A stretch of DNA of 64,000 nucleotides from Candidatus Thorarchaeota archaeon (GCA_046758445.1 JBHIAE010000009.1:1-64000); one strand, 5' to 3'; shown: positions 1 through 64,000, counted from the stretch's first letter. Translations and numbers: made by a program. Notes: a model not told the origin generated them from the sequence alone.

Positions 1-211
1 TTTTGGACTTTGCCCGGCATGCAACGCAAGATTTCGCCATTCATTCCACGCCCTAAGGGTCCGGCGGGCATCCACGATAGATAAGTCTAGTCCCTTTCAT
101 CTGAATTGATTCTCGACCTACGACTGAAATGTGAAAAGCATGCGTCTGACATGTAATACGCTGAAAGTACCAAGCCTCTTAGAGAGACTCTGTGTTCTAA
201 GCGAGAGCAAA

Positions 212-472
212 ATGATATTCCAATGTAGGAACTGCGGAGAGACCTCTGTTGACATTGACAAGGTACTTGATGGGGCGTGTAAGTGTGGTTGTACTCACTT
301 CAAGCTCGCTTCCAAGACGCCACTAGAACTACCGGATAATCTTGCTGCAAAGGAGGCTATTCGGAGAGACCTTCATTATTGGCTTGATCTCAACATCGAC
401 TCCATGGACCCTGATGATGTAGGCAATCTCCGAGTCCTCTTTGAAATCGAGAAGCGCGGGCCAAGAGATTAG
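212..472 (+). CDS. Small Zn-ribbon protein (OapC/ArvC, DUF2072-like)
   Basis: CxxC...CxC motif 'FQCRNCG...GACKCGCTHF' at the N-terminus; ATG at 212 is a more plausible start than GTG at 131. Confidence 0.6.
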   Translation: MIFQCRNCGETSVDIDKVLDGACKCGCTHFKLASKTPLELPDNLAAKEAIRRDLHYWLDLNIDSMDPDDVGNLRVLFEIEKRGPRD

Positions 473-3177
473 TGGTTCTCCTTCTCTGAGCCGTTCATGA
501 GCAATGGTCGCTCAATCCTTGCGATCTGCTCTTCGATTTCGACATTGACATCTGTTTCACCAGCCACTGCAGCAATGCGCTGCACTGCCCTTAGATTGTG
601 AATCAGTGAGTCTAACCAAGAGAATATGTCACCTGGATACACCCAGAGCTCGTACTCTTTCTTGAGCAGCTTCGCGATTCCCGACGGGTTGAGTCCCTCC
701 TTTCTTCGATCTACCATCCATCGCCCAAAACTGACTCTCCCGTGGTTGCACTCTGGATACTCACGACATCCACAGCTGAAGAAGTCTTGTATCCACTTTG
801 AGAAGACTTCAAAGACCCACTTGGGAAGTCGGCCAGCGGCCCCATGACTCCCACTAAGGCTTGTGACATCAGAGAAGATGCCGGAAAAGAGTCGAGTTGG
901 CATATGAGTCCTAAAGGCAGAGTTCACTTCCCCCTGAAGCTTGTTCGTCAGATAGACATTCTGGAATGGCTCCAACGATATCGCAATGTCAAGAACATCA
1001 TGAGTTCCAGCCATCTTCTGTACCTCGTAGCCCTCGCTAGGCGTGAGAAACGAAATAGAGGTTGCCTGACCGAGCTTCGTAGGATACGCTCCACCACTCT
1101 TGACCCTGATCATATGCTTTCGGACTAGATGCTTCAGTGCGTCTGACGGTGGGACAGACGAGGATAGCATCCTCAGATATGCCCGGGCAATGTCTTTGAG
1201 ATCTACGAGTCCAGTGGAGCAGACCGTAGCAAGAATCTGCTCAGAACACATCTCTGTGTCCGAGAACGGCTCCACGCTTTCGATGCCACCTCCGAGAAGC
1301 TGGGCCGCTACTTCATCCTCATATTTGTCCTGACCGGCATGGTATTTCTTCTCTGGCTGGACAATGAGGTAGACCTTCCCAAGGTCGTGCTTACCTAGAC
1401 GACCCGCGCGACCTAGCATTTGTTCAAACTCTGCGTTCGATAGCCAATCAGCGCCCATTGCTAGTGACTCAAAGATTACCTGGGAAGCAGGGAGGTCAAC
1501 ACCGGCCCCTAGGGCGGCGGTTGTGACAACGCAGGCATGCTTCTGTTTGGAATAAGAGGTTTCTATTCTCCTCCGTTGAGAGTAGGACAATCCTCCATGA
1601 TACACGGTACTGGAGACTCCCTGTTCACGCAGCCAATCGCTGATTGAGTGTGCGCGTCGCCTTGAAAAAGTGAAGATAATTGATTGACCCTTACTGCCCA
1701 TGCTGCTTGTGTGACGAAACTCCTGCTGGACAAGTCTGCGCGTCATTCTGCGCTTGTCATCATCGCTTCTTGCGAACACAAGATGACGTTCAAGCGGTAC
1801 TGGTCGGCCAGTGTAGTTCACCAGCTTGAAACCGAGTTCCTTCGCGAGGGATTCCGGTGATCCAACCGTTGCGGACAGTGCCAACACCTGCGCTCTAGGA
1901 GCATGGAACCTTATTCTAGACAGGAGTCCATCGAGTTCTGGACCGCGTTCCGGATCTGCTAGCATCTGAATCTCGTCAACAATAATCGTTCCAACCTCTC
2001 CGAGCCTGGAGGACTCTCCGGAGCGGAATACGAAGTCTAGAGCCTCGTACGTCGCACAAACAATGTCTGATTTCTCAATGTCAGTATCCACGATGACTCT
2101 CGCTTCCTTTCCCACGTCTAGCCTTGACATCCCAACGCGGATGCCAACTCGAACTCCTAGTTTCCTGTACCGTCTTCTAAACAGCTCATACTTCTCATTT
2201 GTCAACGCCACGAGCGGAGCTAGATAGATCATTTTCCTCCCATTCATTGCCCCAAGAACGCCAGCAAGCTCTGCTAGGAGTGTCTTCCCTGAAGAGGTAG
2301 AGGAAACAACCAACAAGTTCCTCCCTTTCTGAAGGCCAGCATCTAGAGCTTGCTCTTGAATAGGAAGAAGTCTCTCAATACCATCTGAAAGAAGGACCTC
2401 CTTCAGTCCCTCGGGGAGGTCAAGAGTGTCAATCCTCTGACCCTTGCCGAGCTCTCCGGCCTCGATGGTGTCAAAGAGCGTGAGATCACTCTGTCCGCTT
2501 GGATCAAAGCCTGGTGTCAGAAGATTCAGTAGTTTCGGGACTGATCGTACAGTCCCAAGCTGCCTCTCAAGATGTTGAACCATGCTCCGGGATAGCTTGA
2601 TTCTCATACTCTTCAGGTCTGATCGGAGATCGCTTCGGGCACAAGTAAGGCAGGATGCTTCGGTTTCAGAGACCTTGACTGCATTCCTTCTGGTAAGGAT
2701 GGTCAAACGATTGTCTCTCATGCAACTCTCACAGGTTGGAACCACTCGCGGTTTCTCTGTTTGAAGCCTGTGAAGAAGATCCTCCAGGTCGCTTCGGAAT
2801 AAAGGTTTCTGAGCACGAGGGATTATGATGCTACGGGCATTCCTAAGCAGATTATGCGATTCTTTTGGTTGATAATACACAGGCTTGTTAAACTTGACAA
2901 ACCAAAACCGTTTGATCTCAATGAGGCCATCCTTTCGGTAGCTGTATTCAACGAGGCCGGAAAGCCTGGCCCTCTGTCGATCCAGCAGTACGTCTGAGAA
3001 GACCTCTACCCTTGTGGTCATCTCCTGTCTGCCGCTTCGTAACACAATTGTGTAGGGCTTAGAGAGAATCTTCTGAATGCTTGCGTCAGCTACCTCCAAT
3101 TGAGGGTCCTCGGAAACGGAGCATGGCACGGCTGCAATGACTCTTTCGGTACCGTCACAGTTCGAAGATGAAGGCAT
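469..3177 (-). CDS. Archaea-specific Ski2-like SF2 helicase (COG1202/ASH-Ski2 type, DUF5814-like C-terminus)
   Basis: Q motif LLPIQ, Walker A SSTSSGKT, DEIQ box, LSAT, QMLGRAGR; N-terminal CxxC...CxxC and C-terminal CGCxxxPxCxHG metal motifs; true start may lie downstream of 3177. Confidence 0.85.
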   Translation of the reverse strand: MPSSSNCDGTERVIAAVPCSVSEDPQLEVADASIQKILSKPYTIVLRSGRQEMTTRVEVFSDVLLDRQRARLSGLVEYSYRKDGLIEIKRFWFVKFNKPVYYQPKESHNLLRNARSIIIPRAQKPLFRSDLEDLLHRLQTEKPRVVPTCESCMRDNRLTILTRRNAVKVSETEASCLTCARSDLRSDLKSMRIKLSRSMVQHLERQLGTVRSVPKLLNLLTPGFDPSGQSDLTLFDTIEAGELGKGQRIDTLDLPEGLKEVLLSDGIERLLPIQEQALDAGLQKGRNLLVVSSTSSGKTLLAELAGVLGAMNGRKMIYLAPLVALTNEKYELFRRRYRKLGVRVGIRVGMSRLDVGKEARVIVDTDIEKSDIVCATYEALDFVFRSGESSRLGEVGTIIVDEIQMLADPERGPELDGLLSRIRFHAPRAQVLALSATVGSPESLAKELGFKLVNYTGRPVPLERHLVFARSDDDKRRMTRRLVQQEFRHTSSMGSKGQSIIFTFSRRRAHSISDWLREQGVSSTVYHGGLSYSQRRRIETSYSKQKHACVVTTAALGAGVDLPASQVIFESLAMGADWLSNAEFEQMLGRAGRLGKHDLGKVYLIVQPEKKYHAGQDKYEDEVAAQLLGGGIESVEPFSDTEMCSEQILATVCSTGLVDLKDIARAYLRMLSSSVPPSDALKHLVRKHMIRVKSGGAYPTKLGQATSISFLTPSEGYEVQKMAGTHDVLDIAISLEPFQNVYLTNKLQGEVNSAFRTHMPTRLFSGIFSDVTSLSGSHGAAGRLPKWVFEVFSKWIQDFFSCGCREYPECNHGRVSFGRWMVDRRKEGLNPSGIAKLLKKEYELWVYPGDIFSWLDSLIHNLRAVQRIAAVAGETDVNVEIEEQIARIERPLLMNGSEKENH

Positions 3178-3925
3178 CCGTGTTATCTTGGACTATCGAT
3201 AGAGTCTCATCATACTCATCACGGATTGCCTCTATTCCCGTCTTTGTGTCCACGCCAGCCTTCTCAACAATCATCCAGTCAGACATGACTTGGATATCAA
3301 CAAAGCTGCTGAACTTGAGATATGGCGTAGCCATCACCTTAAGCCTGTCAGCCTCTTGGTATCGCATCCTCTCATACCATTCGACGAATGGGCGATACAT
3401 CGGACCGTTTGTACCAGCCAGGATGAATCTGGCCCTTTGCGTTCCGGAGATATGTGAAACGTTTATGCGCTTAATCATCTCGTCGTAATGTGCCGTCTGA
3501 GGCACGCTTGCATCCTGTCTTACTTTGGCCAGAGGGTCAGCGGCAAGCACGTTTCCCTTTTCGATGACGAGCTGTCTGATGATGGTAACAATCTCCTCTT
3601 GCTTCTTCGTGCCCAGTGGATCAATGACCTCTGGATTGATGATATCGACGAGAGGCAGTGGTTCATCCATTCTCAGCTGTGTCGGATCGAACAACAATGC
3701 CCCGAGCCGCTCAACGACCTCAACACGTCTGTTGCCACTCTTCGCTGTGCCCTTGAAAATGCCAGGTCCGACGAGTACGGATATCACTTTGTCCCCCCGG
3801 ATAAGCGACCACAGCTGACGTGATACCATTAGTGCCTTTCCAGTCAGCTCCGTATCCTTGAGCACTCCAATGTCAAAGTCATATGCTTCCACATCGAGAA
3901 GCCAGAATAGCGGTACTGAAGTCAT
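3155..3925 (-). CDS. Hypothetical protein (256 aa), operonic with the helicase
   Basis: Long ORF with protein-like composition, overlapping both neighbours on the same strand. Confidence 0.75.
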   Translation of the reverse strand: MTSVPLFWLLDVEAYDFDIGVLKDTELTGKALMVSRQLWSLIRGDKVISVLVGPGIFKGTAKSGNRRVEVVERLGALLFDPTQLRMDEPLPLVDIINPEVIDPLGTKKQEEIVTIIRQLVIEKGNVLAADPLAKVRQDASVPQTAHYDEMIKRINVSHISGTQRARFILAGTNGPMYRPFVEWYERMRYQEADRLKVMATPYLKFSSFVDIQVMSDWMIVEKAGVDTKTGIEAIRDEYDETLSIVQDNTDAFIFEL

Positions 3926-5103
3926 TCGATCCCCCCGAGCACACTTGCACTAATGAAGCCAAGCACAATTTCAGCTGCCTTGTCATCCTGCTCATCCATT
4001 GACAAGCCGCCCAACTCGGATCGATAACTCTCCATAGTGTCCTGACTTGTGGTCTTCTGCAATTTGAATCGGTCCTCAAGTTCCCTAATGCATCGTTCGA
4101 CAGCATCGAACACGCTGTTTCCTTGATACTTGAGATAGCGAATTACTCGACCAACACGGTCTGCCAAATAGCTGATTCTTTCTTCCTCAGGTCTACGCCT
4201 GGCAAGCAATACATCTCGCTCAAGGAAGTCAAATGGCGAAGTAAGGTCAGGCTCAGCTTTACTGCCTCGAGTTGATGCCATTCCGACAGCAACGTAGGCA
4301 GACCGGTCTCCTCTTCCTGTTGGGCGGGGCGCGATATGCACAAGAAGGTGGGCCGTTGCATTGACTGACATCTGATCCAACGGTTGTCCGAGATTATCGA
4401 TGAGCGTATGGAGCCGACCTGTTGACATATCCATGGTTGCTGAGTCTGACGCCTGCTCTAGCACAGCCGCGAGCTTTCTCAGAAACGCTTGGTTTCTCCT
4501 CCGCAGCTGAGTCAGCCGACCTCTCAATGTACTGAGTTTCCATCCCGTAACGGCGGGACCGAAGGCTATCAAAACATCGTCGCTTGTGGACTTAGGGTGC
4601 TCGGTCAACCAGGTTTCAATCAATGGAGCCATGAATGTCTTTGCCAGTTTGATTCGAGAGGCCAAGACAGGTATGACCTTCTCAATTGGAAGTGGCTCAT
4701 CCTCTAGGATGCTTTCCAAATTGGCTAGTTCACGAGTCTTGAGCTCGAGCTCTCGTACGAACTTGCCATAGAGGTACTCAACCCACTTCCCTTCTCTTAA
4801 TGCGAACTCCATAACGTTTCCCGGCAGGTCCGGGACAGGATCGCCAATTGACGCCAGACGTTCAAGCTCACGGGATAGAAGACTATTGGTGTCCCTCGCC
4901 TTCAGAATGCCATCAAGTTCGATGAGGTAGGCTACTGCTGCTATTTGAAACGAACATGAGAGCTTTTCTGAGATTCGCTCGGCCTCAGAAGCTGGCACTC
5001 TACGAGCCCGTTCGCGTAGGTCCGCATGCGTTTCCGCAAACTCATGGACCAGTTTCTGGCGGCTCGCAACGGCCAGTTTCTCGAGGTCAGGATCTAATAG
5101 CAC
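3922..5103 (-). CDS. Hypothetical alpha-helical protein (393 aa)
   Basis: Long ORF; ATGA overlap with the downstream gene; GAGGAG upstream of the GTG start. Confidence 0.8.
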   Translation of the reverse strand: MLLDPDLEKLAVASRQKLVHEFAETHADLRERARRVPASEAERISEKLSCSFQIAAVAYLIELDGILKARDTNSLLSRELERLASIGDPVPDLPGNVMEFALREGKWVEYLYGKFVRELELKTRELANLESILEDEPLPIEKVIPVLASRIKLAKTFMAPLIETWLTEHPKSTSDDVLIAFGPAVTGWKLSTLRGRLTQLRRRNQAFLRKLAAVLEQASDSATMDMSTGRLHTLIDNLGQPLDQMSVNATAHLLVHIAPRPTGRGDRSAYVAVGMASTRGSKAEPDLTSPFDFLERDVLLARRRPEEERISYLADRVGRVIRYLKYQGNSVFDAVERCIRELEDRFKLQKTTSQDTMESYRSELGGLSMDEQDDKAAEIVLGFISASVLGGIE

Positions 5104-5281
5104 CAGTGAACTCCTCTGTTATTTGACGTGCATGTTGTTATCTAGCCTTTTCAGTTGGTGCTGAGACCGTCAGCAAATATGTGTTATGCAGACCAACTCA
5201 ACAGAGTCTACAAGATTGACCTCTTCAGTGCTCTTTGACGTGTAGCAAGACTCAGCTACTCAAGATAGAGCTAGCTCCAAG

Positions 5282-5485
5282 CTAGAAGCCAATTGACAGC
5301 AGCAAGAAATGAATCCCAAATCCAATTAGTATCGATCCAAGTCCGATGGCCAGAATCATCCTCAACGTCGAACGGTGTCGGCTGTGTTCAACATGAACGA
5401 CAAGCCATCCAAATGAGAAGAGTCCCAGAAGGATGAAAATAACCGAAACATATAGCATGGACGTGACGGGTAGTTGTAGCATCAA
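5282..5485 (-). CDS. OST5/TMEM258-like 2-TM oligosaccharyltransferase accessory subunit
   Basis: 67 aa with two TM helices; 'PV...LLGLFSFGW...GSILIGFGIHFLLLSIG' matches the TMEM258 pattern 'PV...LAIGMFFTAW...ASLFMGFGVLFLLLWVG' as I recall it. Confidence 0.75.
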   Translation of the reverse strand: MMLQLPVTSMLYVSVIFILLGLFSFGWLVVHVEHSRHRSTLRMILAIGLGSILIGFGIHFLLLSIGF

Positions 5486-5554
5486 AGAAACCTCTCATTA
5501 TGCTTGTCCGCCACCGCCGATGGGACTGTCAATATAAGCATCTCGGTCGCCACC

Positions 5555-6325
5555 TTAGACAAAGAACTCGAACTCGCTCTCGTGGTTTGTGTCATCAATG
5601 GTTATCCTTCTGACCAGTTTCCCGCGTTTCTTGGCCAACCTTCTCTTCTCAGAGAATGAGAGGGCTGGGTCATCTGGCGGCACGATGTCCTCGATGACAA
5701 TGCTGTTCCGGACAGCGATACTCTTCGTCTTCGGGCCGACCTTGTCCTTGAAGTCGGGGAGTATCTCTTCTATTGTGTGGTTGAAGACCTCTGTAGTGTT
5801 GGCTAGCGCGCCTTTTGTGAAGGTCGGAGCCTTCTCCTTTGCTTCTTCCTCGTCACCTGAAGGTCCACCCTTCGGGAATGAGGTCTTAGTTGTCACCTTC
5901 CAAGGCTTCGTTCCATCCCTCGGACTGATGGACAGAAGAAAGAAGGTTGTGGGGTCGTCTGAGTCCACAAAGGCCTGGATATCCGCTAGCGGTGCAGAAT
6001 CATCAACTTTGGCATTGAAGACGCTTGCAGTCTTGCCCTTGGATTTCTTCCATGTAAGCGGAAACATAAGAGAACGGAAGTCTTCTGAGCGGTCATTATA
6101 GGTTCTTACTATACCCTTGACTTTGTGAACCCCTTCAGGAGCACTCATCAAGTAAGCGCGGAGGAAGAGCTTCTCATAGTCCAAATCCGCCTTGAAGCTG
6201 ATTGTCTTCTTACTCAGCTTGATTCTTGCACGAGGGCCGGGATGGGTTCCGATTCCATACTTCACGAGCTTCGCGTGAGAGAACTCATCCGCACTACCGT
6301 TGACTATCTTCGCCAGCCAGTTCAT
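5555..6325 (-). CDS. Archaeal hypothetical protein (256 aa, basic)
   Basis: Long Lys-rich ORF; no catalytic motif recognised. Confidence 0.8.
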   Translation of the reverse strand: MNWLAKIVNGSADEFSHAKLVKYGIGTHPGPRARIKLSKKTISFKADLDYEKLFLRAYLMSAPEGVHKVKGIVRTYNDRSEDFRSLMFPLTWKKSKGKTASVFNAKVDDSAPLADIQAFVDSDDPTTFFLLSISPRDGTKPWKVTTKTSFPKGGPSGDEEEAKEKAPTFTKGALANTTEVFNHTIEEILPDFKDKVGPKTKSIAVRNSIVIEDIVPPDDPALSFSEKRRLAKKRGKLVRRITIDDTNHESEFEFFV

Positions 6326-6491
6326 CCTCAGTCACTTCTCCGTGCTGGGCCGCTCTTTTGATTTAAACCTGCCGTGACTCCTAAAGCTGTGCGGGCTCCT
6401 CAGTAATGTACTCCAGAATCAGTGGTACACAACCTGTTAGCTTATAACGGCGACGTAGTGAGCCAATCACAGTCTGATGGTGAATTGAACG

Positions 6492-7712
6492 ATGGGATTG
6501 CGGGCTTCTGAGCATAAGCTCACATTGATTGCACTCTATCTTGTTACGTTGATAATGCGCGCTTCTTTCTACGTGACAATCGCTGTGATTCAGAGTAGCT
6601 CCTATCTGGGCGGCTTGACTGAATGGGAAGTGGCCGCCGTCCTCATTGTCTATCCGGTGACGGAGCTCACCACAGTTTCTTTCTTCGGGTCATATAGTGA
6701 CAAGATTGGAAGGAAGCCGATTCTCATTGCCAGCCTCTTCGTAACCGCTGCAGCTGCGTTTCTGTTCTCAGTTGCACCCGCAGCCGCCTTCCTCCTCCCG
6801 TTTGCCGCCATTTTCGGGCTTGGTGCCGCATCCAAGGTCACAACCACGCTCTCAATGATAGCCGATGCCTCAGGTGAAGGTAACCGCGCGCGGCTGATGG
6901 GATACTATGATCTCTCAACTCTTGTAGGCCTGGCGGGCGGGTATGGACTGGGGATCATCTTGCTGCAGTTTGGATATGGGGCAACAATGATTCTGTTGCT
7001 AGCTGCTGCAGCTTGTGCAACCAGCGGAGTAATCGGATACATAACAATCAAAGAAACTAGGGAGCACATCCAGATTGAGGTCAAGATGACCGAGCTCATC
7101 CGGAAAGTGGCTGGTGACAAGCGTATTCAGCTAATGGTGCCAGTGTACGTTCCAATCATCTCATTGTATGGCCTACTGATCGCAAACGTCGAGAGAATCA
7201 TAGAGGACCACTTCTCAATTAGCAACACCGATATGCTGATTCTCTTCGGAATGCTTGGAGGGGCACTAGTCCTTGGAATCATAGTAATGGGTCATCTATC
7301 CGACTACATGATGAAACGTCGCCCATTCATTGTACTGGGGTTGGTTGGATTTGGCACACTCGCATATGTCCTAGTGGCCAACGCAGGACCAGGGGGAATC
7401 GAGGGATTGTGGAGCATCTGGCCGCTGCTTCCCTTCCTTGGTTTTATCTCAGGATCGTTCCCACCGGCTGCGATGGCATATCTTACAGACGTTTCAGAAG
7501 AGGAGTCTAGAGGAAGCACAATGGGAGTCTATAGCATCTTCTTCGGTTCCGGAATGATAATCGGTCCGGCGACAGGTGCATATGCATACACAACCTACGG
7601 GCTTCCGGGTCTCGCCGTTCTTGTGGCAATCCTGATCGGAATCGCCTGTATTGGCACCTATTTCATGCCTGAAGCACATGGTGTGACAGAGTCCGAGCCA
7701 ATCAACCAATGA
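6492..7712 (+). CDS. MFS transporter
   Basis: About 12 TM; motif A 'GSYSDKIGRKP' and repeat 'GHLSDYMMKRRP'. Confidence 0.92.
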   Translation: MGLRASEHKLTLIALYLVTLIMRASFYVTIAVIQSSSYLGGLTEWEVAAVLIVYPVTELTTVSFFGSYSDKIGRKPILIASLFVTAAAAFLFSVAPAAAFLLPFAAIFGLGAASKVTTTLSMIADASGEGNRARLMGYYDLSTLVGLAGGYGLGIILLQFGYGATMILLLAAAACATSGVIGYITIKETREHIQIEVKMTELIRKVAGDKRIQLMVPVYVPIISLYGLLIANVERIIEDHFSISNTDMLILFGMLGGALVLGIIVMGHLSDYMMKRRPFIVLGLVGFGTLAYVLVANAGPGGIEGLWSIWPLLPFLGFISGSFPPAAMAYLTDVSEEESRGSTMGVYSIFFGSGMIIGPATGAYAYTTYGLPGLAVLVAILIGIACIGTYFMPEAHGVTESEPINQ

Positions 7713-7778
7713 TTGAGCAAGAGTTAATAGAAACCGGACTTATCTCCGGCTTAGCATCTCCGATTGGGGAGGTTCATC

Positions 7779-8393
7779 ATGGTTAGAATCACAACCATCA
7801 GCAATATACTGTCTGGCATTGGAATTGCCATCCTTGGCTTCTCGGCTATTCTGAAGTATCTTCTAGACCCGCTGGACCCCGGCACACTCATCCCATTCTA
7901 TGCGTGGATTGGTGGTGCCGCAATCTTAGCTATAGTCATAGCAATGAGTATAGTGAACACATTCACTGAGATGACGGGGTTCGTGCACCCTGAGGACAAA
8001 CTGGTCAGCAACATGTTCGTCTTCCTCATGGCAATCGCCACAATTCTCATCTTTGGGCTTCTTGACGAAGGAGCAACCTATCAACGCAATCTCTTTGACA
8101 TGGGGGCAATGATAGTAATCGCATACATCTTCTTGTTCATATTCGTCTTCTTTAGTGGTCAGATTACTGAGGCTGGCGAGATGGGCCAGGTCAAGGAAAT
8201 GACTGCGAGATTCATGCTGGTTTCCCTCGTGCTTGGCGCAATCATGGCTGCTGTCAAGGTCGGACTAGACATCATCTGGGAAGTGACTCAATCCTACACA
8301 GTGGCTGCGGGAGCTCTGGGCCTCTTTGCACTTGTCCTTGTCGTACTAATCGTGGTCTTCCTTGGACGAAAGTACGAACCTGTGGGCGAGTAA
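7779..8393 (+). CDS. Uncharacterised ~6-TM membrane protein
   Basis: Six hydrophobic segments; SD GGGGAGGT just before ATG 7779. Confidence 0.85.
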   Translation: MVRITTISNILSGIGIAILGFSAILKYLLDPLDPGTLIPFYAWIGGAAILAIVIAMSIVNTFTEMTGFVHPEDKLVSNMFVFLMAIATILIFGLLDEGATYQRNLFDMGAMIVIAYIFLFIFVFFSGQITEAGEMGQVKEMTARFMLVSLVLGAIMAAVKVGLDIIWEVTQSYTVAAGALGLFALVLVVLIVVFLGRKYEPVGE

Positions 8394-8400
8394 CGCCAAC

Positions 8401-8445
8401 AAAGGGGGTGGAATCAGCTTCCATCCCTTTCCGGCTTTTCTTTTT
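8401..8445 (+). terminator. Stem-loop plus U-tract terminator candidate
   Basis: AAAGGGGGTGGAA-tcagc-TTCCATCCCTTT inverted repeat followed by TTTTCTTTTT, right after the stop at 8393. Confidence 0.65.
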
Positions 8446-8559
8446 GCACTGACACCCTCATAGTATAGAACAGAGGCCCCCTCAGCAAATGAAATAAGTG
8501 TCCACAGGAGAACTCGTTCAAGCACTCGAGTCAATCCGAAACATAGGCTGGTGTTAGAG

Positions 8560-10512
8560 ATGGCAGACGGCAAACTATGGCTAGGGAGCTACGTAGACGA
8601 AGAGGGTAAGAAGACTGACAAGAGATTCGAGATAAGCGTCGATCTACTTCGTCGGCACGGGGGAATCTTCGGCTCTACTGGGTCTGGAAAGACTGTGTTA
8701 AGCAAGGTTATACTTGAAGAGGCCGCTATGGAAGGAATACCTGTACTCGCGTTTGACCCTCAGGGGGACATTGCATCTCTGATGCTTCCGGGAAACCCAA
8801 ATCAGTTGAGAGAGAAGGGTGTTCCACCGGATCTGCTCAAGGAATACATGGACAAAGTGATAGTACGAGTGTACACGCCAGCTAGTAGCAAAGGACTCAC
8901 GGTTTCCATAAACCCACTCAAGCTGCCCGACCCGAAGGCGGACCCCGACGATATCATCCGACTCATGGACAACTGTGCAAGGACACTTACCAAGGTGCTC
9001 ACGAAAGTCGGGGGCTTGAGTAGATCGTGGGAAGGCAAGTCCTTTGCCGTGTTATACGAACTCCTCCGGACAATATGGGAGGGAGGGAAGGACGTTGGAG
9101 ATCTCAAGGACCTTGCGAATTTGCTGACTGCGCCCGCAGAGGAGATTGGGATAGACCTTGAGCCATACATGAAGTACACCGAGAGGCAAACACTTGCCAC
9201 TAGAATCAGAACCCTAACGGTCGGCTCCTCACAGCTTCTGTTCAGAGAGGAGGGTCAGATTGACTTCGATTATCTCACAAAGCCAGTGGGAGGAAAAACG
9301 CCAATCAACGTTCTCTTTCTGAAGACTCTGAGAAGTGAGGAGGAGAAACACTTCTTCATTTCCATAGTACTCAATCAGCTCTATTCATGGATGCTTAGAC
9401 AGGGATTCACAGACAAGCCTAGAATGATCCTATTTCAAGATGAGGCTGCTCCTTTCATTCCGGCAGGCATGAGAGCTCCTGGTCCAAAGGAAACATTTCT
9501 TCTCCTCTTTAGGCAGGCTAGGAAGTACGGGGTCGAGTGTCTAATAGCTACTCAGAGTCCGAAGGATATAGATTACAAGGCGTTCGAACAGTTCAACTCC
9601 ATAGCCACTGGCAGGATAAGCAGCGAGCAGTCGCTGAAGGTGCTTGAGAGAATACTCGAGCCGATAGCAGGAGAGAAGGAGTCTGAAGATATCATCAAGG
9701 CTCTTCCGGGCCAGCAGACAGCATCCTTCATCTTCTCTTCAGCCGACTACAAACCAAAGGTCAATAGTATTGCCGTCAGATGGCTACTCACTAAGCATAT
9801 CACACTCACCGAGAAAGATGTTCAGAAACACATGAGTGTTCTCAGACAGGAACAGGAGAAGATACTGAAGAAGCTTGAAGAAGAACGCTTGGCAGAAGAG
9901 GAGAAACAGAGAAAGGAACGCGAGAAGATAGCTGCTGAGAAGAAAGCGGAGAGGGAGAGAAAGCGGAAAGAAGCCGAGAAGGCCAAGGCAGAGGCTGAGA
10001 AGCTCAAGAAGGAAGAAGAAGAACGCAAACGCCTGGAGGCCGAACTGGCAGCAAAGAAAGCCAAATTCAAAACCGCAAAGGAAACCGACAAGGTCTTTGA
10101 TACAAGAGGGCAGGCGGGCAAGGTATCCTACGATGATTTGATGAATGGATTCATCGCCAAGATCGAGGCCGTGGCCAAGACAAGTTTTGGACTGCCATTT
10201 CTGAAGGAACTAGTAAAGAGAGGTGAGCTCAACTACGAAAAGGCTCTCACCTATTACCTCAAAGAAACGAAGGCAGCCCTGAAACAAGGTCTAGCAAAGA
10301 AGACCAAGAAGCAGGAGAAGAAGAAGGTCGATTATATCCTCTACGACTTCGAATATGTCTTACAGAATGTACTTCAGGCCATGGGACTAAAGCAACCAGA
10401 GTACGTCGATGAGGCCCGTTTGAAGAAGAGATTCGAGCAGCTAGTCAAGCGAGCATCAAGGAACAACATCCTTGAACGAATCATTCTAGGCGAGCCCTTC
10501 CTTGAGTTCTAG
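8560..10512 (+). CDS. HerA/FtsK/VirB4-superfamily ATPase (DUF87/DUF853-like) with charged coiled-coil C-terminal region
   Basis: 'RHGGIFGSTGSGKT', 'FDPQGD', Walker B 'LFQDEA', 'RQARKYGV', 'ATQSP'; long E/K-rich helix in the C-terminal third. Confidence 0.9.
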   Translation: MADGKLWLGSYVDEEGKKTDKRFEISVDLLRRHGGIFGSTGSGKTVLSKVILEEAAMEGIPVLAFDPQGDIASLMLPGNPNQLREKGVPPDLLKEYMDKVIVRVYTPASSKGLTVSINPLKLPDPKADPDDIIRLMDNCARTLTKVLTKVGGLSRSWEGKSFAVLYELLRTIWEGGKDVGDLKDLANLLTAPAEEIGIDLEPYMKYTERQTLATRIRTLTVGSSQLLFREEGQIDFDYLTKPVGGKTPINVLFLKTLRSEEEKHFFISIVLNQLYSWMLRQGFTDKPRMILFQDEAAPFIPAGMRAPGPKETFLLLFRQARKYGVECLIATQSPKDIDYKAFEQFNSIATGRISSEQSLKVLERILEPIAGEKESEDIIKALPGQQTASFIFSSADYKPKVNSIAVRWLLTKHITLTEKDVQKHMSVLRQEQEKILKKLEEERLAEEEKQRKEREKIAAEKKAERERKRKEAEKAKAEAEKLKKEEEERKRLEAELAAKKAKFKTAKETDKVFDTRGQAGKVSYDDLMNGFIAKIEAVAKTSFGLPFLKELVKRGELNYEKALTYYLKETKAALKQGLAKKTKKQEKKKVDYILYDFEYVLQNVLQAMGLKQPEYVDEARLKKRFEQLVKRASRNNILERIILGEPFLEF

Positions 10513-10620
10513 ACGACAGAGAAGAAATGACGCCTGTTGGATTGCTCCACAAACCAGTTATATGTACGGGGAGTGAGGTCTCCCAATATACAATATAGTC
10601 CATAGCGGGGGCAACTTGAG

Positions 10621-11274
10621 ATTAGCGGCTCGTCATATGTATACAAGATAATTGTAGTCGGTGATGCTGAAGTAGGAAAGACCAGCACCGTCAACAGGTG
10701 GGCCCATGGTTGGTTTAGACACGACTACAAGCTCACTGTTGGCGTACAACACTATAGCCGCACCATTGAGCTTGGAAAGGGCGAAGACAAGACGAGCATC
10801 AAGCTGATCATTTGGGACATGGCTGGTCAAGACGTCTTCAAGGAGCTAAGGGCTTCATTCTACGATGGGGCTACTGGTACCGTTCTGATGTTTGACATTA
10901 CTAGAAAGAGAACATTCAACCATATGCAACGTTGGATTGAAGAGGCGTGGGAGAATATCGGCGAACGGGTTCCAGTCGTAGTCGTGGCGAACAAAGCAGA
11001 CTTGAAGCCTCATCGTGTACCGAAGAAAGACATCGCCAAATATGCAAAGAGTCTGCAGGCGCCATACCTCGTTACAAGCGCACTTACAGGCTCCAACGTC
11101 ACAGATCTCTTCGAGCTAGTGGCGAAAATCGTACATCAGGAAACACAGGGAATTGTCCCAAAGGGTCACGACTGGTCAAAACGACCGCGAAAAAGAACAA
11201 CAAAGAAGAAGCCAACAGCCAAGAAGACCTCCAAGAAGGAGCCTAAAGCAAAGCGACAATCTCGTCAAGGCTAG
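10621..11274 (+). CDS. Rab/Ras-like small GTPase with polybasic C-terminal tail (N-terminus missed by the ORF track)
   Basis: Frame is open from TAG 10603: 'ISGSSYVYKIIVVGDAEVGKTS...YKLTVGV...IWDMAGQ...NKAD...TSA'; all G1-G5 motifs present; no in-frame ATG/GTG/TTG before G1, so ATT 10621 is the likely start. Confidence 0.9.
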   Translation: MSGSSYVYKIIVVGDAEVGKTSTVNRWAHGWFRHDYKLTVGVQHYSRTIELGKGEDKTSIKLIIWDMAGQDVFKELRASFYDGATGTVLMFDITRKRTFNHMQRWIEEAWENIGERVPVVVVANKADLKPHRVPKKDIAKYAKSLQAPYLVTSALTGSNVTDLFELVAKIVHQETQGIVPKGHDWSKRPRKRTTKKKPTAKKTSKKEPKAKRQSRQG

Positions 11275-12058
11275 ATACAGAAAAGTCTGGCTTCGTGTCT
11301 AGTCCTCTTGGGTCAGACACTTCGTCGCTACTTCGGCTGTGATTCACCAGTATTGTGGTCATCCCAGCCGCATTCCCCCCAGCTATGTCGGAGTGTGGGT
11401 TGTCACCGACCATGACTGCATCCCTAACCTCGAAACCTAGGACAGTCACGGTTTCTACGAAGATTTCTGGCATGGGTTTTCCCACAACGACTGCCTCAAC
11501 CCCAGTAGCGTGTTCTATTGCTGTCACAATGGATCTTTCACCTATGAAGACATCCTCATTCCCCAGATAGACACCGCCATACTTCAGACTACCACTAACG
11601 CAAATCAACGTTGCACCGTCCTGGACCATCTTGGTGGCAAAGTTGAGTTCTTGAAACGTGAGACCTCGGTCTGCTGCAACTGCGACGTACTCAACCGGGG
11701 GATTGTTTGTGACGTTGAGGCCGCGCGCAACGAAGTCTTCTGTTGCCCCGCCCTCGCTTATGACAAAGCATCTAGCTCCCGGTGACCTGTTGAACACGTA
11801 CGCGGCGGCTGCCGCTCCTGCGCCGAATGTTCTATCTCGAGTCAGACTGAATCCGGCCTGTGTCAGAGTGCTGTGTATCTGTCGAGAAGAGAGTCTTCCA
11901 ACATTGGTGAGAATGGCATTAGTTCGTCCCAACGACTCAAGATGATTCCATAGGTTCAATGCGTCAGGAAACACTTCGGGATGCTCAATGTCCCTGACCA
12001 GAGTATTGTCAACGTCAAAAAGCCACAAACGCTTCTGTTCCAAATCCATGTATTCCAC
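11243..12058 (-). CDS. HAD-IIA (NagD-like) phosphatase
   Basis: 'FDVDNTL', 'LTN', 'GKP', 'MVGDNPHSDI'. Confidence 0.9.
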   Translation of the reverse strand: MEYMDLEQKRLWLFDVDNTLVRDIEHPEVFPDALNLWNHLESLGRTNAILTNVGRLSSRQIHSTLTQAGFSLTRDRTFGAGAAAAAYVFNRSPGARCFVISEGGATEDFVARGLNVTNNPPVEYVAVAADRGLTFQELNFATKMVQDGATLICVSGSLKYGGVYLGNEDVFIGERSIVTAIEHATGVEAVVVGKPMPEIFVETVTVLGFEVRDAVMVGDNPHSDIAGGNAAGMTTILVNHSRSSDEVSDPRGLDTKPDFSVSSLDEIVALL

Positions 12059-12112
12059 CTTTGTGCCCTTGACTTCTCATGCAAAAGAATCTGTCTGGAA
12101 AAGTGCTATAGA

Positions 12113-12463
12113 CTACTCCTTCTCTTTGAGAGGTATCACGCATATGAATTTGAAAGGCTCGCTGCCCTCCGTATTGTCATACCCGTGGTGAAAGTCCGGA
12201 GGGATAAACACTACATCATCCTTCTTGGCGACATCAGCTTCGCAATCGCCCAACAGCTTCGCTTCTCCTTGTAATATGAAGATCTGATGTTCTTCTGGAT
12301 GAGAATGTGGTGGAACTATGCCGCCCGGTTGTATCTCAAAATAGCGCATCGCATAAGTGATTGCTCCGGTCCTGCGTCCAATCAGCCATCGAACAGTGGT
12401 CTTCTCTGCTCCGGGCAATGAAACCTCGGATTCTTCTCTCTCTCTGAAGTTGACTACGTACAT
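12113..12463 (-). CDS. Cupin-domain protein
   Basis: 'PPHSHPEEH...G...GDVVFIP'-like motif (here 'DDVVFIPPDFHHG'). Confidence 0.88.
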   Translation of the reverse strand: MYVVNFREREESEVSLPGAEKTTVRWLIGRRTGAITYAMRYFEIQPGGIVPPHSHPEEHQIFILQGEAKLLGDCEADVAKKDDVVFIPPDFHHGYDNTEGSEPFKFICVIPLKEKE

Positions 12464-12663
12464 CAGATGATTACACCTCAATCGCAGGGGGTCAATCTCA
12501 TGCAGCCTGAGGGTGGCGCCATAATAGTATTAGGTTATAGACCTCCAAGCCCCCAGTTTCGACTGAAAGTAGAACAACCACAGAAAGGTTAATCTAACTT
12601 GCTCGGCAATCTCCACCAGAACCACCCGAACGCTGCTTGCCAATATCTGTAGAAGGGATGAGC

Positions 12664-13188
12664 ATGAGTGAAGAAGACACATACGTTCGAGCAAAACTCA
12701 CTGAGATTAACGGTGCCATCGAACGACTGACTCAGATGCTAAACAGAATGATAGACGTTCTCTCCAAGATTACCGAGGTACAGGATTCAAACTCGGAGAT
12801 TGCCTTGACTGTTGCAGCCAACAGTGAAAAGCTTGACGAACTCATGACCCGATTGGAAGGTATCTCTGTGTCTGCACAGGTGGCCGCGGCCACAGAAGCG
12901 TCAACTATTGCCCAGAAGGGCGCGGTTTCAGGCCTCCAGGCTGTACTCGACACATTGGAATCTCAGATTAAGGAAGGAGTCATTGCCAGCGACCTATCAG
13001 GCAAGATACATCAGGCTGCCAGCGCTATGGATCAGAAAGGCGGAGCCGGACAATTGGTTGTAAAGATGCAGCGATGGGTGCGCATTCTGAAGACCTATGG
13101 TAGAGTTGACCCAATCAGTCCAGGAGACATTCAGAAGCTTCGAAGTGACATAAGGAAGTGGCAGAAGGAGATCGCAGAAGCCAGATAG
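12664..13188 (+). CDS. Coiled-coil protein with C-terminal helical bundle (possibly Vps28-CTD-like)
   Basis: Heptad-rich N-terminal half; C-terminal 'KMQRWVRILKTYGRVDPISPGDIQKLRSDI'. Confidence 0.7.
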   Translation: MSEEDTYVRAKLTEINGAIERLTQMLNRMIDVLSKITEVQDSNSEIALTVAANSEKLDELMTRLEGISVSAQVAAATEASTIAQKGAVSGLQAVLDTLESQIKEGVIASDLSGKIHQAASAMDQKGGAGQLVVKMQRWVRILKTYGRVDPISPGDIQKLRSDIRKWQKEIAEAR

Positions 13189-13336
13189 ATCAGTATTCAC
13201 GCGATAATCACTTGCCAATACCTTCAAACTCGCAGTTCAGACTCCTTATAAAGGCACGACGTTTGGTGAATATTTAATAGGAGTTCCTTTGAGCTTCAAA
13301 TATCCCTTCTGCCGGGAGTTAAAGGGGTGCACCAAT

Positions 13337-13675
13337 ATGTTACCAGACGACTGGGAGATGAGTGTTCGAGATAGTATCGAACGATTTCCTCAACCGCATA
13401 GGGACAAGATCATGGAAGCTTGGTATGAATGGCTTCAGATGAATCCCGAACCTCCTTATCATAAGAGCTGGTCAGAATACTCGGCTCGCTTGGACGACCA
13501 GGAGTCACTCTACACGGAAACCCGTGTCTATCTGAAACGAGTAACAAATGATCTTCGCGATCTCGAAGTTCCTCAAACAACATGGCAGAAGATAGCCAAG
13601 GCTCTTGCCGCAGTTGCGAGTGTCTTTCTTGTGATCTTCCTGGCCCTCTCGAGACTGGCAAGGGCGGCTGAGTGA
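13337..13675 (+). CDS. Small tail-anchored membrane protein
   Basis: Soluble N-domain plus a single C-terminal TM 'ALAAVASVFLVIFLALS'; SD GGGGTG upstream. Confidence 0.75.
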   Translation: MLPDDWEMSVRDSIERFPQPHRDKIMEAWYEWLQMNPEPPYHKSWSEYSARLDDQESLYTETRVYLKRVTNDLRDLEVPQTTWQKIAKALAAVASVFLVIFLALSRLARAAE

Positions 13676-13746
13676 CATCGACAGAGTGACTCGTCTTTTC
13701 TGAGAGGCCCACTTATATTGAGCCTACACTGCAACTTACAATAGCG

Positions 13747-15240
13747 ATGGATTCGGCAGAGATTGAGTTGCCTGGCACCATGCAAGAAAGGATTGATGAG
13801 GCCGCAGAAGCAATCCAAAACGCAAAGAAGGCACTCGCAATCTCCCACATCGATGCCGACGGCATTAGTGCATTGTCAATAATCGTTTCAGTTCTCGAGA
13901 GAGTAGGTGCAGACGTAGTTTGGCGAAATATCCACCAATTGAACTCCGAAACCATCCAAGATGTCTTAGACCTGACCACTGAACACAGACCGGATTTGGT
14001 GGTCTTCAGTGACCTTGGCACTGGTCAAATGGAATTCATACAAGACACAGTTGCTCTCGAGGACTACGTGACTCGCGTCATAGTCCTCGACCACCACGTG
14101 CCATCTGAAGAGAGAAGTGGTCCAATCTCTGGAGATTCAGACAGCAAGATCGTTGAAGTCAATCCTTGCCAGCATGGGCTTGATGGCGGGTATGATGTTT
14201 CAGGAGCCGGGGTTTCCTTTCTAGTTGCGCTGAGTCTTTCCAAGGAAAACGTGGATCTTTCAGAGCTAGCAGTCGTTGGAGCCACAGGTGACTTGCAGGA
14301 CCGATACGGAAAGGGTTTCACCAATGTAAACAGTGAGATTGTCAAGTTGGCAGAGAGCGCCGGACTTGTCAGCGTTGAGAGAGACTTGACGTTTTTCGGA
14401 ATCAATACAAGGCCACTCCCCTACTTGCTTGAGTACGCAACGGAGCCCTATCTTCCAGGGATAACTGGTGACCGTGAGAGTTGCTTTCGCTTCTTTGAAG
14501 AACTGAAGATTCCCATAAGAAACTCTGAGGATAGATGGCGTACATGGACTGATCTTGAGGATGAAGAGAAACAGGCAGTAATTCAGCGATTATTCAGTCA
14601 TATACTAGAAACGTATGAAGACCCGAGCGTGGCAACGGGTATTGTTGGCGATGTGATATACCTCGTGAAACGCCCAGAAAGAACTGAGATGAGGACAGCC
14701 AAGGAATTCTCCACCCTACTTAATGCATGTGGGCGAAACAGACGACCAGAAATCGGAGTCAGGGTGTGCCTCGGTGATGAAGAGGCCTATCAGCAAGGAC
14801 GCACACTTCTGCATCAGCACCGAACCAACCTCGCATCTGCGCTTCGAAGACTTGAAACAGACGGATACCTCGAGGAAGAGGGCATGTACGTTGTGCGGGA
14901 CCCACAAACACCAGACACAATCATCGGCATCGTGATTGGCATGGCCCAGGGGTCTAGAATAGTCCCCGAGGACAAACCAGTAATTGGAGTGAGCACAAAT
15001 ACGACCGGCGAGGGCCCTCTGGTCAAGATTTCTGGACGCGCAAGGAAGACCCTAGTTGACAGAGGTGTCAATCTCAGAGATGCATTCGTTTCAGTTGGCG
15101 AATTGATGAACGAAGCACACAAGAGGCAGGTGGTGGAGGCCGGAGGTCATCCGATGGCAGCGGGAGCCTTTGTTCACACTGACAACCTAGACGAGTTCTT
15201 GAACCTTGTTTCAACTCAGCTGGCTAAGAGAATCAGCTGA
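13747..15240 (+). CDS. recJ: DHH/DHHA1 phosphoesterase, archaeal RecJ/GAN (Cdc45-related)
   Basis: 'SHIDADGI', 'FSDLG', 'LDHH', 'GATGD', 'GGHPMAAG'. Confidence 0.88.
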   Translation: MDSAEIELPGTMQERIDEAAEAIQNAKKALAISHIDADGISALSIIVSVLERVGADVVWRNIHQLNSETIQDVLDLTTEHRPDLVVFSDLGTGQMEFIQDTVALEDYVTRVIVLDHHVPSEERSGPISGDSDSKIVEVNPCQHGLDGGYDVSGAGVSFLVALSLSKENVDLSELAVVGATGDLQDRYGKGFTNVNSEIVKLAESAGLVSVERDLTFFGINTRPLPYLLEYATEPYLPGITGDRESCFRFFEELKIPIRNSEDRWRTWTDLEDEEKQAVIQRLFSHILETYEDPSVATGIVGDVIYLVKRPERTEMRTAKEFSTLLNACGRNRRPEIGVRVCLGDEEAYQQGRTLLHQHRTNLASALRRLETDGYLEEEGMYVVRDPQTPDTIIGIVIGMAQGSRIVPEDKPVIGVSTNTTGEGPLVKISGRARKTLVDRGVNLRDAFVSVGELMNEAHKRQVVEAGGHPMAAGAFVHTDNLDEFLNLVSTQLAKRIS

Positions 15241-15294
15241 AAAAAAGCGTGAGATGGGAGAGGAGTCCCCCACTAACTCACTTTCTGGTCGCGT

Positions 15295-15768
15295 TCAGTA
15301 CTCTTCAGCTGTAAGGGAGGCTCCAATTATACCCGGTACAAAGAGTAGCGCAAATGAAACTCCCAAGTCAATTGCTATGTTCTGGGCTATGTTTGCCAAC
15401 AGAGAGAGATCTGTCGGCGACAGTCCAAGTGTGAGTACAAAGTACCCAAGAAAGAACAAGCCAATAGCAATCAACGAAACAAAGAGCATCCTAACTCCAC
15501 TCTTGGAGATGAGGCCAGCGATGAAACCGGCAACTCCCAGAGCAACTAGTGGTGCATAGGCTCCACCAATAGCGAATGTGTACGGAAATATGAGCTGGCC
15601 GAACAACAAAGCACCCAGAATCGTCAACTGACCAGTGATATCGCCAGAATTCAGTATCAGCTGAATCTGATCTACTGTAAGACCAAGAATCTGAAAGGCA
15701 CCGATTACGATCGCTACAACAAGTGCAATCACTAGTGCCATGATTGTTCTGAACATAGTTGTGAACAC
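15295..15768 (-). CDS. Uncharacterised multi-TM membrane protein
   Basis: Highly hydrophobic 157-aa ORF; T-run on the minus strand after the stop (A-run around 15240-15247). Confidence 0.8.
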   Translation of the reverse strand: MFTTMFRTIMALVIALVVAIVIGAFQILGLTVDQIQLILNSGDITGQLTILGALLFGQLIFPYTFAIGGAYAPLVALGVAGFIAGLISKSGVRMLFVSLIAIGLFFLGYFVLTLGLSPTDLSLLANIAQNIAIDLGVSFALLFVPGIIGASLTAEEY

Positions 15769-15952
15769 TTCCTATGTGGATGCACGTATCCGTGTCTACG
15801 TTGTGTCGCATCTCCGCTTTTATACTTCTTGGACATCATTTCATACGAATAACCCTCCCAGAGGATGCCAGTGCCTCAGAAAGCACCTTGTCTTGAGAAC
15901 CATGGTAGATTGTTACACCAGAGGTTCACAACACATTAGACCGGGATGGATG

Positions 15953-17536
15953 TCATATGAAGCTTTCACGACTCCTTCCCCTCCAGACGACGAGTGCGGC
16001 CGCTAACACCGAACAGGCAAGGAGCGAGATGGAAGAGGCAGAAAAGGCAAATCTCAGATCATCTGAGATGTTCTTGATGGAGTACTTTGAAATGACGACG
16101 ATTGAGTCAATAGAATCGGAAATGTTGCTCATCAACGAGAACGAACACCAAACCTCGAACACATATTCCCCATCGAGTAGGTTATGAGTATTGACATCCA
16201 CTTTCCAGTCTAGATTGCATTCACCCAATGGGACCCCTTTGATGGTGATCGGCTGAAAGGATGGATCTCGCATGCTCTCAACACGCACGTATACGGATGT
16301 GAGTCTGTAAGGCTTGTGATTCTGGGCTATTGTACAGGAGTTGAATACCACATGAAAGTAGACCTTGTCGAAAATGAAATCTTTTTGAGCTACTTTGGTT
16401 CCATTCTCGTAGAAGAGACCTGTGTTTGCTTCGTAAGTCGAGTCTTCCCAGAAACTCCAGTTCCCAACACTTCCCGTAAGAGCATACCTGACTGCACTCA
16501 CAAGGAATGCCTGCATGAACTCTACGCTACTGATTACATCGCTTGCCATTATGCCCGAGTGAAAGACGCTTCCACTACCGTACCAGTGCTGATAAGCCGC
16601 AATGGGCTCGTCGGGAGCCTCATTCGGATTCTTGAAGTGCCAATACCCGATTATCTCAGTGTTTGTGAGATTCTCCAGCTTGTTCTCTTCATGAGCTCCG
16701 TAGGGACTTTTTATGTTCTCACCATAGTTACATCTGATGTAGTCGCTAATCGGGTGGGATGTGTTGGCAAAGAAATAGTCATAGTGTTGACCGCTCCAGT
16801 AGGTCCAGAAGTTGCTACCAACCCAGTTCCTGTTCTCTTCGGGCCACCTGTGAAAGTCTGACTTCCAAGCATGTGTCCCATTGAACTCCCATCCATGGCC
16901 CTTTACAAGGCTGAGATACCCGGGCTCTTCGGGTGAGCCAGATGGATGGTATTTTACTTCGGCGAGGAAGTTGCATGCATCCATTATGATGAGGGTACCA
17001 CCTGTTTCAACAAATCGCCTGTAGGCAATGTACTCTTCAGCAGTAACGTACTCAGTAAACCCGAGTATGACTGCATCGTATGCTCTCCTCCCGTCCTGAA
17101 ACAGCGCACCCATTGTAACGTTGATCTCGTCAATTAGTGCAACACTCTCACAGAGGCCCACACCTGCCAAACGCGCCTTAGGACTGTTTAGGAACGTGTG
17201 GAGTCCTGTGCTCCATTGCCACCCAGATTTGACCGTTACATTAAGCCAGTCTAGATCTGTGGTTATGTAGGGCTCATTGCTATGTCCGTACTTCCAATAG
17301 AAATTATAGAATGCACTCGAATACGCAGTGTCCGAGAAGATAGGTTTGACGACAGCGACCCTCAGCTCGTTCTCTGATGATACAGTTGAGGAGGAGGCAC
17401 CGGACTTCTGGACTTCTGACAGCCTTGACACTGCCGAGTCATGAGCCGCTATTAGTGCAACTGAAGAGCTACCGAAGGCAACGATTAGGGTGACCAAGAT
17501 TGCTACAGAACCGAGGGATAGTCTGATAGGCCTCAC
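15953..17536 (-). CDS. Membrane-anchored extracellular protein, N,N-dimethylformamidase beta-subunit/GATase-like domain
   Basis: N-terminal signal, C-terminal TM; 'AVVKPIFSDTAY' and 'TEYVTAEEY..YRRFVETGGTLIIM' resemble the DMFase-beta family; many NxS/T sequons. Confidence 0.6.
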   Translation of the reverse strand: MRPIRLSLGSVAILVTLIVAFGSSSVALIAAHDSAVSRLSEVQKSGASSSTVSSENELRVAVVKPIFSDTAYSSAFYNFYWKYGHSNEPYITTDLDWLNVTVKSGWQWSTGLHTFLNSPKARLAGVGLCESVALIDEINVTMGALFQDGRRAYDAVILGFTEYVTAEEYIAYRRFVETGGTLIIMDACNFLAEVKYHPSGSPEEPGYLSLVKGHGWEFNGTHAWKSDFHRWPEENRNWVGSNFWTYWSGQHYDYFFANTSHPISDYIRCNYGENIKSPYGAHEENKLENLTNTEIIGYWHFKNPNEAPDEPIAAYQHWYGSGSVFHSGIMASDVISSVEFMQAFLVSAVRYALTGSVGNWSFWEDSTYEANTGLFYENGTKVAQKDFIFDKVYFHVVFNSCTIAQNHKPYRLTSVYVRVESMRDPSFQPITIKGVPLGECNLDWKVDVNTHNLLDGEYVFEVWCSFSLMSNISDSIDSIVVISKYSIKNISDDLRFAFSASSISLLACSVLAAALVVWRGRSRESFI

Positions 17537-17688
17537 ATCTCCACTCCGACCTTCCAGCTAATGAAGGCTGCTAACACCAACTCGTGTCAAACGTACTCTT
17601 TAGGCTTCTTATCAGAATTGGTGCCACTTGTGTGAAATGTCCAGCTTGCAAAGATGAGAGATGAAGACTCCCAAAGGCGCAGTGAATG

Positions 17689-18144
17689 TCAGGATCTCAT
17701 GAGAAGGAGAACATCTTCGGCTACGCTATCTAGAAGGCTCTTGATTCGTGGATGTAGACCTAACGTTTCTATTGCGTCTGGATGAGCCCATATGACTTCG
17801 GCATCTTCATGTTCAGGAACTAGGTAGAAGGAGGATGCGCGACAAAGATAGTGGTTGAGCACGAAGTGGTACTCCACCTTCCCGTTTGAGTCAAGAGTTA
17901 TGAGATCGGCAGTGCTCACAAAGCGAAGAACCTCACATTCCACGCCTGTTTCCTCCAAGACTTCTCTTTTCACAGCTTGTTCCTGCGTTTCACCAATCTC
18001 CACCGCACCACCAGGAATGCTTAGGACACCTTTGCCGGGATCCTTGTCACGCCTACCCAGTAGAACACCTTCTTGTCCAACAACAATCGCCCCGACTCCA
18101 ATAATAGGACTAGAAGGATACCGTCTATCACTCATGATACTCAC
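17689..18144 (-). CDS. Nudix hydrolase (ADP-ribose pyrophosphatase-like)
   Basis: Nudix box 'GGAVEIGETQEQAVKREVLEETGV'. Confidence 0.93.
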   Translation of the reverse strand: MSIMSDRRYPSSPIIGVGAIVVGQEGVLLGRRDKDPGKGVLSIPGGAVEIGETQEQAVKREVLEETGVECEVLRFVSTADLITLDSNGKVEYHFVLNHYLCRASSFYLVPEHEDAEVIWAHPDAIETLGLHPRIKSLLDSVAEDVLLLMRS

Positions 18145-18161
18145 CTCTCAAGTATGATGTG

Positions 18162-19337
18162 TCACACACCAGCTAATCCAGAAGGCATCCGAATGAGTGC
18201 TCCACATTCAGAACATATACGGTCAGCATAGATATCAAAACCGACTTGCTCAGAATATGGAAGACGCTCTTCACAACCACACACTTCACAGAATGTCTTG
18301 ACGTAGCTCCTCAACTCGAATGCAACGCGCCAGGCATTCCTTGAGTGCTCCAGGAGCCCAACTCGATCATATTGTTTTGCCAGTGCAACCCAAGGTGCCG
18401 CAGAAGTTGGGTCTGCCCGGGTCCATTTCACCAGACAGTCAATGAACTCCTCTTCACGGCCCAGCATCGAATACGCATAGCAAAGCCCTCTCCAATTCTC
18501 GACGTCCTTATCGACGAGGGATTCAGCTCTCCTAAGACACTCTTCCGATGCCGTTTCTTCGTGAACATTATGGAACAAGACTGCGAGCCGAGACAGGGCT
18601 TCAACGCTTTCTTGATCCTGCTCTAGGACTTCAGAGAAGCATTCCCTGGCCCCTTCATGCTCGCCCGATTGAAATCGAAGCTCACCGAGAAGAATCAGTG
18701 ACCTGTAATCTCGTGGGGCGAGTGTGTGGGCGTGTCCAACAAAGGGTGCAGCCTCGTATGTCCTACCTAGAGTCAGCATGAGAAAGGCATAGTTCGAAAC
18801 AGCCGCCATAAGCCGTGGCTCAAGTCGATGCAACGACTCCCATTCCTGTGCTGCTGCTGTGAAGTCTCCAAGCTTATAGAGCCCGAGCGCGTACATGGCA
18901 CGGATGTCAATACTGTTTGGAAATCTCTCAATTGCATCCTTTAGTGTACTAGTGACCTCACTATACTTGCGCTTTTTGTACAATATCTTACCGAGGTCCC
19001 CCCAAGGTTCTGCATGATAGGGATCAAGGCGTATGGAACGACGAATCTCTACTTCGGCATCCTCCAGTTTACCTAAAATCATCAATGCCCGACCCAGAAA
19101 CATTGACAGGACACAGTGTTCCTCAACCAAATCCTGAGCTCTTTCCAGAACTTCAACTGCCTTCTCTGGCTGTTCGTTCTGCACGTAAGCTATGCCCAGA
19201 TATACAAGAACATCAGCTTCTTCATTCTCGTCATCCACAATTGGCTTGAGTATCTCAATGGCGTCACTTGGTCGCCCCTCTTCAAGAGCGAGAACTGCAC
19301 GCGCGATACTCTCATCTGTCAATTCGACATCCGCCAT
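18162..19337 (-). CDS. TPR-repeat protein with C-terminal Zn ribbon
   Basis: Multiple TPR-like repeats; C-terminal CEVC...CSEC; ATG 19337 chosen as start. Confidence 0.85.
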   Translation of the reverse strand: MADVELTDESIARAVLALEEGRPSDAIEILKPIVDDENEEADVLVYLGIAYVQNEQPEKAVEVLERAQDLVEEHCVLSMFLGRALMILGKLEDAEVEIRRSIRLDPYHAEPWGDLGKILYKKRKYSEVTSTLKDAIERFPNSIDIRAMYALGLYKLGDFTAAAQEWESLHRLEPRLMAAVSNYAFLMLTLGRTYEAAPFVGHAHTLAPRDYRSLILLGELRFQSGEHEGARECFSEVLEQDQESVEALSRLAVLFHNVHEETASEECLRRAESLVDKDVENWRGLCYAYSMLGREEEFIDCLVKWTRADPTSAAPWVALAKQYDRVGLLEHSRNAWRVAFELRSYVKTFCEVCGCEERLPYSEQVGFDIYADRICSECGALIRMPSGLAGV

Positions 19338-19419
19338 TGTTCCTGCCGGTAGTGATGCCAAAGTGGATACTACTCTGGCGTCTGGACCACCGCGTATCAT
19401 ATTATAAGAACCTCTGGTT

Positions 19420-20286
19420 ATGGCAAAGATAATGGTCGAAAGAGATTATGCTACCCCCTTCTCAGTACTCCGTGCAGCCAGTATGCTCAGCCATCACTCG
19501 AGATTAGCCAAGTTCAACAAAGCTCTACAGACTTTAGTCAACGAAGACAGCTACGTCGTTGATATCGGTACTGGAACTGGAGTCTTGGCATTCATGGCTG
19601 CAAGAGCCGGAGCGCGTCGCGTGACTGGTATTGACATAAACGGAAGATCAGTTGAATACGCCAGAAAGGCTGCAAGAGAGAATCAACTTGACGGTGTGGT
19701 CGACTTCAGAACGCTCCATTTCTCGGATTTCTCACCCGACATACCAGCTGACATTGTGATTTGTGAGATGCTTTCAGCGATTATGCTAATTGAACAACAG
19801 ATTCCTGCAAGTCGGAATGCAGTTCACCGGATTCTTGCCTCCAACGGAGTCATCCTTCCTCAAAGTGTCACAGTATATGTCGTGCCGGTTGAGTGCGGTT
19901 CTGTATGGGAGAGGTTTCAGGTAGAGAGCCTTCACTTCCCGAAAGTCCCCCAGACAGTGGATAGGAGTACGGCCACGGACCTATCCGACCTTGCAATTCT
20001 GACCGAGTTTGATCTCTTCAGCGAAGAATGTCCCACTCGAGTTGACAAGACCTTGGAATTCACCGTAGTTGATGAAGGGGTGGTTCATGGACTTGTGGGG
20101 CTATTTGAAGCCCAGCTCTACAATGACATTGTGCTGAGAATGGAAGATGGATGGAGGGAGCTCTTCATTCCTTTCGAAGAGCCCATCGAGGTGTCTAGAG
20201 ATGATCTGCTCCGGATCAGGTTAAGATATGTCCCCGGAGTCTACGACTCATTGTCCGTAGAGAATCTGGAAGATAGTTCGAGTTAG
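19420..20286 (+). CDS. PRMT-like SAM-dependent methyltransferase
   Basis: 'VVDIGTGTGVLAFMAARAGA', double-E-like loop 'ICEMLSAIMLIE', 'GVILP', beta-barrel-type segment 'GVVHGLVGLFEAQL' and 'GWRELFIPF'. Confidence 0.8.
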   Translation: MAKIMVERDYATPFSVLRAASMLSHHSRLAKFNKALQTLVNEDSYVVDIGTGTGVLAFMAARAGARRVTGIDINGRSVEYARKAARENQLDGVVDFRTLHFSDFSPDIPADIVICEMLSAIMLIEQQIPASRNAVHRILASNGVILPQSVTVYVVPVECGSVWERFQVESLHFPKVPQTVDRSTATDLSDLAILTEFDLFSEECPTRVDKTLEFTVVDEGVVHGLVGLFEAQLYNDIVLRMEDGWRELFIPFEEPIEVSRDDLLRIRLRYVPGVYDSLSVENLEDSSS

Positions 20287-20331
20287 AATGACATACTTGC
20301 CATGTCGACTTGTTGCCAGCGCGAGTTCCTT

Positions 20332-20925
20332 CTATTTCTCCCCCACAAAGGTCCCTGGTGGATATGTTTCCATGAACTCCTCTCTCAGAATGTCCATAAT
20401 GAGAAGGTCGTGATACTCCCCGGCCATGTACTCCGTTTTGCGGAGCAGTCCGACCCTCTTGAAACCGCATTTCTCGTAGGCCCGCACAGCTCTCTCGTTG
20501 TCAGTAAAAGAATCTAGATAGATGCTACGAAGACCGAGGATGTGAAATCCTATCCAAAGCATGACTCTTGTTGCATCTGTACCATAGCCCTTTGAACGAT
20601 GCACGGGGTCGTAAATTGAAACCCCCAGTTCTGCTCGACGATGTGGACTCCTGATGTCCTCAAACCTGGCTATCCCAAGGAACTCATTGTTCTCTTTGTC
20701 AGCTATGGCCAAAGTCAGGCAGCCGTCTTTCCATGGGTCTGTCTTTGAAGCCCAGTCGAACCACTCCTTCCTTGATGACCTCGAACTCGGGATAGGAACA
20801 CCAATCGTCCTCCGGAGTTCCCATGTGTTCCAGTACTTCAGAATGACGTCCAAGTCAGGCGGTTCCAAGGCTCTCAGGCAGACCAGTTCTCCGTAGTACA
20901 TATGAGCCGAGAAGCCAGCTGCCAA
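20332..20925 (-). CDS. GNAT acetyltransferase, RimJ/RimL family
   Basis: 'HRSKGYGTDA', 'NERAVRAYEKCGFKRVG'. Confidence 0.9.
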   Translation of the reverse strand: MAAGFSAHMYYGELVCLRALEPPDLDVILKYWNTWELRRTIGVPIPSSRSSRKEWFDWASKTDPWKDGCLTLAIADKENNEFLGIARFEDIRSPHRRAELGVSIYDPVHRSKGYGTDATRVMLWIGFHILGLRSIYLDSFTDNERAVRAYEKCGFKRVGLLRKTEYMAGEYHDLLIMDILREEFMETYPPGTFVGEK

Positions 20926-21029
20926 TTAAAGCTCACCGAATACAGAGGAATCACGTCTTCGTGTATTCTGCCAGCTGAGATGTAACAGGAAGCATACTTT
21001 TATCATGGACTAACAGGCCGAAGGATTAC

Positions 21030-21710
21030 TTGGTGAAACGGATGGAACTCAAAGGTCCACTTTGTTACATCCTGGACTGGGATGACATCTACAGCTATGC
21101 GTTTCAAACAGCCTTGAAGATCAAGGAATCTAACTGGAAACCTGATGCCATTGTTGGAATTGCACGAGGTGGCTGGGTCCACGCAAGAATCCAATGCGAC
21201 CTACTAGGCATCAAGAACTTATTCAGTGTGAAAGTGGACCACTGGGGAGTTACTGCCACCAAAGATGGACACGCGAAACTCTCAGTCCCTCTCACGGGAG
21301 ATGTCAAGGGCAAGAAGGTCCTCGTGGTTGACGACATAACTGATACGGGACAGAGTCTTACTACTGCGGTCAATCACGTGAAGGAAGTAGGAGAACCAGA
21401 GGAGGTCAAGACCGCGGCGCTCATGCACATTGACGGATCCGAGTTCGTGCCTGACTACTATGGTGTCGAGATTACATGGGCGTGGGAGATTTGGCCCTGG
21501 AACTTCTATGAGGACGTCACTTCTCTCATCACCAAGATCTTCGAGGGAGAGAGTGTCACAGAGCTCAGTACGGCCGAAATGAAGAAACACTTGAGAGAGT
21601 ACAACAATGTGGTTCTGTCAGATGAGCAGCTTTCCAAGATAAAGGCGCACATGGGATTCCTTGGAAGGATTGAATATCCACTAGACAAGATCTGGCGTCT
21701 GAAAGAATGA
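21030..21710 (+). CDS. Type I phosphoribosyltransferase (archaeal hypoxanthine/guanine PRT-like)
   Basis: 'IARGG', PRPP loop 'VLVVDDITDTGQSL', 'W..WPW'. Confidence 0.88.
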   Translation: MVKRMELKGPLCYILDWDDIYSYAFQTALKIKESNWKPDAIVGIARGGWVHARIQCDLLGIKNLFSVKVDHWGVTATKDGHAKLSVPLTGDVKGKKVLVVDDITDTGQSLTTAVNHVKEVGEPEEVKTAALMHIDGSEFVPDYYGVEITWAWEIWPWNFYEDVTSLITKIFEGESVTELSTAEMKKHLREYNNVVLSDEQLSKIKAHMGFLGRIEYPLDKIWRLKE

Positions 21711-21781
21711 GAAACTCTTTGATTCGTTACGATTCTTTCTGTTGAGGGGTCCTTCTGAATTTCAAGTCTTAACAATCGAGA

Positions 21782-21796
21782 CGGAAGTGTTTTCTA
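21782..21796 (+). promoter_or_regulatory. Shared upstream motif CGGAAGYGTTTTCTA (copy 1)
   Basis: 14/15 identical to 22459-22473; begins 85 nt before the start codon. Confidence 0.5.
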
Positions 21797-21866
21797 CTAG
21801 CTGTGACTTCAGTTTGACCGAAGGGCAGATGGATCAGATGCCCCTTCAATAGGAGGAGAGACTGAC

Positions 21867-22421
21867 TTGAGCAACTTGAATAGAGCACTCCTAGTTCTAG
21901 GTGCCATCGGAGCCTTACTCTACACCATAGTACGCTGGACCAACTTGCTTATGACAATACCTGGTGAAGTCTGGCTCTTGTTTGCCTTCACATCCTATGT
22001 GTTGATGATCTTGGGCGTATTGGCATTCTACAGGAAGAGCGGCAATCCAATACACATCCTCACAGTTCTGGTCATGCTTGTTCATACTGCGACAGTTCAC
22101 TTTCTCCATATGCTTTGGGTCATTGACCCCGTTGCGTTTCCGTGGGTTGATACAGCCTCAATCTGACGAAATGAGCTGTTTGGCCCGATCTTGGCGCTGA
22201 CATGGCTGCTTATAGCATTATCAGCTTTCATGATGCGTGAGGAGTATGGCAACTTCATGACCGTGAGTGCTGTTGTGTTTGTCATCTGGAGCATCATCCA
22301 CGTAGTCGACAAGGTACTCGCTTTTGAATGGCCGATCGCTGACATGACGCTATACACCCGTACGTTCGTCGGAGCGATTGCCGTCCTTCTCTTTCTTTAC
22401 GCAACAATGAAAGAGAGCTGA
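21867..22421 (+). pseudogene. Multi-TM membrane protein interrupted by an in-frame TGA (22164-22166); paralogue of 22543..23127
   Basis: The two ORFs are in the same frame and separated by one TGA; they share 'LGAIG', 'RKSGN.I' and 'SA..MRE/LRE' with the downstream intact copy. Confidence 0.75.
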
Positions 22422-22458
22422 AACAGGCACCGCAACTGAGCATCGACCACATGGCAGG

Positions 22459-22473
22459 CGGAAGCGTTTTCTA
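22459..22473 (+). promoter_or_regulatory. Shared upstream motif CGGAAGYGTTTTCTA (copy 2)
   Basis: Begins 84 nt before the TTG start at 22543. Confidence 0.5.
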
Positions 22474-22542
22474 GAAGGCATGCCATAAAGATACGGCGAG
22501 GGACTAATCAATTGAAAGTCGCTTTGTAAGGAGAGAGATTAG

Positions 22543-23127
22543 TTGAGTAATGCAACAAAAGCCTCGTTCATACTCGGTGCTATTGGTGGCTTCCTCATCG
22601 CACTAATGTACACCCGAAACATTCTTGGCTTGACCTGGGATGGTGTTGCGTGGAATTACCAACAGTTCTTATTGATATTGATCCTGGGGCGCATCTTAGT
22701 CAGTATAGGGTTCATTGGGCTATGGCGAAAGAGCGGGAACGTCATTCCGCTAGTCAGTGCTATATTCATCATCCTGTGGGTTAGCACCTATACCTTACTA
22801 TGGTACTTGGCCAATTTCACCTTGTTGTTGCCTGCTGGGTTCGACCCCGGAGATTTCACTGGCATTGCGTGGATAAGCGCAGGCGTGGGCTGGATCACTG
22901 CAGGGATTTCTGCATGGTTGCTTCGCGAGAAGTTTAGTGCGTTTTCCATTGTTGCTGCCTTGATGTTCTTAGCTTTTGGCGCTGTGATGTTGGTTATAGG
23001 ACTACTGCAGAGCTTGATGATCCCACCTCAATTGTGGGATTACTTCCTGAGAAACTCGTGGCGAATGATTTGCGGAGTGAATGGCATAGTCGCAGGCATA
23101 TACTTCCTTGATGCCGCAAGAACGTAG
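22543..23127 (+). CDS. Uncharacterised ~6-TM membrane protein
   Basis: Hydrophobic 194-aa ORF; SD AAGGAG upstream. Confidence 0.8.
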   Translation: MSNATKASFILGAIGGFLIALMYTRNILGLTWDGVAWNYQQFLLILILGRILVSIGFIGLWRKSGNVIPLVSAIFIILWVSTYTLLWYLANFTLLLPAGFDPGDFTGIAWISAGVGWITAGISAWLLREKFSAFSIVAALMFLAFGAVMLVIGLLQSLMIPPQLWDYFLRNSWRMICGVNGIVAGIYFLDAART

Positions 23128-23299
23128 ACCTATCTTCGGTCCTGGTGTCAAACGAAGTCGTAGATTCGACCGTTCAATAGACAGGCAGAGGTTCTTGGAT
23201 GGCCAAATCTCCTCGACTTCCCGGTCAGAGGATGTGCTACCTTACGTATAAATGGGAGATTGCCCCCTCCCCCGATAGATTACTCTGAGTTGAGAGATT

Positions 23300-24160
23300 A
23301 TGGCGTTTGAGGCGAAACTCGAGTTCGTTCCATTGGACCGAACCCAGAAAGAGGAGATTGAGAGTCTTCTCCCGATTGAGATTGGAATGTTTGGGGGAAG
23401 TGGCAACTATGATCCCACAGTCATAGAGAATCCGATGGAAATCAAGGTCTTCACGCCATATGGAGAACCATCAGACCACTTCATCGTAGGCAGGGCGAGA
23501 GGGCGAAGTTTTGCGTTCCTGGCAAGACACGGTCGAGGACACGTACTACCACCACATGCAATCAACTACAGAGCCAACATCTGGGGAATGAAATCGCTCG
23601 GGGTGAAGAGAATCATCAGTCCTGCCGCATGTGGCAGTCTTCAACCTGACAGGATAAAGCTTGGTGAGTTTGTCATTGCAGACCAGATCTTCGATAGAAC
23701 CTTCGGACGAAGGGCGGACACATTCTTTGATGGCGGTCCCATTGCTCATTTGCCGTTTGGAGAACCGTTCTGCCCGGAGCTTCGCAAGGTGGCAGTCGAC
23801 ACGGCAGGCAAAATCAACTACAAAGTCCACGACAAAGGCACATATGTCTGCATCAACGGACCACGCTTCTCGACAGCGGCGGAGTCTATGTTCTATCATG
23901 GTCAGGGTTGGGAAGTCATCGGAATGACCGCCTATCCAGAGGCTGCGCTGGCAATGGAGGGAGGGATGTGTTTTGTAAACATCTCGATGCCAACAGACTA
24001 TGATGTACATGGAGAAGAACACGTTACTCACGAACTCGTCCTGAAGACAATGTCAGATAATATCGAGAGAGTGAGAAAGCTCACCTTCGAGATGATCGAT
24101 GGCATTCCAAAGAAGGCAGGTTGTGATTGTCAGACCAAGATGAAAGGCGGTCTCTTCTGA
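23300..24160 (+). CDS. mtnP: S-methyl-5'-thioadenosine phosphorylase
   Basis: 'IGMFGGSG', 'TPYGEPS', 'ARHGRGH..PPH.INYRANIW', 'GPRFST.AES', 'GMT..PEA', 'TDYD'. Confidence 0.92.
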   Translation: MAFEAKLEFVPLDRTQKEEIESLLPIEIGMFGGSGNYDPTVIENPMEIKVFTPYGEPSDHFIVGRARGRSFAFLARHGRGHVLPPHAINYRANIWGMKSLGVKRIISPAACGSLQPDRIKLGEFVIADQIFDRTFGRRADTFFDGGPIAHLPFGEPFCPELRKVAVDTAGKINYKVHDKGTYVCINGPRFSTAAESMFYHGQGWEVIGMTAYPEAALAMEGGMCFVNISMPTDYDVHGEEHVTHELVLKTMSDNIERVRKLTFEMIDGIPKKAGCDCQTKMKGGLF

Positions 24161-24243
24161 AGGCAAACAAAGGCGTGAGTTCCGATCTCTGGTTACCCAC
24201 GCCTCAGTCTTCTAGGGACGGCAATGGTCAGAACCATGGCGAA

Positions 24244-24324
24244 CTACCAGTCGTCATCATCTTCCCATTCATCGTCTTCCCAGTCTTCTTCCTCAGTGAA
24301 CCAATCTTCATCGTCGAAGGACAA
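24244..24324 (-). CDS. 26-aa Trp/acidic microprotein MSFDDEDWFTEEEDWEDDEWEDDDDW (not in the ORF track)
   Basis: TTG start 5 nt after SD GGGGTGA; 17 of 26 residues are D/E, with 4 Trp; sits alone in an intergenic gap. Confidence 0.7.
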   Translation of the reverse strand: MSFDDEDWFTEEEDWEDDEWEDDDDW

Positions 24325-24445
24325 AGAGTTCACCCCACGCACGGTGGTATCTCGTTCTGAAATAAGCCTATCTTCGGCCATCTTATTGTCCGCACCAAAG
24401 AAGTGATAGCCTTCTCATTATTCAGGTATCACAGGTGTCCACAGA

Positions 24446-25246
24446 ATGCTCAGAATTGCAGTTGGTCAGATGGAACCCAAGATAGGTGACCCTGATGGCA
24501 ATTTGACCAAGATGGCGACCGTTCTTGACAACGCTGCTGAGAACGGAGTTGATGTTCTTGTGTTGCCCGAGCTCGTAAACTCGGGCTATATGTTCGAGAG
24601 CATTGAAGAAGTTGATGAACTAGCCGAAACAATCCCAGAAGGCCCATTCTCTCAGATGCTGCTGAATTGGTCTGCAAGGAACGCTCTCGTAGTGGCAGGC
24701 CTATGCGAAAGAAGAGCAACAGGTTTCTCTAATTCAGCAGCAATCTTTGCGAATCGAGAACATCTATCAACCTACAGGAAGATTCAACTATTCGACCGTG
24801 AGAAAGAGTGGTTTGACCCCGGAAACGAGGAACCACCCGTCGTCGAATTCCGCGGACATCGATTCGGAGTAATAGTGTGTTTTGACTGGTCGTTTCCAGA
24901 ACTCGCAAGGTTACTTGCTCTGAAAGGCGCACAGATCATTCTCCATCCTGCCAATCTGGTTCTTCCCTATTGTCCCGACGCGATGATTACGAGATCGATT
25001 GAGAATCGAGTCTTCACTGCCACAGCAGGCAGAATCGGCGATGAGAAAGGAGTCTGCTTCATTGGCGGTTCTCAGATTACAACACCAAAGGGAGTAGTAA
25101 TGCTCCGGATGCCCGAGGACGAGGAAGGAATCTCTTGGGTGGATGTAGATTTGACCGAGGCAGACAACAAGTCAGTCACAAGACACAATGACGTGCTGAA
25201 AGACAGAAGGCCCGAGTTGTACACGCGACTTACTGAGATTCCTTAG
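24446..25246 (+). CDS. Nitrilase/carbon-nitrogen hydrolase family protein
   Basis: Catalytic triad motifs 'VLPEL', 'YRKIQL', 'VCFDWSFPE'. Confidence 0.92.
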   Translation: MLRIAVGQMEPKIGDPDGNLTKMATVLDNAAENGVDVLVLPELVNSGYMFESIEEVDELAETIPEGPFSQMLLNWSARNALVVAGLCERRATGFSNSAAIFANREHLSTYRKIQLFDREKEWFDPGNEEPPVVEFRGHRFGVIVCFDWSFPELARLLALKGAQIILHPANLVLPYCPDAMITRSIENRVFTATAGRIGDEKGVCFIGGSQITTPKGVVMLRMPEDEEGISWVDVDLTEADNKSVTRHNDVLKDRRPELYTRLTEIP

Positions 25247-25613
25247 TCTTACTCGGGATACGTCCCCGCCACTCTTCAGCTGGATACTTGTCAGAGTTCT
25301 TCGCCAGTTTTTCCAGTATCGCACGTGTGGGATTGATACCAGCTGTGTCAGCGATTCTTATCAGATAGATCATAACATCTGCAAGCTCCCCCGCCAACAG
25401 CGCACGATATTCGTTATCCTCCAGATAGGTTTCAATCTCTTCATCAGTGAGCCACTGGAAGAGCTCTAGCAGTTCGCCGAGTTCTATGGATGCTGAAACT
25501 GCCAGGGCGGCAGGTTTCTGAAATGACTCCCAGTTGCGAGCCCGTACAAATCCACGGACAAGAATCATCAAGTCTTCTAGAGTGTGCTTATCCGGTTCGG
25601 CTTTCGGTGTCAA
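25230..25613 (-). CDS. MazG-like nucleotide pyrophosphohydrolase (dCTPase type)
   Basis: 'IELGELLELFQW', 'ELADVMIYL', 'KNSDKYP'. Confidence 0.9.
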   Translation of the reverse strand: MTPKAEPDKHTLEDLMILVRGFVRARNWESFQKPAALAVSASIELGELLELFQWLTDEEIETYLEDNEYRALLAGELADVMIYLIRIADTAGINPTRAILEKLAKNSDKYPAEEWRGRIPSKTKESQ

Positions 25614-26164
25614 TCGGCTTTCTCCTCAGCGTACGAACGTCTCACAATCCAGATGCTATAGACTGCGAAGATACCAATGAGCATAGTCAATGATACAAGG
25701 GGTGTGTCAATCCCATATAGAATGGAAGCTCCAGTCAGCGCCCAGCTGAGAGTGTCGGCGGTTCCAATTACGGAAGTGACAAGTATCGCTATAATGAATG
25801 CTGGCCCTACGTAGCGCATCCTCGTCTGTGACTTGACCCATGCTTCTAGGGAGAAGGCTATGCCCATGAGAGCGAAGATCATCGAAACATAGTAGCCCAG
25901 AATGAGGTAGTTGTACTGAAACCAGACTTCAACAGGCCAAGGTAGTATCACTGCAAATCCGATGAGTATCAAAATGAAAGTCACTCGTGGCCAGGGGTCT
26001 GCCACGAAAGCCTCCAGTCTTTCGCCAGCGGGACGGCGAGGTACAACCTCTCTAGAGGGTTCCCAGTCCTCGTATTCTTCATCATCCTCATATTCTTCTT
26101 CATCGAACTCGTCGTCTTCCTCGTCATCATAGTCCTCTTCAGAATCGAACTCGTCGTTGAACAT
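25610..26164 (-). CDS. 4-TM membrane protein with a highly acidic N-terminus
   Basis: 'FNDEFDSEEDYDDEEDDEFDEEEYEDDEEYEDW' followed by four TM segments. Confidence 0.8.
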   Translation of the reverse strand: MFNDEFDSEEDYDDEEDDEFDEEEYEDDEEYEDWEPSREVVPRRPAGERLEAFVADPWPRVTFILILIGFAVILPWPVEVWFQYNYLILGYYVSMIFALMGIAFSLEAWVKSQTRMRYVGPAFIIAILVTSVIGTADTLSWALTGASILYGIDTPLVSLTMLIGIFAVYSIWIVRRSYAEEKAD

Positions 26165-26319
26165 GGAGGCATCCTCTTCCGTTTTGTGACCTGTCGTGTG
26201 TGCGGCTCCGTTAAAACCCTTGTTGTCTGCGGGATTCAGTGCCATCAATTCTCAACGGATTGTTGCAGTTCACAACAAGCATTCGACCGAAGAATGGTTA
26301 AAACAATCTGTTCAGAAGC

Positions 26320-26916
26320 ATGCGTAGGGTGTTCGATCTATTGAGTGCTGAAGACCAGCTATTGGAGGCAGAGGCGCTGCGCCAAGAGGGAAAGTACACT
26401 CAGGCAATAGAGGCGTATCGTGCTGTTCTCAATATTGACCAGGAGAATCTAGTTGCACTCAACGGGATGGGACTTGTTCATGTACTCGTGGGAGAACAGA
26501 ATCTGGCCATTAACGCCTTTGAGCTAGCCATGTCGATTGCCCCGTATGACTATAGAGGACACAGCAACAAGGCAGAAGCGTATCTCACCATTGGTGGATT
26601 CGAGGATGCATTATCAGCCGCAGATGAGGGTCTGAAGCTCGCCCCGGAAAATGCAGAGCTCTGGACCAAGAGAGCACGGGCCCTTGAGAGCATGATGCGC
26701 ATCGATGAAGCTGTTGATGCATTCAACGAGGCAATAAAGTACGATTCGGAGAATCCAGATACTTGGAAGGCACTGGCTCTCTGTTTTGATGCACAGCAAA
26801 AGTGGACTGAAGTCGCTCGCGCATACAGAATTGCGGCGGGACTTCATGAGAGGCGCGGAGAGAATGGCGATGCCGACAGCTGTCACAAATTCGCTGAGCT
26901 TGCCGAAAAATCGTAG
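26320..26916 (+). CDS. TPR-repeat protein
   Basis: About five TPR-like repeats. Confidence 0.85.
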   Translation: MRRVFDLLSAEDQLLEAEALRQEGKYTQAIEAYRAVLNIDQENLVALNGMGLVHVLVGEQNLAINAFELAMSIAPYDYRGHSNKAEAYLTIGGFEDALSAADEGLKLAPENAELWTKRARALESMMRIDEAVDAFNEAIKYDSENPDTWKALALCFDAQQKWTEVARAYRIAAGLHERRGENGDADSCHKFAELAEKS

Positions 26917-27004
26917 TTCTTGATTCGGTTTGGGGCGTGTGAGGTAGGTCCCCGGATCATGCTGTGATGTGACGATCCGGGGATACTGCCCGAGCCTCTT
27001 CTCG

Positions 27005-28678
27005 TCATCTCCTCCTGCTGAAGACAACGACAAGTATCACTACGCCTACGGCCCCAGCGATGTACAGGCCATATTCAGCTAAGAACTCCATGAGAGGGTT
27101 GCCATCTGTTGTGGTAGTGGTGGTGGTTGTCGTAGTAATGATTGATCCTATGGAGTTGCGTACGCGTATCACCATCTCCATGCCGAGATGCCAATTCGTG
27201 CCGTTTCTGACGGATGCCTGCACTGTGATGTTAGTGCCATCAACCTGTGGAGATATCACGTAAAAGTAGTTCGCAGTAGTTTCTTGATAGTTTTGGGTAG
27301 TATTGTAGAAGTTGGACGTGATTGTGTGGTTGGTCCACTGGCCGCTGCCAATCTTGACACCCAGAGACACTTCATCAATGTCCGGAAACAGCATATGAGC
27401 AAAGACTGTGACATTGATCTCGGACTCGCTGTTCGGGATGTTGGGTTCCCAGTACACGTTGATGTGGTCACCATTACCTGCGTCACCGAGAGCCGAGTCA
27501 TAGTCGTATACTTCAAGATACCACTGGGCGACATTCTCATTTTCTATGATGACTCCTGCTTCCCGGTTGTCACCAATGCTGCCGTCACTGTAGTTTATGC
27601 TGCTTATGAGCACTATTCTCCCGTCGACAATGATGCCCTTGTTGTGTTGGGCTTGGAACCATGTTTCGTATTGGTATACAACAGGTATTCCATGAGTTCT
27701 GAACTCTTCAGCCACAACTTCCACGTCAGGCTTCGCACCCTCTTCTGTTATCACACGGACGGTCACTCCACGGTTCTTGGCCGCAATGATGGCATCGATT
27801 ACTTGATCGACTTCACCGGCATCTCCGACGCTCGTGAAGTACGGAATCTGAATGTCCAGAGTTGCCTGAGCGGAGTTGATACAATACAGTATGCCTTGTA
27901 GGCTTGTGTCAGGGCTGAAGATTGGTGTTACATTCATTGGACCACTGAAGTGTCCTGGTTGACTGAAAGGTCGTGGATATGAGCTACCTGTCTGGTTGTA
28001 TGAGAGGGGGGAGCCAGTTCCATGTTCAGTTGAGTTATAGTCAATTCCATTGCCCCAGTCGTAATCAAAGACATCTCTGTAGTAATCTGTGACCACTGTG
28101 TCCGTCATAGCAATACTCCATTCCCTATTGGCCCTCTTGCCGTCTTCAGGGAAGCTCGTCTTCGCCCAGTTGCCAGCCTGGACGACGGTCGTCTTGTTGT
28201 CAATGATTACGAACTTCTGGTGAGCAAAAGTAAATTCCGCGTCATTTGTCCACTTCACAGGGAAACCCAGCAGCGTAAGGTTATTGGCCACATAGTCATT
28301 CGGAGAGTAGTAGCCGAGGCTGTTCCAACCCAACAGGAACTTCATTTCGAGTCCAGGCTTGGCGGCATGAAGCTCGTGAATCAAGTCCAGAATGTATGGA
28401 TTGTTGACGCCATAAATCTCAACAAGAATACTCTCCTTAGCACTACTCAGGAAATGCCACAACTCGTCCCTGCTCCCGTCAGGTGATACAAAGGTCGTGA
28501 CATTCATGTTTCTGTTGAAAGTCTGCCAAGTGAACTGTGATAATGCGAAGTTATCGACAGGCGCTCCTCTTGCCGGAAGAAACAATGAAGCAGGAAGAAC
28601 TCCTGATAGCATAAGAGCCACGATTAGCAGACCGATGGTTTTGTGTTGGGTATTCTTCAATCCTGGTCCCTCTTCCAT
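27005..28678 (-). CDS. Cell-surface phospholipase D-family protein
   Basis: Two HKD motifs (HQKFVIID, HNKGIIVD); signal peptide; poly-Thr linker, TM and RRR anchor. Confidence 0.9.
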   Translation of the reverse strand: MEEGPGLKNTQHKTIGLLIVALMLSGVLPASLFLPARGAPVDNFALSQFTWQTFNRNMNVTTFVSPDGSRDELWHFLSSAKESILVEIYGVNNPYILDLIHELHAAKPGLEMKFLLGWNSLGYYSPNDYVANNLTLLGFPVKWTNDAEFTFAHQKFVIIDNKTTVVQAGNWAKTSFPEDGKRANREWSIAMTDTVVTDYYRDVFDYDWGNGIDYNSTEHGTGSPLSYNQTGSSYPRPFSQPGHFSGPMNVTPIFSPDTSLQGILYCINSAQATLDIQIPYFTSVGDAGEVDQVIDAIIAAKNRGVTVRVITEEGAKPDVEVVAEEFRTHGIPVVYQYETWFQAQHNKGIIVDGRIVLISSINYSDGSIGDNREAGVIIENENVAQWYLEVYDYDSALGDAGNGDHINVYWEPNIPNSESEINVTVFAHMLFPDIDEVSLGVKIGSGQWTNHTITSNFYNTTQNYQETTANYFYVISPQVDGTNITVQASVRNGTNWHLGMEMVIRVRNSIGSIITTTTTTTTTTDGNPLMEFLAEYGLYIAGAVGVVILVVVFSRRR

Positions 28679-28761
28679 GCTCTTAGATAGACGCTGTGTT
28701 TATTTGGTCCACTTATAACTTGCTGAGTGTCAACAGAAATCTCTGCAGGTAGGGCGGCGCT

Positions 28762-29022
28762 ATGAAGCTGTTCTATAGAATCGACCCGTCCAAGTATCAG
28801 TCATGTATGGAGAGAATACAGGAGGAGTTTGAGATGCACAAGGAAGTAGACGAGGACAAGACGATTCTAACATTGGATGATGAAGCCAGGATCGTGAAAG
28901 TCACTGGGAGCTTCTTTCCGTGGGAAGAAGATGTGGCAATGGTCAAGGTCATCTTGACTGATGATACACTACGGGGCTTCTTCGACTCGGTTCTGGGCAA
29001 CCCCTACAAAGGGAGGGGGTAG
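28762..29022 (+). CDS. Small hypothetical protein
   Basis: 86-aa ORF with natural composition, ATG start and SD-like GGTAGGG. Confidence 0.65.
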   Translation: MKLFYRIDPSKYQSCMERIQEEFEMHKEVDEDKTILTLDDEARIVKVTGSFFPWEEDVAMVKVILTDDTLRGFFDSVLGNPYKGRG

Positions 29023-29047
29023 AACTGCCAAACGGAGAAATGTCAAG

Positions 29048-29130
29048 GACAGGGGACAAACCGCTGGTTTCAGGGATTCGCCCCTGTCAGGTCTGAGGGG
29101 CCAAAGAGCTAGTGCCCTTGGAAACCCTCA
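29048..29130. terminator. Two adjacent stem-loops between convergent genes
   Basis: GACAGGGG/CCCCTGTC (29048-29088) and TGAGGG/CCCTCA (29094-29130). Confidence 0.5.
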
Positions 29131-29132
29131 TA

Positions 29133-29315
29133 TTACGCCTCTTCGATAGCGCCCTCAGGACAGCTGTCTACGCAGGCGAAGCACTCAGTGCATTCGTCGG
29201 CACGGTCTTCCTGATAGACTGCCTTGTCATTCACAACATACAAGGTTGGATCGACCGGGCAGACATCAGCACAAGTTCCACACGCAGTGCATGCGTCTGT
29301 TACTTTCCACATCAT
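29133..29315 (-). CDS. 2x[4Fe-4S] ferredoxin
   Basis: CTACGTCADVCP and CTECFACVDSCP. Confidence 0.95.
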   Translation of the reverse strand: MMWKVTDACTACGTCADVCPVDPTLYVVNDKAVYQEDRADECTECFACVDSCPEGAIEEA

Positions 29316-29528
29316 GTTGTGTCACTTCACCTTAGGGACTATTACACTAGTCCAGCAATGCTGAGCCGCCATGTGTCACATTTAAACTTCGTTATCTGGC
29401 CAGCACGAAGCTGCGGGCGTTCTAGATGGCGCTTTCGGAACTCCGAATAAGGATGTCAAGGCCGCGCAGAGAATAATCATATGTGAAGTGTAAGGGCAAA
29501 GCCAGAAAACTCCAGCTAGGTGAACATC

Positions 29529-30194
29529 ATGTCAGGAACGTCTGAGAGGGATACTCCAACAGAGAAGTCCGCTAGGCGTCTTGGCCTCGTAGGTGCCACC
29601 AATCTCGGTCTGAGTGCAATGCTTGGCGGAGGAATCTACGTTATCTGAGGATTTGCCGCAGGAATGATAGGCGCGGCGCTGGTCCTTGTTTATTTGGTAT
29701 CCTTAGTTGCCGTTAGCGTGTTTACTCTCACTGGAAGAGTTGATCTTGTGGCCGCTCTCTCGGGACTCGTCTATCTTGTTGGACAGGCCATCGTGAACTC
29801 GTCTGTGATTAGACTGAAAGAGCACGGACTCAATGTGCCCGGGACTTTCAAATCGCCTCTCTATCCGGCGTTCCCAATAATCGGTGTCGGGGTATGCCTA
29901 TTCTTCATTGTCAACCAGTCCTTCGAATCACTTCAGCTGGGGTTCATGCTCGCCATCATCGGTCTAGTCATATACCTAGCGTATGGGAGAAGCCGAAACA
30001 GTGCACACTTGGAGAAATCGCGACCTGAAAGAACTGCTGCAACTGTTCGTGCTGTGGAACTGAAGATGACGATGGACAACACGTTCGGTAGATTCAGTCC
30101 GATAACTGATGAAGAGATACCGATGGTAATCAAAAACAAGGTGAGTAGTCACGAGGATGAACATGATACGACAACAGCCGATGAAGTTGAGTGA
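29529..30194 (+). pseudogene. APC amino-acid permease remnant (nonsense codon plus large internal deletion)
   Basis: 'RRLGLVGATNLGLSAMLGGGIYVI*GFAAG' (APC TM1), TGA at 29646, then joined directly to C-terminal 'FKSPLYPAFPIIG'; only about half normal length. Confidence 0.8.
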
Positions 30195-30196
30195 GT

Positions 30197-32008
30197 CTAG
30201 CTCGCATCCGAATCTAGCCATTTCCTGAGTGCCTCAGCAGCTCTCTGGGTCATCCCGGCTACTTGAGCGAGTTCTTCCACACGTGCATCTTTCACTTCAT
30301 CAAAGCTGCCGAACGTTTCGAGAAGTGCGGCACGCCTCTTGGGCCCTATTCCCGGGGCTTCCTCCAGAATAGAACCCGTGAATCTCTTCTCACGAAGCTT
30401 GTGATGATACTTTTGAGCGAATCGATGCGCTTCGTCACGGATGCTCTGGAGTAGATGAAGCGCTGCAGAATCCAACTCCAGTTCAAGTCCAGCAGAGAAC
30501 TCACGAGTATACAGAATCTCCTCACGTTTTGCTAGCGCTGCCACATTCAAGTAATCAAGCCCCAAATCCCTCAGTGCCTTCAATGCAGAGTTGAGCTGCC
30601 CTTTTCCCCCGTCAACAAGAATCAGATCCGGGAGCAGGTGTCCTTTCTCAAGCAGCCCCATATACCTACGGTAAACGACCTCTTGCATCATAGCATAGTC
30701 ATCAGGAGTTTCTTTCACTCTGACTCTGAACATCCTGTATCTCTTGTTGTCCGGGGCTCCGTTTTTGAAGACAACACAGGAACCAGTGGGATCTGTACCC
30801 TGTATGTTTGCAATGTCAAACCCCTCGATGTGCATAGGCGCCTGAGCCAGTCCCAGTACATCCTTCAGCTCCTTTACGCCCTCGTGTACAATCTCATCTT
30901 CGCTCTCTCCGAGGATGAGTATCTTGCGAAGTGCCCTGTAGGCGTTCTTGTTTGCCATGTCCACAAGTTCGGTGCCTCTTCTGTCGGATGGAACGCGCAA
31001 CTCAACAGAATGATCGTAGGGTTCTTCAAGCCATTTCCCGAGTTGAGCCATGTCAGGAATCTCATGTGGGAGCAGAATCTCATCAGGAAGACGGGGGATT
31101 GTAAAGTAGAACTGTTCGATGAAAGCTGTGAGCACTTGAGTGTCAGTTACATCTAGGTCTACCTCGAAGTAGAAGTTATCCTGCCCTATTAGCCGACCAT
31201 TTCGAACGATCAGCATTTCAACAAGCGCCGCCTGTTCCGTTCTGGAGATGCCGAGAACATCTCTGTTGGCTCCATGAATCTCAACGACCTTCTGTCGGCT
31301 CATGATTATCTCAATGTCAGTCAGACGGTCCCTAATCTCCGCGGCTTTCTCGAAGTCCATTTTCGCCGAGGCGTCGTCCATCTGGCTCTTTAGGATCTCA
31401 GTCAACTCTTCTGTGCGGCCTTCTAGATACAGACACATCTGTTCGACTAGAAACCGATACTCGGCGGCAGTGACGTGTTGTTTGCATGGACCAGCACATC
31501 TGTCAAGGTGATAGTCCATGCACTCTCTCTTCACCTTGGCGGGCTCCTTGCAGTTGGCGATGGGTATGAACCTTCTAATGGTGTCCATGAACCTGCCTAG
31601 CCGTTTGGTCCCACCATATGGTCCATAGTACTTTGCTCCATCCTTCTCCGTGTCGCGAGTTATCTCAAAAACTGGAATCGGCTTCTCCAAGTCCACTTTG
31701 ATCCAAGCATGCTTCTTGTCGTCCTTCAGTGCGAGATTGTAGGGAGGCCTATGCTCCTTGATGAGAGAGGCCTCGAGGACTAACGCCTCCCTCTCAGTAT
31801 TTGTGACTATCGTGTCAAGATCTCTCGCAGCAAACACCATCTCAGCTGTCCTGCGCATCAGACCTTCTCGTAGATAGGATGATACTCTCTTCCTCAATGA
31901 TTTGGCCTTGCCAATGTACAGAATGCCTCCAACATCGTCCTTCCAGAGATAGACTCCTGGAACGTCAGGGAGGTCATGTACCAGTTTGGCTAGGTCAGAC
32001 ATTCTCAA
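30197..32008 (-). CDS. uvrC: Excinuclease ABC subunit C
   Basis: GIY-YIG 'PGVY...YIGKAKSLRKRV', Cys cluster, 'IEGFDIANIQG', 'DGGKGQL', 'RDEAHRFA', HhH 'GIGPKR'. Confidence 0.97.
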   Translation of the reverse strand: MRMSDLAKLVHDLPDVPGVYLWKDDVGGILYIGKAKSLRKRVSSYLREGLMRRTAEMVFAARDLDTIVTNTEREALVLEASLIKEHRPPYNLALKDDKKHAWIKVDLEKPIPVFEITRDTEKDGAKYYGPYGGTKRLGRFMDTIRRFIPIANCKEPAKVKRECMDYHLDRCAGPCKQHVTAAEYRFLVEQMCLYLEGRTEELTEILKSQMDDASAKMDFEKAAEIRDRLTDIEIIMSRQKVVEIHGANRDVLGISRTEQAALVEMLIVRNGRLIGQDNFYFEVDLDVTDTQVLTAFIEQFYFTIPRLPDEILLPHEIPDMAQLGKWLEEPYDHSVELRVPSDRRGTELVDMANKNAYRALRKILILGESEDEIVHEGVKELKDVLGLAQAPMHIEGFDIANIQGTDPTGSCVVFKNGAPDNKRYRMFRVRVKETPDDYAMMQEVVYRRYMGLLEKGHLLPDLILVDGGKGQLNSALKALRDLGLDYLNVAALAKREEILYTREFSAGLELELDSAALHLLQSIRDEAHRFAQKYHHKLREKRFTGSILEEAPGIGPKRRAALLETFGSFDEVKDARVEELAQVAGMTQRAAEALRKWLDSDAS

Positions 32009-32113
32009 TCATCCTTGAGTGAGTGACGTTTCACAGATAAGAATACCACAAATCAGTGATTCGGAAGCTGCGAGCCCTGGAGTCCCCCACTCATTCCCGT
32101 TCAAGAACGCTGT

Positions 32114-32593
32114 CTATTCGTGTCCACTAGCCATCTCCGACCGCCATTTCAGAATTGCTTCGCAGACCTGCCCTCTTGAGCAGCCATAGTATGTGTAATC
32201 TTTGCAAGAGATGCATGGGGAAACATCCCCACCATCACGGAGGCCGCGCCTCTCTATCCGACGAAGACTGTCGAGGCTGTCTGCAACTGAGTCTCTACTC
32301 TTCGGTCTAGCTGGCTCCACATCCCTCTTCCCGAGGGCTACAAGCGTACCCTCGAGCTCCAGCCAGAAGTGTGGTGGGCGTGGATTAATGGATATGGCCT
32401 TTCTCAGTGCTGCCTCAGCTTCCTCGAAACGGCTAAGAGATCTCAGATGTCGACCAAGAGAATACCAAGACTGGGCATCACGTGGAAATGCGGATAGTCG
32501 TCGCCTCAAGTCGTCCTCATAGGCCGTTGTACGTGTTCTAACAATACCCGTTATTCGCGGTGCAGAAGTAGTTGGTTCATCATTCTGGCCCAT
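32114..32593 (-). CDS. Small TPR protein with a C-terminal 4-Cys motif
   Basis: TPR 'SWYSLGRHL...FEEAEAALRKAISINP'; 'CISCKDYTYYGCSRGQVC'. Confidence 0.75.
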   Translation of the reverse strand: MGQNDEPTTSAPRITGIVRTRTTAYEDDLRRRLSAFPRDAQSWYSLGRHLRSLSRFEEAEAALRKAISINPRPPHFWLELEGTLVALGKRDVEPARPKSRDSVADSLDSLRRIERRGLRDGGDVSPCISCKDYTYYGCSRGQVCEAILKWRSEMASGHE

Positions 32594-32736
32594 CTATACC
32601 TGTCCTCCCGGCGGACTACTACAAGTTAGCAAGTTCCTCTAATATAGAATTGTGAGACGGACCAAAATCTGAAGAGGCTGACGAGAAATCGACAATAAAA
32701 GGCGCGGTTCTGCTCGAGAGGAGGTTGGTCTGAGGC

Positions 32737-35595
32737 TCAATTCAATGGACCGTACCGAACGTTGGGACCGAAGAGCGCCGACCGCAAGTGATTGCCAGTG
32801 TACGAATTCCAGACATCGCACACTTCTTCAGGTGTACCCTGCGCAACAATCTCACCGCCGCTGTCACCCCCCTCCGGACCGAGATCAATGAGCCAGTCGG
32901 CGGTCTTGACAACCTCGAGATTGTGCTCGACTATAATCACAGTGTTTCCTGCATCAACTAGCCGATTGATGACTTGCAGAAGAACATGAACGTCAGATGC
33001 GGACAATCCTGTAGTTGGTTCATCGAGCAGGTAGAGACTTTGCCCAGTGCTTCGCCTGGAAAGCTCTGACGCTATCTTCATCCGTTGAGACTCACCCCCA
33101 CTCAGAGTCGTCGCGGGCTGTCCAAGTTCCAGATAACCGAGTCCGACTGCAACCAAAGTGGCAAGCTTGTCAGCAATCTTTGGGATGTCTGAGAAGAACT
33201 TCAATGCCTCCTCAATTGTCATCTCAAGGACGTCTGTGATACTCTTGTCCTTGTAAGTCACCTCTAAGGTTTCTCTATCGAAACGCTTTCCCTCACATAC
33301 ATCGCAGGTCATATAGACGTCACTCATGAAGTGCATCTCTACTCGCAGAACACCGCTGCCGCGGCACTTCTCACATCGACCTTCACGAGTGTTGAAGCTG
33401 AACCTGCCAGGCCCATATCCTCTAGCCTTTGCTTCAGGCATCTTTGCAAAGAGGTCCCGTATCTCTCCGAATGTCTTCGTGTAAGTCGCCGGGTTTGAGC
33501 GAGGGGTTCGTCCTATTGGCGATTGATCAACTAGTATTAGTCGGTCTATCGACTCAATCCCTTCAACACCGTCGTGGTCACCAGGCAGAAGAGACGCATC
33601 GTTCATCTGTCTGGCTAGAGTTTTGTACAGAGTTTCGTAAGTCAACGTGCTCTTGCCCGATCCAGAAACTCCTGTCACACAGACCATCTTACCAAGTGGG
33701 AACTCCACGGTGATGTTCTTCAGGTTGTGCTGCCTTGCCCCTCTCAAGACAATCTTCTCGCCGTTGCCTTGCCTCCTCTCAACGGGCACAGGAATCTGCC
33801 GCTCCCCGGCCAAGTACTGTGCTGTCAGTGATTTCGGGTCTGAGAGAACATCAGATGGTGGCCCAGTGGCAACAACCTCTCCGCCGTGGATGCCTGCCAA
33901 GGGACCAAGATCGACAATGTGGTCCGCAGCTTGGATAGTATCTCTGTCGTGTTCTATGACCACAACAGTGTTCCCCAGTGAACGCAAATGATAGAATGTT
34001 TCAATGAGGCGGTTGATGTCACGAGGGTGGAGACCGATGGACGGTTCATCGAGGCAGTAGAGAACTCCAGTGAGCGCAGACCCGATCTGTGTGGCCAACC
34101 TGATTCTCTGACTCTCGCCTCCAGAGAGACTCATTGAAAGACGGTCGAGGTTCAAGTACTCCAAACCGACCGCGAGAAGGAATCTCAGTCTTGCTCTGAT
34201 CTCTTTCAGCACAAGCTCGGCTATCTTCATGTCCCGATCAGATAGTTCAATGCTCTCAAAGAAGCCGGAGGCCTCCTCGATGGTCATGGAGGTCACCTCA
34301 TCGATCGCCTTGCCACCGACTGTGACTGCCAAGCTCTCTGGTTTCAGTTTACGTCCGCCACACGATTCGCAAGTTGTCTTCCTAGATAGTACATTTGCGA
34401 TATGACGAGCACGCCACTGGTACCACCGTTTGTCGCTACCCTTGGCGTCCTCGAATACCTTATTGAGCCAGGGAATGATACCCCTCCACTTCCGTGTGAC
34501 CTCCCACCTTGATGACTCTGACTCCATGACGTATGTCAGAACCAACTCTGATCTACCCCACAAGAACTCGTCCCGCTGAAGCTTGGACATCTCTCTCCAT
34601 GGAGTTTCTATTGAGAAACCGAGCAGGCTTCCAAGCGCCTCCAATCGTCGGAGGAACCATGCTCTTTCACCACCGTTTACTCTTCGACTAATCTCTCTAA
34701 CAGTCATGTTTCGGTCGGGCACAATAAGCCTTGGATCGATTGACATTATTACTCCGAGACCGTTGCATGTGGTACACGCCCCGTCAGGTCTATTGTAGGA
34801 GAATGCCTTTGGCCCGGGTTTGTCATATTGGATTCCACATCTTGGACACATTAACTGCTCCGAGAACATGAGATCGGTTTCGCCTTCTCGCGCAACGATT
34901 GCAGCCCCTTCACCGGTTTCCAAAGCGGTTTCGAGTGAACCAATCAAGCGCTCTCGGTTCTTCTGTATGAGCTGTATGCGGTCCACGATGACCTCAATGT
35001 CGTGTTTCTTCCTGCCGTCAAGCTCAAGGCCTTCTATGTCGTGGGTGTTTCCATCTGCTCTGACTCGGGCAAATCCGTTCTTGAGCAGAGTTTCTAACAG
35101 TTCGCCATGATTTCCTACTTCTCCTCTTACGACTGGCGCAAGGATGTGGATTCGCTGTCCCCCGTTCTCATCGAGCAATAACCTCGCAGCTGATTCAGCT
35201 GTCAGTTGCTCCATTGGTCTCATGCAATGTACGCAGTGCTGCACCCCTACATTGGCGTACAGGAGCCGCAGGTAGTCGTGAATCTCAGTGCTCGTTCCAA
35301 CTGTACTTCTCGGATTCTTTGTCCGGCCCTTTTGCTCAATCGAGATTGCCGGTGGGAGTCCTGTGATCTTCTCCACCTTTGGTTTGTCAAGACGACCAAG
35401 GAAGCGTCTTGCATATGAGGACAATGATTCCACATACCTCCGTTGACCTTCAGCAAACAAGGTATCGAAGAGAAGAGTGGACTTTCCTGAGCCAGAAGGT
35501 CCAGTGATAACAACTAGACGGTCACGAGGTATCTCAACGTCGATCTTCTTGAGGTTGTGTTCCTCGGCCTTGCGCACTCTGATGTACTCTGTCAT
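32737..35595 (-). CDS. uvrA: Excinuclease ABC subunit A, copy 2
   Basis: Two ABC ATPase modules ([24 protein letters not shown] twice), Zn fingers, '[13 protein letters not shown]'. Confidence 0.95.
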
Positions 35596-38486
35596 GCGCT
35601 TGACCTCCCTCGACTACCACTCTCCAGGGCTTGTCTGAGATATTCTCCAGTATAGGATTCATTGCAGGCAGCTATCTCTTCGGGAGTGCCTTCGGCGACC
35701 AGGTATCCTCCGTCGTCGCCACCTTCTGGTCCAAGGTCGATGATCCAGTCGGCTGTCTTGACTACGTCCAGTTGGTGCTCTATGACTAAGACGGTGTTTC
35801 CGAGGTCAACTAGACGGTGAAGTACTTCCAATAGCTTCTTGATATCTGCAAAGTGCAGCCCGGTTGTTGGCTCATCCAACATTAGCAACGTCTGACCTGT
35901 GGCGGGTCTTGAGAGGAACTTACTCAGCTTAACCCTTTGAGCTTCTCCTCCACTGAGTGTTGTGGCCGGCTGACCGAGCTTGACGTATCCCATTGATACG
36001 TCACAGAGTGTGCGAAGTCGCCTATAGATTGAAGGTAATCCAGCAAAGAACTCGACTGCCTCGTCAATTCTCATGTCGAGAACGTCAGCGATGTTCTTGC
36101 CTTTGAACCTCACCTGAAGGGTTTCTCGGTCATAGCGACGTCCCTTGCATTCAGTACATGTGACCTGCACAGGTGGCAAGAACTGCATCTCTATGATCTC
36201 AACGCCAGCACCCTTGCATTTCTCACATCTCCCACCCTTCACGTTGAAGCTGAACCTGCCTGGCTTGTATCCTCGAATCTTTGACTCAGGAAGGCTGGCA
36301 AACAACTCTCTAAGAGGAGTCCAGAGTCCGACGTAGGTTGCAGGATTGGAACGTGGAGTCCTTCCAATCGGGCTCTGATCAATCACGATGACCTTATCGA
36401 GCTGTTCTGCCCCCACCAACTCATCGTAATCACCAGGCACAGCCTCCGCATTGTGGAACCTGCGAGCTAGTTCGCGCTGTAAGGTTTCCACGACAAGGCT
36501 TGACTTCCCTGAACCTGATACTCCTGTGACACAGATGAACATGCCAAGTGGCAATCTGACAACGAGGTCTTTCAGGTTGTTGTGACGAGCTCCTCGTATC
36601 TCAAGGAACCTGCCATTGGACTTCCTCCGAGCCTGTGGTAGAGGTATCTGTTCTTCACCTCGGAGATATCGTGCAGTGATGGATTGTCTTGACTTCAGGA
36701 CTTTGTCAATTGGGCCTGCCACTACGACCTCACCGCCCTCAGCACCGGCACCTGGACCAAGATCTATGACATAGTCTGCACTTCTCATGGTTTCTTCATC
36801 ATGCTCCACGACAACTACGGTATTGCCCAGATCACGAAGGCGCATCAAAGATTGTAGCAGTCTTTGGTTGTCACGGGCATGCAAGCCCACACTAGGTTCA
36901 TCACACACATAGGTGACACCAACGAGGTTCGAACCAATCTGGCTGGCGAGGCGGATTCTTTGGCTTTCTCCTCCTGCCAGGGTGGGAGCGGTGCGGTTGA
37001 GGGTTAGATAGTCAAGACCAACATCCTGAAGGAAGCCAATCCGACCCTGTATCTCCCTGAGAATGGGTGCCGCAACCGGTTCAAACCTTGGCTCAATCTT
37101 GACTTCTTTGAAGAACCTATCCAGTCCCTTGATTGACAACTTGTCAATCTCTGAGATTGAACGGCCACCAAATGTTACTGCCTGTGACTCAGGGCGCAGA
37201 CGAAGCCCTTTACAGACAGGACAGGCTCTTTCTGACATCAAGCGTTCAATGTCTCGCCTTCTGCCTTCAGACCTAGTCTTGCGGTATATTCGCTGTTGAC
37301 GCGGGATGAAACCCTCAAAGGTCCTTTTGAAGTGACCCTCCCACTTGACCTCATAGTCTTGATTACTGCTCGACCAAGAGTCCTCATACTTCTCAGTTGT
37401 CCCCCAGAAGATGACTTGTTTCTGCTCTTCCGTCAGGTCCTTCCAAGGCGTGTCTAGGGTGAACCCATAGTTCTTTGCAACCTTCCTGAACATGCGTCGT
37501 CGAAGCACCCAGTTGTCTGGGACCATTGCCCCCTCTTTCAAAGACAGTTCTGGGTTTCGAATGAACTTCTTTGGGTCGAACTCTCGAACAACTCCAATAC
37601 CAGTGCAGTGCGGACAAGCACCCTGAGGGGTGTTCCACGAGAAGATACGTGGTTCCATCTCTGGCATGCTGATACCGCAATCAACGCAGGCGAATTGCTC
37701 AGAGAGTGTCAGGTCCTCGTCATCCTTTGCGATGGTGACAACGCCCTCCGCCATCTCCAGGGCGGTCTCCACAGCCTCTGAGATTCTTCCCCTTTCTGAG
37801 GGCTTGACTCGAACACGATCAATGACAACTTCTATGGTGTGCTCAAAGTACCGATCCAGAAACAGACCGTCTTCGATCTCTAGTAGATCTCCATCAACTC
37901 TAGCTCGAAGGAAGCCTTTCTTTACTAGGTCCCGAAACTCCTTTCGGTACTCTCCCTTTCGGCCCCTTACAATAGGGGCCATAATCATCACACGAGTGCC
38001 ATCTTCAAGTTGGAGAACTCGATCCACAATCTGTTGAGAGGTCTGAGGTTCAATTCTCTTTCCACATTGGGGGCAGTGTGGCACTCCGACTCTAGCAAAC
38101 AGAAGCCTCAGAAAGTCATAGATCTCCGTGATGGTTCCTACTGTGCTCCGCGGATTGCGACCCACACTTTTCTGGTCAATAGAAATGGATGGCGACAGAC
38201 CTGATATGAAGTCAACTTTCGGTTTCTCAAGCATACCCAAGAACTGACGAGCATATGGTGAGAGCGACTCGACGAATCTCCTTTGGCCTTCCGAGAAGAT
38301 AGTGTCATAGACCAGGCTAGACTTCCCCGACCCGCTGACACCCGTCACTACCGTCAAAGTATTCTTTGGAATCTCGCAGGATATGTGTCTCAGGTTATTC
38401 TCCGCAGCTCCAACGACCATGATAGACCTAGGACCATCTGACTCGATGGAAGTGACCTCTGTCTTCTTTCTGGTCGCCGCCTTCAC
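35592..38486 (-). CDS. uvrA: Excinuclease ABC subunit A, copy 1
   Basis: GVSGSGKSS twice, '[11 protein letters not shown]', 'NPRSTVGT', [16 protein letters not shown], Zn fingers. Confidence 0.96.
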
Positions 38487-40468
38487 TCTTCGTAACCCTC
38501 TATCCTCTTCCTCAGTTCAGTAATCTCATCGCGAAGCTTTGCTGCCTTCTCGAACTCTAAGTTTCTTGCCGCTTCCTTCATCTGCTCCTCGAGGTCGATG
38601 ATGTAGTCTGCAAGCTCCTCAATCTCAAAAGGTTCGAAGTTATCAATCTTCATCTGAACTGTGGACTCTCTGGTCTTTATCCCTTGGGCAATGTCTTGGA
38701 TTGCCTTCACAATTGAGGTTGGGACTATATCATGCTCCTCGTTGTAGCTCAGCTGAAAGGCTCTCCTGCGATTGGTTTCATCGATTGCAGTCTGCATCGC
38801 TGTGGAAACACGATCGCCGTACAGCACCACGCGTCCGTGCACGTTTCTTGCTGCTCTACCCATTGTCTGAATCAGAGCCCAGTCAGTTCTGAGGAATCCT
38901 TCTTTGTCTGCATCAAGAATGGCTACGAGTGCTACCTCAGGGAGGTCTAGGCCCTCTCGTAGAAGATTGATGCCCACGAGTACATCGAACTTCCCTTGAC
39001 GAAGCTGTCTGACTATCTCTATTCGTTCCACCGTCCCGATGTCAGAATGAAGGTATCTCGCCTTGACTCCTGCCTCTATCAAATACTCGCTTAGCATCTC
39101 TGCAGTCTTCTTAGTCAATGTTGTAACTAGGACTCTGTTTCCAAGGGCGACCGTTCGCTTAATCTCTCCCAGCAGGTGATCAACCTGACCCACAACCGGT
39201 TTCACCACAACATCTGGGTCAAGGAGTCCAGTCGGTCTCAGGAGCTGCTCTACAATCTGGTTATTTATCTTCCTCTCATACAGACCAGGGGTGGCAGTCG
39301 TGTAGATAACGTGCTTCATGTATTGCTCAAACTCTTCAAGCTTGAGTGGCCTGTTGTCAAACGCAGACGGCAATCTAAAGCCATAGTCAACGAGATTCTG
39401 CTTTCGTGAGAGATCACCATGAAACATCCCTCGAATCTGTGGCATGGTCATGTGACTCTCATCAATTATCATCAAAAAGTCCTCAGGGAAGTAGTCCAAC
39501 AGTGTATAGGGCTTCTCTCCTGTACTTCGTGCGTCGATGAAACGGGAGTAGTTCTCGATTCCTTGGCACATGCCGGTTTCTCTCAGCATCTCAAGGTCAT
39601 AGAGTGTCCGGCGTTTGAGACGGTCAGCCTCGACGAGCTTGCCCTCCTTCTTGAACCAGTCAACCCGTTCGTGCATCTCTTGCTCAATCTCTTCCAATGA
39701 CTCGAGTATCCTTTCGTGGCGTGCGATATGGTGTCGTGCCGGGAAGAGCTCGGTCCATTTCTGATCGAAGAGCCTCCGTGAGGTAAGTCGGTCCATGACT
39801 GAGATTCTTTCGAGAGTGTCCCCGTCCAGCTCTAACCTCAGATAGTTCTCCCAAGCGGCTGGGACCACATCTATGACATCTCCTCTTACACGAAATGAGC
39901 CAGAGTTCAGCTCCATGTCATTCCGATCAAACTGCATAGCGACAAGTCGTTCTATGAGAGTTCTTCGATCGATTTCGCTCCCAACTTCAACCATGGTACG
40001 GAAATGGTCATACTCCGAAGGGTTGCCCACTCCGTAAATACAGGACACAGATGCAACGACAATCACATCATTCCGTGATCTCAGAGAGTGAGTGCTCGAG
40101 TGTCGGAGGCGTTCGATCTCCCTATTGACGTCGGCTTCCTTCTCAATGTACATGTCCTTCGAGGGAACGTAGGCCTCTGGCTGATAGTAGTCATAATATG
40201 ACACATAGTACTCAACACCAGCATCAGGGAAGAACTGCCTGTATTCAGAGGCAAGCTGCGCTGCCAGGGTCTTGTTGTGAGATATGACCAGAGTTGGCTT
40301 GTTGTAGGCCTCAATCACATTTGCCATGGTGAAAGTCTTGCCTGATCCAGTCACTCCTAACAGCGTCTGATGCTTAAGACCACTCTCGAGACCCTCCACT
40401 AGTTTGTCTATTGCCTGCGGTTGGTCTCCTGTGGGCTCGAAAGGAGCAACTAGCTTGAACTCATCCAT
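38483..40468 (-). CDS. uvrB: Excinuclease ABC subunit B
   Basis: 'GDQPQAI', 'GVTGSGKT', 'SYYDYYQPEAY', 'DESH', 'QTMGRAARN', C-terminal UVR domain. Confidence 0.98.
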   Translation of the reverse strand: MDEFKLVAPFEPTGDQPQAIDKLVEGLESGLKHQTLLGVTGSGKTFTMANVIEAYNKPTLVISHNKTLAAQLASEYRQFFPDAGVEYYVSYYDYYQPEAYVPSKDMYIEKEADVNREIERLRHSSTHSLRSRNDVIVVASVSCIYGVGNPSEYDHFRTMVEVGSEIDRRTLIERLVAMQFDRNDMELNSGSFRVRGDVIDVVPAAWENYLRLELDGDTLERISVMDRLTSRRLFDQKWTELFPARHHIARHERILESLEEIEQEMHERVDWFKKEGKLVEADRLKRRTLYDLEMLRETGMCQGIENYSRFIDARSTGEKPYTLLDYFPEDFLMIIDESHMTMPQIRGMFHGDLSRKQNLVDYGFRLPSAFDNRPLKLEEFEQYMKHVIYTTATPGLYERKINNQIVEQLLRPTGLLDPDVVVKPVVGQVDHLLGEIKRTVALGNRVLVTTLTKKTAEMLSEYLIEAGVKARYLHSDIGTVERIEIVRQLRQGKFDVLVGINLLREGLDLPEVALVAILDADKEGFLRTDWALIQTMGRAARNVHGRVVLYGDRVSTAMQTAIDETNRRRAFQLSYNEEHDIVPTSIVKAIQDIAQGIKTRESTVQMKIDNFEPFEIEELADYIIDLEEQMKEAARNLEFEKAAKLRDEITELRKRIEGYEE

Positions 40469-40704
40469 CTGCTCTGCCTCGCCTCGTTCGGGGTCTCACC
40501 TGAACTCAAGTAACTCTTGCGCTGCCGGCTATGCGGCATTAGGGAAGCGGAATCTTCTACTAGGAACTTACTGCACTACGTCATCCATGTAGAGGAATGT
40601 TGATGACTCGGAGGGATGGTCGAAAGTATCAGACAGGCCCACAGACGCAACTGCAGAACCTCGATATATCACTGAAGCTCGGAAATGCCGAGTGGACGCC
40701 CAAC

Positions 40705-41457
40705 CTAGTCCTTATCCGCCGAATCCAGCCTCCTGATTGCTTCAAGCGCAGTCTTAATCATGGTCTTCTCCCCCCGATCAAAATGCTCGAGTCGGTCACC
40801 CTTGTATCTGTTCTCACCTGTGACCATGTTCGACCCAACAGTGAGTATTCCTCCAGCTCTCACGCCCAAGTCGATGACCGCTATCAGAATCGCAGACATC
40901 TCCATGTCAAGTGCCACAGCGCCTAGTCTTGTGTACTGCTCATTGAGTTTCGGCGAACGTTCCCTCAGGTAGAAGTTTTGACACGTGCGAAATACTCCAG
41001 TGTGATATGTCGCTCCAAGTTCTTTTGCGGAGCCAATCAGCGACAAGAGAACGTTCAGGTTCGGTATAGCAGGGAAGGCCAATGGTGCGTATTCAAGCGT
41101 ACACCCCTCATCACGTATGCAGCCCGATGCGATAATGTTGTGCCCTAGCTCGATATTCTTCTGAAAGGTAGCACAAGATCCGATTCTGATGAATGTGTCA
41201 GCTCCAATGGCGGCCAGCTCCTCCACAGCCGTGATTGCTGAGAAGCAACCCATTCCTGTCGACATTACACTGATTGGAACACTTTGATAGCTACCAGTGA
41301 AAGTCAAGTACTCTCTGTGGAAGGCTTTCTCGTTAGCCTCATCAAACATAACAGCGGCAGCCCTCGCGCGTTCCGGAGGACCAGGTAACAGCACATACCT
41401 GGCAACATCGCCCTCTGTCAGCCGCAGATGAGGAACCCTACCATCTGGATTTCTCAT
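40705..41457 (-). CDS. Uridine/purine nucleoside phosphorylase (PNP_UDP_1)
   Basis: 'LLPGPPERA', 'STGMG', 'RIGSC', 'RDEG', 'DMEMSA'. Confidence 0.88.
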   Translation of the reverse strand: MRNPDGRVPHLRLTEGDVARYVLLPGPPERARAAAVMFDEANEKAFHREYLTFTGSYQSVPISVMSTGMGCFSAITAVEELAAIGADTFIRIGSCATFQKNIELGHNIIASGCIRDEGCTLEYAPLAFPAIPNLNVLLSLIGSAKELGATYHTGVFRTCQNFYLRERSPKLNEQYTRLGAVALDMEMSAILIAVIDLGVRAGGILTVGSNMVTGENRYKGDRLEHFDRGEKTMIKTALEAIRRLDSADKD

Positions 41458-41749
41458 TACCCTTGAATGAGCCATGCAAAGACACTGCCTCACCTTACAC
41501 TTAAGCACTCCCTCAAAACTCCTACATCTTTCAACCAAGATATCACAACTAGCTCAGAGGAAACTGTCTAACACAATTAGGGAGATTGAATGAGAGTTGC
41601 TGCGCGAGTTGACGTTCTTGTAGTCATCAGGAGGCTTCGCTTCAGCTCCTCGACCGGAACTAGAGAAGGGCACAGGAGCCACGATGGTCCAAGGAACTCT
41701 AATAGGAGTTTGTTTCAGCACAGACCACTTTGCAGATGGAGTCTTGACA

Positions 41750-42382
41750 ATGCCCAAAATCGAGGTGGCTTTCACCACTTCACATGGATGGACCCAATAT
41801 GTCCTAGTGAATCTGGAAGAAGACCTCCTCGATGTACACCTGTCGGACCTTGACATACAGTCGATTGATCTCTCGCAACTAGGCCCGATGAACAGCCTGA
41901 GGACTCTAGATCTTAGCAGCAATAGAATCGACACGCTGGACCTTGCCCCTCTGAACCGATGCAAGGACCTTGAGTCACTAGTCCTGTACGAGAACAGTCT
42001 GAGCTCTCTGGACCTGCGTCCGTTGAGCTCGTTCATTCGTCTTAGAGACCTATGGCTCTTCAGCAACAACCTCGAATCGATCGACCTGACTCCCCTCAGG
42101 GCATGTGCAAGTCTAAGTTGGCTCTCATTGGCGACCAACTATCTATCTATTTTGGACTTGACCCCATTGGGTTACTGCAAAAACCTACGGTATCTGGCGC
42201 TTCAAGACAACCAACTCCAGGAACTGGATGTTACACCTCTCTTCAATTGTCACGATCTTTCAGGATTGCATTTCGACACGGGCATAGCACTCAGAGCCAG
42301 TTCCATACCTGAACAAGAAGACATGAATCAGGTTCTGTTTCAACTGGCGCAACGTACGGAGAAGTTTCGAGGATCTCCCTAA
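41750..42382 (+). CDS. Leucine-rich-repeat protein (22-aa 'LDLxPL' repeats)
   Basis: About six tandem LxxLxLxxNxLxxLDLxPL units. Confidence 0.9.
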   Translation: MPKIEVAFTTSHGWTQYVLVNLEEDLLDVHLSDLDIQSIDLSQLGPMNSLRTLDLSSNRIDTLDLAPLNRCKDLESLVLYENSLSSLDLRPLSSFIRLRDLWLFSNNLESIDLTPLRACASLSWLSLATNYLSILDLTPLGYCKNLRYLALQDNQLQELDVTPLFNCHDLSGLHFDTGIALRASSIPEQEDMNQVLFQLAQRTEKFRGSP

Positions 42383-42625
42383 TACCACTCGAAATCTTCG
42401 CCACAATTGTCACAATGATAGTTCAGCAGAATCTGTTCCGGAGTGGAAATCTCATCGGTCAACTTCCTGACTTTCCTACTATCACAAAGAGGGCATTTGG
42501 GACTTTCATTCACTCCAGACATGTTCCTCTAAGTGTCGACTCATCAGAATCTTATGAACTCTATCTCAGAGTCGCACGACACCCCAGTAGACATGATTAA
42601 TTAGTCAGAGTTTCCTCTCCTTCAG

Positions 42626-44305
42626 TTGAAGGTGAAGTCAGTGGTTAGAGAGATTGCTCTCCAGTTTGCATATAGGAAGAGGTTCGGCAAAATCAATCCG
42701 GATGATGATGAGATAGCTTTGGCCATGGCATTCATTCTCGCTGAGTCCAATAGAAGTAGCTCAGCGAGGATCAAGCAGCTGTCATTGGTTTCGATTCCGT
42801 ACTGGATAGTCCAGGTTTCTGGTAGCCGTTCAATCCTGCTTTCAGCAGTCGGCGAGTCGTCTGTCGGAGTAGAATTGAGCGAGAACAAGTCGATTAGCCA
42901 AGTTCGGCGAATTATCAGCAACGAAACCAGCGATGTCAAAGACATCCCGGACGCCGTGAGTAAGTCACTCCCGCTCCTAGCTGAAACAGAAACTGTCGAA
43001 CATTATTTGAGGAACCTCCAAGACCCTTCAGCCTTCGTTGCAGCAGGGAATCACTTCGTTGATGTCGAACCCGGAGCCAGAGTCTTTGTACCCGACAAGT
43101 CATTTGACTCTCAGGCTGCGCTTGCGGTGAGTCATGAGTACCAAACTCTAACTGACGGAGCAAAGACACGGCTCGGCACACTACAGTCACTTCATAGGCT
43201 CACAAACGAACGGCTGATGGACCGGTTGACTGCGCTAGACAATCTGATATCATCTGAAATGTCCAGATGGGAAAGACGCCATTCGCAGATGATGAACTCA
43301 AACCAACTGAGGGCAGGGAACCTAAGAGAGGGTCTTTCTGATTCTGTATATCGACTGAAGCAGCGCCGAAAGATGGAGGAGAGTGCTCTTCTTGCAGAGT
43401 TTGCGCGCGAAACAGTTCAGCTTGAGAGGCTATTCGGCACAATCTTGGAAGACATTCGAGCCGTTCGACAACAGATTGGCGTCAAGGATGTTGACGTACC
43501 GAAAGCAGTGAAGCGGTATGACGCCCTACTGGATAAGCTGAGTACAAGCGTTTCGACTTATGGTGATATGGCCACTTCAATAAAAGCGCTTGCCGAAGAG
43601 ACCCTCCAGAAATCGTCCCACTTGGACACCCAACTTGCTGACAAGATACGACAGGAAGAAGAGTCAACAAACTCGCAGATCAATGAACTGCATCACAGAC
43701 TGGGAGAGCTCAGCGGCGAGATCGAACAGAGACGTTCTGAGCTTACCGAAACGAAAAGGAACGTACAGGCCGCGGTGACTCAAATGGATGAATCAGTTTC
43801 CAAGAGAATCAAAGAACTTACAGATGAGCATTGGAAGCTAGAGAGCCTCTCAATGAACAGTGATTCGATAGAGGGTCTTTCTCCGTTGACTCAGGTCAAT
43901 ATCATGACGTACATAGTAACCTACAACCGAGGAAACCCAGTGGTACTGACTCCAATACTCGTTCCTGAAGAGACCATAGATATTCCGTATAGACATGAAC
44001 CACTGAACATAGACATCGAGAAGTTCGTTCAGAAGAACCTAAAGGGACTAATCAAGGACAGCTCTTCCTTCAGGGCAGCCCTTGATGGGGCCACCACAGC
44101 AGCTAACGTATTTCAGGACCCTGAAGCTGGGAAGGCCTTCGACAGAGGAATACATCGACTGACGGACAGAGAGGTGCTTGGAGAGAGTGTAGAAGAAACT
44201 CTCAAGCCGCAGTTTCTGAAGCTAGTTGGAAGGTGCCCACAGTGTGGGGCAGATGTGAGCTCTGCAGGGAAGTTTTGCCCTGAATGTGGTGCAACGATTG
44301 GGTGA
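42626..44305 (+). CDS. Long coiled-coil protein with C-terminal double-CxxC Zn ribbon
   Basis: Heptad-rich centre; 'CPQCG...KFCPECG' at the C-terminus. Confidence 0.85.
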   Translation: MKVKSVVREIALQFAYRKRFGKINPDDDEIALAMAFILAESNRSSSARIKQLSLVSIPYWIVQVSGSRSILLSAVGESSVGVELSENKSISQVRRIISNETSDVKDIPDAVSKSLPLLAETETVEHYLRNLQDPSAFVAAGNHFVDVEPGARVFVPDKSFDSQAALAVSHEYQTLTDGAKTRLGTLQSLHRLTNERLMDRLTALDNLISSEMSRWERRHSQMMNSNQLRAGNLREGLSDSVYRLKQRRKMEESALLAEFARETVQLERLFGTILEDIRAVRQQIGVKDVDVPKAVKRYDALLDKLSTSVSTYGDMATSIKALAEETLQKSSHLDTQLADKIRQEEESTNSQINELHHRLGELSGEIEQRRSELTETKRNVQAAVTQMDESVSKRIKELTDEHWKLESLSMNSDSIEGLSPLTQVNIMTYIVTYNRGNPVVLTPILVPEETIDIPYRHEPLNIDIEKFVQKNLKGLIKDSSSFRAALDGATTAANVFQDPEAGKAFDRGIHRLTDREVLGESVEETLKPQFLKLVGRCPQCGADVSSAGKFCPECGATIG

Positions 44306-44344
44306 GGCCGCCACAAAATAGAATCAGTTGCCACCGCACGTCCA

Positions 44345-44902
44345 CTAGTAGTATCGAAGCGTAAGCGTGAGGTCTACATCCCAAACGTCAGTCTTGCCTG
44401 AAGCTGAGAAGTACACTACCCAGACACAAGTTTAGGCATCTTCATAGAGATCTATGTAGGCGTTGACAGAGTTGGTATATGTTCCCTCACCCACGAGATA
44501 CGGAGTCCGACCGGCAAAAGAGAGCATATCAAACGTCGTGAGGTCAATTTCATATACTGCAATGTGGATTTCAAAACTGACTGCATCACTGCCAGTATCA
44601 TCGACGCTAACTTCAAAGAGAAGATCAGGCACAAGACTCCCCTGAGCCTCCGATGAAGACACAGAGAACTCGTCGCGGTAGATCCAACCAAGATAAAGGT
44701 CGACATCGATGTTGTTCCAGCTACCAATCTCTCTCTGTCCAGCGGCACCGCCATCACCAAGGAATCCTAGAAAGACCACAAGGACTCCTGCGACAACCAC
44801 AATGGCAATAATCAGACCAACAATGAGCATCCTACCGAAGCCAGGACCTCTTGAGGGTCTTTCAGGCTCGACATAATCTAGGAGTAGTGGTATCTCCGTC
44901 AA
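44345..44902 (-). pseudogene. Membrane-anchored beta-rich protein with a premature TAA at 44432-44434
   Basis: Frame continues past TAA as 'TCVWVVYFSASGKTDVWDVDLTLTLRYY', which looks like the final beta-strands. Confidence 0.55.
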
Positions 44903-45013
44903 TGCTCAGACCCCTAACTGCAAAGGATATTCACCTAGAGAATGGCCCACTTATTGCCGTTTTCGAACTGCACTCTGGTTAATGAGGGGAACCTGAAACC
45001 CCCTCGGATCTTG

Positions 45014-45523
45014 TCAGATGTACCTCCTGACCTGAGAACTGAGAAACCTTGCAACGTCTGATAATGAGAAGGGCCAAGCGTAGACTATCTCTGTTTCCTC
45101 AAACCTCTCTTGAGCCCGCTCGATGGCATCAGGAATGTCCTCCTCTGAATGCTCGCCTCCAGGTGTCATCATCGGGGTCGTGACCACAATCTTAGCGGGA
45201 CCGTCCTGGGCTGCAATATCAATCGCATCCGCGACTGATGGCGCACAGAACTCGTTGAACCCAACAATAACGCCGCAACCAGTTTCGGAGGACATCTCCG
45301 CGGCAAGTCTAAACGATGCATCCCAAAATGGATCGTTCTCAGCATCTCTCGGCCAGTTTCTTACTCTTGCATCGGGCATGTCGAATCGATCAAGTATGTG
45401 TTTTGAAACTTCGTCACCAGAACTCTCGATCATTCGATGCAATCCAACCAATTCCATTAGTTCATCTTCCGGGAAGTCTTTCGGCGGCATGCCGTGCATG
45501 ACGAGAACTATCTTTGTTGTCAT
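45014..45523 (-). CDS. CbiX/SirB-type chelatase
   Basis: 'LVMHG', 'GFNEFCAPS', 'PGGEHSEEDIP'. Confidence 0.85.
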   Translation of the reverse strand: MTTKIVLVMHGMPPKDFPEDELMELVGLHRMIESSGDEVSKHILDRFDMPDARVRNWPRDAENDPFWDASFRLAAEMSSETGCGVIVGFNEFCAPSVADAIDIAAQDGPAKIVVTTPMMTPGGEHSEEDIPDAIERAQERFEETEIVYAWPFSLSDVARFLSSQVRRYI

Positions 45524-45527
45524 TCTG

Positions 45528-46766
45528 TCACCACCTGCTAGAAACGAATGAGAAGAAGTTGCGAAAGGATTCAGCATTATCCCCTAGGACAATGATGTGG
45601 TGGTTTCCAAGAGGTTCCTCGAGGAAGTAGTCAACAGGCTCATCCATTTGTACCTCAATCTGTGTTCGGCATGCAGTGTCACTATCAAGGTTCTTTGTTA
45701 TCGTGCCTCCTGACACCCAGTATTCTGAAAGTCCCCTTCCGAAGACCTTGAGTGCTGTTACTCTCTGTGGAGAGATTATTCCCCGTATTGCAACACTTTT
45801 CCCAGACTCGTAGTGACTCATAATGTCGTACTCGTCAGCCAACGAGGTTGCTATCGTGCAGTGGGCGAATACGGCCTTGTTAGAGTCAGGATTCACATGA
45901 GCGACATTTGCCATGAAAGAAGGTTTGGAGGTCAGAGCCTTGGCCACCAACATAGTGAATGTTGCAGGAATGTCTCCCTCGCAGCCAGCTACAAGTCCTT
46001 CTTTGTCATTCAGAAGGGATAGGGCATGGCAGCCGGATATGTCAGTGTGTTCAAGTAGAGTGAAGCATTCAACCGAAACAGCATCAATGCCTGCACTAGC
46101 CACGAACTCGTCCAACACTTTTGCGGCGAGGGCTGCCTTCCCGAGCTCTTCGTCACTTGTCATGTTTGACCTTGCATCCCGTACGAATCCTTCAGTTGCT
46201 CTACTCTGAAACCCTTCAAGATCTTCCTTCAGACTGGTTTCTACTACATCAATCGAAAAGCTCTCAATCAAAAGACCCCAACGTTGCTTCACGGATTCAA
46301 CATCAACTTGCGAGGCAACGAGCCAGAAAGAAGGGTTCCCAACAATTCCAAGGCGACTATTCCTGATCTTGTCCTCGACTTCTGAGAATCGGCTCCATTC
46401 CTGAATCATGTCAGACAGCAAGTTGAGTGGAGAATGAATGATTCTGGAGTTCATTCCCTGCTGTTGAAGATACGCTCTAGTCTCCATGGCCGCTGGTAGC
46501 GAGTTGTTACCAGGGTGGCTCAGCAATATGATAGGGTCTGCCAGTCCAGCCTGTGCCATGAAATCCGATACGGCCTTTTCAGTTCCACCAGTTCCCACAA
46601 ACAGGTAGGTGTGACGGTCACGGATGTCCGGCTTCTGTTTGGCGTTTCGTAGGAACTCCTCCGGCGTAAGAACATCGGCTCCGGGTACAGTGATGTCCTT
46701 GACAAGCTGTGATTTCGTTTCTTCCGGCGTTATGGGAGATAGAATTGGTATAATGTTGATTGCCAT
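45528..46766 (-). CDS. L-fucose/L-arabinose isomerase-like protein
   Basis: 'VGTGGTE', 'NSLPAAME', 'CF', 'GCEGD', 'AHCT', 'CRTQ', 'LGNHH'. Confidence 0.8.
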   Translation of the reverse strand: MAINIIPILSPITPEETKSQLVKDITVPGADVLTPEEFLRNAKQKPDIRDRHTYLFVGTGGTEKAVSDFMAQAGLADPIILLSHPGNNSLPAAMETRAYLQQQGMNSRIIHSPLNLLSDMIQEWSRFSEVEDKIRNSRLGIVGNPSFWLVASQVDVESVKQRWGLLIESFSIDVVETSLKEDLEGFQSRATEGFVRDARSNMTSDEELGKAALAAKVLDEFVASAGIDAVSVECFTLLEHTDISGCHALSLLNDKEGLVAGCEGDIPATFTMLVAKALTSKPSFMANVAHVNPDSNKAVFAHCTIATSLADEYDIMSHYESGKSVAIRGIISPQRVTALKVFGRGLSEYWVSGGTITKNLDSDTACRTQIEVQMDEPVDYFLEEPLGNHHIIVLGDNAESFRNFFSFVSSRW

Positions 46767-46840
46767 ACCTCATCAGACAATCCCCTCATGTCATAACCTT
46801 TGGGGACGTTAAAAGACCAGTCATCAGTGGTAGGTGTCAA

Positions 46841-47500
46841 CTACAAGTAAGAACGGGCCCGATGGGATCTGAGAGCTTCGACAACCTCGGTGTCAGGGAC
46901 ATCATACCAGTTCTCGTAGGCGTCAGCCACAGCAAATACGTAACCCGACCCGACATTTGGACATACAAGTCGGTCAACAACCCCGGCCACTCTCTGAACT
47001 GCGCCAGACGATGCGGTTGGCACTGCAACCGTGATGCTAGCTGGTTGTGCTTCTTTGACTGAACTGATTGCGGCCAGCATCGTGTAGCCAGAGGCCAGTC
47101 CATCATCAACGAGAATTACATCCTTCCTGTCTGGAAAGTGGATACCTGCAAGTCCGTCATATGCGTCCTTTCTTGCCTGAATCTGATTCTCGGTTCTCAT
47201 ACAAACCGAATCGATTTCCTCTTGAGAGAAACCAAGCCGGGTTACTAGTTCCTTGTTCAGGATCAGTGTTCCGAGAGAAGTCAATGCACCAAAGCCTGCT
47301 TCGGGATTATACGGAATTTGGAGCTTCCTCACGATTATGATATCGAGCGTGGCCTCCAATGCTTCTGCAATGGGAAGTGCAACGGCTACTCCTCCATTGG
47401 GAACGGCCAGTACGAGAGGACCTGCGTCAAAAGAAAGCTCACTGAGCTTCTCTGATAGAATCCTGCCGGCATGTTCTCGGTCCCTATAAGGCCAGGACAA
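46841..47500 (-). CDS. Phosphoribosyltransferase (COG1926-like)
   Basis: 'DREHAG', 'VPNGG', 'VRKL', 'LVDDGLASGYT', 'VAVP'. Confidence 0.88.
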   Translation of the reverse strand: MSWPYRDREHAGRILSEKLSELSFDAGPLVLAVPNGGVAVALPIAEALEATLDIIIVRKLQIPYNPEAGFGALTSLGTLILNKELVTRLGFSQEEIDSVCMRTENQIQARKDAYDGLAGIHFPDRKDVILVDDGLASGYTMLAAISSVKEAQPASITVAVPTASSGAVQRVAGVVDRLVCPNVGSGYVFAVADAYENWYDVPDTEVVEALRSHRARSYL

Positions 47501-47632
47501 TCAAACCACTCCCGATGTGTATTATGGAGCTGATGCCTCTTAGAAGTTGCTCTTTCAGTCTGGACTCAGAGTCAACTTGGCTGGAGTCCAAAGGCTTATA
47601 GCTACAGGAAGTTCATATCGGGAGCGTCCGGT

Positions 47633-48559
47633 GTGGTTATATCCTTGTATAGGAGGAAGATGCCTCGGTGCTCCTTTGTGAAGTTCAAAGGGATTGAGAA
47701 GCTTCGCGAGAAGCTTCCCGGCTATCCAGGGCGAAGGCTTGCTCTTATTCCTTTGTTGGCGTTGCTCGTGTGCATCGTTGGCCTGGCGTTCATGTTGTCC
47801 ATGGACACAGTATCGCGTATCTTTGCCGATGTTGCCATACTTGCTGACATAGAACCCGTACTCCCAGTATTGGGTGCGTTCATCAGTATGTCGACTGGCA
47901 TCCTGTGTATCCGGCGTGTTTGGACCAAGAGAGAACAAGCGATGGCTGAGTTAGGAGATCTTGCATACCAACGTATGCTAGTGACAGGATTGGCAGGCGT
48001 CTTCCTTATACTCTCTGTGATTCTTCACGCCTTTGTTTCTGTCAGAAGTCTACCTCCTGGTCCTCCTGTAAACGAACTCACATCGTTTCTATCGACCTCG
48101 ATCTTCTCGCTGCTCGGGGTGCCTTATGCACTCGACCTAGCAGTTCGAATCGTAGCAGGAAGTGTGTTCACTATCCTTGCCGCCATGACGGCCGCACGTG
48201 CAGTCCTGACGTTTGGAATCGACTACATGACTGTAGTCTACCTTTACTTCCCCGAGGAGTCAGAGCTTCAAGAGAATGAGATCTATTCTGTCGTTCGTCA
48301 CCCGGCCTACTTTGGGATAATCCTCTTCGGAGTGGGGGCCATTCTGTTCCGATTGTCAGTCTACTCAGTCCTCTTTGCACTCATTATCGCGATAGGTTTG
48401 CTGGTCCACCTCAGAGTTGAGGAAGGAGAGCTCATTGAACGGTTTGGAGATTCATATTCTGAGTACATGAGGAATGTGCCAGGGCTCCGCGTGAAACCAA
48501 GGGACTTTGGGACTTACCTGAGATTCCTAGCAGGAAGGACGTCTACGAGCGCCTCTTGA
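47633..48559 (+). CDS. ICMT/PEMT-family membrane methyltransferase
   Basis: 'IYSVVRHPAYFG' and 'EEGELIERFGDSYSEYMRNVP'; multiple TMs; start codon uncertain. Confidence 0.85.
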   Translation: MVISLYRRKMPRCSFVKFKGIEKLREKLPGYPGRRLALIPLLALLVCIVGLAFMLSMDTVSRIFADVAILADIEPVLPVLGAFISMSTGILCIRRVWTKREQAMAELGDLAYQRMLVTGLAGVFLILSVILHAFVSVRSLPPGPPVNELTSFLSTSIFSLLGVPYALDLAVRIVAGSVFTILAAMTAARAVLTFGIDYMTVVYLYFPEESELQENEIYSVVRHPAYFGIILFGVGAILFRLSVYSVLFALIIAIGLLVHLRVEEGELIERFGDSYSEYMRNVPGLRVKPRDFGTYLRFLAGRTSTSAS

Positions 48560-48604
48560 CTCTCTCAGAGAAACTACGTGTCTGATTCTGAGCAAGAGTA
48601 ATCA

Positions 48605-49225
48605 GTGGCGTTACAATTGGACACGATGATGATTCGAGCAATCGTTCTGGACATGGATGGAGTGATACGTCACATTGATCTTGAAACGGCAGAAAAGGCT
48701 ACGCGATCGATAAACCTGACCTTTGACGAGCTCATGACCGTTCTTTGGGACAACGAGTCCGGCAGGATGCTACTCCGAGGGGAGATTTCTCGCAACGTGT
48801 GGTGGAGCATCTCGCAGTCCGAAGACAATCGCTTGGCTGATGTTCCACAGAAATTCGTGTGGGATTCCGTGTTTGCGAAGAGTTCCATTGACAAGAAGAT
48901 TGTTGACTATGTCAGAACGAATACTGAGAGTCTGACCACTGCTATCTTCACGAATTGCGACAGTGTTTCAAAGAGTCAAGTAATCAGTGATTTAGGACCG
49001 AACCATCCGTTTGACTACGTGGTTTCATCTAGTGACATTGGAGCAACGAAGCCTGAGAAGGAGGCGTTTCTGAGAATGCTCGAGACTATTCAATTATCGG
49101 CTCAGGACTGCGTCTTCTTTGATGATTCTCGGACGAACATTGAGGCTGCGATGGAAATCGGAATCCATAGCTTCCTCTTCAAAGACCTAACACACCTGAA
49201 GAACACCCTGGAATCATTTCGATAG
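48605..49225 (+). CDS. HAD-IA phosphatase
   Basis: 'LDMDGVI', 'FTN', 'KP', 'FFDDS..NI'. Confidence 0.88.
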   Translation: MALQLDTMMIRAIVLDMDGVIRHIDLETAEKATRSINLTFDELMTVLWDNESGRMLLRGEISRNVWWSISQSEDNRLADVPQKFVWDSVFAKSSIDKKIVDYVRTNTESLTTAIFTNCDSVSKSQVISDLGPNHPFDYVVSSSDIGATKPEKEAFLRMLETIQLSAQDCVFFDDSRTNIEAAMEIGIHSFLFKDLTHLKNTLESFR

Positions 49226-49388
49226 AACCAAGTCACCCTTCGAAAGTTGTCTTGAGTCAAATGAACGAGGTTCTCTCTGGCACTATGAAAAATAGGAGAT
49301 GGGATGCGCAAGATAGACCTCCGCATCCGTTTCAAATTGATCTGCAGCGAACCCAACTAATCCTGTCCAAGTTTCGCGACCTAGCCTG

Positions 49389-49646
49389 TCATTGTGCTAG
49401 TCTGAGTCTGCTCACGCTATCCACCAGAAGGGTCTGATCCTTTGCATCCATGTACCTGGACGGACTTGTTTCATATCGTGACCGGTTTTGCCGTGTCAGA
49501 GTGAAATACTCACGAATCGGAAACCACTCTGAGTCATGCCCGTTGTTGATAAAATCGGCGAAGATCAGTCTAATGAGCCTTACTTCGTCTCTTTTGCGTT
49601 CACGTTGCTTCTTGCGTTTCCTTTTCCGGTATTCACTAGCTGACAT
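49389..49646 (-). CDS. Small basic hypothetical protein
   Basis: Strong SD GGAGGT before ATG 49646; N-terminal 'RKRKRKKQRERKR'. Confidence 0.45.
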   Translation of the reverse strand: MSASEYRKRKRKKQRERKRDEVRLIRLIFADFINNGHDSEWFPIREYFTLTRQNRSRYETSPSRYMDAKDQTLLVDSVSRLRLAQ

Positions 49647-49877
49647 TTTCTGTATACCTCCTTGAGGAAAACACAGAATCGGCAACAGTGGGTTTGTGCC
49701 CATTGGCTGTCGATAGAGTCCTCTTCCCCGAGAGGACCACGATCAGAAGGAATAGACATCACGAGGAAGAGGAAGCCTGTACTAGCTCACACTAGTATTG
49801 TGGAACCAATACGGGTGTGTTGTGTTTCCTCGTAACATTGTTGTGATTCTCTCTTCGCCAGAGCTCGCATATAACGG

Positions 49878-50498
49878 TTGGTTTCTCCGTATTTCGGGCT
49901 GCAGAAGGTACATCTACGCGTTCATTTGGCGACCTGTCCAACCTGCTCCAAGATGCTGGTGATTGTGAAGATGGTCGAGGAGGGAGCAGGCGTGACAGGA
50001 ATGGACCACTGTCACAACAACCACACGGTCACGTACATCAGCGACATGCTCAAGGTCACTTTGAGCACGCCCACACCGGTAGTGACTCCAGGTGTCGAGG
50101 TCACGGTCAACGTGGCCGTGGTCTATGCCCATGACGACTCAGCCGTTGGTAATTACTTCGCGGAAATCGACCGTGATGCGATTGCCCTTGTCACGATCAA
50201 TGAGACAGACCCGTCCTTCACTGTCTTGGAAGAGATTGCGATAAGTCATGTCTAATTGGTATCAGGTGCCAGTGAGAGCCTCTACGGAATCACGGAAGTC
50301 TACTCGAGCTATCAGCTCACAGTGACCTGGGGGGAGGCAGGTGAGCCTGGCCTTGGATTCCCGCCGCCTGATAACAGGACCACGACAACGACTGAGTACG
50401 AGCCAGCACCGGTCAGTCTTGTGTGAATGACGGTCCGTATTAGAGGGATGTTCATCTTCCTCTACATGACCCGGGATTCTCGGGGTGTACGTAGATGA
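49878..50498 (+). pseudogene. C-terminal remnant of a cell-surface protein
   Basis: One frame read through TAA 50253 and TGA 50424: beta-rich segment, 'SESLYGITE...VTW', Pro/Thr linker 'RTTTTT', degenerate TM and RR tail. Confidence 0.55.
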
Positions 50499-50627
50499 AT
50501 GCTGACGAACAGGCGATCTACAGGACCGACACTCTTGAGAGGTGGATAGAGAGAATGCCCCGGTGGACTGCAAGAAAGGCCAGGAACAGGCTGAAGCGTC
50601 GTTAGAGTCTGATCTGCACGTGGAGAG

Positions 50628-51099
50628 TCAATAGGACCTGAGAATTATCTTTTCATCGCGTTCTTTAAAGGTGATTTCGAAGTTCCAGTATATCGTATCA
50701 CGTCCGAGAACCACGTAGGGAATGTTTCCTTCAATCTTGGGTATTTGAATGGGGCAATTAGGGAACTCGCAGAAGGGCTTGAGGCCCTTCAAAAATGGCA
50801 ATGTTGACATTGCTAACGAATATGGGAATCACGCCGCCAGCCCCACGGGCACTGTCCTCCTCTTCCATAAGGAGTTCTAAGGTCTCTGCGAGCTCAAGTG
50901 GTATGAACGAGCATGTTGCCCCGGAGTCAACCAAGACTGGAGTCCGAAAGGATATGCCCTTGTGCTCCAGATACACGAAAATCATTGGCAATCGATAGGC
51001 AGTACCGTCCTCTTCTCTGAATGTCCTATATTTGCAGACGATCTTTAGTCTCTTCCTTCTGGAATACGTCTTCTCAGAAGGCACAAATGAGCCCCTCAC
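50628..51099 (-). pseudogene. Retropepsin-like (clan AA) aspartyl protease, frameshifted
   Basis: 'LVDSGA' in 50758..51099 and 'VLGRD' in 50628..50810; the two join by a one-base shift at the A5 run 50791-50795. Confidence 0.8.
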
Positions 51100-51290
51100 A
51101 AGAGCATGACTTCATTCCTTGGCACTTTCATTATGAAGGGCTCACGATCTGGATACTTCTTCTTTGCCTCACGGAATACGGTCTTTCCAGAATCAACAGT
51201 GGCCACGATTTCCTTATCAACTAGTGCAACCCACTTACCAATGTGCTCCCCCAGATCTGACATCGACATGATGATGTCAAACTTATTCAT
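51096..51290 (-). CDS. DUF5678-like small protein
   Basis: 'GKWVALVDKEIVAT...FREAKKKYP..EPFIMKVP'; overlaps the protease ORF by 4 nt. Confidence 0.8.
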   Translation of the reverse strand: MNKFDIIMSMSDLGEHIGKWVALVDKEIVATVDSGKTVFREAKKKYPDREPFIMKVPRNEVMLL

Positions 51291-51487
51291 TTTTTCTTCA
51301 CCATTGCGAGATTCTCCTAACAACTGTGGGCCGGCTCTACAAGAAAGTCAGTTCAAACCCCCTGTGTTGCTCTCCATGTGGCAGTATCGCAAAAGTACGG
51401 GACTTTCGCACACATTGATCGCTTCTATTTCAATAGATATAGTCTTGTATCTGACTAAACACTAACTCTTCACACGGAAACTTCGGA

Positions 51488-51721
51488 CTATCCCTTCAAT
51501 GCTCCACCGATGGCCACGACTCCAAGAACCACAATCATCAACATGAGTGTCACCTGTGTGTTCATTGGCGTGACACCCGTAAAGAACGCCCATAGGCTGC
51601 CAGTCATCTCTTGGAGCTGAAACTCTACAGTGTTGACATAGCGGTTCAGAACGTCAAAGGCCAGATACATCAATAACAGGGTCGAGAGCACAGAGGCTCC
51701 TTTCGCTACTCCACCCATCAC
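51488..51721 (-). CDS. Small 2-TM membrane protein
   Basis: SD GAGGTGA; two hydrophobic helices. Confidence 0.65.
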   Translation of the reverse strand: MMGGVAKGASVLSTLLLMYLAFDVLNRYVNTVEFQLQEMTGSLWAFFTGVTPMNTQVTLMLMIVVLGVVAIGGALKG

Positions 51722-51899
51722 ATCACCTCAATAGGTGTCTGCAGCAAGGTTGGATGGGAAACAGTGAGGATTGTCCTCGATGATCTCAAAAGACCCTACC
51801 ACCGACACCATACATTGGCTCCATTTCTACTTGAATTGTGTTTCGGTAACCTTTCATGTGGAAACTCTCTCAAACAGGTCGTCAATCTCGCCTAGATGC

Positions 51900-53156
51900 T
51901 CAGTAGGCATTATCGGACCTCGGAAACCAAAGTCTTACCCGAGTGCCCTGATCTGGATGACCAATCACTCGGTCGTGAACATCGATCCTACCCCCGTACT
52001 TCTCTAGGACCTGGCGTGTCTGATGCAGACCAAGTCCACCATATCGACGTGCAGGGTCAAGTAGTTCTGTCTTACGGGCGTCTGAGATGCCTGGGCCGTC
52101 GTCTGCAATGGTCACTTCGTAGCCGCCGTGACTCTCCTCAAGCTGTATCCAGACATGCTTGTCCTCCGTCGGGTTGTGCCTGACCGCGTTCTCCATGATG
52201 TTGAGCAGCGCAGCCTCTGCGAACTCGTCTGCCCACACAAGGGCGTCCTCCACCTTGCAGTCGGTCTTGATGCTGGAGTCCCTGTGAATCGCCGAGAAAG
52301 AAGCCACACACTCCTGCAGAAGGTTGTCAAGTGGCCTCTCTTCTAGGTGAACCTCCATGAGGCGGCTCAGGTCCCGGACCTTGGAGATTATGCTTCTGCA
52401 GGCATCGCTAGAGACCAGGATCGTTTCAAGAAGATCGCTGACGTCAACGAAGTTCGGGTCAGTGCGGACTATCTCCGTACTCAAGATTATGGACTGCAGA
52501 TGATTGGCGATGTCGTGGCTCATGAGATCGACGTAGAGGAGAGACCTGCTCCTCATTCTCCGAAGGCGCTTCTCTATGTATACATGGTCTAGGCGGGTTT
52601 GGATCGTCTCCAGACCATAGCTCAAGTTTCGGGCCAGTCTGCTGAGCAGTGTCAGCTCATCCTCGTCAAACGCATAGGGCTCTGGAGCGTAGACGTTCAG
52701 TGCTCCATAGGGCTCATCGCTGACATGCACAGGGATGGCCACAGAGGATGCGTAACCGCGTTTCACCGCCTCAGCTCTCCACGGCTTGAATGAGGGGTCT
52801 GTGAGAATACTCTGTGCCACGCAGGGCTCGCCTGTTCTTATGGCTGTCCCGGTGGGGCCACGGCCTCTCTCTGTGTCAGCCCATGTGATACCCATCTTCT
52901 CAAGATAACCGTCCTCGCATCCGCATGCCGCTACAGGGAGCACAGTCCTCTCCTCATCGTGACGGACAAGTCCAAACCAGGCCAATTTATACTCAGCCTC
53001 CTCCACAATGATTCTGCAGACGTCCGCCAACAGCTCTGACTCATCCCTTATGCTGATCAGTGCCTCGTTGCATGCGCTGAGCGCTCGGAGTGCCCTATTC
53101 TCTCTCGCAAGGACACTGTTCGACTCCTGTCGGGCTGCTTTCCTTGTGGGACTCAT
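51900..53156 (-). CDS. GAF-domain sensor histidine kinase
   Basis: GAF 'GRGPTGTAIRTG...YASSVAIP'; H-box 'LMSHDIANH'; N box 'NIMENAVRH'; G1 'DDGPGI'; G2 'GGLGL'. Confidence 0.92.
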   Translation of the reverse strand: MSPTRKAARQESNSVLARENRALRALSACNEALISIRDESELLADVCRIIVEEAEYKLAWFGLVRHDEERTVLPVAACGCEDGYLEKMGITWADTERGRGPTGTAIRTGEPCVAQSILTDPSFKPWRAEAVKRGYASSVAIPVHVSDEPYGALNVYAPEPYAFDEDELTLLSRLARNLSYGLETIQTRLDHVYIEKRLRRMRSRSLLYVDLMSHDIANHLQSIILSTEIVRTDPNFVDVSDLLETILVSSDACRSIISKVRDLSRLMEVHLEERPLDNLLQECVASFSAIHRDSSIKTDCKVEDALVWADEFAEAALLNIMENAVRHNPTEDKHVWIQLEESHGGYEVTIADDGPGISDARKTELLDPARRYGGLGLHQTRQVLEKYGGRIDVHDRVIGHPDQGTRVRLWFPRSDNAY

Positions 53157-55272
53157 TGCTTCACCTCGATTCCTGGGGGCCATTCAACAGGTATAGAGGT
53201 AGCCAGACTCCAGTCAGTCAATCCTCTTGCGATAATGTTGAGCCCTTCAAGGCTGGCGAGGCCTTCTCGAGGTGGCGCTCCTTGTATGACTCTCGTCTTT
53301 GCTATCCCTTGACTATGAGAGCCTATGCATCCCTATTATATTACAGTATTACGTAATTAAATAACTTATAGAAAAGTTCTCCGCAGGTCTCACCTTGGCC
53401 AAGGCTTGAGGACAGAGGAAAGTGTGGAAAGGTGATGAGGAGGTTGCCGTACAAGATCCACTCGTCACCAACGCGGGCTCTGAGATCCCTCAGGACCTCT
53501 ACCTTGACGCTGTATGACGTACCTATAGTCTAATCAATTGCATTAGTTTCAACCCTAACATACGAAATAACACATTTGGGGGGTGTCACGAATGTCCTGC
53601 CCTCATGAGCCCAATGGGCAAATCGGCTTGACAGAGCTGGCCCTCAATCTGTTCCCCACTTTGCATGAACAGACTGATCTAGTAGAGCTCCTCTTCTTCC
53701 TATGGGATGACATGTCATTATGCTGATGTTACCACTGTTTCACGCATTCGGAGTCGCCATCCAAGATGAAGTGTGGTCAGTGTCAGCAGGACACAGTGTG
53801 GTAGGAGGGGGGGAGTTATGTTATGAGGGCATGTTACAAAACTAGGCCCTACTGACTACTTGACCACAGCTTTTCCATTGATATGCCTCCTAATAAGCTC
53901 TGCATCTGATATGATTCCATTGACCAGTGTGAATGCGATCGGGGCTCCAATCTTACCCCAGCGGAGGTAGGAGAATCGTGACTTACAAATCTCAGGTCCT
54001 ATGCACTTGTAGTTCGAGTGGTAGGAAGGCTACAATTAAGGTTTCATCCATCGTGAATCCATCCAGCAATCCGAGGTCCCGCCTATCCAACGCGCCTTTT
54101 GCGTCCCGCGATTCCTCTCTGAACTCCTTGGAAGACAGCCATTCCGGAAACGATATAGAGTGAACTGAGGATTTGCCAGACTGTAATAGGATTCAGATCC
54201 ATAGGCAGGCCAGAGGATATCTTCACTTCTAGGTTCAATTCAGCTACTAAGGGTATCACTGGAGTGACCAACAAGCGGTATAGGACCTTCAAGGTCCTAG
54301 GTCTATCATGGTCCCATCGATGCACACGATTTCAGCGAGTCCCGATCTCTCAATTGACAGCGCGAGATAGCTCATCAACCAAGACGAATCAAAGAAGAAA
54401 CGACAGTAGAAAAACCAGCTCGTAGATTCTGAATAACCGTATGAGAGATGTTGGATTCAATTCATTCTGCATAACCAAGTCTGTTTCGACGCACATCCAT
54501 GTGCTGCCACAATCTTCGGAAGCCACAGGAAGAAGGCCTGATAGAGCAGCCGCCGCCGTGGGAGAGAATGGGAGTGAACGAGCCGTATAGACGTACTTGG
54601 GATCCATGGTAGGATTCTTCATTCATGCCAAAGCTGAGGCGTCCGTGTGTTGCGCAGGGATTGGATCATGCCTACTGGATGCTGCTTGAGCGTCATGAAG
54701 GCGGGAGCTAGGATCAGAGAAACACAGGACGCAGGCACGCTTGATTACTCAATCGAGCTAGATGGAGTTCTTCCTTGGTCCTTTTCGACAATGAGTCTAC
54801 AAGATGATGCACAAAGTCTTCTACACTTGTCCGAGATATCACCTCGGAGATAATGGCAGATGAAATGCTTCGCATTGGTGACTGGAGATATTGAGAGCTG
54901 TTCCAGCAGTCCGTTGATGCCACAGTGCTCTGCAATGCAAGCGTCGATCCGGTTCACAACTCTGTCCTCTCCGAGTCCATTGAAACTGATAGTCCGCCCG
55001 TGGAAACTGTGAGTCTTCACGAGTTCGCCGCGGCGGATCTAAGGACCAAGAAGGGGAACGGTTGTAGTGATTCGGTAGAATATTCTGCTGTCACCATCGA
55101 GACTGCTCACCGTAGGTTTTACATATCATTAATCCGACTCCTACCACGGAGAAGAGCGAACAGGGATTGCCTGAAACTCATAAGTCACAAGAGGCATTAT
55201 GAGTCTTGCACCGTTCACCAAATCATATTTGAACCTGTGTTGGCAAGACATCCTCCCGCAATGATATCCAGT

Positions 55273-56310
55273 TTAGTACTCCATAGGAAGCACGATTTTG
55301 AACGATGCTCCTTTTCCTGGTTCGGGCTCTGCAAGCTCTATGGAACCGCCCATTGCCTGAACAATCTCCCTCGAAAGGTACAGGCCCAGACCCCCTCCAG
55401 GTCGTGTTGAGCCACCTCTCGTGAATAGTATGGCCCGAACTTCCTCTGCGATTCCCGGGCCATCATCAGAAACCACAATCTGAACCTCATGATCCGTTCT
55501 TCCCACCCAAACGTCAATATTGGGCTTTTCGCCCGCATATGTGGCCGCGTTCCTGAAGAGATTATCGAATACCATGGGCAGTAGCACGCTCTCCGGGACT
55601 CTCACATCTTCAGTGCCCCTATCCGCATCAATAGAAATAGTGAGGTTCATGCTGGCCTCTTGCGCCTGCTCAGACACTTTTCGAATGAGCTGGATGATGT
55701 TTGTCTCAGCCATCTTGGATGAACGACCAAACGCATTGAGTAGACTCAACATACGCTCACAGACAGCCTCGGTGGAAACAAGTAGCTCCCCGACTATTTC
55801 GCACACATCAACCGTTAGCATTCTGAATGCGTCTACATTGCCTAGAATGATGCCAACATCGTTCTTCATATCATGACGTAGGAGTGAGGCATATAGCTCC
55901 AACTCCCTGTGCTGGAGTTCTCGGGACCTCTCCATTTGCTTGCGTTCCAAATAGCTTCCCAGTTCAGAAGCGATTGTTTCGATGAGATCACGTTCCAATT
56001 TGAGAAATGGGCCCTCGTCGGCCGCCGGTTTCTCGGACACATAACGGACATCTATCCTACCTGCCTTCCTGCTGAAGGTCCAGATGTCAGCGGACTGAAC
56101 CCACGGGGTCTCGACATAATTGACTGACATCACTTCCTTGTTCTCATACTCGATTTTTGAACAAGCCTCATCAGGATACTGCCATCCTTCAACCAAGAGG
56201 TGCACCAGAGTATCAAGCACCTCGTCAATTGGCTTCTCGTATTGTGAGAAAAGCCTTGAGATGTTGCGTAGACATATGACCCCGTGAGCAACTCCACTAC
56301 CATCTGTCAA
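55273..56310 (-). CDS. Cytoplasmic sensor histidine kinase (GAF-like input)
   Basis: H-box 'LLRHDMKND', 'NLFRNAA', 'DDGPGI', 'GGGLGL'. Confidence 0.92.
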   Translation of the reverse strand: MTDGSGVAHGVICLRNISRLFSQYEKPIDEVLDTLVHLLVEGWQYPDEACSKIEYENKEVMSVNYVETPWVQSADIWTFSRKAGRIDVRYVSEKPAADEGPFLKLERDLIETIASELGSYLERKQMERSRELQHRELELYASLLRHDMKNDVGIILGNVDAFRMLTVDVCEIVGELLVSTEAVCERMLSLLNAFGRSSKMAETNIIQLIRKVSEQAQEASMNLTISIDADRGTEDVRVPESVLLPMVFDNLFRNAATYAGEKPNIDVWVGRTDHEVQIVVSDDGPGIAEEVRAILFTRGGSTRPGGGLGLYLSREIVQAMGGSIELAEPEPGKGASFKIVLPMEY

Positions 56311-56610
56311 TGAAATCCCCCGGATCGATTCATCCTTATCTTATCTAAAGTGGTCGTTCCAGTCTGAATCCCGAGTTGTGAATGCATCCCTATTCTCAGG
56401 CAGCTTCTGGATTGTCGACGCGAATTCCGATATTGTAGGTTCTATATATGTGTAGATGTGACCTCATATGGCTCTCAGCAATATTGTCTGGATGGATGTT
56501 GTTGATTTCTCCCAACAAGATTCTTAATGATTGGAGCCAGACATGAAGAGTGAAGCTCCGGGAAGGGTGCCAGAGCCCTCCGCGAGTCCAAACCCTAGGT
56601 TGGTAATCAG

Positions 56611-57708
56611 ATGGAGAAAATGCAGCTCCTTCTCTCTCTTATCGAAGGAACTAACGATTTGATTCATAGTGTTGAACCGGATGGCAAGTTCGAGTTCGTC
56701 AATCGGGCATGGATAGAAACCCTAGGATACTCAGACAAGGATGTTGGCGGCCTCCGCCTGAAGGACATACTGTTTCCAGGACACCTTGGAACTCACCAAA
56801 AGCTGGTTTCGAGGGTTCTCAAGGGAGAGAGTGAAACAGGTGTGGAAGTAGTCTTCGTGACCAAAGATGGCCGTACTGTCAACGTCGAGGGGAATCTCTT
56901 TCCCCGTAAGGAGGGAGGCAAGATAATCTCCGCGACAGGATTCTTCCGTGACATAACCAGCCGCGTGCAAACTGAGAAGAGGCTGGAAGAGTCAAAGGCA
57001 CGCACTGAGTTCTTTGTTGACCTCATGGTTCACGACCTAATGAACATAAACCAAGAGATTCTGTCAACGTTTGAGATTCTTCTCTTGAGTAAAGACCTAC
57101 CCTCTCAACTTGGGGGGCTGATTCGAGAGAGTCTCGCTGAGCTGGAACGAGCCTCAAGCCTAGTAGGGAATGTCAGAAAGATCACTCAGCTACATGCGAA
57201 AGTTCCAGAGGCCACGGAGTGGGACCTCAAGGAGGTCATATCCTCTGCGGCCAAATCAGCTGATGAAACATTTCCTGACAAGAAGCTCCATTTGCAAACT
57301 GACCTCGCTCCCGGTCAGTATATGGTCATAGCTGACGAGTTTCTAGAAGACGTCTTCCTTAGTCTTCTACACAACTCCATGAAGTTTGACAAGAGCCAGG
57401 ATGTCCAGATTGAGATCGATGTCGAGCCCATAAAGCATACTCCGTTTTTGCGGATAGAGATCAAGGACTACGGGCCCGGAATTCCTGATGAGGAGAAAGA
57501 AATGGTGTTCGACAAGCTGTCACATCGGAGAGAAAGCATAATGGGACTCGGACTAGGGCTTACCCTTGTGAAGACCGTGTTGGACAACTATGGAGCATTC
57601 ATTCGTGTTGAAGACAGAGTAGAAGGCGACCACACGAAGGGCGCCAATTTTGTCATACTCATGAGGCATGCAGGAGTGAACCGCTTAGGCCGGGAGGGTG
57701 ATAAGTAG
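56611..57708 (+). CDS. PAS-domain histidine kinase
   Basis: PAS 'FVNRAW...LGYS...RDIT'; 'LMVHDL'; 'NSMKF'; 'DYGPGI'; 'GLGLGL'. Confidence 0.93.
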   Translation: MEKMQLLLSLIEGTNDLIHSVEPDGKFEFVNRAWIETLGYSDKDVGGLRLKDILFPGHLGTHQKLVSRVLKGESETGVEVVFVTKDGRTVNVEGNLFPRKEGGKIISATGFFRDITSRVQTEKRLEESKARTEFFVDLMVHDLMNINQEILSTFEILLLSKDLPSQLGGLIRESLAELERASSLVGNVRKITQLHAKVPEATEWDLKEVISSAAKSADETFPDKKLHLQTDLAPGQYMVIADEFLEDVFLSLLHNSMKFDKSQDVQIEIDVEPIKHTPFLRIEIKDYGPGIPDEEKEMVFDKLSHRRESIMGLGLGLTLVKTVLDNYGAFIRVEDRVEGDHTKGANFVILMRHAGVNRLGREGDK

Positions 57709-58070
57709 TGGTAGCAGTAATGATTGTAGACGATGACGTGTTCCTACATAAGGTACTTGAGCGCATTTTGAGTATAGGGGGTCACTCAGTGATGGAGCAT
57801 GCCTATAACGGGGCTGAGGCAATAGAGAAGTATGTGGCTCTGAACCCAAGACCAGACATTGTCCTAATGGACCATCGGATGCCTGTGATGAACGGAGTAA
57901 CTGCAACACGTGAACTCAAGGAGATCGACTCGTCAGCAGTTGTCGTGTTCATTAGTGCTGACGACACAGTAAGAAACGAAGCGATGAATGCAGGTGCCCT
58001 TGGTTTCCTCACAAAGCCAATTCGGAGCACGGACCTCTTCGCAGCATTGGAGGACTATGTTCCATCTTGA
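57708..58070 (+). CDS. Stand-alone response regulator receiver (CheY-like)
   Basis: 'IVDDD', 'LMDHRMPVMNG', 'ISA', 'KP'. Confidence 0.94.
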   Translation: MVAVMIVDDDVFLHKVLERILSIGGHSVMEHAYNGAEAIEKYVALNPRPDIVLMDHRMPVMNGVTATRELKEIDSSAVVVFISADDTVRNEAMNAGALGFLTKPIRSTDLFAALEDYVPS

Positions 58071-58181
58071 CAGGGATTATGGGAATGTGACGAGGCACTT
58101 GACGTGAAGGTGACTCCTATGACCTGTGATGTCATTGCATCACATGGAGGTACCGGGGGAGAAGAATTCACCACACAGGCC

Positions 58182-58894
58182 TACTCAGAACTGTCAAACT
58201 AAATCCTTCTACTCATACTTAACAGGTCTTCGGACGTCGCCCCCTATTCACACGAGTTTGTAATGGGTAGCCTCGATGCCGAAGTCATCTCAGGCCTTGT
58301 GACCGCTATGACGAACTTCATGGGCGAGATGATGGGGGAAGAGCGGGCTTAGTAGATGACAGAATATGGTTCTGATTGCACGCTTCTCGTTGAGGGCGAT
58401 GAATGGGCCGTAGGTGTTGTTTCATTGGGAAAGAAACAACAGAGGCAAGATGTAGGCAATGACGTGTGATCACAGAGTTTGAGGATTGCCTTTCCGCCCT
58501 GAGGGATGTTGATGGAATAGAAGGAGGGGCGTTCGGAGAGTTTGACGATTATGTCAGGCGAACTTTCGTCGGCGATAGACTATCCAGAAAGTCCATCATC
58601 CTGAAGGGGCCCGACTGGTTCATCATCGCAGCATCGTGTGAACTGCCCGGTTGATGATACAAAGTCATGCAGTCGCAAGTGCATGTGGAAATGTCAACGA
58701 GACAGATACCAATCATCCAGAGAACCATTCTCCGGGTCAAGCCCATCGATCAAATGGCAGATGAACAAGATGAGAAGTATCCAATCTCCGCTCCTGAACT
58801 TCGCCGTCATTTGGCCGCCGAAGCGGCTGAGCGTGATCTAGAAAGCATTAAGACCAGGGGTCTGGTGGAACTCAGGAGCTCGTTCATACGTTGA
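58182..58894 (+). pseudogene. Decayed Asgard-type longin-like domain protein
   Basis: Reconstructed 'ILLLILNRSSDVAPYSHEF...LDAEVISGLVTAMTNFMGEM...**..EYG...LLVEG..WAVGV / KETTEAR..*RVITEFE'; stops at 58200, 58350, 58353 and 58460 plus a frameshift. Confidence 0.6.
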
Positions 58895-59130
58895 ACGGAG
58901 CCATTCTGTTAAGGTGTGTAACCATAGACTGCATCAGGACCAAGTCATCAGCTGGCGAAATATGCGTGGCCAGCTGGTGCAACTCTTTTTGATATCCTCT
59001 CGGATTATGTATCCTCATGACAAGTACGTTGGGGTGTGTTTCGGAGCACAACAGGATTCATATCACACCCGTCAAAATAGTCACTGATTGCCTCAGTATC
59101 AAGTTAGCGTGGAATTGAGGGCGTCCGAAT

Positions 59131-61944
59131 ATGCGAGTCACTCGAAGAAAGAGCAACTATGTCATTCTTTTCCTTTTACTTGCTCTTGCCGGTGTATCTG
59201 GATCAGGCTTCGTCTTCCTTTCGCAGCCGGCCCGTCCCCCTCCTGACACGTTCATCATGGAAGTAGATGGGGACCCTGACTCGATGGACCCTCATGTTAC
59301 CGATGACGTCTACGGCGCCCGAGTCTTCTACAATGTCTACGAAACCCTGTATACATATCCATGGGGCACCGCGGATACCGAACCATCAGTTCCACTCTTG
59401 GCCGCGTCCGCGCCAGTGATCTCTGCTGATGGTCTGCAGTACAACATCTCGCTTCGTCAAGAAGTAATCTTCCACGATTATACCCCTTTCAACGCCAGCT
59501 GTGTCAAATGGAACATCGAGAGAGCAGCCAAGATGTTTGATGTCAGTGGTCCGGCATGGATGATAATCGAGCCGCTCAAAGGAGGTGGGACTCTCAAGAC
59601 TGAAGCTTTCGTAAACGGTACGAACTCGCCTGAGTTTGCAGCAGCGTTCGATGAATGGCAGGCGAATTCGAGTGCAGTAGTCGTGTTAGACACATTCACG
59701 GTCCAGTTCAACTTGGAGCGTCCATTTACGCCATTCATTGCGACAATGACTCACTCGGTCGGTTCTATGATGAGTCCGACCTGTGTTCTGACAAACTCCG
59801 TCAACGACACTGGCCCAATGGACTCTCACTGGGGTGTCCATTATGGTGAAACGTCCACATTCATGGGAACTCATACATGCGGTACTGGTCCGTACATGCT
59901 GGATGAATGGAGGCCTTACGAGTTTCTCAAGTTGGACTTGTTCGAGGACTACTGGAGGATCTATACGGTTGACACGGCTATTGCTCCATTTGTCCCCGCC
60001 GGTCTTATTGAGAGCGTCTACATCAATGTGAACGAAGACGTGATTGGGAGACTGCTGAATCTGAGGACCGGTCTAGTAGATTATGCTGACTGGCCGTCAA
60101 TCCACGCGGACGAGGTCTGGGTCAATGACTCGATTGGTTCCAGGGACACAAATCTTGAGGTAAGAACAGGTGGCCTGAGCTATTCGGTGACGGCGCTCAT
60201 CTTCAACTTAAACCTAAACCGCATCAACATCACCCGGTATGGAGAAGAAAGGAAGGTCCAGAGCCCGTTCGTGTACAGAGAACTTAGGAAGTGCTTTTCC
60301 TACGCTTTCAACTACGGTGAAGCAATCGATTCGTTGCTTGGAGGTTGGGGCATTCAAGCCAAGGGCTTCATTCCGCAAGGGATGTTCGGTCAGAACTCTT
60401 CCTACTGGCTAGAGCATTATGACATTGATGAAGCTGTTGACTGGTGGAACCAAGCGATGCTGCTGCCAGGTTTCGTCGAAACCATGAACAACATGTCAGG
60501 CTACATTGACCTATACTACGATTCTGGCAACGAGATTCGAAGGCAGGCTGCATTACTGGTGAAAGATTGTTTTGCCGCAGTCTTGGCGAATCCTGCCACG
60601 AACCTGACTGGGATCCCCGTAATCCCAGAAATCAGGGTCAGCGCCCTCCGCTTGACCGACTACATTGAAGCTTTGGAAGACGGTGAGCTTCCCTTTTGGC
60701 TCGTCGACTGGGCGCCGGACTATGCTGATCCACACAACTACGCCTACACTTTCGTACACTCGCAGAGCAGGCACATGAGCGCTAGCGGCTACGAGAATGG
60801 CACTGTTGACGAGTGGATTGTCAATGCTTCAATGTCTTCAGACCAAGTCCAAAGGATGGATCTCTACAACAGGATTCAGGAACAGGTTTCCTTTGACCAG
60901 CCTAGCATCTACATGTATCAGCCCCAACAGTTCACTGTACATAGGGCTTGGCTCAAGGGCATAGGTCTCGTGTTCAACCCAATGCACGACTTCTACATCT
61001 TTGAAACCTTCAAGGACTACGAAGACGACTTTTACTATGCGCCTTCGCCAACGTACTTCGATCCTTTGTTCTCACTTGGCATGCTACTAATTGCTGCCGT
61101 ATTCATCTCTCTTCTGGAGCGAGCCTTCAGCAGCCGAGGTGGATCATGCATCAATCTCTTCATGCTATTGATAGTACTCTTCTTCCTAGTTCCGTTTCTG
61201 ATGAACCCAGTTCTAATCTTTCAGTTCTTCTTCAATCCGGCATCTGCAGTCATATTCTCCATCCTAGGGATACTCCTAGTGTTCGAACCAGATCCGGAAC
61301 GCAGCATAGAGCAGGGTGCTACGTATTATCCATGGGCGGACTATCAGATAGCTCCTAGTGGACAGAAACCCTTAGAGTCGGACGCCACAATGGATATGCA
61401 TGATGCAAGGTACTCCTCAACTATTCATGAAGTCGCAGATGACGACTCCAGACCAACACGAGATTCGCAGACTACAGAAATGGAGTTCACAGAAGCCAGA
61501 TGGTTTGAAGAGGAAGAGAGTGATAGCCCTGTGGCCATTCTCATCAGAACAATGGCTCACGGCATAGCGTACTCCACTTTGATCTACCTTGTCGGCTTCG
61601 ACATGGTATTCATGTTCTTCTGGTTATTCGGACCGGCATCGGCCCTCGGCTTCTTCATTGGAATAGGACTACTCTTCATAACAATGGGATGGTCAAATCG
61701 AGCCTTGACGAATAGACTCTGGAGAATCGAGAGCAGTGACCGATGGCTTTCCCTATTCTTCCACGGAGTGCTTCTCTTCTGTGGCTTCTACATCGTGTAT
61801 ATCGTTCAGATGTATGTTTTTGCAATTCTAGGGATAACGTACTTCTTGTACCCTCTGGCATTTTCACCAGTCAACATCATAGTGGGCGCAATGCTTGATG
61901 GACACCTTGCAAAGGTGATAGCAAGTATATGGCGTGTGACTTGA
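59131..61944 (+). CDS. Family-5 (Opp/Dpp-type) solute-binding protein fused to a multi-pass (~7 TM) membrane region
   Basis: 'DSMDP', 'NVYETL', 'FHD.TPFNA..VK.NIER', 'GTGPY', 'W.PDY.DP'; then 3 TM, an acidic loop and 4 TM. Confidence 0.85.
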   Translation: MRVTRRKSNYVILFLLLALAGVSGSGFVFLSQPARPPPDTFIMEVDGDPDSMDPHVTDDVYGARVFYNVYETLYTYPWGTADTEPSVPLLAASAPVISADGLQYNISLRQEVIFHDYTPFNASCVKWNIERAAKMFDVSGPAWMIIEPLKGGGTLKTEAFVNGTNSPEFAAAFDEWQANSSAVVVLDTFTVQFNLERPFTPFIATMTHSVGSMMSPTCVLTNSVNDTGPMDSHWGVHYGETSTFMGTHTCGTGPYMLDEWRPYEFLKLDLFEDYWRIYTVDTAIAPFVPAGLIESVYINVNEDVIGRLLNLRTGLVDYADWPSIHADEVWVNDSIGSRDTNLEVRTGGLSYSVTALIFNLNLNRINITRYGEERKVQSPFVYRELRKCFSYAFNYGEAIDSLLGGWGIQAKGFIPQGMFGQNSSYWLEHYDIDEAVDWWNQAMLLPGFVETMNNMSGYIDLYYDSGNEIRRQAALLVKDCFAAVLANPATNLTGIPVIPEIRVSALRLTDYIEALEDGELPFWLVDWAPDYADPHNYAYTFVHSQSRHMSASGYENGTVDEWIVNASMSSDQVQRMDLYNRIQEQVSFDQPSIYMYQPQQFTVHRAWLKGIGLVFNPMHDFYIFETFKDYEDDFYYAPSPTYFDPLFSLGMLLIAAVFISLLERAFSSRGGSCINLFMLLIVLFFLVPFLMNPVLIFQFFFNPASAVIFSILGILLVFEPDPERSIEQGATYYPWADYQIAPSGQKPLESDATMDMHDARYSSTIHEVADDDSRPTRDSQTTEMEFTEARWFEEEESDSPVAILIRTMAHGIAYSTLIYLVGFDMVFMFFWLFGPASALGFFIGIGLLFITMGWSNRALTNRLWRIESSDRWLSLFFHGVLLFCGFYIVYIVQMYVFAILGITYFLYPLAFSPVNIIVGAMLDGHLAKVIASIWRVT

Positions 61945-62175
61945 TTGGTTAGTCAACTGGAACAAGGATCACAGCGGGGGAGTCCCAGAAGAGAAAGAAG
62001 TTGCGGAGCCCTGAGGCTCCAAGAATCAACTAGAAATCATCAACCTCTGAGGCTGGTTTCCTGACTCCAACACACAAGGACCCGTAGCTTGTCAGTTTCC
62101 ACTGCCCATGTTTGTTTCGGGCGACTGTGACAGGTCTCGGTGAGTCGGCTCCTCCACTCTCAATGAAGATGGGGC

Positions 62176-62541
62176 TCAGAATCCATAGACAAGACCCAAA
62201 CCGAGGAAGATGGCTAATGCCATAAAGACGATTGTGAGTAGCGCTAGCAATCTGTGCACAAGGAGGTGCCTCTCCCGAGTCAGACCCAACCGGGCTCTGC
62301 TGTATCCCGTTAATGCTGTTATGACTGCCAAGACGAGAGAAGCGGCACCTATCCATGTATGTGGATAGAAGAAGTGAACGCCTTCGCCAAGTGACACCAT
62401 GTAGAACGCCGCAAAGAAACCAGCGACTACTGCTGCACCAAGAGTTGCGATTAAGCGATGGACCCGCAGCCACCATCTTCGCTGCCTCATGAACCTAGCG
62501 ATCAAAACTGTGAAGATGAAGAGGATGATCGCTGTTGTCAT
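62176..62541 (-). CDS. 4-TM His-rich membrane protein, cytochrome b561/DUF4079-like
   Basis: 'WLRVHR', 'HFFYPHTWIG', 'LLVHRLLA' His pattern resembles the heme ligands of b561-like domains. Confidence 0.7.
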   Translation of the reverse strand: MTTAIILFIFTVLIARFMRQRRWWLRVHRLIATLGAAVVAGFFAAFYMVSLGEGVHFFYPHTWIGAASLVLAVITALTGYSRARLGLTRERHLLVHRLLALLTIVFMALAIFLGLGLVYGF

Positions 62542-62611
62542 AGTCCCTGCGTAAACCTGCCATAATTCAATCTGCGCTACTCAGCGTGGCCTCCTTCAGT
62601 CTCTGCCAAGG

Positions 62612-63136
62612 CTATCTTCTTCTGGCAACCATGACCACCACCATTACTAATCCAAGAGCAATGACCACTCCTGCTATGAGAAGCGTGGTCGGGAAGAAGT
62701 CAAGTTCTCCGTTCGTTCTGCCACCGTTGGTGGTCGTAGTTGTCGTTGTTGTTTCTGTTGCGGGCTCAGACACCGTAAGGGTCCGTTGGTTAATGCCGCC
62801 AAGTACGCATTCGGCCCACACCCTCAGCACATCACCATCAGTCGCAGCAACTACAAACGTGTCACTTGCAGTGAAGCTACTCTCTTGATTAGTATAGAGA
62901 GATGAAGTGAATTTGACGTCATTCTTGAATACGGTAATGTTCTCAATGTAGTGTGAGTTAGGATCTCCAACAGTGTGTGAGATTGTCACAGTAAGCTCTT
63001 GTGAATTCCAGTCATACAGAAGTGTCATGTTCGAGGGTGCATGGGCCGTCACAGGTGCTGGAGCCATTGTGGCAGCGATGAATACAACGATCGCAGTAAT
63101 CACAAAGACCCTAGAAGCTGAAAGTCGTCTACTCAT
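62612..63136 (-). CDS. Surface-anchored desulfoferrodoxin/SOR-like metal-binding protein
   Basis: Signal peptide ending VTA|HAP; 'SHTVGDPNSHYIENI'; 'WAEC..GG'; poly-Thr linker, TM and RRR. Confidence 0.65.
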   Translation of the reverse strand: MSRRLSASRVFVITAIVVFIAATMAPAPVTAHAPSNMTLLYDWNSQELTVTISHTVGDPNSHYIENITVFKNDVKFTSSLYTNQESSFTASDTFVVAATDGDVLRVWAECVLGGINQRTLTVSEPATETTTTTTTTNGGRTNGELDFFPTTLLIAGVVIALGLVMVVVMVARRR

Positions 63137-63287
63137 GATCTCCAGTCCTCACTTATTGTGCAGTTCTTTCTGAGGAATGAGAGTGTTCGGAAAGGAAGAA
63201 AGGCCCAGCGGGTGGAAGTGGATGTTGAACTTCCCTCAGCCTTAAGTGCGGACACCTGTAGACATTGTTCTACTCGGGGACAAAACT

Positions 63288-64000
63288 ATGAGTTCGAATA
63301 ATCGTCCTGAAGCTTTTGACTGGCAATTGTATCCACAGGCTGAGAAGCTTCTTCTTCAGAGGCTCGATGAGTTCTTAGCTGCTAGCAGAGTGGCCAGAAA
63401 TCTCTCTGCGAGAATGACAAGTGAAAGCTCAACAAGATTGTTCGATTGGATTGATCACATTGTTCTTCCCAATACTCTCATTGAACCAGAAACCCTGCTG
63501 GAGCTCGGATTCGTGGAGAATCATAACATTGAGAGAATTGAAGGAACGCGGGTCTTTGAGCACAACATGTCGATTCTCTTTCCAGTCCTTGTATCAAAGG
63601 ACGAATCGACCCAAATCGCATTGAAACCCGAAGACCTAGACCGCTTCCTTCAGATGAACGGTCGATACTATGCTTGGCCCGGTGACACTCCAGGCGATGC
63701 TGAGATGTCAAGGGTTCATGACAATGTCGAAGGAACCCCTTACAGTCCCTACCGGCGTGCCCTCGTCAACAAGGAAGGCAGTCACCAAGTGTGGGCTGTA
63801 GAACGGCGTGGCTGGAATGGATATGCCGTTCAGGATGACTGGGCATCTGCCCAACATAGTGACTACGAACTGGTCCTTCGCAAGTTCCTGACACGCCGCA
63901 GGCACTTCAGCAGCGACAGAAGCGGACTCGAAGCAACGCTTGAACTCGTACGGCTAGGCTGCGATGAGATGGCGGAGGAGAGAGTGGCGGACGCGTTCTT
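63288..64000 (+). CDS. Hypothetical protein, truncated by the window end
   Basis: Frame starts at ATG 63288 'MSSNNRPEAFDWQLYPQAEKLL...RLFDWIDH' and appears open to the edge; SD GGGGA upstream. Confidence 0.75.
   Translation, partial: MSSNNRPEAFDWQLYPQAEKLLLQRLDEFLAASRVARNLSARMTSESSTRLFDWIDHIVLPNTLIEPETLLELGFVENHNIERIEGTRVFEHNMSILFPVLVSKDESTQIALKPEDLDRFLQMNGRYYAWPGDTPGDAEMSRVHDNVEGTPYSPYRRALVNKEGSHQVWAVERRGWNGYAVQDDWASAQHSDYELVLRKFLTRRRHFSSDRSGLEATLELVRLGCDEMAEERVADAF

What the first reader, a model, noticed from the sequence alone, without database searches (positions are those of the whole stretch)
59131..61944. Orphan peptide-binding domain fused to ~7 TM helices: a receptor-like architecture
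Seen: one 937-aa ORF containing a signal/anchor, a complete family-5 solute-binding domain, 3 TM helices, a ~80-aa acidic Ser/Thr-rich loop and 4 more TM helices. No ABC permease or ATPase lies nearby, and the gene follows a histidine kinase/receiver cluster. Established: archaeal family-5 SBPs are normally held by a single anchor and work with OppBCDF. Eukaryotic class C GPCRs and iGluRs combine periplasmic-binding folds with membrane domains, although class C uses a type I fold whereas family 5 is type II. Inference: this may be a peptide-sensing membrane receptor with a cytoplasmic loop after TM3, analogous to (not shown homologous with) eukaryotic binding-domain receptors.
Basis: partly seen in the sequence, partly recalled or inferred. 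Interest (0 to 1): 0.8.

Follow-up and report, generated by a model that had tools for sequence, protein, structure and literature searches.

The report
Peptide-binding protein fused to ABC-linked membrane module
A Thorarchaeial (Asgard) peptide-binding protein is really and conservedly fused to seven membrane helices, but the last four are a lineage-specific module that elsewhere is built into ABC-importer subunits, so it looks more like a transporter-tethered binding protein than a receptor.

Summary
ORF 59131-61944 encodes 937 aa: N-terminal anchor, complete family-5 solute-binding domain (SBP), 3 TM helices, a 91-aa acidic loop and 4 more TM helices. The fusion is no read-through: it stays in frame in three other species of the genus and in further metagenome proteins (58-59% identity).

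The receptor reading is not supported. The histidine-kinase/receiver cluster is absent next to the orthologues. No output domain exists, and the loop sequence is poorly conserved.

New here: the last four helices (residues 804-935) form a membrane module almost confined to the window's own archaeal family. It has no Pfam model and no fold match among solved structures. Mostly it is a small stand-alone protein. Apart from zinc ribbons, every fusion to a recognisable domain found here is to an ABC-importer part: this SBP, the second ATPase domain and a permease of Bmp-type importers, and possibly an OppB.

The SBP half is a recent duplicate (62% identity) of the genome's own operon-encoded SBP beside oppBCDF. 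It keeps the Asp aligned with DppA D408.

Best reading (about 0.45): a peptide-binding subunit held at an Opp/Dpp-type importer by this module. A sensor role is not excluded (about 0.15).

The parts
58667..58894 (+). Conserved small ORF (75 aa; likely start at the Met at residue 9) upstream of every fusion locus
   Evidence: 64-81% aa identity upstream of all five fusion loci (L026, L027, L028, L060 and the window), and absent from the other loci fetched. No Pfam match and no informative Atlas match.
58943..58990 (+). Conserved hairpin (10-bp stem with one G-T pair, CATCAGCTGG / CCAGCTGGTG) followed by T5: terminator-like element ending the small ORF's transcript
   Evidence: Conserved in four genomes in alignment A3; sequence read.
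59034..59064 (+). Conserved 31-nt block with an A/T-rich TATA-like box (ATTCATATC here, GTTAATATC in orthologues), about 70 nt before the ATG: probable own promoter
   Evidence: 84% identity to the orthologue loci, against a background that does not align. Promoter function is inferred.
59131..59220 (+). Residues 1-30: cytoplasmic RRK plus N-terminal signal anchor, homologous to the anchor of the operon SBP paralogue
   Evidence: Hydropathy; the alignment to the C36 paralogue starts at residue 27 and the N-termini look similar.
59221..61026 (+). Residues 31-632: extracellular family-5 (OppA/DppA-type) solute-binding domain
   Evidence: Pfam PF00496 at E 2.3e-47. 62% identical to the genome's own C36 SBP, which lies beside oppBCDF. 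D530 aligns with DppA D408. 12 sequons.
61051..61290 (+). Residues 641-720: three TM helices found only in the fusion orthologues (conserved ERA, FQFFF-P-S and LLVFEPDP motifs)
   Evidence: No homologue outside the fusion orthologues. No similarity to the 4-TM module HMM.
61291..61539 (+). Residues 721-803: cytoplasmic acidic, disordered linker, equivalent to the N-terminal cytoplasmic tail of stand-alone module proteins
   Evidence: pLDDT below 50. 21-22 D+E in all orthologues, with poor sequence conservation. Aligns with the tail of the same-genus stand-alone protein L029:9367-10104.
61540..61935 (+). Residues 804-935: 4-TM module (motifs HG, G-x-x-N, W, HG, D-G-x-x-A-K at the cytoplasmic face; glycine-rich turn between helices 1 and 2)
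   Evidence: Family HMM E 1.8e-38. Alignment A2 invariants. AlphaFold domain model pLDDT 91.4, pTM 0.84. Distribution.

Best explanation
The gene encodes a membrane-integral peptide-binding subunit of an Opp/Dpp-type ABC importer, not a stand-alone receptor. The extracellular family-5 SBP domain is a recent duplicate of the SBP encoded beside oppBCDF on contig C36. It would bind peptides with a free N-terminus and deliver them to a permease encoded elsewhere. Three lineage-specific TM helices and an acidic cytoplasmic linker join its C-terminus to a 4-TM module. Both ends of that module lie in the cytoplasm, so an odd number of connecting helices is required. In other genera of the same family this module is built into the second nucleotide-binding domain and onto a permease of Bmp-type ABC importers. 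I infer that it packs in the membrane against ABC-importer TM domains, or against another copy of itself. That would hold the binding domain at its transporter, as covalent SBD-TMD fusions do in OpuA or GlnPQ. Shown: the architecture, its conservation, the topology indicators, the origin of both halves, and the repeated ABC fusions of the module. Inferred: docking, the identity of the partner permease, and peptide binding.
For: (1) The fusion is conserved in frame: P0002-P0005 (940-942 aa, 58-59% identity) and genomes G368, G378 and G379. G371 has a 73%-identical SBP cut by its contig end, with the same upstream small ORF. The identical 937-aa protein is on record from 3 contigs. (2) The closest non-fused paralogue is the genome's own C36 SBP: 62% identity, 647 aa, ending where the extension starts, divergent to oppB-oppC-oppD-oppF. 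G379 shows the same arrangement (L062). (3) D530 aligns with DppA D408 and is invariant in the orthologues. (4) The module family is almost confined to one archaeal family: 57 of 85 genomes there, and 2 of about 314 other genomes of the phylum. (5) Every fusion of the module to a recognisable domain other than a zinc ribbon is to an ABC-importer part. It is inserted between the Walker A segment and the signature/Walker B segment of NBD2 in the ATPase of Bmp-SBP/BPD_transp_2 operons (L064:2247-4556, L065, L066, L067). Three further clusters of 708-712 aa from independent sources show the same ATPase fusion. It also sits N-terminal to the BPD_transp_2 permease of one of those operons (L064:4556-6628). 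P0044 carries the module followed in frame by an OppB N-terminus. (6) Synteny: the fusion gene sits where another genus has three tandem stand-alone module genes, between the homologue of window 45528-46766 and MetRS. The loop plus module aligns with a whole stand-alone protein of the same genus.
Against: No interaction has been shown. This genome has no module on its own OppB/OppC, and its only other module copy (C1:82887-83507) is not near a transporter. Most family members are stand-alone proteins with coiled-coil or zinc-ribbon tails, and none of the 20 loci inspected had Opp-type genes beside them. The module may therefore be a general membrane anchor. The P0044-type OppB fusion rests on one metagenome sequence with a downstream frameshift, and it was not found in 86 genomes. 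A single helix would suffice for tethering, so three well-conserved extra helices remain unexplained.
Confidence: 0.45

Rival explanations
1. Passive polytopic anchor. The 7-TM region only fixes an orphan binding protein in the membrane. The module is a general anchoring or oligomerising unit for many soluble domains, with no specific docking to a transporter.
For: In this archaeal family, family-5 SBPs carry many kinds of anchor. These include an N-terminal anchor only, a poly-Thr stalk plus one TM (C63, C80), an unrelated 4-TM extension (L052, L053, L057, L058; 760-780 aa), and giant repeat stalks. Most module proteins carry unrelated cytoplasmic tails.
Against: The conserved cytoplasmic-face motifs (HG, N, W, HG, DG-AK) and 51-60% identity of the TM parts among orthologues exceed what a mere anchor needs. 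The repeated capture by three different ABC-importer subunits is not explained.
Confidence: 0.25
2. Peptide-sensing membrane receptor. Closure of the SBP on its ligand is transmitted through the TM helices to the acidic loop or the cytoplasmic face of the module, which then regulates a partner.
For: The SBP is coupled tightly at both ends, with about 12 residues to the first C-terminal helix and no Thr stalk. The invariant residues of the module lie at the cytoplasmic boundary. A conserved small cytoplasmic ORF accompanies every fusion locus. Kinases and a receiver lie upstream in this genome.
Against: No known output domain is present. The HK/RR genes are absent from the orthologue loci. The loop sequence is not conserved. 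The module occurs without any sensor domain in most proteins and inside ABC ATPases. No GPCR-like or channel fold match was found; the best Z was 5.9-6.8, within noise for helical bundles.
Confidence: 0.15
3. The 7 or 8 helices themselves form an SBP-dependent non-ABC transporter or channel, analogous to TRAP or TTT systems.
For: A binding protein is fused to a polytopic domain with no transporter gene nearby. There is a glycine-rich hairpin between module helices 1 and 2.
Against: The module has only four helices, with its conserved polar residues at the membrane boundary rather than in the core. It is inserted into ABC systems that already have full permeases. There is no similarity to any transporter family in Pfam or among solved structures.
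Confidence: 0.07
4. Assembly or read-through artefact joining an SBP gene to a separate 4-TM gene.
For: P0006 is a 154-aa protein, 91% identical to residues 784-937, and could be read as a separate gene.
Against: P0006 lies on a 2198-nt contig and is most simply a fragment. The whole frame, including the variable loop (91-93 aa), is kept in at least seven other sequences at 58-59% identity.
Confidence: 0.02

Closest known systems
OppA/DppA-type family-5 (cluster C) substrate-binding proteins of ABC peptide importers
   Same: Full SBP_bac_5 domain. The Asp aligned with DppA D408 is kept. The closest paralogue is encoded beside oppBCDF.
   Different: No transporter genes at the locus. The C-terminus continues into 7 TM helices instead of ending, or ending in one anchor helix.
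Archaeal membrane-anchored SBPs with a Ser/Thr-rich stalk and a single C-terminal TM helix (the genome's own paralogues C63 and C80)
   Same: Extracellular, sequon-rich binding domain held in the membrane.
   Different: No Thr stalk, and seven helices including a conserved module rather than one helix.
ABC importers with binding domains covalently fused to the permease (OpuA, GlnPQ; from established knowledge)
   Same: The proposed logic is the same: the binding domain is held at its transporter on a short tether.
   Different: There the fusion is to the permease itself, and the binding domains belong to another SBP family. Here the fused membrane part is not a permease (no BPD_transp match), so any link to the transporter would be non-covalent.
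Receptors with periplasmic-binding-fold ligand domains (class C GPCRs, iGluRs, BvgS-type kinases; from established knowledge)
   Same: A binding-protein fold outside, joined to a polytopic membrane part.
   Different: No GPCR, channel or kinase domain and no significant fold match. The context does not support signalling.
Pfam DUF4013 membrane proteins (Atlas structural neighbour only)
   Same: TM-score 0.51 over 126 residues to the Atlas model of residues 795-936.
   Different: No sequence match. DUF4013 has no known function. This is a lead only.

Membership tests
SBP_bac_5 (PF00496) OppA/DppA-type binding proteins | Match to the family profile above the curated cut-off over nearly its full length | tested here: met
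   162.3 bits against a cut-off of 32.4; profile positions 3-364 of 368.
SBP_bac_5 (PF00496) OppA/DppA-type binding proteins | Asp that binds the peptide alpha-amino group (DppA D408; its role recalled from the literature) | tested here: met
   The phmmer alignment to 1dpp places D530 opposite D408. D530 is invariant in 5 orthologues.
SBP_bac_5 (PF00496) OppA/DppA-type binding proteins | Encoded with its permease and ATPase genes | tested here: not met
   No BPD_transp_1 on contig C9 and no transporter ATPase among the neighbours. The 62%-identical paralogue on C36 does have oppBCDF.
ABC importer permease (BPD_transp_1 / BPD_transp_2) | Profile match of the TM region | tested here: not met
   No Pfam or NCBIfam match after residue 611, even at E up to 1.
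Class C GPCR / iGluR-like receptors | GPCR 7-TM or pore-forming channel fold in the membrane part | tested here: inconclusive
   Foldseek found nothing at E <= 0.001. VIA-align gave a best Z of 6.8 (archaeal Dol-P-Man synthase TM domain) and 5.9 for the module alone, within the noise for helical bundles.
Two-component sensor kinases | HisKA/HATPase_c or another output domain in the same protein | tested here: not met
   SBP_bac_5 is the only Pfam family found.
Two-component sensor kinases | Conserved linkage to kinase or receiver genes | tested here: not met
   Orthologue loci L026 and L027 carry a double wHTH regulator instead. The kinases lie in a genome-specific island.
Thorarchaeial 4-TM module (family defined here, alignment A2) | Four helices with HG at the start of helices 1 and 3, G-x-x-N and W after helix 2, and G-x-x-A-K after helix 4 | tested here: met
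   HMM E 1.8e-38 over residues 804-935. Invariant G811, N856, W864, G879 and G924; near-invariant H810 and H878.

The most novel reading that the evidence does not exclude
The 4-TM module is a new transmembrane coupling device of archaeal ABC importers. It sits beside the permease and links binding protein, permease and ATPase. In this fusion it relays occupancy of the peptide-binding domain across the membrane to the ATPase or another cytoplasmic partner. The protein would then be a true binding-domain receptor built from transporter parts.
Probability: 0.15. Interest if true: 0.8.

Novelty: new variant of a known kind. Interest (0 to 1): 0.45.

Why it matters
Substrate-binding proteins of ABC importers are normally free, lipid-anchored, held by one helix, or fused directly to the permease. 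Here one is joined to a conserved polytopic module. That same module has been inserted into an ATPase domain and fused to a permease of other importers. This suggests a previously undescribed way of assembling or regulating ABC importers in Asgard archaea. It also defines a membrane protein family with no profile and no solved relative. A membrane insertion inside a nucleotide-binding domain is itself unusual. The result removes the support for a eukaryote-like receptor reading, and it leaves a concrete hypothesis that can be tested by multimer modelling or pull-down.

Tried and rejected
- Pfam and NCBIfam gave nothing for the TM region. Pfam on 63 module proteins gave only zinc ribbons and spurious weak hits.
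- A profile search of PDB sequences gave only PEN-2 at E 0.03.
- Foldseek and two VIA-align searches found no convincing fold relative.
- The Atlas feature search gave no hit.
- A profile search for longer proteins found none, but it also missed the known fusions, so it is uninformative.
- Rfam found nothing in 53000-59300.
- The double wHTH regulator of the orthologue loci has no remnant in the window.
- P0006 as evidence for split genes was rejected, because it lies on a 2.2-kb contig.
- A P0044-like module-OppB fusion was not found in 86 genomes.
- The idea that the N-terminal anchor plus the three helices are a split copy of the module was rejected. The anchor is homologous to that of the C36 paralogue, and the HMM does not match the three helices.
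- Two literature searches gave nothing relevant.

Full report
**Observation.** The window holds one open frame of 937 codons at 59131-61944 on the + strand.
- Pfam finds a nearly full-length SBP_bac_5 domain at residues 87-545 (E 2.3e-47). NCBIfam gives only sub-threshold matches to GsiB, DppA, NikA and OppA models.
- Hydropathy shows an N-terminal anchor (about 11-30), three hydrophobic helices at about 645-717 and four at about 810-915.
- An AlphaFold model of residues 636-937 gives three helices of low confidence, a disordered stretch and four long helices of high confidence. The last 142 residues modelled alone reach pLDDT 91.4 and pTM 0.84.
- The loop 718-809 has 22 acidic and 7 basic residues.

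**Topology.** Several indicators agree.
- The SBP part carries 12 N-x-S/T sequons where composition predicts about 4. The orthologues carry 13-14. No sequon occurs after residue 640.
- Basic residues lie at the N-terminus, between C-terminal helices 1 and 2, between module helices 2 and 3, and at the C-terminus.
- Stand-alone relatives of the last four helices carry zinc ribbons on either end. Both module termini should therefore be cytoplasmic.
- Together this gives: N-terminus inside, SBP outside, three helices, acidic loop inside, four helices, C-terminus inside.

**Not an artefact.**
- Four database proteins of 940-942 aa align end to end at 58-59% identity, including the loop, which differs by only two residues in length. 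Sources name them Thorarchaeota/Promethearchaeota.
- Three other species-level genomes of the same genus carry the fusion in open frames of 957-965 codons.
- A fifth genome has a 73%-identical SBP cut by a contig end.
- The exact 937-aa sequence is on record from three contigs.
- The 154-aa protein P0006, which could suggest a split gene, sits on a 2.2-kb contig and is best read as a fragment.

**Origin of the two halves.**
- The closest non-fused relative of the SBP part is the genome's own SBP on contig C36. It is 62% identical, 647 aa long, has an N-terminal anchor only, and ends exactly where the extension begins. It is divergently adjacent to oppB, oppC, oppD and oppF. A sister genome shows the same arrangement (L062).
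- Two further paralogues in this genome have the classical archaeal poly-Thr stalk plus a single C-terminal helix.
- The three helices at 641-720 have no homologue outside the fusion orthologues.
- The loop plus the last four helices align with a whole 245-aa stand-alone protein of the same genus.
- The fusion gene occupies the position where another genus has three tandem stand-alone genes of that family. That position lies between the homologue of window 45528-46766 and methionyl-tRNA synthetase.
- The gene thus arose in this genus by joining a duplicated operon SBP to a resident small membrane-protein gene.

**The 4-TM module.**
- Residues 804-935 belong to a family with invariant or near-invariant HG at the start of helices 1 and 3, G-x-x-N and W after helix 2, and G-x-x-A-K after helix 4. 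All of these lie at the cytoplasmic face.
- A search of 1.84 billion representative proteins found 68 members, nearly all of 90-330 aa.
- A profile search of 400 genomes of the phylum found the module in 57 of 85 genomes of the window's own family, at 1-8 copies each. It found it in only two genomes elsewhere.
- There is no Pfam model, no PDB sequence relative and no convincing fold relative. The best Z scores were 6.8 and 5.9, within noise for helical bundles.
- The Atlas points weakly to DUF4013 (TM-score 0.51).

**Decisive context.** I inspected every module hit that lies in a long open frame.
- In four genomes of two genera the module is inserted into the double-NBD ATPase of complete Bmp-SBP / ATPase / BPD_transp_2 operons. 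It sits between the Walker A segment and the signature/Walker B segment of the second nucleotide-binding domain.
- Three further clusters of 708-712 aa from independent sources show the same ATPase fusion.
- In one of these operons the next gene carries another module copy N-terminal to its permease domain (L064:4556-6628).
- A metagenome protein, P0044, has the module followed in frame by an OppB N-terminus. This single case was not found again in 86 genomes.
- The other long forms are tandem or 8-TM versions without a known domain.
- Zinc ribbons aside, every recognisable partner is therefore an ABC-importer component, and all three component classes are represented.

**Against the receptor reading.**
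- The three kinase genes and the receiver gene lie in a stretch of about 9 kb. In the syntenic orthologue locus the interval is about 3 kb and holds a double winged-helix regulator, of which no remnant exists in the window.
- Between the receiver and the gene lie a conserved 75-aa ORF, a conserved hairpin with a T-run, and a conserved promoter-like block about 70 nt before the ATG. The gene most likely has its own transcript.
- The protein has no output domain, and the loop sequence is not conserved.

**Mechanism proposed.**
- The SBP domain keeps the Asp aligned with DppA D408 (the role of D408 is from memory of the DppA structures). It is as similar to the operon SBP as the fusion orthologues are to each other.
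- I therefore read the protein as an additional peptide-binding subunit feeding an Opp/Dpp-type permease, probably the C36 system.
- The module would hold it at the transporter by packing against permease helices or against another module copy.
- This last step is inference from the fusion pattern and nothing more. A passive anchor, a sensor and a novel transporter remain as rivals.

**Wider pattern.** This archaeal family decorates family-5 SBPs in many ways. One is a second, unrelated 4-TM C-terminal extension (760-780 aa) sampled in three genomes of two genera. Similar frames of 764-796 codons occur in about ten more genomes and were not inspected. These genes have no Opp-type genes beside them. 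Polytopic tails on binding proteins are therefore recurrent here.

**Verdict.** The receptor interpretation is weakened but not excluded. The most useful outcome is the recognition of a lineage-specific membrane module linked to ABC importers.

Noticed in passing
L064:2247-4556, L065:2241-4385, L066:1-1812, L067:1058-2455 (other genomes of the family); P0074-P0076: ABC ATPases of Bmp/PnrA-type importer operons carry the 4-TM module inserted inside their second nucleotide-binding domain. L064 also has two hydrophobic helices inside the first domain. A membrane insertion within an ABC ATPase domain is unusual.
   Followed up: partly
L052:1277-3577, L057:1205-3499, L058:228-2510, L053:1302-3644: A second class of family-5 binding proteins (760-780 aa) has an unrelated 4-TM C-terminal extension. 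It was sampled in three genomes of two genera, and similar frames of 764-796 codons occur in about ten more genomes. No Opp-type genes lie in the immediate flanks.
   Followed up: partly
window 58667-58894: A conserved 75-aa ORF lies upstream of all five fusion loci, followed by a conserved hairpin terminator. It has no family match. It could be a functional partner or a regulator.
   Followed up: partly
window 49700-58070: The kinase/receiver cluster, with the retropepsin-like genes, forms an island of about 9 kb relative to the syntenic locus of a sister species. There the interval is about 3 kb and holds a double winged-helix regulator.
   Followed up: partly
window 53184-55272: A 2.1-kb stretch between two kinase genes has no ORF longer than about 90 aa on either strand apart from a 161-aa frame that runs into the next kinase gene and has no Pfam match. 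There is also no Rfam match.
   Followed up: no
window 62030-62541: Only the last 46 residues of the DUF6935 gene remain (89-98% identical to the orthologues). The alpha/beta-hydrolase gene that lies between it and the b561-like gene in sister genomes is missing. This looks like a deletion in this genome.
   Followed up: partly
window 62176-63136: A b561-like 4-TM protein (Pfam Cytochrom_B561 E 1.1e-4, just below the cut-off) is paired with a 174-aa protein that has a faint desulfoferrodoxin-like match. The pair is conserved next to the fusion gene in sister genomes.
   Followed up: partly
L054:1309-4983, L061 (3175+ aa), L055:1690-4617: Family-5 binding domains are also found at the head of very long surface proteins with repeated domains and one C-terminal helix, and as a tandem double-SBP protein.
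   Followed up: no
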